From NCBI GenBank assembly GCA_965250065.1, contig OZ252288.1, forward strand, positions 578,693-642,692: a stretch of DNA of 64,000 bases, in the 5' to 3' direction. A program made the translations under genes and the position numbers. Positions 1-64,000 of this stretch are shown here, one piece after another (positions within the stretch are counted from its first letter, which is position 1; the number at the start of each line of letters is the position of its first letter). The DNA is from Opitutales bacterium. Its GTDB lineage: Bacteria; Verrucomicrobiota; Verrucomicrobiia; Opitutales; UBA2995. A model generated the notes under the pieces. It made no database searches and was not told where the DNA came from. It saw only the letters and a program-made list of their open reading frames with translations.

Positions 1-9511: not shown

Positions 9512-9855
9512 CCTACCGTTCGAACGGGCAATGAAGGAACAGATCCCGATTTACTTAAACCTAATCTATAATGCCAATAGTTCCAGGACCTGGGCGATAA
9601 AACCCCTGGTCCAGAAGACTTCAAAACGTCTACCAACTCATCTATTGAGTATGCGTTCCAAAGCAATGAAAGGTCTTCAAATTCACCAAACTCCATCACC
9701 TGGGCGATAACTCGTTTTGGAAAATGACAAGCTTCCTCAGCCGTTTTCCACCAAATATATTTAGATGCAAAATAACTTAGCAACTGGTCTCGCGTTCTTT
9801 TCATATAATAAAGGCACTTAGTAAAATAGTGTTCTTTTTTTGCTTTAAGAGTCAA
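9508..9855 (-). CDS. Small protein overlapping the AbiEii gene by 4 bp, putative cognate antitoxin
   Basis: 115-aa ORF with an ATGA overlap to 8843-9511. The true start may be an internal Met (MKRTRDQ...). No confident family assignment; the role is inferred from position only. Confidence 0.45.
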   Translation of the reverse strand: MTLKAKKEHYFTKCLYYMKRTRDQLLSYFASKYIWWKTAEEACHFPKRVIAQVMEFGEFEDLSLLWNAYSIDELVDVLKSSGPGVLSPRSWNYWHYRLGLSKSGSVPSLPVRTVG

Positions 9856-9969
9856 CGGCTCATCTCTACCTCGAATGTCTCACTACCGAGCTAGAGGTAT
9901 GCCGAGGTGTGCTGAAATTGATCTCTATGTGTGAATAGTGGGCATGGCCGATGTCAGGGGACGTAAGAT

Positions 9970-10127
9970 CTAGTGTGGTGTCCCAGAAATAACTTCAAAA
10001 ATACGAGCGTGCCATGAATGGCCTGGCAAGGCTGCGCGGGTGAAGCCGGGTCGACCGTTGGGGTCAGTCGTTGATTTTTGACATGAAGCCGGGTCGACCG
10101 TTGGGGTCAGTCGTTGATTTTTGACAT
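9970..10127 (+). repeat. B-type terminus fused to an A-core fragment and a 2 x 43-bp tandem duplication
   Basis: CTAGTGTGGTGTCCCAGAAATAACTT... starts at 9970. GAAGCCGGGTCGACCGTTGGGGTCAGTCGTTGATTTTTGACAT occurs at 10042-10084 and again, identical, at 10085-10127. Confidence 0.85.
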
Positions 10128-10183
10128 GTCTCCATGTTGAAAATAAATGCCTGACCCCTTCCCACTTCGTCTCACTTCCTTCC

Positions 10184-11731
10184 TTAATCCATCCACTCCA
10201 ATTCCGCCCAGTGAGCCGGGCCGTCGTTTTTTTGTGGAACACCGGGAGTGCTTCGGCCCTCGGCCACGTATTTTACCAGCAAAGCCTTCAGTTCCTTTAC
10301 CCGTCGCGGGTATTTGGATAGGAGGTTCGTTGTTTCTCCCGGATCTTCGCCTAAGTCGTAGAGCTGAAAGCGTGGCAGACCTTTCATGTCCTCCTCTGTG
10401 GCCGGGTAAGCCCATCCACCAGATCCGGGCCATAGAATGAGTTTCCAATCGCCCCGCCGGATGGCGAAGCGCCCCTTGCTGGAATGGTGAACCGTGGCTT
10501 CCCGCAAGGGTTTTGAATAATCCTCCCCGGTAAGGACTGGTAGAAAACTGAAACTGTCTTCTGCCGAATCGTCGCCCAGTTCGACTCCCAGAATTTCAGC
10601 GGCGGTGGCCATGAAATCCGTGGTGCAGATGATTTCATCCGACTGGCTATCTTTTCTTATCTTCCCCGACCAACTGGCGATAAAAGGAACGCGATGACCA
10701 CCCTCGAAAATATCAAACTTTTTTCCTCGATAGATATAGCTGCCGTTGTGGCCCGCTAAGGGTAGCTCGTCATCTTCGAAGTCTGCTCGAGGTGACTGAC
10801 CATTGTCGCTGGTGAAAAATACCAAGGTGTTTTCCAGGCGCTGATCCTGGGAGATAACATCCACCAAGCGGCCAACTTCGTGATCCACTTGCAGGACAAA
10901 ATCGCCATAGGCGTTGGCCTTGCTTTTGCCGATCCATTCCGTGGTCGGGATGATGGGCGCGTGAGGAGCGGTCAACGCCACATAAAGAAAGAAGGGCCTT
11001 TGCCTATTTGCCTGTTCCCTCATGTAATCCACCGACCGATTGGTAATTTTCGCCAATACGTCGACATGATTAAAGTCATCCGCCTTGGGTCCTTTTCGCC
11101 AAAAGGCCTTCTCATCGTAGTTCACCGAAATCTTCTTCGGAATGGATGTAGGCCGACCATTTTCCACCCAAACAAAGGGAGGGGAGGACAGAGAAGCGGC
11201 CGTCCCAAATGAATAAATAAAACCATGCTCTTGAGGGCCATTTTGAATGGGACGACTGAAATCAATGACCGGCCTAATCTTGTCATCGAAAGATTCAGTC
11301 TTCGAACCGACATATTGCCAATTCCAGCCGAGGTGCCATTTGCCGATAATTGCCGTCTGATAGCCCTGCTCTTTGAACAACTCGGCAATGGTCGTTCGTT
11401 CGTTTTTGATTAATGGGGCTGAGTAACCGTCGCCTCCCCCGCTCTTACGCGTTGACCGCCAATTGTATCGACCGGTAATTATACCATAACGCGTGGGAGT
11501 GCAAATCGCCGCGCTGGTATGGGCATCGTTGAAGCGCATTCCATTGGCAGCCAATCGGTCGATGTTTGGTGTTTTCCAGGCCGAGTTTTTATTGTAGGCA
11601 GATACATCCCCGATCCCCAGATCGTCAGCCAGGATGAGCACCACGTTCGGATGATCGACTGGTGCCGGTAGCGAAATAACTGGTACCGCCAACACTAATG
11701 AGGCACATAAATAGTAATAGTTTTTATTCAT
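10184..11731 (-). CDS. Arylsulfatase (formylglycine-dependent sulfatase family), secreted
   Basis: 515-aa ORF with a signal peptide. Motifs: NVVLILADDLGIGDV, and CTPTRYGIITGR (C-x-P-x-R formylglycine motif). Confidence 0.9.
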   Translation of the reverse strand: MNKNYYYLCASLVLAVPVISLPAPVDHPNVVLILADDLGIGDVSAYNKNSAWKTPNIDRLAANGMRFNDAHTSAAICTPTRYGIITGRYNWRSTRKSGGGDGYSAPLIKNERTTIAELFKEQGYQTAIIGKWHLGWNWQYVGSKTESFDDKIRPVIDFSRPIQNGPQEHGFIYSFGTAASLSSPPFVWVENGRPTSIPKKISVNYDEKAFWRKGPKADDFNHVDVLAKITNRSVDYMREQANRQRPFFLYVALTAPHAPIIPTTEWIGKSKANAYGDFVLQVDHEVGRLVDVISQDQRLENTLVFFTSDNGQSPRADFEDDELPLAGHNGSYIYRGKKFDIFEGGHRVPFIASWSGKIRKDSQSDEIICTTDFMATAAEILGVELGDDSAEDSFSFLPVLTGEDYSKPLREATVHHSSKGRFAIRRGDWKLILWPGSGGWAYPATEEDMKGLPRFQLYDLGEDPGETTNLLSKYPRRVKELKALLVKYVAEGRSTPGVPQKNDGPAHWAELEWMD

Positions 11732-12614
11732 AGGGTTGAACCGCTTTCAGAGCCCGGTATTTTTCAAACGATTCGGCCATGGACTTGGGTTGCTCCCAAC
11801 CAAGATCGGCTTCCACCTTTGAGCAGTCCACAAGGGAATCCATTTCCTCGACAGGTTTTTTACAAGGCAAATGTGACAACTCCCCGTCGATAATTTCACG
11901 GGCCGGTCTCTGCTCCAGGTTGTCCTTCGAGGCCACGAAATAATTTCTGTAGCCCTCAACCTCAGCGGTCATTGCTTTTACGGCGGCCTCAGCCCCCGAA
12001 TAGACTGGCAGATAAGCAAATCCGTCGTAACAATTACCGCGCTCCATGCCACCCTGCTCCAGGGCGCTCTTCAACATCTTCGAATCCACGAGTAAGGGAA
12101 AGCGAATCACTATGCAGGTCATTCCCATGGTATCGGAAAAATACTCCAACGCATTTTCCGCGGCCTGCTTACTGAGCGCATAGCTGTTGCGGGGAAAGTC
12201 CGGCATGTCCGAATCCATTGGAAGGTAGGGCAACACGTTCTCCTGCCTGGTCCGATCCTTGACTGGCAACTGGCCATCGGCTACCTGGATAGAGCTGGAA
12301 AAAACAATTCTAGGACATCCTAGGTTCGCGGCAGTTTGAAATAGATTCATGTTCATGGTGACGTTGTCGTTGTAGACCTGTTCCGGGCTGCCACTGTCGA
12401 AGCTGGGGTGGTTGGCAAAATGCGCCAGGACATCCACCCCACCTAACAACTCTTTGCACGTTTCCCAATCTCGTAAATCTGCCTGTTCAATCGGATAATC
12501 CGCTTGATCGTCAGGGAACTTATCAACCGCCAAAAAATTTACATTCTTCTCCACTAACAAGCAGCACACACAACTTCCCAAACGCCCGGCGGCTCCTGTC
12601 ACCAATACACGCAT
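11724..12614 (-). CDS. NAD-dependent epimerase/dehydratase (extended SDR)
   Basis: 296-aa ORF. Motifs: VLVTGAAGRLG Rossmann motif and YALSK (YxxxK). It overlaps the downstream sulfatase start by 8 bp. Confidence 0.8.
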   Translation of the reverse strand: MRVLVTGAAGRLGSCVCCLLVEKNVNFLAVDKFPDDQADYPIEQADLRDWETCKELLGGVDVLAHFANHPSFDSGSPEQVYNDNVTMNMNLFQTAANLGCPRIVFSSSIQVADGQLPVKDRTRQENVLPYLPMDSDMPDFPRNSYALSKQAAENALEYFSDTMGMTCIVIRFPLLVDSKMLKSALEQGGMERGNCYDGFAYLPVYSGAEAAVKAMTAEVEGYRNYFVASKDNLEQRPAREIIDGELSHLPCKKPVEEMDSLVDCSKVEADLGWEQPKSMAESFEKYRALKAVQPYE

Positions 12615-12772
12615 ATCTTCCTAATCATTCTGAAACGGAAAGATTGTTGACGGGTTATGCTCTACTTTCATGACAGCGCTGCTCTTTGCCGGGACGTTCG
12701 GATGTTCGGCCGCAGTCATGGCCAAGATAGAGACCGTTAAAATCCACTGGGTGAGTAAGGATTTTTTGCATG

Positions 12773-13798
12773 TCATTTTGAAAGGTCAATTACGTGGTTC
12801 ATCCACTTCCAGGTTCTGGAACGATAGGCGCTTGGAAGCAAGGGCCAGCGGTCGGTATGCCCGGTCTTGGCCAGTCGATGAGGAAAGGAACCAAATATCT
12901 CCGATGTGTCGATATTACTGATGGTAAAGTTTTCTACGGAGGGCAAAACGGATCGTATAAATGCTCCGCTACCGTACCTGTCGCCGTTTTGGCTTAGGAG
13001 ATAAGGCCGCCCTTTCACGCGCTTCAGGCGAACTGCGGCACCCGCCCGATACTTCTGCAAAGGCGTTCCCCAACTGGTATTTCCCCACTCTTTGATACCG
13101 TCAAAATGATCGTGGCTTATAAAAGCGGTCCAGAGCCCGGCGACTTCAACATCGTGAAGACCCAAGTAATTCACACCGATGGCTCCCCGCGAGAATCCAC
13201 AAAGAAAAACAAGCTTCGGATCCCCATTGAACGATTCGATAATGCGTGGCACATTCACCTTGGCATAATCGACTGTGGCTTTCTCGTCACCCCACCAAGT
13301 GATTTGGTTGTGCTGGTGATTTTCACTAATGTATGGCAGAGACACCCAGATAAACTTTCCCCCGGAGAGGCCAAAACCCAGGCCTGCATCTTCTACCTCC
13401 CCGGTTGAACCCGATTTTGGATGGTAATTGCCAGTATATTCGAAGATGACCGGGAGCGGATCGCTATCCGGTTTCCAAACCTTGGGGAGGTACAAGGTAT
13501 GAAAGACTTCCGTTCCGGCATACTCAGGGGGGGTTAAACGAACCCGTTTGCCAGCGGCCGGCTCCCCCTCGGACAGTTTTGGGATTACCAACTGTTGCTC
13601 CGATTCGATATCGAGTTGAACACCCGATACTTGCGGCCCAATCAACATGGCCAGGAATATCGTTGATATTTTGAGAAAATAGTTGGTTTCTTGCCTTGCA
13701 GGAGCTGCCTGAGTTGCGATTCGACAATTCCTGTATAGTGCAAAATCGCGGCTGGAGCCGATCTTATATTTTGAGGCGGTTCCGAGGAAAAATTTCAT
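12773..13798 (-). CDS. Putative secreted alpha/beta-hydrolase (esterase)
   Basis: 341-aa ORF with a hydrophobic N-terminal segment. It has a GFSRG nucleophile-elbow motif (G-x-S-x-G). The start codon is uncertain. Confidence 0.5.
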   Translation of the reverse strand: MKFFLGTASKYKIGSSRDFALYRNCRIATQAAPARQETNYFLKISTIFLAMLIGPQVSGVQLDIESEQQLVIPKLSEGEPAAGKRVRLTPPEYAGTEVFHTLYLPKVWKPDSDPLPVIFEYTGNYHPKSGSTGEVEDAGLGFGLSGGKFIWVSLPYISENHQHNQITWWGDEKATVDYAKVNVPRIIESFNGDPKLVFLCGFSRGAIGVNYLGLHDVEVAGLWTAFISHDHFDGIKEWGNTSWGTPLQKYRAGAAVRLKRVKGRPYLLSQNGDRYGSGAFIRSVLPSVENFTISNIDTSEIFGSFPHRLAKTGHTDRWPLLPSAYRSRTWKWMNHVIDLSK

Positions 13799-13923
13799 CT
13801 CATTTTTTCTGTATTGACCAGGGCAACCAGGGCCGTACCGGTGCAGACATTTGGAGCAGGGTGAAAGATTTAGAAGATTTCCGGGTTAAATTAAGCTACG
13901 ACGGACTGGAATTCTTACTTCAA

Positions 13924-15015
13924 TTAGGTCACTCCTCTAACGGAATCGTGGTGGGTGGAGGAGCGAAGTCGCACATCCAACATCCTGCCCACTTTACGCA
14001 GGGTGAATCCCGAATAATAATGACTGTCGACCAACACGATTTTGGGTAATTGCGGAACGCCTTTACTATTTAGATTGATATCCGAGAGCACTAATTTAAA
14101 GGCCTCTCTTCCCACTACTTCATGGCGATGATCCACACCTGAAGCTTCCGGAGGTCCTTTGGCGGTATCGAGAGTGGCGAATCCGAGATCCGCCGGAATT
14201 TGGTAACCCAGGTTAACCAGAAGTTCATAAACCATCCCATCCCCAATCACCACGTCCGGATCGTATTCCTTCATCCACTTGTAGAGGTTTACGGAGTTGA
14301 TCTCGCTCTTGGGTAAGATCGGAATGCGTTGAGATTTATCGATCAGGGTTGAGTAGTAAAGAAATGAGGAGGCAAAAAGCTTATGGCCGATTCCACCTCG
14401 AGGGTATGTCATGGCAAACCCAATGCGCTTGTAACCGAGGCGGCAGGCCTGCTCGATGAGCTCGTCCATCATCTGCAGGTAATTGGTGCAGGCCCGGTTG
14501 ACCATGGGATCGATGATACTATAGCCCGCTGTGGAAATGCAGAAGGCATCCACATCCAGGTCAAGGGTTCCCACTCCACTTACCCAAGGCATGGCGATGA
14601 TCCCCTGAATTCCTCGAGAAATGAGAATGGTTCCCAAGCGTTTCGGACTTGCTTTCAGTTCAGGGAGATACAATACATCCAGACCGTATCCGCTCTCGCG
14701 GGCCTGGGCCTCCAGGCCCTCCATCAACTTACAAATTACCGGATAGGAGGCTCGCTGCGCCTTGGTAATTTCCGGGACCAGTACCGCCAGTTTGGAAAAC
14801 TTGCGGTCGGTACGGTTGGTCCGCAGGTGTTCCATCAATTGAGAGATCCGGCCATCTTTGACATAGCCCATGCGGTCGGCTATTTTTGTGATCTCCGACC
14901 GTCTTTTTTCAGAAACTTTAGGACTGTTCCTCAAAGCCAGCGAAACAGCCGAAACGGAAACACCTGCTTCCTTGGCAATGTCTCGCATACTATATCTGTA
15001 AGCCGGGTTGCTCAA
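13924..15015 (-). CDS. LacI-family transcriptional regulator
   Basis: 363-aa ORF. The N-terminal HTH is MRDIAKEAGVSVSAVSLALRNSPKVS, followed by a periplasmic-binding-protein-like C-terminal body. Confidence 0.88.
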   Translation of the reverse strand: MSNPAYRYSMRDIAKEAGVSVSAVSLALRNSPKVSEKRRSEITKIADRMGYVKDGRISQLMEHLRTNRTDRKFSKLAVLVPEITKAQRASYPVICKLMEGLEAQARESGYGLDVLYLPELKASPKRLGTILISRGIQGIIAMPWVSGVGTLDLDVDAFCISTAGYSIIDPMVNRACTNYLQMMDELIEQACRLGYKRIGFAMTYPRGGIGHKLFASSFLYYSTLIDKSQRIPILPKSEINSVNLYKWMKEYDPDVVIGDGMVYELLVNLGYQIPADLGFATLDTAKGPPEASGVDHRHEVVGREAFKLVLSDINLNSKGVPQLPKIVLVDSHYYSGFTLRKVGRMLDVRLRSSTHHDSVRGVT

Positions 15016-15372
15016 AATAGATAAAGGCTTTGGTAGAACTCAAATTAGCCCGGATGTCTCACCACACTAGATAGGGTTGAAACGATCAAGCTAGATGAGG
15101 ATGCATTTTTAAGTCAACAGTTGAACCTTGCTTCATGACACAGTTGCTCACTACCGAGCGAACGCAGATTTAAAGAAAGACCCGGATACCTACGCCATCA
15201 TCGGCGCTTTGCTGATCAATTTTGGGACACCGAGGCTTGATTACAAAAGGTTTGTCGATTCAAAACAACACCTGTGACAATCTGTGTCATCCGCGGTTAA
15301 ATTTCAGCCGATTGTATGTAACCGCAGATTTTCCTGATAATTGAGATGCGTCTCCGATCCGAGATTTGCGGG

Positions 15373-15553
15373 TTAACCCGCATGTCTCACAAAATTCGTG
15401 GCGAGCGAACGAAGGTCGAGTGCTGGTGCGGGCATCGAGCAGATTTGCGGGTGAAGCCGGGTCGACACCCTGCAAAGTCGCGAATCCAACGAGGGCCGCA
15501 CCAATGCCGACATTTCGGAGCGCAGTAGAAAATTTGTGAGACATGCGGGTTAA
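15373..15553. mobile_element. Family A foldback element (MITE/REPIN-like), full copy 1
   Basis: 181 bp. It has perfect 21-nt terminal inverted repeats TTAACCCGCATGTCTCACAAA. The two halves are imperfect reverse complements of each other. It is homologous to 31006-31186 and 63146-63327. Confidence 0.85.
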
Positions 15554-17214
15554 ACTCTCTTGCGGATCACCACCCAACCGAGCAGGCTGACTACCACCCC
15601 GACGCTGGACACCAGAACGGTTCCCATTTCAGCAAGCAGACCCAGCAAAAAAATCAGCAGTCCGGTCAATAGCACCCCGAGGCCGATTACTTTAATGCCA
15701 TGCCTGTTTTCGCGTTGAGCTTCCACATTCTCTTCCTGATTGGCTTCCAGGTCTTGCTCGGCCTGTTCTCGCTGCAATCGGGCTTCTTCGTAATTGAGGA
15801 ATTGCTCAGAAACCGGCTTACTCATGCAGGCATATATCTCGTAAGCCGCCATAAGAGTTAGTGGAAACAATACTCCCAAGGCCTGGCTCTGGGCTTGGGT
15901 CAAAACATATAGGCCATTCCATTTGAAAAAGGAATTCACCACCAGGCAAATCAAGCTGGTAGTTAAAACGCTGAACCCGGTGTGGCGTTTAGAAAAGAGA
16001 GCCCACAACATCGGAATATACATGGCCCCTCCAGTTATTGCACCCACGGCCCAGATGACACTCAGGATACCGCCCATGCGGTCCACGGACAAGGCAATCA
16101 CCATGGCCAGCGCCCCCACCGTGATGGTAGAGATTCGAGCCACCAAAATCAGCTCACGGTCACTTGCCCTCCTTTTCAGGTTCCTATAAATGTCATTGGT
16201 AAATACCCCTGATACGATGTTCAGGGTAGTGTTCACCGAACTAGCGGTGGCAAACACCATGGCGCCGACCATGAGACCCACAATACCCATCGGAAGCACT
16301 TCCTTGGACATAAACATGTAGGCATGGTTGGCCTCTCCGGCCGCCAAGTCCAATGAAGGATTATAGATCCGGTAGATCATGGGTGGCAGCATCCAGATCA
16401 CCGGACTGATAGTGTAAAGACAGCCGAAGAGCAAAGCCACCTTCCGGGCATCCTTCGGGGTTTTTACGCTGGTGTAGCGCTGAGCGTAAGCCCAGTTGCC
16501 GGCGATATAAACGAGATTATAGATTCCAAATCCAATGTAAAACAGAGGGGAGATTTCGTTGGTCGTGAGAGCGAAAAAGTCCTCCGGGGTCTTTTCCAAA
16601 AATCCGCTGACCCCGCCGACTTTGGCGAAAGCCAAGGGGATGACGATGATCACCGCCGCGGCCAGTATGACAAATTGCAATACATCGGTCACAATCACTG
16701 CCCACAGCCCTCCCGTCGCGGTATAGAGCATGATGACCAAGGCCAGAAATATTACGACGTATTCAAAAGGAAACCCAGTGGCCCCTTCCACGATTTTCGC
16801 CACCGGATACAGAAAGGCTCCACTTGTAAATACCGAGATCGCCATAAACAGGTAGGTGTAGGCCTTCTGGACCCCGGCTCCGAGCCGCGTGCCTATGAAT
16901 TGGGCGCCCGTCAATACGCCAGTCTTTCTCCACTTCGCGGCAATAAAGGCGGCAATGATGAACCCAGACAGGCACATGGTCCACTGAATGGATATGGAAA
17001 CCATGCCATGAATGTAGGCCAAAGATCCCCAGGCCACAAAAGTCCCGGCCGAAAAGAAACTCATAAATAGGGACAGGCCATTGATCCACCAGGGTACTGC
17101 TCCACCCCCGGCAAAGAAAGTCTTCATGTTCTTGCCCGACTTGCCAAACGACAATCCTGCCGTCATCACTCCCAGGATGAAAAGGAGTATCACAATGTAA
17201 TCGAGCTTGGACAT
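15550..17214 (-). CDS. Sodium:solute symporter (SSS) family transporter
   Basis: 554-aa ORF, polytopic and hydrophobic, with a typical SSS N-terminus (FFAGGGAVPWWINGLSLFMSFFSAGTFV). Its TAA stop lies inside the TTAA end of the family A element. Confidence 0.85.
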   Translation of the reverse strand: MSKLDYIVILLFILGVMTAGLSFGKSGKNMKTFFAGGGAVPWWINGLSLFMSFFSAGTFVAWGSLAYIHGMVSISIQWTMCLSGFIIAAFIAAKWRKTGVLTGAQFIGTRLGAGVQKAYTYLFMAISVFTSGAFLYPVAKIVEGATGFPFEYVVIFLALVIMLYTATGGLWAVIVTDVLQFVILAAAVIIVIPLAFAKVGGVSGFLEKTPEDFFALTTNEISPLFYIGFGIYNLVYIAGNWAYAQRYTSVKTPKDARKVALLFGCLYTISPVIWMLPPMIYRIYNPSLDLAAGEANHAYMFMSKEVLPMGIVGLMVGAMVFATASSVNTTLNIVSGVFTNDIYRNLKRRASDRELILVARISTITVGALAMVIALSVDRMGGILSVIWAVGAITGGAMYIPMLWALFSKRHTGFSVLTTSLICLVVNSFFKWNGLYVLTQAQSQALGVLFPLTLMAAYEIYACMSKPVSEQFLNYEEARLQREQAEQDLEANQEENVEAQRENRHGIKVIGLGVLLTGLLIFLLGLLAEMGTVLVSSVGVVVSLLGWVVIRKRV

Positions 17215-17261
17215 AGAGCAGCCAGATGCGTTTACTGTGCCGTTTGTTTACAACTCCTTAA

Positions 17262-20057
17262 TTAAAAGGAGGCACGCACTTTTGCCCTTCTGATTTCCCC
17301 AACGTCCTCCAAGAGGAGGTAATTCAGCTTGGAGCCGGAAATGGATTTATTTCTGGACTTACCATCGGTCCCGGTCCATTCAACGGTATAGGCTACCGCA
17401 AACTTTAAGGGGTCGATTCTAAGAAGGACATCGCCGTTTCTTTCAAGGGTTGCTTTAATGGGCGCCACTTCGTCCGGGCGCCCAACCTTCATTGTTGTAA
17501 CGGAAACCTCATGACTCCAGCCGCTCGCGAATCCCCATTGCATAAGACGTCGCATTTGCAGGTAGTAAGTGGCTCCATTTTCGAGATTCGGAATACGAGC
17601 AACCCCTCTCGTTTTAAAAGAAATGGTCTTATCGTAGCGGCCCGGTTCTTTTCCATAACGAACTTCATAAAGGTAATCGGTGGGTCCGACGGAAAATCCG
17701 ACAAAGGCACAACCATGGCCAGCTTCTGTTTCCCAGATTACGGGGGGAAGCTCGCTAAAATCCGTGGTCACGCGAACCACATCTGAAGATCGGGTCTCCC
17801 CTTTTTCATTGGAAGCCACCAAGCGAAGACGGTATTCCTTTCCCTGCTGCAAACCACTTACCGTAACAAATCGATTAATGGTTGGCTCAGTGCGAACCGT
17901 CTTACTTTCGGTTTCATACTCCACCCAGCACTCTTGGGTGTTGTTATCCTTTTGCAGTATCAGCCTGACCTCAGTCTTGCTGCTGTGCGCTTTCAGTATT
18001 TTCGGAGGACCGGGTCTTTCGAGATAAACCGTTTTATCCATCGCCACGTAACCTTGGGGATCGAGCAAGGAAATCTCAATGCGAACAGCCTTGGATAAAC
18101 TTTCGATTTTCTCTGTTTCAAATCCGTAAATTTCCGACCCAGGTTGAATCCGGGGCAAAAGTCGCCAGTCGCCTTCGAGCACCTGTTCATTGGACCCAAA
18201 GACTTCCCAGACAATTCTGTAACGCTCTATGGGATAGGCAGGAAGGTCCAGAGCAAGGCGTGGTCGAAGAGAGCATATTAAGGTATCGCCCTTGGTAAGC
18301 TGCACCTTCAGCTCTTTGAGAGGTGCGTATTCCCTTCGAATAGAATAAAAGGCGCGTTTCGGTTGCCGAAACACATTTACCACTCCCCAGGATCGATTTT
18401 GTGAAGGTCCAGTTGACCAGGTAGGATTCGTCGACTGCCAGAAACTTCGATAATCGTTGAAGGTCCACAGACTGGCACCCATGAGGTAATTTCGCCCCCG
18501 CATGGAGTCCATCATCTTCCCGGCATCCAGAACACCCAGGTTGGGGTCCTCGTGGTTGAGGTGGTTACCATACTCCGACATAAAAACCGGCTTCGGCCCG
18601 TGAAATTGAAAAGCGTTATCTCCGGCTTTGCCCAGATCCCCATAGCTATTGATCAGCAACATGTCCGAGTAGATGACTGCATCCGTTTCCGAGCTCCGGG
18701 CGGAATGCGAGACGTAAACGGCCAGTCGGCTCGGGTCCACCGCTTTTGCCTGCTCCACAGCTCCCTTCACATATTGAAAAACTTTGGGATTGTCCGTGAC
18801 TCGCCCGATTTCGTTTCCGACACTCCACCCGATGACGCAAGGATGATTGAACTTCTCGCGAATAATGCGATTGAGCCATTCTTTGGGGATGGGGTTTTCC
18901 GGATCGACCATGAGATCTCGTCCCCATAGGGGAACCTCCTCGAAAACGAGAATTCCTTTCTCGTCCAAATAATCCAAGTAAGCCTTGGGCAAAGGCAAAT
19001 GACTGAGGCGCATCATATTCGCTCCCAGAGTTTTCAGCATATCCACATCTTCCTGAATGCGCCAGAGGGGCAGAGTGCTCCCAGTGGTGCGATCCTCGGG
19101 AACAATGTTAAATCCAACCAACCGGATGGCTTCACCGTTCAGTTTTAGGTCCGTCCCATCGACCTCAATCGATCGAATACCGAATCGGTCGGTAAGGGTC
19201 TGCACCGTTTGGCCATTTCGGACAAGTTCTACGGTTGATTCGTAAAGCGATGGGGAGTTGAAGTGCCATAAATTCACCTCCTCATCGGGCAACTTAAAGG
19301 AGAATGAAGCCTTGGACTCCTTTTTAGGGCCGATGGAAACCAATTGTAGCGATTTCCTGGATGCGCCGTGTCCGGAAAGGTTCACGCTGACCTCTAAGTT
19401 CTCGGCTGAAAGACTGGTAGAACTCAGATCGACCTCCACCGTAACCTGAGCAGTTCCAGATACCAGATCGGGTTCAGCGGTAATCCATTGTCTATCGATC
19501 TTACAAGCATCACCAACGTCCAACCAAACCGATCGGCGGATGCCACCCCAGTTCCAAATGGCTCCCCGCTTAAAGGTGTTATCAACCCTTAGGACGATCG
19601 AATTCTCGCTTCCGTAACGAAGCTTACCGGCCACCTCGAAATGGAAGGGTAGAAAACCGAGGTTGTTCTGGCCCACTTTTTCACCATTCACCCAAACCTG
19701 GCAATCGTTGTAGACGGCTTCAAAATGCAACTGAATCCGCCTCCCACTCCAATGGGCCGGAACCCCAAATATCTTCTTATACCAGGCCGTACCTGCATAT
19801 TCGGAAAACTCATTCCGCAGGTCCCAATTTCCGGGAACCTCCAAGCTATCCTTAAAATCCTTGCCCTTCTCCCAGCCTTCCTCTTCGCCTACCGCATAGG
19901 GATCGACCTGAAATTCCCATTCACCATCCAGGGACAATCGCTCAGCATGCAGCAATGAAACACATGCGAATAACAAAGAGACTAAAATGCTTTGAAACCC
20001 AAGGTTTGCCGCCATGCCCACAATATTCTGCCACGGCCTGTCGCTGATCAAAGTCAA
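17262..20057 (-). CDS. Glycoside hydrolase family 2 with C-terminal fibronectin-III-like repeats
   Basis: 931-aa ORF. Motifs: WYKKIFGVPAHWSGRRIQLHFEAVYNDCQVWVNGEKVG (GH2 sugar-binding domain), NHPCVIGWSVGNEI (acid/base), FMSEYG (nucleophile region). Confidence 0.85.
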   Translation of the reverse strand: MTLISDRPWQNIVGMAANLGFQSILVSLLFACVSLLHAERLSLDGEWEFQVDPYAVGEEEGWEKGKDFKDSLEVPGNWDLRNEFSEYAGTAWYKKIFGVPAHWSGRRIQLHFEAVYNDCQVWVNGEKVGQNNLGFLPFHFEVAGKLRYGSENSIVLRVDNTFKRGAIWNWGGIRRSVWLDVGDACKIDRQWITAEPDLVSGTAQVTVEVDLSSTSLSAENLEVSVNLSGHGASRKSLQLVSIGPKKESKASFSFKLPDEEVNLWHFNSPSLYESTVELVRNGQTVQTLTDRFGIRSIEVDGTDLKLNGEAIRLVGFNIVPEDRTTGSTLPLWRIQEDVDMLKTLGANMMRLSHLPLPKAYLDYLDEKGILVFEEVPLWGRDLMVDPENPIPKEWLNRIIREKFNHPCVIGWSVGNEIGRVTDNPKVFQYVKGAVEQAKAVDPSRLAVYVSHSARSSETDAVIYSDMLLINSYGDLGKAGDNAFQFHGPKPVFMSEYGNHLNHEDPNLGVLDAGKMMDSMRGRNYLMGASLWTFNDYRSFWQSTNPTWSTGPSQNRSWGVVNVFRQPKRAFYSIRREYAPLKELKVQLTKGDTLICSLRPRLALDLPAYPIERYRIVWEVFGSNEQVLEGDWRLLPRIQPGSEIYGFETEKIESLSKAVRIEISLLDPQGYVAMDKTVYLERPGPPKILKAHSSKTEVRLILQKDNNTQECWVEYETESKTVRTEPTINRFVTVSGLQQGKEYRLRLVASNEKGETRSSDVVRVTTDFSELPPVIWETEAGHGCAFVGFSVGPTDYLYEVRYGKEPGRYDKTISFKTRGVARIPNLENGATYYLQMRRLMQWGFASGWSHEVSVTTMKVGRPDEVAPIKATLERNGDVLLRIDPLKFAVAYTVEWTGTDGKSRNKSISGSKLNYLLLEDVGEIRRAKVRASF

Positions 20058-20080
20058 AATGAGTCAACCTTTGATCTGTG

Positions 20081-21019
20081 CTAGGTATGCGCCTTGAAGA
20101 ATTCCCCGATTCGGTTGATGGCGGTATGTACTTCCGGAATACCAGGTACGAGATGTTCGCTGTTATGCCAGGCGTGGGGAACATCGTCGTAGGCCTCAAA
20201 CTCCACCGGCACACCAGCCCGACGCGCTTTTTTGGCGTAGGCCTCGGCATCGCCATACATGGTTTCCAGTTTACCGACCTGGATCAGCATTGGAGGCAAA
20301 CCTGAGAGGTCGGAGAACACCGGAGAAGCCAGCGGATGTTTGGGATCAGCCCCGTCGAGGTATTGCTTGGCCATGCGGTCCAAATGGTCCTTTGAAATAG
20401 AGCAATCCAAATCGGCGTTAGTGCGGTAGGTGGAGGCGCTTTGCGTCAGATCGGTCCAAGGCGATGTGAAAACCGCCGCGGCTGGTTGGCTCTCGCCGGT
20501 TTGTTTGAGCTTTGTCAACAAGGCCGCAGTCAATCCTCCTCCTGCTGAGCTACCACCCACCACGATACGATTAGGCGGGATACCCCGCATCAAGAGCCAT
20601 TGGTAGGCAGTATAGGAATCGTCAATGGCGGCCGGAAAGGTATGCTCGGGCGCTAGCCGGTAATCTACGGTGAAACAGCGGCATCCACAAGCTGCGCTCA
20701 GATTGGAAGCAATCATCCGGCTGGCTGGTCCCGAACTTCGGCAATAACCACCACCATGCAGAAAGAGGAAAATACTCTCCGAACTTGGGGTTCCGTAAAT
20801 CACCCACTCTCCATAGATCCCGTCCGCATCGGAAGGCTCGACCTTTGTCCCGGGTCGGGGTTCATAACCACCGACGAAAGGGCCATCGCGGAGCGCTTCA
20901 ATCGAATGCCCAAGGGCGGGTTTGCTGGCCCACCTGAGGGCGATTAGTGCTTTCAGTTGCTCACTGGCCATGCGGTTGTCTCTCTCGTTTTGGATGGGGC
21001 TTAGTGCCGAATTTACCAA
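20081..21019 (-). CDS. Alpha/beta hydrolase fold-3 esterase (HSL-like)
   Basis: 312-aa ORF. It has an HGGGY oxyanion motif and a GGSSAGGG nucleophile elbow. Confidence 0.8.
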   Translation of the reverse strand: MVNSALSPIQNERDNRMASEQLKALIALRWASKPALGHSIEALRDGPFVGGYEPRPGTKVEPSDADGIYGEWVIYGTPSSESIFLFLHGGGYCRSSGPASRMIASNLSAACGCRCFTVDYRLAPEHTFPAAIDDSYTAYQWLLMRGIPPNRIVVGGSSAGGGLTAALLTKLKQTGESQPAAAVFTSPWTDLTQSASTYRTNADLDCSISKDHLDRMAKQYLDGADPKHPLASPVFSDLSGLPPMLIQVGKLETMYGDAEAYAKKARRAGVPVEFEAYDDVPHAWHNSEHLVPGIPEVHTAINRIGEFFKAHT

Positions 21020-21148
21020 ACGTGGATTTCTTTAAAACCCGCTGAGTTTCGTAAATAATGCCCAGGTTAGAGAATGTCGTCTTCAAAAAGCGAGCCATAC
21101 TTGGGTCAACCGTCAACCTTTGACAGGGTCTGATTACCGGGTCGCTCG

Positions 21149-22351
21149 TTGACAACGAGGCAACCGCAGGACAAGATGATTCCCATGCGCAGGTATACGC
21201 GTCGCGACATTCTGACCGCCCTGGGAACGCTGGGTGGAATGGGGGCCATGCAATTGGCTTTCGGGCGAGCCTATGCGACAACCTCTCCATCGGCCGCCAG
21301 TCAGCGGATAACCCGATTTGAAGTGATCCCCGTGAGGGTCCCCATGAACGAACGCATCCGGGAGGTCTTTGCCGAAGTCTACCGAAAGCAGGGCATCAAT
21401 CGCGACTACTACGACTCAACACTGGTCAAACTCTATACCAACGAAGGATTGGTGGGAATTGGCGACGCGCTCATGAACGTGGAAGACTCGTTGGGTAGCG
21501 TGCCGCATGCAGAGGCTATTTGTAAAAGGCTTATAAACCATTCACCCTGGGAATTTTTGCTGGATGACAGCCTGGGAGGGGTCCTGATGGCGGTTTACGA
21601 TTTGATCGGGCAGGCATCGGGATTGCCGGTGTCGCGACTCTTCGCAGCGAAGCCGAAGAAGCACATCGTTCAGGCTTGGTGGAGCCAATGTTTTCCGCCC
21701 GACCTGATGGCGTCGGAGGCAAAACTGGGATACGAGTTAGGTTACCGTGTCCACAAGGTGAAAGCCCGTCCCTTTGAAGACCCGGTTGAACAGGCAGAAG
21801 CAATTACCTACGCCATACCATCGGACGTCCGCATTTGGGCCGACGCAAACGGTACCTGGGAAACAGTTGAGCATTCCCTGTATATGGGCCAACGACTGGC
21901 CCGTTTTCCCCAATACTTCGCCATCGAGACACCCTGCGAGCTCAACAGCATCGAACCTTTTCGTCAGCTTAAAGGTCGCTTTCCCTTGGACCTGGCGGAA
22001 CATATTCCTGAGGATCCCATGCCCTTCATCCGTGAGAAATTGGTGCAAGCCCTAGTGGTGGGAGGCCCCATTGGTAAGGGCTTGATGCAAAGAGCGCTCA
22101 TGGCCGAAATTACAAGAATTCCGTTGTGGGTTCAGCACAGTATTTTTACCGGTGTGGCCCAGGTGTTTCAGGCCCATCAGGCAGCTGCCTTTCCCGGCAT
22201 CGAATATGCCGTAAGTATTACCCATGTCATTCAAGATGACCTCATGGCCGAGTCATTCAAAATGAAGGACGGCCTTTTTAAAGTGCCGACCAAGCCGGGG
22301 CTGGGGGTTCACTTTGATGAGGGTGCAGTGGACAAGTATCGTCGTGGCTGA
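21149..22351 (+). CDS. Enolase-superfamily (mandelate racemase/muconate lactonizing) enzyme with twin-arginine signal
   Basis: Motifs: YTRRDILTALGTLGGMGAMQLAFGRAYA (Tat-like), HKVKARPF, WADANGTW. The real start is probably the ATG at 21176 or 21185. Confidence 0.75.
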   Translation: MTTRQPQDKMIPMRRYTRRDILTALGTLGGMGAMQLAFGRAYATTSPSAASQRITRFEVIPVRVPMNERIREVFAEVYRKQGINRDYYDSTLVKLYTNEGLVGIGDALMNVEDSLGSVPHAEAICKRLINHSPWEFLLDDSLGGVLMAVYDLIGQASGLPVSRLFAAKPKKHIVQAWWSQCFPPDLMASEAKLGYELGYRVHKVKARPFEDPVEQAEAITYAIPSDVRIWADANGTWETVEHSLYMGQRLARFPQYFAIETPCELNSIEPFRQLKGRFPLDLAEHIPEDPMPFIREKLVQALVVGGPIGKGLMQRALMAEITRIPLWVQHSIFTGVAQVFQAHQAAAFPGIEYAVSITHVIQDDLMAESFKMKDGLFKVPTKPGLGVHFDEGAVDKYRRG

Positions 22352-22451
22352 TAAGCGGATCTAGTGTGGTGTGTGAAAAACTTATGGTGATTTAATTTCT
22401 ATTTCCGGATAAGAATATGAAATATGAACATTGACCCTTTTAGCTGTCCCT

Positions 22452-25394
22452 CTATGTTCTATTATTAACCTTGCGATAAAGAAATGCGTCGGAAGTAAGC
22501 AGTGATATCAACAATGCATTCATGCTACCGCCACTATCTTCATAAGCCTTATAGGCATTCTGGAGAACAGGAGCATCGTTGATGGTTTCATTTCGTCCCA
22601 TCCAGTAACGGAATGCATGGCGCACAAACACCTGCTTCACACGCTCACTGCGGGAGAGCTTTTCGATCATCTCCAGGGCATTGTTGACCGGCCCATCCAA
22701 GTCAGCATCGCCACTGTCGATGATTTCACCTTCAGTATTGACGGGTCTTCCAAGTTCAGTGGTACGGTAAAGACCAGCGTGGTTATACATTTCAAAAGGC
22801 AAACCCAGTGGATCCATTTTCTGGTGGCATTTCCAACAATATTTTTCTCGAGTAACCCGCATGCGATGACGCAGTGAATTTTCAGGCTCATCCGGCAACA
22901 TCGCATCTACGGTAATTGGCACATCTGCAATGGCTCCGCCCAAAAGGCGCTCGCGAATCCATTTGCCGCGCAAGATGGCGTGATTGTCCATGGCATCAGA
23001 GTAGGCTACCAGCCAGTTGGGGTGAGTAAGGATTCCCATGCGCTGGTCAGCGGGAAGTGTAGTGAGACGCCTTTCGCTCGTCGACGAAACCGTTTTGTCG
23101 CCACCTTTCGGGTTGGCGATTTCGTCTAATATTTGAAGCCGTACATGGATGGCCTCGCCTGGTGTCTTGGTGGATTTTGCTTCTTTATAAAGAACGATGG
23201 GAGTGCCTTTAGCTAAAAATTGAACCGCATCGGCAACGACCATACCATCGCTGCCCTCCGCAGAAATTTCGACCGCATCCCATTGGCCGGATTGAAATTC
23301 AAAAGAACCCAAAGACTGAAAATAACCGTCCGACCTGCGCTTATTAAAACTACCCGGTTTCAATCTTTGGTCGATACGAAAGGTTGATAGTTCTGCGTCA
23401 TTATGGCGAACGGCCACGAGCGTTTTGGACGACCGGTTCGGGTGCTGGGCAATTGAAATACGTACCTCGTACTTACCTCCCTTGGGAAACTTCACGGGAT
23501 AAACCACTTTATTACTTGGAGTTTTGGTAAAGAGGTACTCAGAACCCACACGGTTTGTAATACCGTTGGATTCAGACCACCGCCCAATGACTTTTGCATC
23601 CGTGTTGTCCACGACAATTCCCGGTAAGTCTTTGGCTTGTAAAGGGGGCAGGGCGTTTTTCTTCTCTTCTTTTACGCTTACAAGCTTATTGTCCTTTCGC
23701 ACAAAAAGCGGTTTGCCGTTTTCATCCACTACATTTCCGCTTTTACTCAATTCCCTGAAATATGCCTCAGCCCTGGGGTCTTCGGGCAGAATAGCCCGGT
23801 CCGTGGTCAGTAATTCGGCAAGGACATTCTTGTCTTCCTCCAAGATCAATTCAACCAGACGGTTTGTGTTGGTCGTCAAATCGACCATGAGGTAGCGGTG
23901 CGATTTGCTCTTGTCTAGGCCACCGGCCTTCATCAGGAGGATGTCATCCTTATCAATTTTACTGGCGAGGTGGTAATCAAAATACTCTCTAAAGAAACGC
24001 AGAATTGCAGGTTTGCGAATGCTGTCATCGTTAAGTATGCGAGTGACTTCTCTTTTGACATCCTCCCTGGTCGTCAAGCGCCCACCCTCAAGCGCTTGTT
24101 TAAGTTTCCTGTCTGGGGCAAGATAAGAAAAGGCTGCATTGATGGCCAAAACCAATTCCTGCCCCTGTAACATGACGCGTCCATACTCGTCGGGTTGACC
24201 GGCCTTACCCAGTTCCGGGCGAAAGAGTGCGGCGCGGTCGAGGAAGATCGGTGTCAGCCCCAGGATTGCCCCCTCCTCTTTTCCAAGGTCCTCGATGGAC
24301 TCCTTGACAATTTTGAGATAGGCGGCGGTTTCGTCCGTATTAGGTGGTCGCAGCGTCAAAGCTTCGAATAGAAAACTAACGGCTGCCTTAAGTCGCCCAT
24401 CACTGACACCGGGTTTCGCCATCAAATCATAGACCGGAGTGATCGGCCGGTTTGATGTTTTGTAGTAAAAAACACCCTCTGGAGTGCCATGCTTGGTTAG
24501 AATCGTTCGGCCTTTGTAGATCGCTTTCCCTTTGTGTTTTTCATCTATATCTCCCACATGATCTACAAATTGAAAGGGTTTGCCTTTGGGGCCGTAGGCC
24601 ATGAAGCGAATGATGGCTTCCGCATCGTTGGCTATTCGCAAGGTTTCAGAGCTGTTGACTGAATGTAGGTAGGGGTAGTCTTGCAGCCCCCGTTTTACCT
24701 TTGTACTTAACACGGGAGTGATTTTTTCGAGGCCGGAATGAAGAGAGAAAGAGGTGCCTACCCAGTCAATCGTGTCTTGAATGCCAAGGTAAATATTGGT
24801 CCCGAATCTCATTTGTGCGGGGATATGGTCACCACGGGTTCTGACTCCGGGTTTTTCTGGGTTGTAGGGAGGCTCAATGGTCACGAGTTCGTTGAGTCTG
24901 GTGAAGTGCTCCTGTGGATGCAGGCGCCAGATGCGAGCCGGAGAAGATGTCGGTTCCAGGTTCTTTGGTAAATCACCAAACAATAAGTTATGATCCAAAA
25001 GATTGCCTTTGGATGGGTGAAGGTGCTCATGATAACCGCCCTTGTCTTTCAGGACTCGCTGCAGTTCTTCCACAATATCTTCGGTCAATTGATGGCGCTC
25101 CTCGAGTTGCGGTTGAGTCTTTTTCTTCTTGGGAGGCATTTGTTTCAGAACAACCTGTTCCAATATGCTTTTCCACAACCGGGCGTTGTCCGCATTGATC
25201 CCATTCAAATGCTCAAAGGAAATATCGCCTTTTTGTTCGACGTCATCATGACAGTCCAGGCAATAGTTCTCCAAAAAGGGTTCGAACCGGGACTCATAGG
25301 TCGTTGAATCGCCTGCCTCGTGTGTCGCCGCCAAAAGCGAGAAATGCGCCACGATAATAAATAGAACGCAAAGCGATTTTCGCGACGTCATCAA
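22452..25394 (-). CDS. Divergent DUF1592/1588-type CxxCH protein with an inserted beta-sandwich (CBD-like) module
   Basis: 980-aa ORF. It has CLDCHDD near the N-terminus and CWKCHQKMDPLGLPFEMYNHAGLYR near the C-terminus. An internal segment runs VVDNTDAKVIGRW...GMVVADAVQFL. Confidence 0.75.
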   Translation of the reverse strand: MMTSRKSLCVLFIIVAHFSLLAATHEAGDSTTYESRFEPFLENYCLDCHDDVEQKGDISFEHLNGINADNARLWKSILEQVVLKQMPPKKKKTQPQLEERHQLTEDIVEELQRVLKDKGGYHEHLHPSKGNLLDHNLLFGDLPKNLEPTSSPARIWRLHPQEHFTRLNELVTIEPPYNPEKPGVRTRGDHIPAQMRFGTNIYLGIQDTIDWVGTSFSLHSGLEKITPVLSTKVKRGLQDYPYLHSVNSSETLRIANDAEAIIRFMAYGPKGKPFQFVDHVGDIDEKHKGKAIYKGRTILTKHGTPEGVFYYKTSNRPITPVYDLMAKPGVSDGRLKAAVSFLFEALTLRPPNTDETAAYLKIVKESIEDLGKEEGAILGLTPIFLDRAALFRPELGKAGQPDEYGRVMLQGQELVLAINAAFSYLAPDRKLKQALEGGRLTTREDVKREVTRILNDDSIRKPAILRFFREYFDYHLASKIDKDDILLMKAGGLDKSKSHRYLMVDLTTNTNRLVELILEEDKNVLAELLTTDRAILPEDPRAEAYFRELSKSGNVVDENGKPLFVRKDNKLVSVKEEKKNALPPLQAKDLPGIVVDNTDAKVIGRWSESNGITNRVGSEYLFTKTPSNKVVYPVKFPKGGKYEVRISIAQHPNRSSKTLVAVRHNDAELSTFRIDQRLKPGSFNKRRSDGYFQSLGSFEFQSGQWDAVEISAEGSDGMVVADAVQFLAKGTPIVLYKEAKSTKTPGEAIHVRLQILDEIANPKGGDKTVSSTSERRLTTLPADQRMGILTHPNWLVAYSDAMDNHAILRGKWIRERLLGGAIADVPITVDAMLPDEPENSLRHRMRVTREKYCWKCHQKMDPLGLPFEMYNHAGLYRTTELGRPVNTEGEIIDSGDADLDGPVNNALEMIEKLSRSERVKQVFVRHAFRYWMGRNETINDAPVLQNAYKAYEDSGGSMNALLISLLTSDAFLYRKVNNRT

Positions 25395-25407
25395 AACTTC
25401 CTTACCT

Positions 25408-26751
25408 TTATACCAAAAGCTCTCTTAGAGGACCAAAGTGGGAATCGTACTGAACGGCATTGGTTTTACTCATATTGTAACGATCGCAAGGAGCTCCAAC
25501 GGCATCCAGTAAAGTCGCGTAGAGGGCATTGATCGGTCGTGATCCATCGAACTGGACAAAGCGACCGGTTTTGAACCGCCCGCTGCAATTCCCCAGAAGG
25601 ATGAAGGGCCAGGTAGAGCCATTCGTATGTTGTTTGTCAGCGTTATTACTGGTGTAGACTATGAGTGTATTGTCCATCATCGTTCCATCCCCTTCAGGCA
25701 CGGATTCGAGGGATTTCATCAGTTTCACCAGCATGCGGCAGTTATACTGGCGGATTTTATGCCAGATGGGATTTCCTTCCTGTTCCATGTGACCCAGGAA
25801 GTGGCCAGTGGATTTCACTCCCAGGCCTTCCCATGAACCCCAGACGTCTCCCCGTCCCGAGGCGACGGTTAGCGTATTAGTCAGGCCTGATCTTAAGGAG
25901 GCAATACCAATATCCAGAAGGGCGTCATGCCAATCTGTTTCATACTGCGGAGAGAGATACTTTTCGCTAAATTCCGGTTTAAACTTTTTGAGCGGCTCGG
26001 AATAAGCGCTGAGTTTTCGACGCAAATCATTGATATCACTGAAGCCATTAACATAGGATCCATAGCGCACCAAATCGCTTTCAAGCAATTCGCTCTTTCC
26101 CTTTGCCGCAATTGATTCCACCTCTTTGAAAATACGGGATTTGGCTTCGTATCTCTTCTTCATTTCTCCGTCTGCAATGCTGCCAAACAGAGTTTGGTAG
26201 AGATGGTTGGGGTTGCAATGCATGTAAAGTGGCTTCCCCGGTCCGGAAGCGGACAAAGCCGTTACGGCGGGCTGACTTTCCATGCTGGAGAGGTCTCCCA
26301 TGCCGATGCGAAGATGAGGCAGTATCGTCTGTGGCAGCAAATTGCTTATGGTGTAGTCAATTGTTTCTGCGCTGGGAGCCCTATGCTCGCCGCCGGGGTA
26401 ACCCCCCAGGGCACCGTAATACGCACTATGAGTGGGAGTGGTATGCAGTCCATGCAGGCCATTGACGATGTTAATTTTGTCCAAATAGGGTTCCAGTGGC
26501 CTTATCGATTCGGGTAATTTCGCGCCAGACAATGAAGCGCTTTGCTTCATGCCTATTGGGATACAGGTATCTGTATGAAAGCCATTGTTCTGCAAGAAAA
26601 AGATCACACGCTTGGGTATGCCGGTGACGACTGATTTGTTTTCGCTGGCCCCCATTACTGACCCCAGCACTGAAGGAACAAAGGATGGATCTAAAGCCGC
26701 GCCTGCGCCGCTGACAATCATCCCTTTAAGCATCGTTCTTCTAGTGATCAT
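25408..26751 (-). CDS. Divergent DUF1552-like protein with twin-arginine signal
   Basis: 447-aa ORF. Motifs: MITRRTMLKGMIVSGAGAA and YTSNNADKQHTNGSTWPFILLGN. It lies 13 bp upstream of, and co-oriented with, 22452-25394. Confidence 0.7.
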   Translation of the reverse strand: MITRRTMLKGMIVSGAGAALDPSFVPSVLGSVMGASENKSVVTGIPKRVIFFLQNNGFHTDTCIPIGMKQSASLSGAKLPESIRPLEPYLDKINIVNGLHGLHTTPTHSAYYGALGGYPGGEHRAPSAETIDYTISNLLPQTILPHLRIGMGDLSSMESQPAVTALSASGPGKPLYMHCNPNHLYQTLFGSIADGEMKKRYEAKSRIFKEVESIAAKGKSELLESDLVRYGSYVNGFSDINDLRRKLSAYSEPLKKFKPEFSEKYLSPQYETDWHDALLDIGIASLRSGLTNTLTVASGRGDVWGSWEGLGVKSTGHFLGHMEQEGNPIWHKIRQYNCRMLVKLMKSLESVPEGDGTMMDNTLIVYTSNNADKQHTNGSTWPFILLGNCSGRFKTGRFVQFDGSRPINALYATLLDAVGAPCDRYNMSKTNAVQYDSHFGPLRELLV

Positions 26752-26870
26752 AAATCTTATCTCCTTTTATTTTTTAAACGGTTATTATATATCGATTTCG
26801 AAAGGAGTGAAGCAAAATAATGTGTACTGAAAAAAGTGGACACACGATTCTCTTACCGGAGAAACTACTT

Positions 26871-27060
26871 ATGCCACGAAAACGTTACCGTGCCGAGTTC
26901 AAAAAGGAGGCGGCAGCTCTGATGACCGTGCGCTGCATAGTGCTATGCACGGCGCAAGCGTAATGGAGGGGCTGAGCGCGCGGGCGGTCTCGGATAAACT
27001 GGGAGTGAAGCCGGGGGCACTCGGAAAATCTACAGAACCATTCTTGAACAGTGCGAACAA
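26871..27060 (+). mobile_element. Degraded IS3-family orfA (transposase HTH) fragment
   Basis: MPRKRYRAEFKKEAAAL... stops after 30 codons. A shifted frame continues GLSARAVSDKLGVKPGAL. Both resemble the N-terminal HTH of IS3/IS911 OrfA. No orfB and no terminal repeats were seen. Confidence 0.45.
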
Positions 27061-27234
27061 GCCTAACGAAAATTTTGCACTGGGGTGGGCACTCCAATTT
27101 TCATTGGGGCAACTGTCAACCAACTCTCTCACTTTACCGGCTTGCACTTTCAACATTAAGCCTTTAGCATACTTTTCCTTGAAATTATTTGGAATCAGCC
27201 ATCGCTCCATGGGAATCTCCAAGAACAGGGTGCC

Positions 27235-35580: not shown

Positions 35581-38500
35581 TCAGAACAGAAACGTGCTGG
35601 TTAAACGGAAATTGGTTGGATTCATAATCCGTATCTGAGATGGAACATCGTCGCCGGACTTTCGCGTGATGATCAGATCATCGTTATTCAAGGCATTACG
35701 GATATTCAGCTGTATTCTCCAATTTACTTTACCGTCAAAAATCTTGCGCGTGTGGTTAATCCAGAGATCGACGTTGGCTTCGTTCGGACCAAAGAGTGGC
35801 TGAGTAACATCGGCGACAGCTATTTCATCGAGACCCACCGGCAAATCGGCATCGGATGGGGTTAAAATCCCGTCCCGGAAACCGACACCCACTTCATCCT
35901 GCCAGCGATAGGCGCCACCGACGGCCCAACCTTTCAATCTGCTATCATCGTCGAAGCGGTATCTGCTAGCGAGATTGAAACGCCACTCGCGGACTTCATC
36001 CAACAGGGCCCCTTCTCTTAAGGTTCGCCTGAGAAGGAGTGACCACTGCGTACGACGAGTCTGATTGTAAATCGTATTAGCCGTAGAGGGCTCTCCCGGA
36101 TCCGGCATGCCGTTACCATTCAGATCGTCATAATCCTTATACGTGTTCGGTCGCGACAGGAGATCTCCCATGACCAGCCATTGCGGCTCACGAATCTCAA
36201 AATACTTTTTAAACGATTTCAATACATTCGTTTTGATGGCCTTCTGTTGCGCTACATTAAAAACCATGGTCCAATTGCTCGTCGGGTTCCAGACACCCTC
36301 AACTTCCACACCTTCCGATGAAAAGTCGGATACACCCGTCACGTTCGGATTCCCGCGATCGGAAACCGAAATGGCAGTCCCTGGATCCGGACCTGGATCG
36401 ACCGGAGTCCATAAAGCTTGACGCATACCCAGAGGAGGCACCGTGTAGACTTCCGCCCACTTGATGTTATTGGGCCATAACCTCGGATCATCCGGTTCCC
36501 AGGTTTCATATTCTTCTCGTGGCACCGAAGGATCCCTAGGTTCCTTCTCCTGCAGCGAACTGCGAACACCGTTGTACCACAGACGCTCAAAATTCGGGAT
36601 GCCTGAGGTACCCGCGGAACGATCGGTCTGGTTTTTCGAAACCGTCTCATACCAATTGACACGAACGTAGAAGGCTTGGTCCGGCAAGTCGATAGAGAAC
36701 CCGTATTCCTTAGTTGTTCCGGCCGGGCTTGGGTGTGGCTCGTTCAAAATAGTAATTCGGCCCGGTGACGGCACAAAGTTCTCCGACTCCCCGTAGTGAG
36801 CGCTCAAACCAATACCGAAAGGCCGCCAATTTTCAGGAAGGTGTCCCACCACACCCCAGGTAAAGACGTCGCCTTTGACAGAGTCATCGGGATCCGAAGG
36901 AAATTCCAAAGTTTCCGGAAGCGCAATCGCTTCAGCCGTAAATTCAGGACTATCATCCCGCCAGGATTCCGCCTTATCTTCGCGCCAGCCGTAGGTGGCA
37001 ACAATATTGTCGTCCAGTAAATAACTCTGGGCCACTAACGCAACCGATTCGATCTCCTGCCGATCAATCGATGCGTTGTTAACCGAATTGAGAACCAGGG
37101 GCGAACCTTCAACCTTCCGGTAGGCTCCCCTGTGTCCTTCGAAAATAGGATCAGCCGTGCTATCATAGAGAACGGCTGAGATCTCCTGTATCCTGGGATT
37201 TGGTCTTGAGGGCCCACGAGTGGCAAGTGTGCCACTGGACGGTATGCCGGTGATCCTGGGACCGAGGTAACGAATGTTCCGCGCTAACCGGTCATAGGAA
37301 GCGGTTGAGTAACCCCGTTTCCGATTCGCCTCCAGAATCCGTTCGATTTCTCCAGCGGACTGGATACCATAGGAATCCGATTCTTCGTAGACATCACGAG
37401 ACTGATTGGAAAAAAGGCCGGTAAACACGTGGCGGCCCAGCCAGCTCAATTTATCGTGGTCTCTCAGATCCAGATCGTAATACGCGGTAATTCTGAATGC
37501 TTCACGCTCGGAATTGCCGTTTGCAAAATTATCGTTGCCGCGCCTATAAGGTCTACCCACTCTTGGATTTGGAATGAGTATAGGCGTACCGTCTTCTTCT
37601 ACTTCAAAGAAGTAGCCGAAATATTCGCTCGCATCGACTGAGATATCATTTGACGCTCGTTCCAACCATCCGTCTTTTGAATTCTGTTTATCATAAACGA
37701 TTTCGACAGCCGAATTCTGGGAAAACCGTTGTTCGAGCGTTATATTAGCCGCGTCGAACGAACTGAAGGAAGTGTTTTCGGTTCCGGTCAGCGTATTGTT
37801 CCTGAAATCGAACACCCAATCGTCCTCGTCAGACAACACTGCATTGCTAATCGAGGCATTTACATCTTCCCGGTTCCTCCAGGTGTAATGCAAACGCCTG
37901 ATACCGTCAGGACCCGGGGTAGCGGGCAACGAATCAAAACCCAAGGTGGCATGCCTGTCTTCGGGGTTTTCGAAAACATACGAAGGACCACGATTGCCTG
38001 GAACTATACTCCAGCCGCTGGCGGAGCCTGGATCGGGATTCGTTTGCATTCCATTCTTTACCCAATCAGGGATATTCGAGGAGGGCGTGATAATAGGTGG
38101 ACGGCTCGCGTCTCTGCTACCGATTTCCATATTGGCGCGAATCGTCGTTGTTTCGGTTGGGGTCACCAGAAACGCGGCGTAGAGACGTCTTTCATCCTCA
38201 AAAGAGGGCTTTTGCTTAAACCGGTTCTGGTTATTCAAGCCGATAATTCTCACCGCCATAAAATCATCGAAGATGACCCGGTTGATATCGAGGATTTGGC
38301 GATTAGCCCCCCAACTACCGTAACGCAGTTTGATCTCATTTCTTTCCTCGAAGACGGCCTGCTTCAGGTTATTGTTGACGAGGCCGGCGGGACTCCCCAA
38401 TCCAAAGAGAATCGCGTTCGCGCCTTTGGCAATGGTGACGCGGTCGGTGTTGTATGTATCGAATCCTATATCCGAAAGAAAGTAACCGCGAGTTCGGTCG

Positions 38501-38898
38501 GGCTCTGCCAGACCGCGTACGCGAGCACGCCCATTGGGATCACGCCGGTCACCGCCCCCGGCTCCAAAGTTTCCGTCCGGACCGGATACCTCGGTGTTCG
38601 TGGTGTAGAGAAACAAATCCTCAATATTGGTGGATCCCGTGTCCTCGAGGAAATCCTCTGTCACTACCTGAACCGCTCCGGCGAGATCCTTCAGATTGGA
38701 TCTGAGGCGTGTTCCAGCCAAGGTGTTAGTCGCCGCGTAGCCACTATCTTCCTCGCCCGTGATGGTGAAGGGAGACAATTCGAAGATATCTTCCTCTTCC
38801 TCTTCTTGCGCCAGAACTTGGGAAAATCCAGCCGGCAATACCAGCATCAACCCGGTAACCAGCGCGCAAATGTTTTGTTTTAATTCATAGGTGTTCAT
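35581..38898 (-). CDS. TonB-dependent outer-membrane receptor (Verrucomicrobia type)
   Basis: 1105-aa ORF with a signal peptide. It has an acidic linker then FELSPFTITGEEDSGYAATNTLAGTRL (plug domain), a beta-rich body, and a C-terminal ...RLTSTFLF. Confidence 0.85.
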   Translation of the reverse strand: MNTYELKQNICALVTGLMLVLPAGFSQVLAQEEEEEDIFELSPFTITGEEDSGYAATNTLAGTRLRSNLKDLAGAVQVVTEDFLEDTGSTNIEDLFLYTTNTEVSGPDGNFGAGGGDRRDPNGRARVRGLAEPDRTRGYFLSDIGFDTYNTDRVTIAKGANAILFGLGSPAGLVNNNLKQAVFEERNEIKLRYGSWGANRQILDINRVIFDDFMAVRIIGLNNQNRFKQKPSFEDERRLYAAFLVTPTETTTIRANMEIGSRDASRPPIITPSSNIPDWVKNGMQTNPDPGSASGWSIVPGNRGPSYVFENPEDRHATLGFDSLPATPGPDGIRRLHYTWRNREDVNASISNAVLSDEDDWVFDFRNNTLTGTENTSFSSFDAANITLEQRFSQNSAVEIVYDKQNSKDGWLERASNDISVDASEYFGYFFEVEEDGTPILIPNPRVGRPYRRGNDNFANGNSEREAFRITAYYDLDLRDHDKLSWLGRHVFTGLFSNQSRDVYEESDSYGIQSAGEIERILEANRKRGYSTASYDRLARNIRYLGPRITGIPSSGTLATRGPSRPNPRIQEISAVLYDSTADPIFEGHRGAYRKVEGSPLVLNSVNNASIDRQEIESVALVAQSYLLDDNIVATYGWREDKAESWRDDSPEFTAEAIALPETLEFPSDPDDSVKGDVFTWGVVGHLPENWRPFGIGLSAHYGESENFVPSPGRITILNEPHPSPAGTTKEYGFSIDLPDQAFYVRVNWYETVSKNQTDRSAGTSGIPNFERLWYNGVRSSLQEKEPRDPSVPREEYETWEPDDPRLWPNNIKWAEVYTVPPLGMRQALWTPVDPGPDPGTAISVSDRGNPNVTGVSDFSSEGVEVEGVWNPTSNWTMVFNVAQQKAIKTNVLKSFKKYFEIREPQWLVMGDLLSRPNTYKDYDDLNGNGMPDPGEPSTANTIYNQTRRTQWSLLLRRTLREGALLDEVREWRFNLASRYRFDDDSRLKGWAVGGAYRWQDEVGVGFRDGILTPSDADLPVGLDEIAVADVTQPLFGPNEANVDLWINHTRKIFDGKVNWRIQLNIRNALNNDDLIITRKSGDDVPSQIRIMNPTNFRLTSTFLF

Positions 38899-39283
38899 TT
38901 CAAGTTACTCCTTAAGTTGTGTTCCAGTATTTTTCGAGCCGTCGAGCGTGGCTCTGTTCAGCAATTATTTAATAACCATCCAAACCGCAGACAGAAAGGC
39001 AAGATGTAGGAAGGTCGACAGTTGACTATTGCTATTATTGCGCTAATTAACCGGAAAAAAGGGCAAAAATAGAGGAAAACAGCAAAATCCGAGTCAGCAA
39101 CAGACGCGAGCTTTGGTGTATTCCGTGGTTTATCAAAAGCTTGACCACGGATGGGCACGAAGGCACGGAGGCACACATGGGCAGGCGCGATGGCGGGTGG
39201 TGGGCCTGCGGCCTCGGTAGCAAAAGGAGGATGCAGTGCTGTTTCTTTTAACTAAAACATCGTCACTTGTGACTGGATGCCTT

Positions 39284-39373
39284 CCGCCTTCAATGAGTTA
39301 CGGCGTGACAGGTCCGCCTTCAATGAGTTACGGCGTGACAGGTCCGCCTTCAATGAGTTACGGCGTAACAGGT
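39284..39373 (+). repeat. 3 x 30-bp perfect/near-perfect tandem repeat
   Basis: CCGCCTTCAATGAGTTACGGCGTGACAGGT occurs at 39284-39313, 39314-39343 and 39344-39373. The last unit differs by one base. Confidence 0.9.
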
Positions 39374-39610
39374 CGGCAACAGGAAAAACTTTTTTTGTGA
39401 GTAGCCACTACCGAGCCCGTAAAGGCGACATGATCACCAGAAAACAAAAGCACAAAACACTCAAAACTCATCTTGTGGTTTCAGTCCCTTGAAGGTCTTC
39501 CCGTTATAAATTTACCGGCTTTTGAACGCTTTCGATCACGACCACGATATTCTTCAGGATCTTTTCATCTCAGCATCTTGTTAACTCTGTAAATATCTTG
39601 TTCGCGAAGC

Positions 39611-40017
39611 GATCCTGTTCTGGCGAAGCCGGATCAAGCGCAGCGTTGTTCAATATTACCACCCAAACTTTAAGTGAAAAAACTCATCCTTTGAATAGCC
39701 ACTACCGAGCCTGTAAAGGCGATATGATCACCAGAAAACAAAAGCACAAAATATCACAAAACTTTCCTTGTGGCTTCTGTGCTTTCTGTGGCTAAAAATC
39801 CCTGTCCATCCTGTGCATCCATGTTTCATTTATTCGGGAGAAATATCTTGTTCGCGAAGCGAATGTTCCGGTTCAATAAATGCCCGGTCTGTTATGTTGG
39901 TGTCGCTCCGCTCGAAACTGCGCTTCGCTTGTAGATGTGTCACTGTTTTCTTGAGATCATGTCGCTCTGTTCGGAACGTTCGGTAGTTGAGGTGTCGTCG
40001 CATCCGCTCCTCGGTAG
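39611..40017 (+). repeat. 407-bp composite repeat block (modules E, D, C), copy 1
   Basis: It is colinear with 50211-50617 at a constant offset of 10600 bp. There are no indels and I counted 10 mismatches (about 97.5% identity). Confidence 0.9.
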
Positions 40018-40225
40018 TCGGTCACATTCGCTCCTTCGGAACTATTGCGGTGAAGCCGGATCAAGCGAAGCGTTGTTCAATAATATTTCTCAACATCGTC
40101 ACTTGTTGAGGTCTCACCATGCCCGCGCCAGTGCTCGATCTTCGTTCGCACGCCACGAAGTGGGTGATGTCGCGTTCGCTCGGTAGGGGGCTGTCGCGTT
40201 AGCTCGGTAGTGAGATATGCGGGTT

Positions 40226-40269
40226 AAAAAAAGCGCCCCAAGTGATCCCCCTCATTGGTCACTTGGGGC
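40226..40269 (-). terminator. Intrinsic terminator downstream of exoD
   Basis: On the minus strand, an 11-bp perfect stem (GCCCCAAGTGA / TCACTTGGGGC) with a 13-nt loop is followed by GC and a T7 run. It lies about 95 nt after the exoD stop. Confidence 0.7.
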
Positions 40270-40362
40270 TTTGATGAAGAGACCTAAAGCTGACTAAGTC
40301 ATGTCTACATGCGAACCCTGCTATAAAGTGTGTAGTGATGCAACTAGAAAATTTTTATACTT

Positions 40363-41028
40363 TCATCTTCCCTTGGAAAACCAACTCTTGGCGATCTCCA
40401 TGAGTTGATCCACTCCCTGCAGACCGTAGTAACTGATGGCAGTGAAAGCAGCCAAGTAAAGCAACACGGCCAAGACAGCCAAAATGCAAGACAAGAGCAC
40501 ACCCAGTCCGTCGTCTTCAGTCAGGGCGACCCCAATTACAAATATGACCATGGCAGGCGCCGTATTAGTGAGGGGGATGGGTATAATCATAAGCGCGGCC
40601 ATAGTGATGATCAATATGCCGGCAATCAGGTGTCCGCTCCGTGCCAGCACCCACCCCCACCGCGGTTTAATGAGGGGTTCGACGCGTTTAAAAAATCCCA
40701 CGGCCGCGCCAATCATTTTCTGCGCCAGTTTGCGCCCGATTTTTTTCTTGATGGCCCATTTTGGTAACCAGGGAGTTTGACGCCCAACCATCAGCTGCAG
40801 GGCGAGGATGCTGATCACTACCCCGAAAGGCGTACTGTACCCGGGAGCTGGCACCGGCAAGGCGCTGGGCAAAGACAGAACTATTAAAAGCAAGCCGAAC
40901 CCCCGATCGCCCAGAGCCTGGATAAGATCACCCATTTCGATTCCGGCTTCATCACCATGGGAAAGCAGGTTTTTGAGGTCGGTGGACAGGTGAGAATGGC
41001 TCATGGTTGGATAGATTGCTGTTTGCAA
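40363..41028 (-). CDS. exoD: Exopolysaccharide synthesis ExoD-family membrane protein
   Basis: 221-aa ORF. The region GDLIQALGDRGFGLLLIVLSLPSALPVPAPGYSTPFGVVISILALQLMVGRQTPWLPKW matches recalled ExoD family features. Confidence 0.7.
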   Translation of the reverse strand: MQTAIYPTMSHSHLSTDLKNLLSHGDEAGIEMGDLIQALGDRGFGLLLIVLSLPSALPVPAPGYSTPFGVVISILALQLMVGRQTPWLPKWAIKKKIGRKLAQKMIGAAVGFFKRVEPLIKPRWGWVLARSGHLIAGILIITMAALMIIPIPLTNTAPAMVIFVIGVALTEDDGLGVLLSCILAVLAVLLYLAAFTAISYYGLQGVDQLMEIAKSWFSKGR

Positions 41029-41088
41029 TATTTGTGCTTTTGCCGCAAGGTTCTTTTGGGAAACCAGGCGAGAAAAGGGGTCTATCGA

Positions 41089-41136
41089 GATGCTGAGATG
41101 CTGAGATGCTGAGATGCTGAGATGCTGAGATGCTGA
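41089..41136 (+). repeat. 6 x 8-bp microsatellite GATGCTGA
   Basis: Counted directly. Related CTGAG-rich words recur at 42825-42870, 43026-43060, 48295-48320 and 55497-55530. Confidence 0.9.
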
Positions 41137-41741
41137 GAATCAAAGGCACAGGGGCTTTTCTAAATGAAACATGGATGCACAGGATGAACAGGATTTCGGT
41201 AGACCGTTCCGAGGGAGCGAAAGCGACCGACTACCGAGGAGCGGATGCGACGACACCTCAACAAGCGAAGCGTAGTTTCGAGCGAAGCGACACCAACATA
41301 ACAGACCGGGCATTTACTGAACCGGAACATTTTTGCCCACTTATCCTGTCTATCCTGGCCATCCATGTTCAATCCTCCAAGCAAAGAATTGGGGTTGGTG
41401 GAAGGCGTCTACCGAGGGAGGTTGTGACGACACCTATCCGTTTTTGAGTGTAATTTGTTGTCGTGATCGTTATTGAACCTTTCAAAATCAGGGTGTTCAC
41501 ATTATTCGATCAAGATCATGATCAAGATTAAGATTAAGAGGCCTTTGGGGCTTTCAAGGGGGCCTACCGAGAGTTACGGAGGAAAGGGTCAAACCTTAAA
41601 TCCTGCACTGGCGTGCACGATTTGGGGGTTTCGGACTTGGGCCTTGGTAGCAAGAAATGAACCCGACCCTGCATTGGCATACAAGATGGCGGGGTGTCGG
41701 ACAGAGTGCATTTTTTTCAAACTTCGTTTTAGCATAATTTA

Positions 41742-42344
41742 ATGACAGGATCTATTAAATACGTGGCAATTATGGGCGGCGCCTTTGATCCTGTTCACCT
41801 GGGGCATCTGGCTTTGGCGAAGGACGCATTTGCCGGGCTGGACCTGGATGCCGTTTGGTTTGTCCCCACCGCCCAGTCGCCACTGAAAGACAATGTGCCC
41901 GGGCTGGATGATGTGGGCCGCCTGGAACTTTTGCAGGCGGCATTGGCGAATTTTCCGGATTTTCGAATTTGCAAAGCCGAGCTGGATCGCGGGGGCATAA
42001 GTTATACCATCGATACCGCCCGTCAGTTGATTGGCGAGTATCCCGGTACCGAATTCAGTTGGATAATCGGAAGTGACCAGGTAAAACTTTTGCATAAATG
42101 GCGTGAAATACACGAGCTGGCTAAACGGATTCGTTTTATTGTGGTGTCACGTCCGGGATTTAAGCTAGTTCCTCCCAGTCCCGGTATTTCCGGCTTGCGG
42201 CTTCAAATCGTTGCTTCCCGGCTACTCGATATCTCCTCTACCGACATCCGGCTCCGAATTGCCGCAGGAAAATCAGTGAATCATTTATTGCCAAAACCGG
42301 TTGCCGATCTTATTATGGAGCGAAATTATTATTTGAATTTATAG
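41742..42344 (+). CDS. nadD: Nicotinate-nucleotide adenylyltransferase
   Basis: 200-aa ORF with GGAFDPVHLGHL (HxGH motif) and ISSTDIR. Confidence 0.9.
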   Translation: MTGSIKYVAIMGGAFDPVHLGHLALAKDAFAGLDLDAVWFVPTAQSPLKDNVPGLDDVGRLELLQAALANFPDFRICKAELDRGGISYTIDTARQLIGEYPGTEFSWIIGSDQVKLLHKWREIHELAKRIRFIVVSRPGFKLVPPSPGISGLRLQIVASRLLDISSTDIRLRIAAGKSVNHLLPKPVADLIMERNYYLNL

Positions 42345-42350
42345 GCCTAT

Positions 42351-42737
42351 ATGCAGATCGAGGAGATTCCCGAAGAACAAATTACTTTAATAAGAGTGGC
42401 GGTGGGCGCCCTCGATGACAAGAAAGCGGAGGACTTGAAAGTCCTCTACCTGGGCCAAAAATCTTCAATAACCGATTTTTTTATATTGGCTACTGGAAAC
42501 TCCGATCCCCACCTGAAAGCCTTGTCAAATGCTTTATTCCACGAGTTAAAAGATCTGCAGGTGAAACTGGTTGGAACGGATTCGGAGCAAGGGAGTGGTT
42601 GGGCGGTAGTAGATGCGTTTGATGTCATGATTCACCTGTTTCTCCCCGAGCAGAGGGAGTTTTACCAGCTCGATGAACTCTGGAAAGACGCGGATGCACT
42701 GGATCCCCAGGCTTTTCTGACGGTGGGAGCCACCTGA
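42351..42737 (+). CDS. rsfS: Ribosome silencing factor RsfS (iojap)
   Basis: 128-aa ORF. It has DKKAEDLKVL...SSITDFFILATGNSDPHLKAL and the conserved nadD-rsfS gene order. Confidence 0.88.
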   Translation: MQIEEIPEEQITLIRVAVGALDDKKAEDLKVLYLGQKSSITDFFILATGNSDPHLKALSNALFHELKDLQVKLVGTDSEQGSGWAVVDAFDVMIHLFLPEQREFYQLDELWKDADALDPQAFLTVGAT

Positions 42738-43066
42738 AACCGCCAATCGCTTTTAGCCACTACCGGGCCTTTAAAGGCGACATGATCACCAGAAAACAAA
42801 TACACAGAAGAACAGAGTTTTTGAGATGCTGAGGTACTGAGTTTCTGAGAGGGACTGAGGGACGAGGGTACTGAAAGACGAGGTGAGCTAATCTGGAATA
42901 AGGATTAACAACGCTGCGCTTGATGCCTGCGGCAACAGGATGGCACTGCGTGCCAATAGGAATTATTAACCACGGATGACACGGATAGCCGCGGATGGGG
43001 TATCGTGGTCGTAGTGAGGATAAACCTCAGTACCTTAGCATCTCAGTATCTCAGTATCTCGCCCGT

Positions 43067-44125
43067 TCAAAAGGTGTACATCAGCGAGCTGTAGAAGCTG
43101 GATTCTTCCTTTGGCACGTTTTGAGGCACTAGATTGTCGTAGCTGAATTCGTATCCGAGGCGCAGGCTAAGTCCCTTGGAAATTTTTCCGGTTAATTTTA
43201 CTTCAAATGAATAACCCCAGTCATCGTTATCTTCAGGGGCCAAGTAGACCTGGGCATCCTGAGCGAGCTGGTAAATATCGTTGATTTTAAACTCCGAGTC
43301 CTGAAAGACCGACCCGAGGTAACTCCAACCACCCAGCTCATGGTTGGAGACGTCCAGGTCTCGGAATAGCGCTACCAGTTGTGGTCCAATGTAATATTCG
43401 AATTGAGGTGACAAACGCCGGTTCCAACCCAAGCCTATACCTTGTTCAAGGAAGTGATTGATTTCGCGAATATCATCAGTCTTGTAACGGGTTTTGAATT
43501 GCAGGAAAAAATCCTTCTCTTTGTAGCGGCGATACCGGAAGTCGGCAAGTAAGCGGTCGTCACTCACCTCACCATTTATTTTGCCGAACTTGTAATCGGT
43601 ATCTAAAAGAAAATCGTTCTTACCGTTTTTCCAGTTGCTGTTGAAATAGAATCGCAGGTCATTGCGGTCTTTGCGGCTTTCTTTGACATTGTAAGAGAAT
43701 CCAATACTTGAATTCATGTCCACCAGTGTGCGAATCAGTTCTTGGGGAAGCAAAAGAACCAATTTGTGCAAGTCGCCCAGTCCGTTGCCAATTTTATTTT
43801 TGCCTTCTTCTACCTGGAGGGAAGGTTGGTTCGCTGTTGGGGTCTTGTTTTCCGATGACGAAGCTGGATCAGCCTCTTGGTTTACAGCGGGCGGGACATC
43901 GGGATTGGACGCGCTGGCTACGAGCGCGGCGGGTAAAGTTTCCAATGCAGACTTGGCGATTTCGATTTCACCCAATTGCGGGTGCGCGATTACCACATGG
44001 GAGTCGGTTTGTTTAACCAGTTTCCCATTTAATTTGTCCCCGTTTTTGAGGACCAACTCCAGGGCGTTCAAACAATTGCCGGCCAAAAAGATGAATGAAA
44101 GGAGGAAAGCAGACCTAATATGCAT
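43067..44125 (-). CDS. Putative outer-membrane beta-barrel protein (DUF481/YdiY-like)
   Basis: 352-aa ORF with a signal peptide. It has an N-terminal LVLKNGDKLNGKLV...EIEIAKSAL motif, alternating beta-strand-like repeats, and ends in ...SSLMYTF. Confidence 0.5.
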   Translation of the reverse strand: MHIRSAFLLSFIFLAGNCLNALELVLKNGDKLNGKLVKQTDSHVVIAHPQLGEIEIAKSALETLPAALVASASNPDVPPAVNQEADPASSSENKTPTANQPSLQVEEGKNKIGNGLGDLHKLVLLLPQELIRTLVDMNSSIGFSYNVKESRKDRNDLRFYFNSNWKNGKNDFLLDTDYKFGKINGEVSDDRLLADFRYRRYKEKDFFLQFKTRYKTDDIREINHFLEQGIGLGWNRRLSPQFEYYIGPQLVALFRDLDVSNHELGGWSYLGSVFQDSEFKINDIYQLAQDAQVYLAPEDNDDWGYSFEVKLTGKISKGLSLRLGYEFSYDNLVPQNVPKEESSFYSSLMYTF

Positions 44126-44445
44126 ACAGATTCCGGGTTATGAATAATCAGTTTGCAATTGCCTAGCTAAAAAGAGCGTTGGCATGAATTTTATGACAGG
44201 CTCCAGGCAAGTTCGATAGACTTAACCTGGATATCTCACTTACCGAGCGAATGCGACATCTTCCAAATTCGTAGCGAGCGACATCTTCCAATTTCGTCTT
44301 AATTCTCCTTATTTTCAGTCGGGAACCAACTTGGAATAGACCATTTGATCGTTGACATTTTCTCCGGTCTCAAGATTCGACCTATTATGCTCGCCAAACC
44401 TCCGGAATTTATCTGCCATGTTTGGTCTCAAATCTCACTAAGGGG

Positions 44446-45024
44446 ATGAAACGCCTGATATTACTGAAAATAGCTGCGGTTTTAACTGGCCCGCTCTGGT
44501 TCTCTGCCTGTTCGGACGAGCCATCGGTCGAGCAGTACCGGGTGCAAAAGGCGTCCACGCAGCCCGCCCCTGCGGCGAGCACCGCATCTGCCCCCAGTGG
44601 ATTGCCCTTCCAGTGGAGGACCCCGGCCGGATGGCGGGAAGGTAAAGCTTCATCCATGCGACTGGCCAGCTACAATGTGCCACTGGATGGGGAAACCGGA
44701 GATTTTTCTCTGGTTCGGTTGGGTGGAGGAGCCGGAGGTATTCTGGCCAATATCAACCGTTGGCGGGGCCAAATCGGGTTGGGGCAGGTTTCATCGGACC
44801 AAGTCTCGAATTTTGCTCACATGCACTCAACACCTTACGGTCAGGAGTATTTACACATTACGCTAGTCAATGAGGAAAATCCGGCCAATGCCATTATCGC
44901 CGCCATATTCCAACGATCCGACTACGTGCTATTTGCAAAATTGACGGCTTCTCGGGCCGGAGTGGAAAAAGCACAGGAGTCCTTTGAGGCATTCTGCGAT
45001 TCATTGACATTCGCAGGTGAATAA
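44446..45024 (+). CDS. Lipoprotein of unknown function upstream of resB
   Basis: Lipobox LWFSAC. It contains a conserved-looking NINRWRGQIGL segment. It ends 13 bp before resB. The start was chosen at the ATG giving MKRLILLK. Confidence 0.6.
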   Translation: MKRLILLKIAAVLTGPLWFSACSDEPSVEQYRVQKASTQPAPAASTASAPSGLPFQWRTPAGWREGKASSMRLASYNVPLDGETGDFSLVRLGGGAGGILANINRWRGQIGLGQVSSDQVSNFAHMHSTPYGQEYLHITLVNEENPANAIIAAIFQRSDYVLFAKLTASRAGVEKAQESFEAFCDSLTFAGE

Positions 45025-45036
45025 GCGGGAGCAACC

Positions 45037-46167
45037 ATGAGTCGGGTAAAATCCAAATCCACCTTTCGCAGGGTTGCCCACTTTCTGGCTTCGCCGGAGA
45101 TTTTTTTCTACACGGCGATCTGGATGCTCATATTGTTGGTTGTGGGAACGGTTACGCAAAAATGGGACGGTCTCTATCTGGCCCAGCAGAAGTATTTTTC
45201 ATCCTGGTTGACTTGGGGAATGTTTCCGGGGGGACGTTTGGCCCTGACGGTGATGTTTATCAATCTCACTTTTAAATTGATTTTCAATAGCCCTCGGCGG
45301 TTCAGCCGAATCGGAACATTAATTTCACACTCCGGCATGCTGCTGCTGTTGTTGGGTGGATTTTTCACAGCCTATTTTTCAAATGAGGGAAGTATGCCGA
45401 TCCCCGAGGGCGAGACCTCCAGCTATTTCCAGGACTACCATGCGTTGGAGTTTGCCGTTATCGATAAGGCCCCGGCCGACTACGACGAAGTAACGGTATT
45501 CACGAATGAGTACCTGCAAAGCGGAGCAGAAATTTCCCATGAAGCTTTTCCCTTCAACATAAATGTACGGTCGTTTTACCGTAACATCGACTTGGTTCGC
45601 CGTGAATCGACAGTTACGGACGGCATCCACGGGTTCGCCCAGCGCTTCAATATCGTTTCGAAGGAACTGGAAAATGAATTTGCCCGCAATATGGCGGGAA
45701 TGATTCTGGATATTGAAGGTTTGGACGACGGGGCCGATGGCGCCTACATAGTGTTTCAATTCATGCAGGCGCCCCAGACCATTCGAGCCGGAGGAGAGGA
45801 ATATGTAATTGAGTTGCGCAATAAGCGCTACCAGCTTCCGTTTGCCATTGAGCTGATCGACTTCACCAAAAAGGTGCATCCGGGAACCCAGACCCCGTCC
45901 CATTACAGCTCGCTGGTAAACGTGGTGGCTGGGGAAATCAAACGGGAGGTGCTGATATCCATGAACGAACCTCTGCGGAACCTGGAATATACGTTTTATC
46001 AGGCATCCTTTATCGAAGACGGTCCCGATGAGACCACCGTACTGGCGGTGGTACAAAACACGGGCCGCAACTTCCCCTATATCTCAAGTTGTATCATGGC
46101 GTTTGGGTTGTTTATTCACCTCATTCTAAAAGTGCCGAAACTCGTTAAACGCTCGAAACGGGCATGA
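45037..46167 (+). CDS. resB: Cytochrome c biogenesis protein ResB/Ccs1 (System II)
   Basis: 376-aa ORF with N-terminal transmembrane segments, a large soluble domain and a C-terminal TM. It overlaps ccsA by 4 bp. Confidence 0.7.
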   Translation: MSRVKSKSTFRRVAHFLASPEIFFYTAIWMLILLVVGTVTQKWDGLYLAQQKYFSSWLTWGMFPGGRLALTVMFINLTFKLIFNSPRRFSRIGTLISHSGMLLLLLGGFFTAYFSNEGSMPIPEGETSSYFQDYHALEFAVIDKAPADYDEVTVFTNEYLQSGAEISHEAFPFNINVRSFYRNIDLVRRESTVTDGIHGFAQRFNIVSKELENEFARNMAGMILDIEGLDDGADGAYIVFQFMQAPQTIRAGGEEYVIELRNKRYQLPFAIELIDFTKKVHPGTQTPSHYSSLVNVVAGEIKREVLISMNEPLRNLEYTFYQASFIEDGPDETTVLAVVQNTGRNFPYISSCIMAFGLFIHLILKVPKLVKRSKRA

Positions 46168-48047
46168 AAATAGCGACCATGAATCGAATCCTGATCCCTT
46201 TATTCTCACTTTTGCTCTCGGGTGGAGTTCTCGGCGCGGAAGCTTACGAATCGCCTTTACGCGCGGGCGCCTTGGAGGGACTGGTGGTGCAGGATCAAGG
46301 CCGTCTCAAGCCTCTGGATACATTTGCCCGTTCGCAACTTTTGCTCTACCATGCCAAAACGACCATCGATCGTCAAAAGGCCATCGACTGGTTGCTGGAG
46401 TTGATGGTCACTCCCCAGGCCTCTTATCAGCGAAAAGTTTTCACGGTGCGGGAAAAGGAAGCCATACTTGGTTTGGGTATCGGGCTGGATCCGGAATCGC
46501 GTTACTCCTTTGTGGAGCTGAGCGAGGCGATAAGGGAGCGGCAGGAATCCCTCAACAAGCTCGTCGAAAAAGGGGAGGAGGAGCGAACGCGGGCCGAAAG
46601 GCAATTGGCAATGCTTTATTTGAAGACGATGCGCTACCTGGCGTTGAGTCGGTCATTGACCGGTCTCATGCCGGACATCCGCGTAAACAACGCCGAGTTG
46701 GCCGAGGCCATCGGTTTTGAAGTGGGCAAGGGTTACACCTATAGGCAATTTCTGGATGTGCGCCGGGCGGTGTCATCCGAGCTGGAGATGCTTCGCGGTC
46801 GCCGGGAAGGCGACGCCATATCGCCCAAAGAGAGCGCACTGATCGACCTCATTCAGCAATTAAACGTAAAACTGGCCGACCAGAGTTCAAAGGTATTGAA
46901 ATTGGTGATGCCCGAAGGCGAGCAGGAGGAAGCGGTTTGGTTTGCACCCTGGGAATTGTTGGATGGCCGTGAATTGACCACATGGCAGACCACCCGCTTG
47001 CAGGAACTGGAAGCGATTGTCGCCGCCTTTATCGCCAACGGTCTGGCCGAAGTTTCCGAGGAAGTGGTGCCATTGGTGGATGCGGTACATGCCGATGTCA
47101 AATTGAAGGCGGAGCTGATTTACAACAAAGCCAACTTTTTTAAAAATAGCATCGCTTTCTACATCCTGGCGTTTCTGTTGTTGTTGGTAAGCTATGTGTT
47201 TTCCAGCAAATGGGTGGGCCGGATTTCTTATGGCAGTTTGATCATTGGTTTCCTCCTGCATTTAACTGGGCTATTGTTCAGGGTCTACATTATGGGGCGT
47301 CCGCCCGTTTCCACCCTGTATGAATCGATCCTCTTTGTCGGCTGGGTCCTGGTTTTGTTTTCGGTTATACTGGAGGCGGTTCGCCACGACACATTGGGGA
47401 TAATAGTCGGTTCGGTGGCGGGAACGGCGCTACATTTTATTGGGTTTAGTTACGCAGCCGAAGGCGATACCCTGGGGATGCTGGTCGCGGTGCTGAATTC
47501 TAACTTTTGGCTCGGCACCCACGTTTTGACCATCACCATTGGATACGGGGTTGCCTTGACCGCCGGCTTGGTGGCTCATGTATATCTCTTGTTACGGTTG
47601 TTCTTCCCGGGCCAGCCACGCTGGGCAAAGGAAGCTTTTAAGGTATCGTATGGAATCTGCCTGGTAGCGGTCTTCTTTACCACCTTTGGAACCATTTTAG
47701 GTGGGATTTGGGGCGACCAATCCTGGGGGCGTTTTTGGGGATGGGACCCCAAAGAAAACGGCGCCTTGTTAATCGTGATCTGGTTGCTTATTGTCATTCA
47801 CGGACGTTTGGCTGGCCGGCTCAAGGAACTCAGTTTCTCCGTGGCCCTTGCTTTGACTCCCATCTCGGTAGCTCTGGCGTGGTTTGGTGTAAACCTGTTG
47901 CAGGTGGGCCTTCACAGCTATGGTTTCGATGATGGAGTGGCCACCAACCTGTATTATTTCTGCCTGGGAGAAGCGGTATTCGCCATAGGGTGCGGCGTCA
48001 CAATCCAATTGCGGAGCCGGATGTTCAAAACGGTTCCAAGTTCGTAG
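46164..48047 (+). CDS. ccsA: Cytochrome c biogenesis protein CcsA/ResC with long N-terminal extension
   Basis: 627-aa ORF. It carries the W-rich haem-handling motif GGIWGDQSWGRFWGWDPKENGAL. The first ~330 aa are an additional mostly soluble domain. Confidence 0.85.
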   Translation: MKIATMNRILIPLFSLLLSGGVLGAEAYESPLRAGALEGLVVQDQGRLKPLDTFARSQLLLYHAKTTIDRQKAIDWLLELMVTPQASYQRKVFTVREKEAILGLGIGLDPESRYSFVELSEAIRERQESLNKLVEKGEEERTRAERQLAMLYLKTMRYLALSRSLTGLMPDIRVNNAELAEAIGFEVGKGYTYRQFLDVRRAVSSELEMLRGRREGDAISPKESALIDLIQQLNVKLADQSSKVLKLVMPEGEQEEAVWFAPWELLDGRELTTWQTTRLQELEAIVAAFIANGLAEVSEEVVPLVDAVHADVKLKAELIYNKANFFKNSIAFYILAFLLLLVSYVFSSKWVGRISYGSLIIGFLLHLTGLLFRVYIMGRPPVSTLYESILFVGWVLVLFSVILEAVRHDTLGIIVGSVAGTALHFIGFSYAAEGDTLGMLVAVLNSNFWLGTHVLTITIGYGVALTAGLVAHVYLLLRLFFPGQPRWAKEAFKVSYGICLVAVFFTTFGTILGGIWGDQSWGRFWGWDPKENGALLIVIWLLIVIHGRLAGRLKELSFSVALALTPISVALAWFGVNLLQVGLHSYGFDDGVATNLYYFCLGEAVFAIGCGVTIQLRSRMFKTVPSS

Positions 48048-48429
48048 ATCGCGTCCGGGACATTCTGGTGTGCCTTTTTTTACCACAGAGGACACCGAGG
48101 GCACAGAGATGCTGGATGCTGGATGATGAGGGACCGAGATGCCTGGGGATTATCGTGATCGTGATCGAAATGCACAGGAGCCACAAGATGGGTTTTGGGT
48201 TTTTTTAAGAAAACGTGGATGTAGAGGATGCACAGGATTTTGTTATGGGGGAGGAGATAAACCACGGATGGGCACGGATGCTAAGAGTCGCTTAGATTCT
48301 GAGGTACTGAGATTCCGAGAAAAAGGCGCGAAGAGGCATCTCCGAACCTAGTGTGGTGTCCCAGTAATAACTTCAAAAATATAAATCCATCGATCCAAAT
48401 CCTGTATATCCTCTTCATCCATGTTTCAT

Positions 48430-48558
48430 TTATTTGGAGTAACAAATCAGGTCTCCATAGCCTAGATCGTCGGAATGTATGGGAATGAAATTTGGCTTTG
48501 CTTCCAGGATAAAGGATGGCGGCAGAAAGATAATAAGAAGAAACGAGAAAATTTTCAT
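48430..48558 (-). pseudogene. N-terminal 42-codon remnant of a sulfatase gene
   Basis: The minus-strand translation is MKIFSFLLIIFLPPSFILEAKPNFIPIHSDDLGYGDLICYSK*. This is a signal peptide plus the sulfatase DDxGYGDL metal-site motif, and the sequence then runs into repeat modules. Confidence 0.7.
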
Positions 48559-48577
48559 GGGATGGCGCTTGAGAGAA

Positions 48578-48650
48578 CTGTAGGAGGGGGTTTATCCCCC
48601 GATCTTCCAAATGGCCTCACCGCAATCGGGGGATAAACCCCCTCCTACAG
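48578..48650. repeat. Perfect 26-bp inverted repeat, family H double hairpin
   Basis: CTGTAGGAGGGGGTTTATCCCCCGAT (48578-48603) and ATCGGGGGATAAACCCCCTCCTACAG (48625-48650) are separated by a 21-nt spacer. Each arm contains its own GGGGG/CCCCC hairpin. Confidence 0.9.
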
Positions 48651-49205
48651 TTTCGTAATAGGTTATCAATAAAACATCCAGGCGGACGATTGTTTAAGAT
48701 ACCTGAGCAGTTACTATTCGAAAGAAAATTCCTCCTTGGGCGCTTTCGATCATGATCAAGATCACGATCACGATAAACCTCAGCATCTCTGCAACTTAGC
48801 AACTCGGTACCTCTGGGCCATTGTTTTCTGGTGATCATGTCGCCTTTACAGGCTCGGTAGTGGCCAAAAACACAAATTATTGATTTTGAAGGGCGAGACT
48901 GAGTTCAATAGGCGGTTTGCGGCGAAGCCGGACACGTCACGCCGTAGACCTTGCACGTAGCCGAATATCAAGTGACTGAAAGGAACGTTGTTAATAATTG
49001 TTTCTGAACATATTCCTTTGCCAGCCATCGCACATTTTACTGGGTTCTTTCATACAAAAGTTACTAAGAATCTCAGAATCTAAGTGCCTACGAAACTTTG
49101 TGCCTCAGTTCCTCAACATCTTCTCAAAAGAATTGACCCGAATGCTACTGCTTAGTTAAGCGCGTTTGTATAGGAATATAGTATGGACGCCAGTCGGGGT
49201 CATGC

Positions 49206-49411
49206 CGTAGAAAAGTGATGCCTTCCGAAAGAAAAGGCTTCGGGGAAGCGGCGCAAGGGGTCAGGTCCGAAATCCTGCACTGGCGCGTACGATTTTCCGA
49301 CCTGACCCCGAGGGGCGGTATATCGTTGTACTCCATACACTTTTACAAGACAACTGACCCTGTAAGGCATAACTTTTTACGTCTTGACCCCTTCCTTCTC
49401 CCCATTCAGAA
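49206..49411 (+). repeat. 206-bp interspersed repeat, family F (copy 2)
   Basis: It is the reverse complement of 8043-8248. Confidence 0.85.
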
Positions 49412-49453
49412 TTGACCCCTTCCCCAAGGTCAATAGATGGTGGAACCTACCCC

Positions 49454-49915
49454 ATGAATGCCGAAGCAAAAATTGCCGAACTAAAAATCGAATTACCTCC
49501 GCCCCCCGCCCCTGGAGGGGTCTATAAACCGCTCGTGATTGTCGACAATCTGGCCTACCTTTCCGGGCATGTCTCCATGTGTTCCGATGGATCCATGCTG
49601 GTGGGCCGGGTCGGATCGGAGGTCGATCTGGAGGGGGGCTATCAGGCCGCCCGCCAGACGGGTCTTGCCCTATTGTCCACCCTTCGCCACGGCCTGGGAT
49701 CACTCGATCGAGTAGTGCGGGTTGTAAAACTATTGGGTCTGGTTAATAGCACCCCTGATTTCCATCAGCACCCGGCGGTTATAAATGGGTGCAGCGAATT
49801 ATTTGCCCAGGTATTTGGGGTAGATGCCGGTGTTGGAGCCCGAAGCGCTCTTGGCGTGGCGGCCTTGCCCAACAATATCAGCGTGGAAATCGAAGGGATA
49901 TTCGAGATCGAATAG
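49454..49915 (+). CDS. RidA/YjgF/L-PSP family protein
   Basis: The sequence MNAEAKIAELKIELPPPPAPGGVYKPLVIVDNLAYLSGH ... ARSALGVAALPNNISVEIEGIFEI is typical of RidA-family proteins. The ATG at 49454 was preferred over the upstream TTG, which lies in repeat sequence. Confidence 0.8.
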   Translation: MNAEAKIAELKIELPPPPAPGGVYKPLVIVDNLAYLSGHVSMCSDGSMLVGRVGSEVDLEGGYQAARQTGLALLSTLRHGLGSLDRVVRVVKLLGLVNSTPDFHQHPAVINGCSELFAQVFGVDAGVGARSALGVAALPNNISVEIEGIFEIE

Positions 49916-50210
49916 GGGGCATACCCTACAAAGGCACAAAGGCACGAAGGCACACATGGGCAGGCACGATGGCGGGTGGTAGGCCTGTGGCCTCGGTAGT
50001 AGAAGGAGGACGCAGCGCTGTTTCTTTTATCTAAAACATCGCCGCTTTGCGGCTGGATGCCTGCGGCAACAGGATGGAGCTGCGCTCCAACAGGGAACGA
50101 TTGAGGGATCTTCTTTATTTGAATACAAAACCGGACTCTTAATCAATTTTGGAACTCCGAAGATCGAATTCAAAAGACTCTATTCCTGAAATCTCCTGCT
50201 CCGTGTAACG

Positions 50211-50617
50211 GATCCTGTTCCGGCAAAGCCGGATCAAGCGCAGCGTTGTTCAATATTACCACCCAAACTTTAAGTGAAAAAACTCATCCTTTGAATAGCC
50301 ACTACCGAGCCTGTAAAGGCGATATGATCACCAGAAAACAAAAGCACAAAATATCACAAAACTTTCCTTGTGGCTTCTGTGCTTTCTGTGGCTAAACATC
50401 CCTGTGCATCCTGTGCATCCATGTTTCATTTATTCGGGAGAAATATCTTGTTCGCGAAGCGAATGTTCCGGTTCAATAAATGCCCGGTCTGTTATGCTGG
50501 TGTCGCTCTGCTGGAAACTGCGCTTCGCTTGTAGATGTGTCACTGTTTTCTTGAGATCATGTCGCTCTGCTCGGAACGTTCGGTAGTTGAGGTGTCGTCG
50601 CTTCCGCACCTCGGTAG
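50211..50617 (+). repeat. 407-bp composite repeat block, copy 2
   Basis: See 39611-40017. The upstream blocks 49941-50062 and 39154-39283 are also homologous. Confidence 0.9.
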
Positions 50618-51186
50618 ACTCCTTCCTCCAGTGTGAATGGACTCTCGCAAAGGCGCCAAGAACGCAGAGACAGGGATGAGAATTCAATCGGCCAGGAAGT
50701 GCGGTGGATGTGGCGATTAAGGCGCATCATGAGCTTGGCCCGGGTTTGCCTGAAGAAGAAGATCTTGGCGATCTTGGCGGCTTGGCGAGAGCAAATCCAG
50801 ACGAGCCATCCAACCACGCGGAACCATTATGACTTTTTCAGGGTAGACTAAGTACTTCATACTAAAATTCCTGTTCGCGAAGCGATCCTGTTGCGGCGAA
50901 GCCGGATCAAGCGACCAAAGGGAGCGTTGTTATTTGATCCACTCCTTCCCTATCCGTGCACATCCGCGTAATCCGTGGTTTATCTTTTTCACAATTGACC
51001 ACGGATTACACGGATTGACACGGATGTGTTGAGTTGCTAAGGTACGGTGATACTGAGTTACCGAGGAAGGCACGAAGGCACATCGGGACGGAGGCTCCAA
51101 AAGGCTTTTGGAGCCTCAAGTGCTTACCTCTTGACTCACATCCCTTTTTTAAAGCATTTACTAGCCCGCTTTTTGACCGAATTCCG

Positions 51187-52440
51187 ATGAAAAAAGATTT
51201 CCCATTTCCTGAAACCGAGCTGCTGGCTCCCGCCGGTTGTTATCCTTCCCTTCAAGCGGGAATAGCCGCCGGTGCGGATGCGGTGTATTTTGGGTTGGCC
51301 CAATTAAACATGCGGGCCAGGTCGCGCCGGTCCTTCCATTTGCCTGATTTTCCGGAAATTATGAGCCGGTGCCGGGATGGAGGGGTAAAAGCCTGCCTGG
51401 CCCTGAACACCCTGCTTTATGACCACGACCTGAAACTGGTCTATAAGCTTTTGGACGCCGCCGCGGAGAATCGGGTTGACGCGGTCATTGCCTCCGACAT
51501 GGCATGCATTCAGCGGGCGCGTGAACTGGGCCTGGAAGTCCATCTTTCCACCCAACTTTCCGTTTCCAATTTTGAGTCGTTTAAGTTCTATACCCAATTT
51601 TGCGACCGTATCGTTCTGGCCCGTGAGTTGAACCTGAACATGATTCGCAAGCTTTATGAGCGCATTGTAGAGGAGGATTTACGGGGACCCGCTGGCCGGC
51701 AGGCGGAGATTGAAGCCTTTGCCCATGGGGCTTTGTGTGTTGCGGTTTCCGGACGCTGCGGCATGTCGTTATATACGGACAATGCTTCGGCCAACCGCGG
51801 GGCATGCATCCAGAACTGTCGGCGGGAGTACGACGTAGTAGACAAGGAAACCGGGCAAAAGCTTACCATTGACAACCACTTCGTCATGTCGCCCAACGAT
51901 ATTTCGACCATCGAGTTTCTCGATCAACTGCTGCGGTCCGGTATCAAAGTATTGAAAATCGAAGGCCGCGGACGCGCTCCCGAATATGTGCACACCGTAG
52001 TCACCGCTTACCGCAAGGCCATCGACGCGGTTCGGGCGGGAACCTACTCGCCCCAGTTTGTAGAAGCGTTGTTGAGAGACCTCAAGTCCGTCTACAATCG
52101 CGGGCTATCCTCCGGTTATTACCTGGGACGTGAGCAGGGTTGGTCAGCGCAATACGGATCAAAAGCCAGCAAGCAAAAGGTGCAAGTGGGCAAGGTAACG
52201 CATTTTTACAATAAGCTCAGCGTAGCCGAAATCACATCGACTGGCCATGTCTCGGTGGGAGACGAGTTTGTAATCGTCGGAAAGACCACGGGAGTAGTGG
52301 ATGGCAAGGTTGAAGAAATCCATCTGGACGAAGGCAAGGTGGAAACTGCCAAGCCCAAAGATGTATTTTCAATCCGAGTAGCCAAAAGGGTGCGAAAGAA
52401 TGATAAGGTTTATTTGATGGTTCCAGTCGTCGGCCCTTAG
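51187..52440 (+). CDS. Peptidase U32-family protein (TrhP/RlhA/UbiU-type hydroxylase family)
   Basis: Motifs: [62 protein letters not shown]. The start was set at the ATG at 51187 because the upstream part of the ORF is repeat sequence. Confidence 0.85.
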
Positions 52441-52460
52441 ATGCCTGCCTTTTTTACCCT

Positions 52461-52685
52461 ATGCTGCGCATCATTCATAAACCCCTGGAGTGTATCGGAT
52501 GCGGTCTATGTTGCGAGGTAGCTCCGAGCTACTGGTACATGAATGATGATGGCTTGGCTGAACTGCGTAATGTATTGTGGGTGAAGGACAATTTGCAGTT
52601 TGGGGAAGGTTGGGAAGAAGATGCCGAGGCGCTTCGTAAAGCGGAGGAAAGCTGTCCGGTAAACATTATTCGGATTGAAGGATAG
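52461..52685 (+). CDS. Small [4Fe-4S]/[3Fe-4S] ferredoxin
   Basis: 74-aa ORF with CIGCGLCCEVAP and a distal CPVNII cysteine. It begins 20 bp after the U32 gene. Confidence 0.75.
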   Translation: MLRIIHKPLECIGCGLCCEVAPSYWYMNDDGLAELRNVLWVKDNLQFGEGWEEDAEALRKAEESCPVNIIRIEG

Positions 52686-52873
52686 GATATAGCCGAACAT
52701 AACCGTGTAAAATTTTTGTTATGCCAGAAGTTTCTATCTATTGGTTTGGACGATACATCGTTTCTATTTACTTGCCAGCTTGCCATGCTGCAACGGCGTT
52801 GTTCGGGCATTTCTTCGTTTTCCTGGTTTTGCAGCCAGGAAAGTAGTCTTCAAAGTTAGATTGTCTCCATTCG

Positions 52874-53995
52874 ATGCGTCGGAAAAGTTATACTTTGCTC
52901 CAGCAGGACGGAGAGGCGCGACGCGGTGTGCTTCATTCATTTCGCGGGGACGTGCAGACTCCTTTTTTTATGCCCGTTGCCACCGTTGGAGCGATTAAGG
53001 GGGGCGTGGCAGCCATGGAGGTTAAGGATCTCGGCTTTGAGCTGATTCTGGCCAATACCTATCACTTGCATGTTCGTCCGGGAGAACAGCGCATCAAAAG
53101 CTTGGGTGGTTTGTCCAATTTCATGGGATGGCATGGCCCGATTCTAACCGATTCCGGCGGTTACCAGGCCTGGTCCATGGCCAAGACAAATCAAATTACC
53201 GAGGAGGGAGTAAATTTTAAATCGCATGTGGATGGCAGTCCGGTATCCCTCACGCCGGAAAGTGTGGTGGATATTCAATGTGCCCTGGGCGTCGATGTGG
53301 CCATGGTCCTGGATGAGTGTAGCGACTATCCTTGTGGGCATGAACAGGCGAAATATTCAATGGAGCGCAGTATGCGCTGGGCCAAACGCTGTCGCGCACG
53401 CTGGATTGAGACCGGAGCCAACGAATCGATGCACTTGTTTGGGATAGGGCAGGGCTCGTTTTTTGCGGACCTGCGCGAGGAGTCCGCCCGAATTTTGGCA
53501 GAGCTCGACCTTCCCGGCTACGCCATTGGAGGGGTAGTGGTCGATTTTTCCCGCACCGCTGAGGCCATTCTACCCTCACTTACCCATTTGCCTCAAGATC
53601 GACCGCGCTACCTGATGGGGGTGGGGACTCCGCTGGACATTTTAAATGCGGTGGAGTTGGGTATCGACATGTTTGACTGCGTTTTGCCGACCCGAAATGG
53701 ACGCCATGGACATGTTTTTACCACCTTTGGTGAAGTCAACCTCACCGCGGCCCGGTGGAAAGATTCCAATGATTGTATCGATGCGCACCATGAATTTCCC
53801 GCCAGTCAAAACTTCTCGCGTGGCTATCTGCGCCACTTGTTTGATGTCGGTGAGTCTTTGGGTGGCCGACTGGCCACCCTGCACAACTTGTCGTTTTACG
53901 GGAATCTCATGAAAGGGATCCGGCAGAGCATCGAGGAGCAGACCTTCACCGCCTTTAAAGCGGACTTTGAGAAAAAATACACGGCGGGGAAATGA
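52874..53995 (+). CDS. tgt: tRNA-guanine(34) transglycosylase
   Basis: 373-aa ORF. Motifs: TPFFMPVATVGAIKG, LANTYHL, TDSGGYQ, VLDEC, YLMGVGTP, DCVLPTRNGRHG. Confidence 0.93.
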   Translation: MRRKSYTLLQQDGEARRGVLHSFRGDVQTPFFMPVATVGAIKGGVAAMEVKDLGFELILANTYHLHVRPGEQRIKSLGGLSNFMGWHGPILTDSGGYQAWSMAKTNQITEEGVNFKSHVDGSPVSLTPESVVDIQCALGVDVAMVLDECSDYPCGHEQAKYSMERSMRWAKRCRARWIETGANESMHLFGIGQGSFFADLREESARILAELDLPGYAIGGVVVDFSRTAEAILPSLTHLPQDRPRYLMGVGTPLDILNAVELGIDMFDCVLPTRNGRHGHVFTTFGEVNLTAARWKDSNDCIDAHHEFPASQNFSRGYLRHLFDVGESLGGRLATLHNLSFYGNLMKGIRQSIEEQTFTAFKADFEKKYTAGK

Positions 53996-53999
53996 GGCC

Positions 54000-55028
54000 A
54001 TGCGCACTTTGGATTTCGACTACGATTTGCCGAGGGATCTGATCGCGCAAGATCCCGTTGTGCCGCGGGACCGTTCCCGGCTGTTGGTATTGGACCGGGA
54101 GGATGGGGGTATTGAACATAAGCATTTTTATGATTTGCCGGACCTTTTGAGGGAAGGCGACGTGCTCGTATTGAACGATACCAAAGTAGTGCCGGCGCGG
54201 TTGTTTGGAACCATTCCCGAGGCTGGCCAGGGCAGGGTTGAGGTACTCCTGCTCAACGAAGAAGTCGGCGATTTCCAACGAGTCCTGGCCAAACCCGGAA
54301 AGAAATTTCAGTTGGGGCGCGAGGTGGTATTCGACGATCAACTACGGGCCGAGATAATCGGGGTAGAAGGGGATGGAACCCGGCTGCTCAGGTTCGATTG
54401 TGATCGGTCGAAATTGCTCCAGCACCTGGATCGAATCGGACATGCCCCGATTCCACCCTACATTAAGGACACTAAGGCTTCCCGGGACCAGTATCAGACC
54501 ATATTTGCGCGCGATCCGGGAAGCAGCGCAGCTCCAACCGCCGGACTTCACTTTACCACGGAGATGTTTTCCAGGTTGAAAGTTGCCGGTGTGCAGGTGG
54601 AGAAGGTGACGCTGCACGTGGGTAGAGGGACTTTTCAGGATGTAAAGGCAGACCGATTGGAGGATCATGTTATGCATGCGGAGCATTTCGAACTTTTGCA
54701 GGGTGTAGCAGAACGATTGAACCGGGCAAAGCGGCGGGGGGGGCGAATCGTAGCAGTCGGGAGCACGTCGGTCCGGGTTCTGGAATCCGCCACGGGTAAT
54801 CGGGGTCGGTTGATACCGCAAGTAGCGGAAACAGACATCTTTATTTACCCCGGATACCGGTGGAAATTTGTCGATGCTATCGTTACCAATTTCCATTTAC
54901 CCAAGAGTACCTTGCTCATGCTGGTGTGTAGTTTTGCCGCCAAGAATTCTGTATTTCAGGCGTATTCTGAAGCCGTTCGGATGCGCTACCGTTTTTTCAG
55001 TTTCGGGGATGCGATGCTAATTAAGTGA
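54000..55028 (+). CDS. queA: S-adenosylmethionine:tRNA ribosyltransferase-isomerase
   Basis: The N-terminus MRTLDFDYDLPRDLIAQDP resembles E. coli QueA. Other motifs: SSAAPTAGLHFT, VGSTSVRVLES. The ATG at 54000 lies 5 bp after the tgt stop. Confidence 0.92.
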   Translation: MRTLDFDYDLPRDLIAQDPVVPRDRSRLLVLDREDGGIEHKHFYDLPDLLREGDVLVLNDTKVVPARLFGTIPEAGQGRVEVLLLNEEVGDFQRVLAKPGKKFQLGREVVFDDQLRAEIIGVEGDGTRLLRFDCDRSKLLQHLDRIGHAPIPPYIKDTKASRDQYQTIFARDPGSSAAPTAGLHFTTEMFSRLKVAGVQVEKVTLHVGRGTFQDVKADRLEDHVMHAEHFELLQGVAERLNRAKRRGGRIVAVGSTSVRVLESATGNRGRLIPQVAETDIFIYPGYRWKFVDAIVTNFHLPKSTLLMLVCSFAAKNSVFQAYSEAVRMRYRFFSFGDAMLIK

Positions 55029-55114
55029 TATGGGCAGAAAAGGGTCAGGACGGTAGAGGGGGCCGGTATTTTTCGGGATTGAACGAACCGGCCTAAGGTA
55101 TAACTAATGAGGGT

Positions 55115-63641: not shown

Positions 63642-64000
63642 CTAGAAATTAAACCGGTTGGAAATAACCCAACCTCTTGGCGGGGCTGTCCGCGACTGAG
63701 CGAGCAATCCGATATCGGTCATGCGAACCGGGATGAGGTCGCGTTTGTCGGAGAAGACGTTGCTCAGGTTGAGCTGGATGCGCCAGTTTACCTTATTGTT
63801 CCAAATACGCTTGCGATAGGCTAACCGGAACCCCCAGTTGGTTTGGGCTGGACCGAAAAATGGATTTTCGATATCCGGTTTCGGAATACCTTCAGCATCC
63901 GGTGCGATGGGGAAACCGATAGCTACGCGAGATTGGTAGCGCACATTCACCCCTACACCCCAACCTCTGAAAATACCTTCCCGGAAGTCATAGTTGACTA
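63642..64000 (-). CDS. TonB-dependent receptor, C-terminal part (5' end beyond window)
   Basis: The frame stays open to the window edge. VNWRIQLNLSNVF...ISNRFNF* parallels the C-terminus of 35581-38898 (VNWRIQLNIRNAL...TSTFLF*). Confidence 0.75.
   Translation of the reverse strand, partial: VNYDFREGIFRGWGVGVNVRYQSRVAIGFPIAPDAEGIPKPDIENPFFGPAQTNWGFRLAYRKRIWNNKVNWRIQLNLSNVFSDKRDLIPVRMTDIGLLAQSRTAPPRGWVISNRFNF

Follow-up and report, generated by a model that had tools for sequence, protein, structure and literature searches.

The window analysed here, the whole 64,000-nt stretch of Opitutales DNA, carries ordinary genes in the neighbourhood of the elements described below, including those for sodium:solute symporters, a LacI regulator, enolase-superfamily enzymes and sulfatases. 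Found alongside these genes are three full copies of a short foldback repeat, termed family A, which are about 87% identical when aligned (column mean 86%). The similarity between the copies ends exactly at their boundaries, and the flanks beyond are unrelated. The body of the element is 173 bp long (174 bp in copy 3), is non-coding and is bordered by TIRs of 17-20 bp. The full copies, together with the derivatives and fragments of family A that are also present in the window, are as follows.

15373-15376, no strand: left target-site duplication of copy 1, TTAA, assigned because the flanks of 70 copies behave as direct repeats
15377-15549, plus strand: body of copy 1, 173 bp, with TIRs at 15377-15396 and 15530-15549 (nhmmer E = 3e-60)
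15550-15553, no strand: right target-site duplication of copy 1, TTAA, of which 15550-15552 is the stop codon of a minus-strand sodium:solute symporter ORF (15550-17214)
31006-31186, plus strand: copy 2, CTAG, 173-bp body (31010-31182) and CTAG, with T at TIR position 8 in both arms
63146-63327, plus strand: copy 3, CTAG, 174-bp body (63150-63323) and CTAG
57722-58186, plus strand: composite copy of 466 bp with both family A ends (TIRs 57726-57739 and 58169-58182), flanked by TAAA and TTAG
8441-8805, minus strand: composite derivative with TTAA and the left TIR at one end and a different terminus, CTGGGACACCACACT, at the other
33358-33535, plus strand: left part of a composite or truncated copy, in which TTAA and a degenerate TIR are followed by a tandem array of 24-nt modules and then by the left arm as far as the loop
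40115-40227, minus strand: truncated copy, in which TTAA and the left TIR are followed by a pair of 24-nt modules and then by an incomplete left arm
44222-44300, plus strand: short degenerate fragment, in which TTAA and a TIR-like end are followed by a single 24-nt module and then by a truncated arm
35425-35494, plus strand: degenerate right half of a copy (E = 5e-9)
60980-60997, minus strand: solo end, TIR and TTAA, joined to a methyltransferase gene at its 3' end

The TIR reads CCCGCAT(G/A/T)TCTCACAAA..., so that the termini are CCCGC; in the window copies the two TIRs match perfectly over 17 of 17 positions and over 19 of 20 overall, and they are kept across the 70 copies of the wider sample described below. 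At the variable position 8, copies 1 and 3 carry a G in both arms. The window has 15 occurrences of the end motif CCCGCATNTCTCAC, as against 1.6 expected. The coordinates and sequence details given in the initial annotation for the three full copies were correct throughout. The same annotation listed a series of solo ends, all of which exist, but only that at 60980-60997 is solitary, where a PF08003 methyltransferase ORF (60017-60997) takes its final six codons and its stop codon from it. Two others (57721-57739 and 58170-58186) are the two termini of the single 466-bp composite copy, in which other small repeat modules and a run of (AATTCCT)x7 have replaced or enlarged the interior. Three more (8789-8806, 33358-33375 and 40211-40227) are the left termini of longer or truncated derivatives that retain the family A left arm, and that at 44222-44239 is the start of a short fragment. 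In the derivative at 8441-8805, TTAA and the left TIR are followed by a tandem array of three 24-25-nt modules and then by the left arm (8637-8720). Its loop holds foreign repeat modules amounting to about 125 nt, after which come the right arm (8451-8509) and CTGGGACACCACACT.

Family A encodes nothing. Each of the three plus-strand frames contains stop codons in 43-45 of the 45 canonical-length copies, and the ORFs that overlap the window copies run on into unrelated flanks. No Rfam 15 family matched the whole window at gathering score or copy 1 at E <= 1, scans for sigma-70 promoters and intrinsic terminators gave no consensus inside the element, and a blastn search of plasmids with the element returned no match. 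It had also been considered that the repeats might prove to be fragments of a longer IS with similar ends; they are instead a foldback repeat family of their own.

A wider sample of family A was obtained by scanning a species-representative genome collection with an exact 23-nt loop pattern, which gave at least 88 matches; all of the matches listed lie in six Opitutales/Opitutia MAGs. The invariance of the 23-nt loop in the resulting alignment (columns 82-104) is meaningless, because the scan demanded exactly that loop. From six Opitutales genomes and the window, 70 non-redundant full copies with both ends were assembled; 45 of them have the canonical length of 180-183 bp including flanks, whilst the others carry insertions of 24-120 bp or deletions. 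Separately, positions 37591-39026 of the window are 93% identical to the MAG CBDCML01. By crude ORF calls, 60 of the 62 copies with neighbours on both sides are intergenic, 25 of these 60 between convergent gene pairs. In approximately 20 of the 60 the stop codon of a neighbouring gene lies inside the duplicated YTAR, a motif that holds a stop codon on both strands; the symporter gene at copy 1 is one such case. The orientation of the copies shows no bias with respect to local GC skew (32 versus 37). Four cases of presence/absence polymorphism were found between related genomes. Family A is thus small (below the limit of about 600 bp) and non-coding, with TIRs, a target duplication and dispersed, polymorphic copies, as is general for MITEs.

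The four bases that flank each copy had been read in the initial annotation as co-variation between the arms, given that copy 1 has TTAA at both ends whilst copies 2 and 3 have CTAG. Both of these tetranucleotides are palindromes, and therefore direct and inverted repeats are indistinguishable within the window. Across the 70 copies, identical 4-nt flanks are found in 44 (CTAG 15, TTAG/TTAG 14, TTAA 7, CTAA/CTAA 6, GTAG 1 and CCAG 1) and non-identical flanks in 26, and the reverse-complementary combination TTAG/CTAA is found in none of the 70. In a mutual-information scan of the alignment, flank columns 1/178 and 4/181 rank first and third, and they co-vary as identities. When filled and empty orthologous sites were compared, three empty alleles had a single 4-mer between the same flanks; in the fourth case TTAG, 10 nt of the end and AG are left, a deletion remnant. 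Since the non-palindromic flanks are direct repeats and the empty sites hold one 4-mer, the flanks are a 4-bp target-site duplication and not co-varying arms. Family A inserts at YTAR (CTAG, TTAG/CTAA or TTAA) and duplicates those four bases; in the initial annotation YTAR had figured only as a point to check by a survey of the flanks. A duplication of TA only, at CTAG, as in IS630, would need complementary inner flank bases and was rejected, as 20 copies are flanked by TTAG/TTAG or CTAA/CTAA.

The ends of family A are shared with a set of complete insertion sequences. Metagenome contigs were scanned for YTAR followed by the 17-nt end, with a non-T required at position 20 so as to skip family A itself, which gave at least 120 loci. 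At 30 of these an IS1380-family transposase is encoded just inside the TIR, and approximately 19 are complete elements of 1.59-1.83 kb with an inverted copy of the end at the other side and YTAR outside both. The reference element, at 177-1911 of locus L090, is 1735 bp long and has a 470-aa ORF that scores 503 bits against PF13701 and 390 bits against NF033539 (transpos_IS1380, cut-off 180). Its ends, CCCGCATTTCTCACAAAA and CCCGCATTTCTCACAAAT (...AAAT), are identical over 18 nt to the two TIRs of window copy 2. Amongst IS1380-family elements, which include IS1380, IS1247 and ISEcp1, it is with the metagenomic clade of L090 that family A shares its terminal 17-18 nt (CCCGCATTTCTCACAAA A/T), and in that clade YTAR likewise lies directly outside both ends, with a 4-bp duplication and termini starting CC. 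The likeness is confined to the 17-18-nt TIR and the target, with none further inwards: family A differs in being 173 bp long, in being without an ORF and in having an interior unrelated to the insertion sequences found. Its arms pair over about 85 nt, whereas the full-length insertion sequences have inverted repeats of only about 17 nt, and hence the long arms are not inherited insertion sequence ends. A short target duplication (4-5 bp) and CC termini are traits of the IS1380 family, into which family A, with its 4-bp YTAR and CCCGC termini, fits; a 5-bp duplication has been reported for the family member IS1247 (PMC3281130).

The IS1380 elements with these ends come from metagenome contigs, none of which overlaps the Opitutales loci. 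In six of the approximately 19 full-length elements the flanks are mutually reverse-complementary, which may reflect chimeric short-read assembly across a repeat. The frequently unequal flanks of the full-length elements might alternatively stem from donor overhangs carried along, an outcome that piggyBac-type chemistry could have at a degenerate target. Pfam scans of 28 ORFs found no transposase of any TIR-type family in the window, a tblastn search of the 88 Opitutales loci (~700 kb) with the IS1380 protein found no transposase, and screens of the same loci for multi-copy ORFs and multi-copy DNA found no suitable one. The single insertion sequence found among the 88 loci is an IS110-family element, which is irrelevant as a partner for an element with TIRs and a target-site duplication. 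Three candidates for a longer related element were also set aside: in L083 (947 bp) a peroxiredoxin gene lies between a chance TIR-like match and a half copy, whilst L046 and L008 carry solo ends, and none of the three is an insertion sequence.

Other small elements make use of the same end. The metagenome scan returned 29 of these, of 89-238 bp, with YTAR flanks and unrelated interiors, and in most of them the fold is one hairpin whose pairs all bridge the centre (z = -8 to -19 relative to simple shuffles). One 164-bp MITE family, which has the same TIR and is unrelated to family A, could be aligned from 11 divergent members. In this alignment 91.5% of cells are paired, and double changes affect 29 of the 57 pairs and 81 cells. 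These values were not attained in any of 500 shuffles, and no slid control had more than 28 double-change cells. MITEs that carry this end thus repeatedly show a conserved hairpin.

In family A itself, each window copy folds as one long hairpin, with an RNA MFE of -95, -103 and -108 kcal/mol for copies 1, 2 and 3, respectively. The corresponding z values against dinucleotide shuffles are -9.1, -10.4 and -9.5 (-8.8 for copy 1 with DNA parameters), so that the proposal that each copy can fold into a hairpin, and the fold-energy comparison with shuffled controls suggested alongside it, were borne out at z values of about -9 to -10. The arms have also changed together. The paired difference noted initially in copy 2, a T in both arms, is genuine: it is TIR position 8, which occurs in three Watson-Crick states amongst the 45 canonical copies (G-C 19, A-T 13, T-A 5, unpaired or other 8). 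The A-T state is found in two genomes, on two distinct internal backbones, and the T-A state on at least three backbones, and the backbones and genomes that carry A-T differ from those that carry T-A. Within the stem, columns 77/109 alternate between C-G (29) and G-C (13), columns 58/128 between C-G (19), U-G (12) and G-C (8), and columns 45/140 between U-A (25), U-G (11) and C-G (6). Of the cells in the 56 pairs examined, 97.5% are paired, and double changes occur in 11 pairs and 54 cells. A column-shuffle control reached none of the co-variation measures in 500 trials, and when partners were slid by 1-3 columns only 33-48% of cells were paired, with at most nine double-change cells. The three states of TIR position 8 and the double changes in the internal stem both exceed the shuffled and the slid controls, and the changes in the two arms, which could in principle have turned out to be uncorrelated, are correlated. 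Counted at mirrored positions in a strand-neutral manner, there are seven frequent Watson-Crick-to-Watson-Crick switches and nine more that occur in single copies only.

The evidence that the fold is specific to one strand is modest. In all 45 copies, the element strand that is shown in the window yields a fold more stable by about 15 kcal/mol than that of the complementary strand; the copies share ancestry and so do not count as 45 independent events. One-sided transitions keep pairing on the plus-strand version of the window in 22 events, as against 8 that do the opposite, and the three one-sided variants present in more than four copies all keep plus-strand pairing. The strand-neutral count of mirrored mismatches in the consensus is G.T 7 versus A.C 5.

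Why the arms remain complementary can be explained in more than one way. Selection on the fold in propagating lineages and correction of one arm by the other are roughly comparable as explanations, whilst a function of the RNA at the level of the host is less likely. Quasi-palindrome template-switch mutagenesis is an established bacterial mutation mechanism, and the co-variation of family A could, with a probability that falls somewhat short of even, be a by-product of mutation in which template switching at replication, or the correction of mismatches in an extruded hairpin, copies one arm onto the other, the element still being a MITE. Such copying would account for the nine single-copy Watson-Crick double changes, of which approximately one would be expected from independent hits (our own rough estimate), for the symmetric states of TIR position 8 that recur on different backbones, and for the same behaviour in the second, unrelated 164-bp family. 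However, sampling is sparse, and the changes counted as single-copy may be common to unsampled copies. Arm copying is also at odds with the persistence of G.U (G.T) pairs, of which there are six or seven in the consensus, with others occurring as polymorphisms that 19, 12 and 11 copies carry, and with the conserved mismatched or bulged sub-terminal segments, which have not been homogenized; nor would it predict that one-sided transitions are biased towards keeping the pairing (22 versus 8).

The tolerance of G.U pairs at high frequency and that same 22 versus 8 bias argue for selection on a single-stranded fold. In its strongest form this would make the long foldback a functional component of the transposon, as opposed to a relic, and MITEs with this end would have to fold one strand in order to propagate, a proposal that we regard as rather unlikely. 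A single strand exposed by replication could then fold, with its TIRs pairing to present a substrate to the transposase, and it would be for this folding requirement that two unrelated families sharing only a 17-nt end keep about 57 bp paired by compensatory change. If true, this would amount to a bacterial form of structure-dependent MITE amplification tied to a piggyBac-like enzyme.

The hairpin might alternatively work as RNA, whether as a structured element within a 3' UTR, as a site of RNase III action or of RNA stability, or as a small RNA; the fold would then be kept by selection on the host, and transposition would serve only for its spread. This is more doubtful still. The compensatory changes, the tolerance of G.U pairs, the better folding of the window strand in 45 of 45 copies and the location of copies mostly at the 3' ends of genes are all consistent with it. 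There is also a precedent in the bcr1 repeats of the Bacillus cereus group, which are transcribed and whose RNA fold is kept by compensatory changes (PMC3184786). These repeats resemble family A in size (~155 bp), in their short direct-repeat flanks and in the maintenance of structure by compensatory change (PMC3184786), but their direct repeats are 5 bp long, their RNA is cruciform-like with two stems and their transcription has been demonstrated, whereas family A is one long hairpin known from sequence only. Against a role as RNA, the better-folding strand is not favoured by the orientation of copies relative to the upstream gene, a weak signal that if anything runs contrary to an RNA made by read-through: copies in tandem contexts lie in sense in 10 cases and in antisense in 18, the corresponding numbers for copies adjacent to a stop codon being 4 and 16. 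Furthermore, the element has no internal promoter or terminator consensus and belongs to no Rfam family, and the weight of the folding asymmetry is reduced by the near-balance of G.T and A.C mismatches in the consensus (7 versus 5) and by the shared ancestry of the 45 copies.

With regard to its origin, family A is very probably a MITE whose ends and target are those of a clade within the piggyBac-related IS1380 family, because the same combination of TIR and YTAR bounds elements with an IS1380-type transposase. As the element encodes nothing, its movement must depend on a DDE transposase that acts in trans and recognizes its ends. An IS1380-type enzyme in the same cell probably moved the copies seen here, and the chemistry of their movement may have been piggyBac-like. 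The hairpin would have been kept either because a lineage without it ceases to spread or because each arm is corrected by the other.

An IS5-type origin had been raised initially by reference to the YTAR target, and indeed IS5 duplicates 4 bp at 5'-YTAR-3' (PMC5009759), the same duplication as in family A, and IS711 uses YTAR as well (PMC2266754). The ends, however, match IS1380-family elements instead: every transposase found beside this TIR belongs to the IS1380 family (30 loci, by NF033539 and PF13701). The ends of IS5-family elements typically start with G, whereas the termini of family A start with CCC, and it is very improbable that family A is an IS5-family MITE. Movement as single-stranded DNA by a Y1 (HUH) transposase without true duplication, as for a REP/PATE-type element, might be suggested by the long hairpin, the tetranucleotide beside the ends and the strand asymmetry of folding, but it is already contradicted by direct 4-bp flank repeats that are present once at empty sites, by ends that form a perfect 17-bp inverted repeat and not distinct sub-terminal hairpins, and by the match of those ends to DDE-type IS1380 elements, and can be given next to no credence. 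A REP/RAYT or IS200/IS605-derived palindromic element was rejected in the same manner, since such elements make no target duplication and have a short GC-rich palindrome or distinct sub-terminal hairpins, whereas family A has a 4-bp duplication and a 173-bp hairpin with a perfect terminal inverted repeat.

The features that family A shares with IS1380 elements also recall the eukaryotic piggyBac transposons, for which the IS1380 transposases have been used as a prokaryotic outgroup (PMC10813416). PiggyBac inserts at and duplicates TTAA, and it is excised seamlessly by way of end hairpins and 4-nt overhangs (PMC7351741). The target of family A is likewise four duplicated bases centred on TA, with TTAA as one form of YTAR, and its empty sites are clean and seamless-looking, as piggyBac chemistry would give (PMC7351741). 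Differences lie in the degenerate YTAR target, of which CTAG is the commonest form, in the bacterial host and in the enzyme associated with the ends, which is of the PF13701/NF033539 type and not a piggyBac-type protein. The termini of piggyBac read CCC...GGG, as do those of family A. Membership of the piggyBac superfamily was nevertheless rejected, given that the transposase is of IS1380 type and that the target is not strictly TTAA, which makes up just 7 of 44 perfect duplications; the likeness is one of resemblance only.

As a kind of element, family A is otherwise ordinary. The Correia/NEMIS repeats of Neisseria, RUP of Streptococcus, ERIC and the cyanobacterial Nezha are likewise non-coding and 100-200 bp long (PMC3184786, PMC2229807, PMC10969869), and they share with it TIRs, a short target duplication, many intergenic copies and the potential to form hairpins. 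It is distinguished from them by its sequence, its host in the Verrucomicrobiota, its 4-bp YTAR target and its IS1380-type ends, and Correia and RUP duplicate TA. What is new is a MITE family of Opitutales that uses the ends of an IS1380 clade; in a limited reading of literature matches, no description of Verrucomicrobia MITEs or of IS1380-derived MITEs was found.

Family A accounts for a large share of the intergenic repeats in the little-studied Opitutales genomes sampled here, which carries a warning for their annotation: ORFs that cross its copies are spurious, and the ends of genes can derive from the ends of the element, as at 60980-60997. It ties a MITE to IS1380-type transposases with a TA-centred target and CCC/GGG termini, traits that are otherwise associated with piggyBac, and if the chemistry is also seamless then this would be a bacterial system of potential use as a genetic tool. 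Two unrelated families that share the same end and show strong compensatory evolution also provide material for the question of why MITEs are so often hairpins, for which the candidate causes are selection on a single-stranded intermediate or on RNA, or palindrome-driven correction of the arms. The interest of the system thus resides in a foldback that is strongly conserved in unrelated MITEs sharing one end, and in the resemblance to piggyBac that the associated bacterial insertion sequences show at their ends and target.

In the alignment of 45 canonical-length copies of family A (the 173-bp non-coding hairpin MITE), which includes the three window copies at 15373-15553, 31006-31186 and 63146-63327, every frame of the strand as written contains stop codons, whilst two of the three frames of the complement strand are free of them in 42 of the 45 copies. 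Genes whose stop codon is adjacent to an element approach its right end 16 times and its left end four times, and the target-site duplications, when read in the orientation of the element, are TTAG in 14 cases and CTAA in six. Taken together, the stop-free frames, the neighbouring genes and the duplications suggest that an orientation preference of family A is possible.

The flanks of the full-length IS1380-family elements in the metagenome loci differ in part from those of the MITEs: in 6 of about 19 (L141, L136, L195, L176, L167 and L187) there are no direct repeats and the flanks are instead mutually reverse-complementary (TTAG...CTAA or CTAA...TTAG). Possible explanations are that short reads were assembled chimerically across a multi-copy IS, or that donor overhangs were carried over at a degenerate target. 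An element of another family is found beside a family-A copy in the Opitutales MAG CBDCML01, where a 1017-bp repeat coding for a 310-aa IS110-family transposase (PF01548 + PF02371) is present in two 100% identical copies (L006 368-1384 and L034 1-1017); at L006 some 25 nt separate it from the MITE's right end.

A second end type, CTAG|TGTGGTGTCCCAGAAAT, adjoins CTAG as family A does, and probably represents a related class of MITE or IS ends:

8441-8466, taking the place of the family-A right end in the 8441-8805 composite
9970-9995
15058-15070
33572-33597
48348-48373

A remnant and a possible remnant of family A were also observed. The PF08003 (CmoB-like) methyltransferase ORF at 60017-60997 has a solo family-A end (GTG AGA TAT GCG GGT TAA) at its 3' terminus, and its last codons and stop therefore come from an element remnant. 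The left flank of copy 1 (15362-15376, GATTTGCGGGTTAA) resembles an older copy's right end in decayed form, and the insertion target of copy 1 may have been the duplicated TTAA of that earlier insertion.

On the scale of the whole window, a change at ~39-41 kb (within 36000-42000) affects GC skew as well as the direction in which long ORFs run: genes are on the minus strand to the left and on the plus strand to the right, the cumulative GC skew has its minimum at 36-40 kb, and small repeats densely fill the switch region. The switch could be a replication origin or merely a divergent junction. The window also contains two longer internal duplications and a short tandem array:

1-810 and 27773-28585, DUF1552-family gene paralogues, 91% identity
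39611-40017 and 50211-50617, non-coding 407-bp repeat, 97.5% identity
41085-41135, (GAGATGCT)n array upstream of the ORF at 41130

Short repeats are likewise found inside the MITE copies. A 24-25-nt module (TACCGAGCGAACGCGACATCACC) immediately follows the family-A TIR in a tandem number of 1-3, and in its behaviour it resembles a very small repeat for which the MITE end is either a target or a site of expansion. It lies directly behind the TIR at:

8735-8790, minus strand
33376-33448, plus strand
40160-40205, minus strand
44240-44262, plus strand

The module is also present at the Opitutales loci L027, L031, L032, L056, L059 and L074, and one copy of it accounts for the 197-bp family-A variants of other Opitutales genomes. 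Nested in turn within the apical loop of family-A copies, at 8510-8636 and 57786-58140, are further short repeats (among them CGGGGTCATTCCTT... and GGTTTGACCCCTT...), which occur again elsewhere in the window, and the composite copy at 57722-58186 additionally contains an (AATTCCT)x7 tandem array (58080-58127). This genome's intergenic regions form a mosaic of short repeat modules.

Follow-up and report, generated by a model that had tools for sequence, protein, structure and literature searches.

The spacer at 38899-40362 (1,464 bases) of the 64-kb stretch of DNA analysed here (the window) raises the question of what an interval of this length between two genes is made of, and by what process it came to be so. 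On one side it adjoins the start of the minus-strand gene for a TonB-dependent receptor (35581-38898), recognised from its Plug domain, and on the other an ExoD gene (40363-41028, minus strand), the stop codon side of which faces the spacer. A sequence-only reading had proposed that the long spacers are mosaics of a limited set of short modules placed in both orientations, and this was confirmed; the positions it gave for modules C, D and E and for an A/B fusion at 15045-15070 were all recovered.

Composition of the target spacer

A BLAST comparison of the spacer with the window indicated that 39154-40237 (~1,080 bases) is matched elsewhere almost without break, the only unique parts being 38899-39153 and 40238-40362. 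The former is an A+T-rich, repeat-free stretch on the minus strand that has no self-match and adjoins the receptor start codon, and it probably provides this gene with its promoter and 5' leader. At the opposite end, the intrinsic terminator of the ExoD gene (40232-40275, minus strand), an 11-bp stem followed by TTTTTTT on that strand, had a fold z-score of -3.9, with no shuffle being equally stable, and touches a family A terminus. Within the target spacer, repeats are found only between this terminator and the 255 bp of unique, promoter-proximal sequence that belong to the receptor gene.

On the plus strand throughout, the repeats begin with module G1 (39154-39282; 87% identity to 49933-50067; fold z-score of -1.4), in which degenerate GGCACNNN/CACGGAT words are followed by a small hairpin, GGCCTGCGGCC, then by TCGGTAG and a second hairpin. 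A tandem array of 3.1 copies of a 30-bp unit (TCCGCCTTCAATGAGTTACGGCGTGACAGG), detected by Tandem Repeats Finder, occupies 39283-39374, and the first copy of module D, consisting of a core, AGCCACTACCGAGCCYGTAAAGGCGAYATGATCACCAGAAAACAAA, and a tail (families D9, I11 and I14), lies at 39384-39490. A full copy of module E (39592-39652), supported by an nhmmer E-value of 6e-21, alignment and pair counts, precedes the second copy of D (39678-39785), which was found by repeat comparison within the window, and module X (CCTGTCCATCCTGTGCATCCATGTTTCATTTATTCGG; 39801-39837; family D19, four copies), which is also present in the related loci L082, L083 and L090. The left third of another E copy (39842-39862) then meets the long form of module C (39862-40042; I5, I10 and D13) at the common word TGTTCCGG, and the right part of E (unit positions 34-61) follows at 40052-40079, so that the order E-left, C, E-right is that of a C unit splitting an E copy. 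A 9-bp target duplication around C within E was considered and rejected, because comparison with the minus-strand C copy at 41206-41331 indicated that TGTTCCGG is also C's own end. The last repeat is half a family A element (40119-40227), which comprises a core fragment, two 24-bp units that both end in CTCGGTAG, and the terminal repeat GTGAGATATGCGGGTTAA. The long form of C carries short terminal inverted words (GTTCCGG/CGGAAC) and two CGGTAG sites; convincing terminal repeats or target duplications were found for none of C, D, E, G1 and X. A short ORF beginning MITRKQ within module D is conserved in the module core only.

The two longest spacers, 38899-40362 and 49916-51033, proved to be colinear paralogues with the common order G1, 30-mer, E, D, X, E-left, C, which in 49916-51033 (plus strand) is followed by E. 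The interval 50211-50617 matches 39611-40017 over 407 bp at 97.5% identity, which shows copying of a composite block (≥407 bp) between the two spacers; therefore, they were not assembled independently. The mosaics are real, and the earlier impression that the modules stand in different orders stems partly from this one duplicated block. The spacer 49916-51033 was also present in an independent assembly of the same species (L084), in which the paralogous spacers recurred at 98-99.5% identity.

Repeat content of the window

About a fifth of the 64-kb window is intergenic, and 6,004 of its 13,156 intergenic bases (46%) are repeated inside the same 64 kb. Repeated stretches within genes all lie in paralogous pairs (DUF1552, PSCyt or SSF), non-paralogous coding DNA containing none. 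Repeats are present in every spacer longer than 300 bp except 26752-27234, and the four short spacers previously called unique (12615-12772, 13799-13923, 21020-21148 and 52687-52873) had zero repeat coverage. The signature words were markedly enriched compared with shuffles, CTCGGTAG being observed 20 times against 0.76 expected (19 of the 20 sites intergenic), GGGGTCA 28 times against 10.5 (22 of 28 intergenic) and GCGNAGC 57 times against 29, and for each of these three words the observed count exceeded that of all 100 shuffles.

Module F (49195-49404, plus strand; 210 bp) has GGGGTCA/TGACCCC termini and an internal 53-nt hairpin unit. Its inverted copy at 8040-8249 (I1) is 96% complementary to it, and its 78-nt core showed 96% identity in L082/L083. 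Tandem arrays, with variable units spanning 6-32 bp, include two of short words, the 8-bp array (GAGATGCT)n at 41087-41138 (plus strand) and (AATTCCT)n at 58079-58125; further short-word arrays are built of GGCACNNN words and GATCAC words.

Several conventional identities were tried for the modules. The repeats matched no family in Rfam 15 at gathering thresholds, and at an E-value of ≤0.5 there were only two sub-threshold matches, both of long hairpins with miRNA precursor models; known ncRNA was therefore rejected, in line with the sequence-only reading. A tRNA-derived origin was rejected because tRNA/tmRNA genes were not found, and coding relics because the ORFs of the target spacer are short and of low complexity, none being plausible. 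Promoter and terminator motifs occurred at shuffle level with no excess, which argues against a promoter or terminator function. An origin of replication (oriC) was rejected because TTATCCACA (≤1 mismatch) was counted 16 times against 12 expected, only one of these sites being in the target spacer, and no DnaA-box cluster was present. The GC skew and the gene strand change at 39-41.7 kb, in the same place as a synteny break. The integron attC site was dropped, as module E is unlike the core-site consensus and the neighbours are housekeeping genes.

The family A/B element

The simple family A element at 15377-15549 (plus strand; 173 bp) has 14-bp terminal inverted repeats (TIRs), CCCGCATGTCTCAC and GTGAGACATGCGGG, and TTAA on both flanks; its sister copies at 31010-31182 and 63150-63323 have CTAG on either flank. 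These TIRs were found at both ends of three copies of 173-174 bp and of one 457-bp composite. For family A/B as a whole, the TIRs are 14-17 bp long, the two flanks match each other and read YTAR, and gene-like ORFs are absent; the 64 kb contain five elements with both termini (173-457 bp) and at least seven solo ends. TTAA and CTAG are palindromic and may equally be extensions of the TIRs.

The composite family A element at 57726-58182 (plus strand) has both terminal repeats, between which lie a 24-bp and a 32-bp array, module C and the (AATTCCT)n array. The orthologous spacer of the related locus L081 lacks this element, and comparison of this empty site with the filled one revealed a flanking direct duplication of 13-16 bp, TTAGYYTTGGCAACTT, of which 14 of 16 bases are identical; the length of this duplication conflicts with the 4-bp flanks of the simple A copies. 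A further composite, at 8444-8805 (minus strand), has the order A terminus, three 24-mers, A core-left, H2 unit, C, A core-right and B-type terminus, and three composites have in common the order A-left, H2, C1, C2, A-right. As modules C and GGGGTCA-bounded hairpin units are nested in A-type elements, and elements of a single type can end in either an A or a B terminus, the families do combine, in keeping with the earlier suggestion. With its TIRs, a target duplication opposite an empty site, and a small, non-coding and multi-copy form, family A/B behaves like a miniature inverted-repeat transposable element (MITE).

GTAG REP units and the CGGTAG words

A genuine GTAG REP/REPIN family is present in these spacers. 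Its unit consists of GTAGGA, a 5-bp stem, TTTAY, the complementary stem and GAT, and was found five times in the window (four units starting with GTAG and one with GCAG) and once in L081. Four stems pair with no mismatch (GGGGG/CCCCC, GGGGC/GCCCC, GCGGG/CCCGC and GCGGC/GCCGC), so that the GTAG-tagged stem-loop is accompanied by compensating stem changes, and the units also form inverted doublets. One REPIN-like doublet (GTAGGA-GGGGG-TTTAT-CCCCC-GAT), unstranded, lies at 48576-48652 and also scores as a generic long hairpin; a second lies at 30915-30991, and a single unit at 3892-3919.

The likeness to enterobacterial REPs that had been drawn from the CTCGGTAG-bearing modules holds for this separate unit and fails for the modules themselves. 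The REP identity of C, D and the 24-mer was rejected because they have only 3-5-bp stems; a scan of these three for GTAG with a stem of ≥6 bp found none, and the fold z-scores, calculated for DNA, were -0.5 for D, +1.1 for the A half and +2.8 for C, the last being less stable than shuffled sequence. The identity of the mosaic as BIMEs was rejected in turn, because the true REP units stand apart from the main mosaic and none was found in 38899-40362.

These data bear on an alternative in which there is one REP/BIME-type system, all modules, C, D, E and the 24-mers among them, being substrates of one or a few RAYT-type tyrosine transposases, cut at (C)GGTAG in single strands and joined by RAYT into the mosaic, as was proposed for E. 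coli BIMEs. Such a system could account for the excess of CTCGGTAG in spacers and for the many units that finish with a small GC hairpin and then TCGGTAG, but the stems adjacent to CGGTAG, at 3-5 bp, and folds no better than those of shuffles (z-scores of -0.5 to +2.8) are not what it would require. The coexistence of a true GTAG REP/REPIN family, the fit of the GGGGTCA termini to the GGGGWSAS motif of tyrosine-transposase TIRs, and the strand bias of module E (see below), which is as expected for insertion into the lagging-strand template (PMC6006769), speak for it as well. However, the TIRs and duplicated flanks of family A are of the double-stranded type, and single-strand Y1 transposition yields neither; A, C and D are present in both orientations, and a Y1 transposase gene was seen in no locus. 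We thus consider a single system of this kind unlikely.

Module E

Module E (~60 nt; consensus CTGTTCGCGAAGCGATCCTGTTCCGGCGAAGCCGGATCAAGCGNAGCGTTGTT) holds up to three GCGNAGC mini-hairpin motifs, and the copy at 39592-39652 has three GNA-loop hairpins (TCGC-GAA-GCGA, CTGGC-GAA-GCCGG and CAAGC-GCA-GC-G-TTG). The central hairpin remains paired through three double changes, from TCCGGC/GCCGGA to TCTGCT/AGCAGA (window copy at 55664; L090). These compensatory changes represent one subfamily event, and hairpin-templated mutation could also yield them. The 26-nt core of E is identical between lineages with ~80% identical coding DNA. Furthermore, 14 of the 15 independent copies are on one strand, which is the lagging-strand template by GC skew, regardless of the direction of the neighbouring genes; the one reversed copy is at 42905-42964, and all copies in the window lie right of 39 kb. 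Because of the GNA mini-hairpins, the compensated central hairpin, the identical core and the strand distribution, E could be read as a strand-polar single-stranded DNA element, either as the end or relic of an undescribed HUH-mobilised element that would insert at replication forks or as a chromosomal single-strand initiation or fork-associated signal, although we hold this to be quite improbable. Mini-hairpins of the GCGNAGC type have been found at primase-dependent origins (PMC13037366). This strand-biased hairpin module looks to be the sole unusual part of the mosaic and its one novel lead.

A wider alternative is that the modules are host-functional cis elements under selection, such as binding arrays, mobile promoters or leaders, RNA stabilisers or, for E, an ssi-like primase/primosome signal. 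The identity of 96-100% in module cores where coding DNA is ~80% identical would fit selection of this kind, but the presence or absence of modules in a spacer varies even among genomes that are 95-97% identical. In three contexts module F precedes a gene, directly in two of them, yet the positions of the modules relative to genes are inconsistent, and neither an excess of promoter or terminator motifs nor an Rfam match was found. As for E, its mini-hairpins, their likeness to those at primase-dependent origins, the preserved central pairing and the lagging-strand bias would all suit a replication signal; against this stand the origin of the compensatory changes in one subfamily event, possibly by hairpin-templated mutation, the restriction of the copies to the right of 39 kb and the reversed copy. 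We consider such a host function unlikely.

Comparison between strains and lineages

The spacers were compared with those of the same species in an independent metagenome assembly (L084/L085; ~1% divergence), which matched the covered repeat-rich spacers at 98-100% identity. All nine indels between the two strains fall in spacers, and four of them are whole-unit changes in 7-, 8- and 30-bp arrays. The GAGATGCT array at 41087-41138 is longer in the sister strain by ~112 bp (~14 units, by our arithmetic), the 30-bp unit of the paralogous spacer is present once in the window and twice in L084, and a 33-bp indel lies between direct AAGCCGGA repeats within module E. The comparison of syntenic spacers, which the sequence-only reading had called for, thus revealed both array changes and replaced spacer fills, the spacer 62879-63650 being replaced between the strains. 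Whole-module insertion or excision was not seen between these two strains, at 1% divergence, so that recent mobility is shown only between species. Among three genomes with 95-97% identity in their genes, the fill of the YjgF-U32 spacer is wholly different.

The modules also occur outside the window, being present in L081-L084 and L090; in L081, L082, L083 and L090 they occupy non-orthologous spacers. Three sister lineages with ~80% identical coding DNA carry them. The modules were absent from 84 more distant loci sampled (~1.3 Mb), and ISCC 51-type genomes (ExoD 74% identical) had none of them; relatives collected through a CcsA-like protein (≤40% identity) and used as a negative control gave no module matches. 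The exact pattern of module D had 0 matches in species-representative genomes and module E had 0 in JGI metagenomes and viral contigs, which reflects the rarity of the clade in those collections. It is very improbable that the repeats are assembly artefacts (collapsed or chimeric) or decayed coding sequence: the sister-strain contig L085 does break within the family A fragment of the target spacer (40119-40227), indicating that the repeats disturb short assemblies, and long ORFs span some repeat-rich spacers (e.g., 33375-34034), but L084/L085 reproduce the other repeat-rich spacers, the same modules recur in four other independent assemblies, and the ORF at 33375-34034 has no Pfam match, those of the target spacer being short and of low complexity.

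Origin and significance of the mosaic

Taken together, we favour, with a probability of roughly 60%, the reading that selfish non-autonomous elements pile up between terminator and promoter and are then reshuffled. The spacer would be an accumulation zone for several small non-coding, non-autonomous mobile repeat families that were later rearranged by secondary processes. Mobilisation of the TIR elements (A/B) may depend on an IS630- or IS5-type DDE transposase whose gene, bounded by CCCGCATGTCTCAC or CTAGTGTGGTGTCCCAG, would lie in another part of the genome. Tyrosine (HUH) transposases of the RAYT/TIRYT type may transfer the GTAG REPs and the GGGGTCA units, and perhaps also E, in single-stranded form. 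Transposase genes of any kind were found neither in the window nor in ~150 kb of related loci, and hence we infer every link to an enzyme. The mosaic would have no required host function, and the conservation of its modules could result from the needs of propagation or from exchange between lineages. The conservation of module cores above that of genes and the strand bias of E count against the selfish model, in that pure neutral junk predicts neither.

Roughly half of the intergenic DNA in the window is repeat-derived, which shows that a free-living marine Opitutia lineage sustains a large and rapidly changing burden of small mobile repeats. These repeats account for assembly breaks in metagenomes of such organisms and mark a synteny breakpoint, and the 7-, 8- and 30-bp arrays provide hypervariable markers for strain typing. 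The mosaic leaves the general understanding of such repeats as it was; if it is true that the strand polarity of module E is linked to replication, E would be the exception and represent new biology.

Comparison with known systems

Bacterial MITEs, such as Correia/NEMIS in Neisseria and Nezha in cyanobacteria, derive from IS630- or IS5-type elements. Family A resembles them in its size (173 bp), 14-17-bp TIRs, palindromic YTAR flanks, non-coding and multi-copy nature and filled and empty sites between species; it differs in that its interiors are modular and contain other repeat families, its A and B termini are interchangeable, and one copy has a 13-16-bp duplication. The BOX elements of Streptococcus pneumoniae are built from distinct sub-boxes that vary in number, lie in spacers and follow the fixed order A-B-C. 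The mosaic is likewise modular, variable in copy number and placed in spacers, but its sequence is unrelated and no fixed order holds across all of its spacers.

The GGGGWSAS motif occurs in TIRs that adjoin TIRYT tyrosine transposases (PMC3733652), and GGGGTCA(G) and its complement similarly delimit the 53-nt units and module F, which are of moderate abundance and often occur in groups; this likeness is a match of a 7-8-nt motif only, with no transposase gene seen nearby. Enterobacterial BIMEs/REPs (Gilson et al, 1991; summarised in PMC6006769) resemble the mosaic as extragenic clusters of a few motifs, including a GTAG palindromic unit, in varied combinations and orientations, lying between genes and often past terminators. 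Unlike BIMEs, the mosaic consists mainly of 60-210-nt non-palindromic modules and a TIR-bounded element, the REP unit being minor. The REPINs of P. fluorescens (Bertels & Rainey, 2011; PMC3116915) likewise comprise an inverted REP pair with a short spacer that forms one long hairpin, but they are unrelated in sequence to the doublets at 30915-30991 and 48576-48652.

A search of the literature found no description specific to Opitutales or strain ISCC 51. The earlier statement that nothing of the kind is described for PVC bacteria was nevertheless too strong, as GTAG REP families have been reported in Opitutus terrae and Rhodopirellula baltica, the latter also having tyrosine-transposase genes with flanking repeats (PMC3733652). 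The GTAG REPs of O. terrae and other PVC bacteria (Di Nocera et al, 2013; PMC3733652) agree by their description with those found here in bacterial class, GTAG stem-loop, alternative complementary stems and inverted dimers; with 5 bp, the stem found here lies near the lower limit of the lengths reported, and there are just five units here in 64 kb. Since GTAG REPs were already described in O. terrae, the mosaic is not a new kind of system but a new instance of known repeat types, of which MITEs, REP/REPINs and mosaic clusters are well known.

Results

The target spacer (38899-40362) is bordered by two minus-strand genes: on the left it adjoins the start codon of the TonB-dependent receptor gene at 35581-38898, and on the right the stop codon of the ExoD gene at 40363-41028. 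A BLAST comparison of the spacer with the window matched 39154-40237 nearly continuously elsewhere in the window, in agreement with the proposal of the sequence-only reading that it is built from repeat modules. The spacer consists of a unique promoter-proximal stretch (38899-39153), G1 (39154-39282), three 30-bp units (39283-39374), a first D (39384-39490), GATCAC and CTCAGCATC words (39529-39590), E (39592-39652), a second D (39678-39785), X (39801-39837), E-left (39842-39862), C (39862-40042), E-right (40052-40079), a small hairpin (40089-40110), a half family A element with two 24-mers and a terminal repeat (40119-40227), and the intrinsic terminator of ExoD (40232-40275; fold z-score against shuffled sequence, -3.9). 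With the terminator at one edge and the promoter region at the other, the repeats thus sit exactly between the two. The spacer at 49916-51033 repeats the order G1, 30-mer, E, D, X, E-left, C and shares 407 bp with the target at 97.5% identity. The two longest spacers are therefore paralogous blocks that did not arise by separate assembly. In each D module, AAAGGCGAYATG also precedes a short ORF (39433-39495, 39727-39798, from 42785, and from 48834 on the minus strand) with notable Shine-Dalgarno-like spacing; because the ORFs diverge after a common MITRKQ, they are probably not genes.

Of the 13.2 kb of intergenic DNA in the window, 46% is found again elsewhere in the 64 kb, and the only coding DNA that is repeated belongs to paralogous gene pairs. 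The analysis recovered all the earlier coordinates of modules C, D, and E and of the A/B fusion, and the four short spacers regarded as unique held zero repeats; the claim for spacers longer than 300 bp held for all but one, 26752-27234. CTCGGTAG occurred 20 times in the window compared with 0.76 in shuffles, GGGGTCA 28 times compared with 10.5, and GCGNAGC 57 times compared with 29. CTAG, which flanks or ends A/B elements, is scarce in genes (21 in 50.8 kb) and frequent in spacers (23 in 13.2 kb).

Family A is MITE-like (miniature inverted-repeat transposable element): three copies, each 173-174 bp long, carry 14-bp terminal inverted repeats (TIRs) between matching palindromic flanks (TTAA/TTAA, CTAG/CTAG, and CTAG/CTAG), with the B end (CTAGTGTGGTGTCCCAG) serving as an alternative terminus in elements of this type. 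Three composites (8444-8805, 33358-33929, and 57726-58182) are all arranged internally as A-left, H2, C, A-right. The last is flanked on both sides by a direct duplication, TTAGYYTTGGCAACTT, and is missing from the orthologous QueC-QueG spacer of the sister-lineage locus L081, the flanks of which align on both sides; of the insertion events, it is the clearest. An isolated family A terminal repeat (GTGAGATATGCGGGTTAA, 60980-60997) also forms the last six codons and stop of a methyltransferase gene (60017-60997), likewise in L084 (18133-18149), part of an independent metagenome assembly of the same species.

Module E comprises three small hairpins with GNA loops, and the GCGNAGC motif is documented as a DNA mini-hairpin of extraordinary stability. 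In one E subfamily (window 55664 and L090), three central-stem pairs are changed with pairing kept. The plus strand carries 14 of the 15 independent copies regardless of neighbouring gene direction, the sole exception being 42905-42964, and no copy was found left of 39 kb in the window.

The suggested likeness to GTAG REPs was borne out only in part. The CGGTAG-bearing units, with the loose pattern ATGTCGC, a variable stretch, and then CTCGGTAG, lack REP-type stems and fold no better than shuffles, whereas another, distinct unit is a genuine GTAG REP: GTAGGA, a 5-bp stem, TTTAY, the complementary stem, and GAT, with four stem variants, all perfectly compensating. It occurs at 3892-3919 and, as inverted doublets forming long hairpins like REPINs, at 30915-30991 and 48576-48652. 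A long imperfect inverted repeat at 3620-3840 (53-nt arms, 75% complementary, a GCGNAGC-type motif in each arm) is related to a 94-97-nt hairpin at L090 11205-11301.

The 53-nt hairpin units and module F are bounded by GGGGTCA and TGACCCC. The 78-nt core of F (window 8049-8126, minus, and 49318-49395, plus; L083 9105-9182; L082 8353-8430) is 95-96% identical across lineages whose genes are ~80% identical. It has repeated TTGACCCCTTCC motifs and ends ~20 bp or less from the YjgF/RidA start and the small ferredoxin gene in L082/L083, and in another context ~100 bp upstream of a DUF1552 gene. A conserved 74-aa ferredoxin gene (window 52461-52686; Fer4_15/Fer4_13 in relatives) looks like spacer in an ORF list with a 100-aa cutoff.

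The same-species contig L084/L085 (98-99.5% identical) reproduces the repeat-rich spacers within its coverage, indicating that the repeats are not an assembly artefact; its end falls within the target spacer's family A fragment, which is to be expected where repeats break assemblies. The modules are also not a known RNA family, as the window gave no Rfam match at gathering thresholds and only two generic long-hairpin matches at relaxed ones; a tRNA search found no genes. Confinement to the window is contradicted by E, X, the F core, H units, A ends, the REP unit, and short-word arrays in the syntenic sister loci L081 and L082/L083/L090 (coding DNA ~80% identical to the window), mostly in non-orthologous spacers. 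No module turned up in ISCC 51-type loci or in 80 distant ones, a sample totalling about 1.3 Mb, and there were no exact matches in the JGI metagenomes, viral contigs, and species-representative genomes scanned.

The two strains have diverged by substitution to a similar degree in genes (0.9%) as in spacers (1.2%). All nine indels fell in spacers, four being whole tandem-array units (one of 30 bp, two of 8 bp, and one of 7 bp). Within E, direct AAGCCGGA repeats bracket a 33-bp indel, and, by our own arithmetic from alignment offsets, the GAGATGCT array differs by ~14 units. The spacer at 62879-63650 holds a family A element and unique DNA, and its counterpart, L084 19974-20533, holds module E and word arrays, a wholly different content in strains elsewhere 99% identical; identity drops to 84% in the large gene downstream, suggestive of a recombination boundary. 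The YjgF-U32 spacer has three unrelated fills among L082, L083, and L090, with genes 95-97% identical. According to gene tables, orthologous spacers are far longer in the window species (for CcsA-YjgF, for example, 1,364 bp compared with 171-565 bp in relatives).

The gene content is PVC-type (PSCyt/PSD/DUF1552 pairs, sulfatases, a GH2 enzyme, SSS transporters, and queuosine genes), and the nearest named relative is "Opitutia bacterium ISCC 51" (ExoD protein 74% identical). Gene orientation switches at 38900-41740, from mostly minus up to 41028 to mostly plus from 41742, coinciding with the minimum of cumulative GC skew; no DnaA-box cluster was found there. This is also a synteny break, the genes downstream of ExoD differing in L090 and ISCC 51. 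Elsewhere, 27773-28933 is a partial duplication of a DUF1552/PSCyt pair (1-810 and 3076-3243; 85-92% identity) that includes apparent gene fragments (28525-28936), and a low-GC (43%) region at 8843-9855, comprising an AbiEii-type toxin gene (8843-9511) and an upstream 115-aa partner, is flanked by two repeat-rich spacers.

Discussion

The best-supported account is one of selfish elements in four steps. Non-autonomous elements would pile up in the permissive part of a spacer and insert into each other; composite blocks would then be duplicated, with modules joining at common short words such as TGTTCCGG, present in both E and C; and tandem arrays would slip. Mobilisation of the TIR elements would depend on a DDE transposase, and that of the REP and GGGGTCA units on tyrosine (HUH) transposases; a transposase gene was seen neither in the window nor in the related loci. 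Module cores are more conserved than genes, which fits constraint by a mobilising enzyme or exchange between lineages and leaves room for a host function; the F core may be a mobile promoter or leader.

No published description of these particular families was found in the literature searched. The only feature that could be new is the strand-polar mini-hairpin E, on thin evidence: ~15 copies, all from a single region of the chromosome, and a lone compensatory event. MITEs, REP/REPINs, and BIME-like mosaics are already well known (PMC3116915, PMC6006769), and the earlier impression that no such system had been described for PVC bacteria does not hold for GTAG REPs, which are known from Opitutus terrae and Rhodopirellula baltica (PMC3733652). 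The GGGGTCA/TGACCCC bounds of the window units fit the GGGGWSAS motif reported in terminal repeats adjoining tyrosine transposases (PMC3733652).
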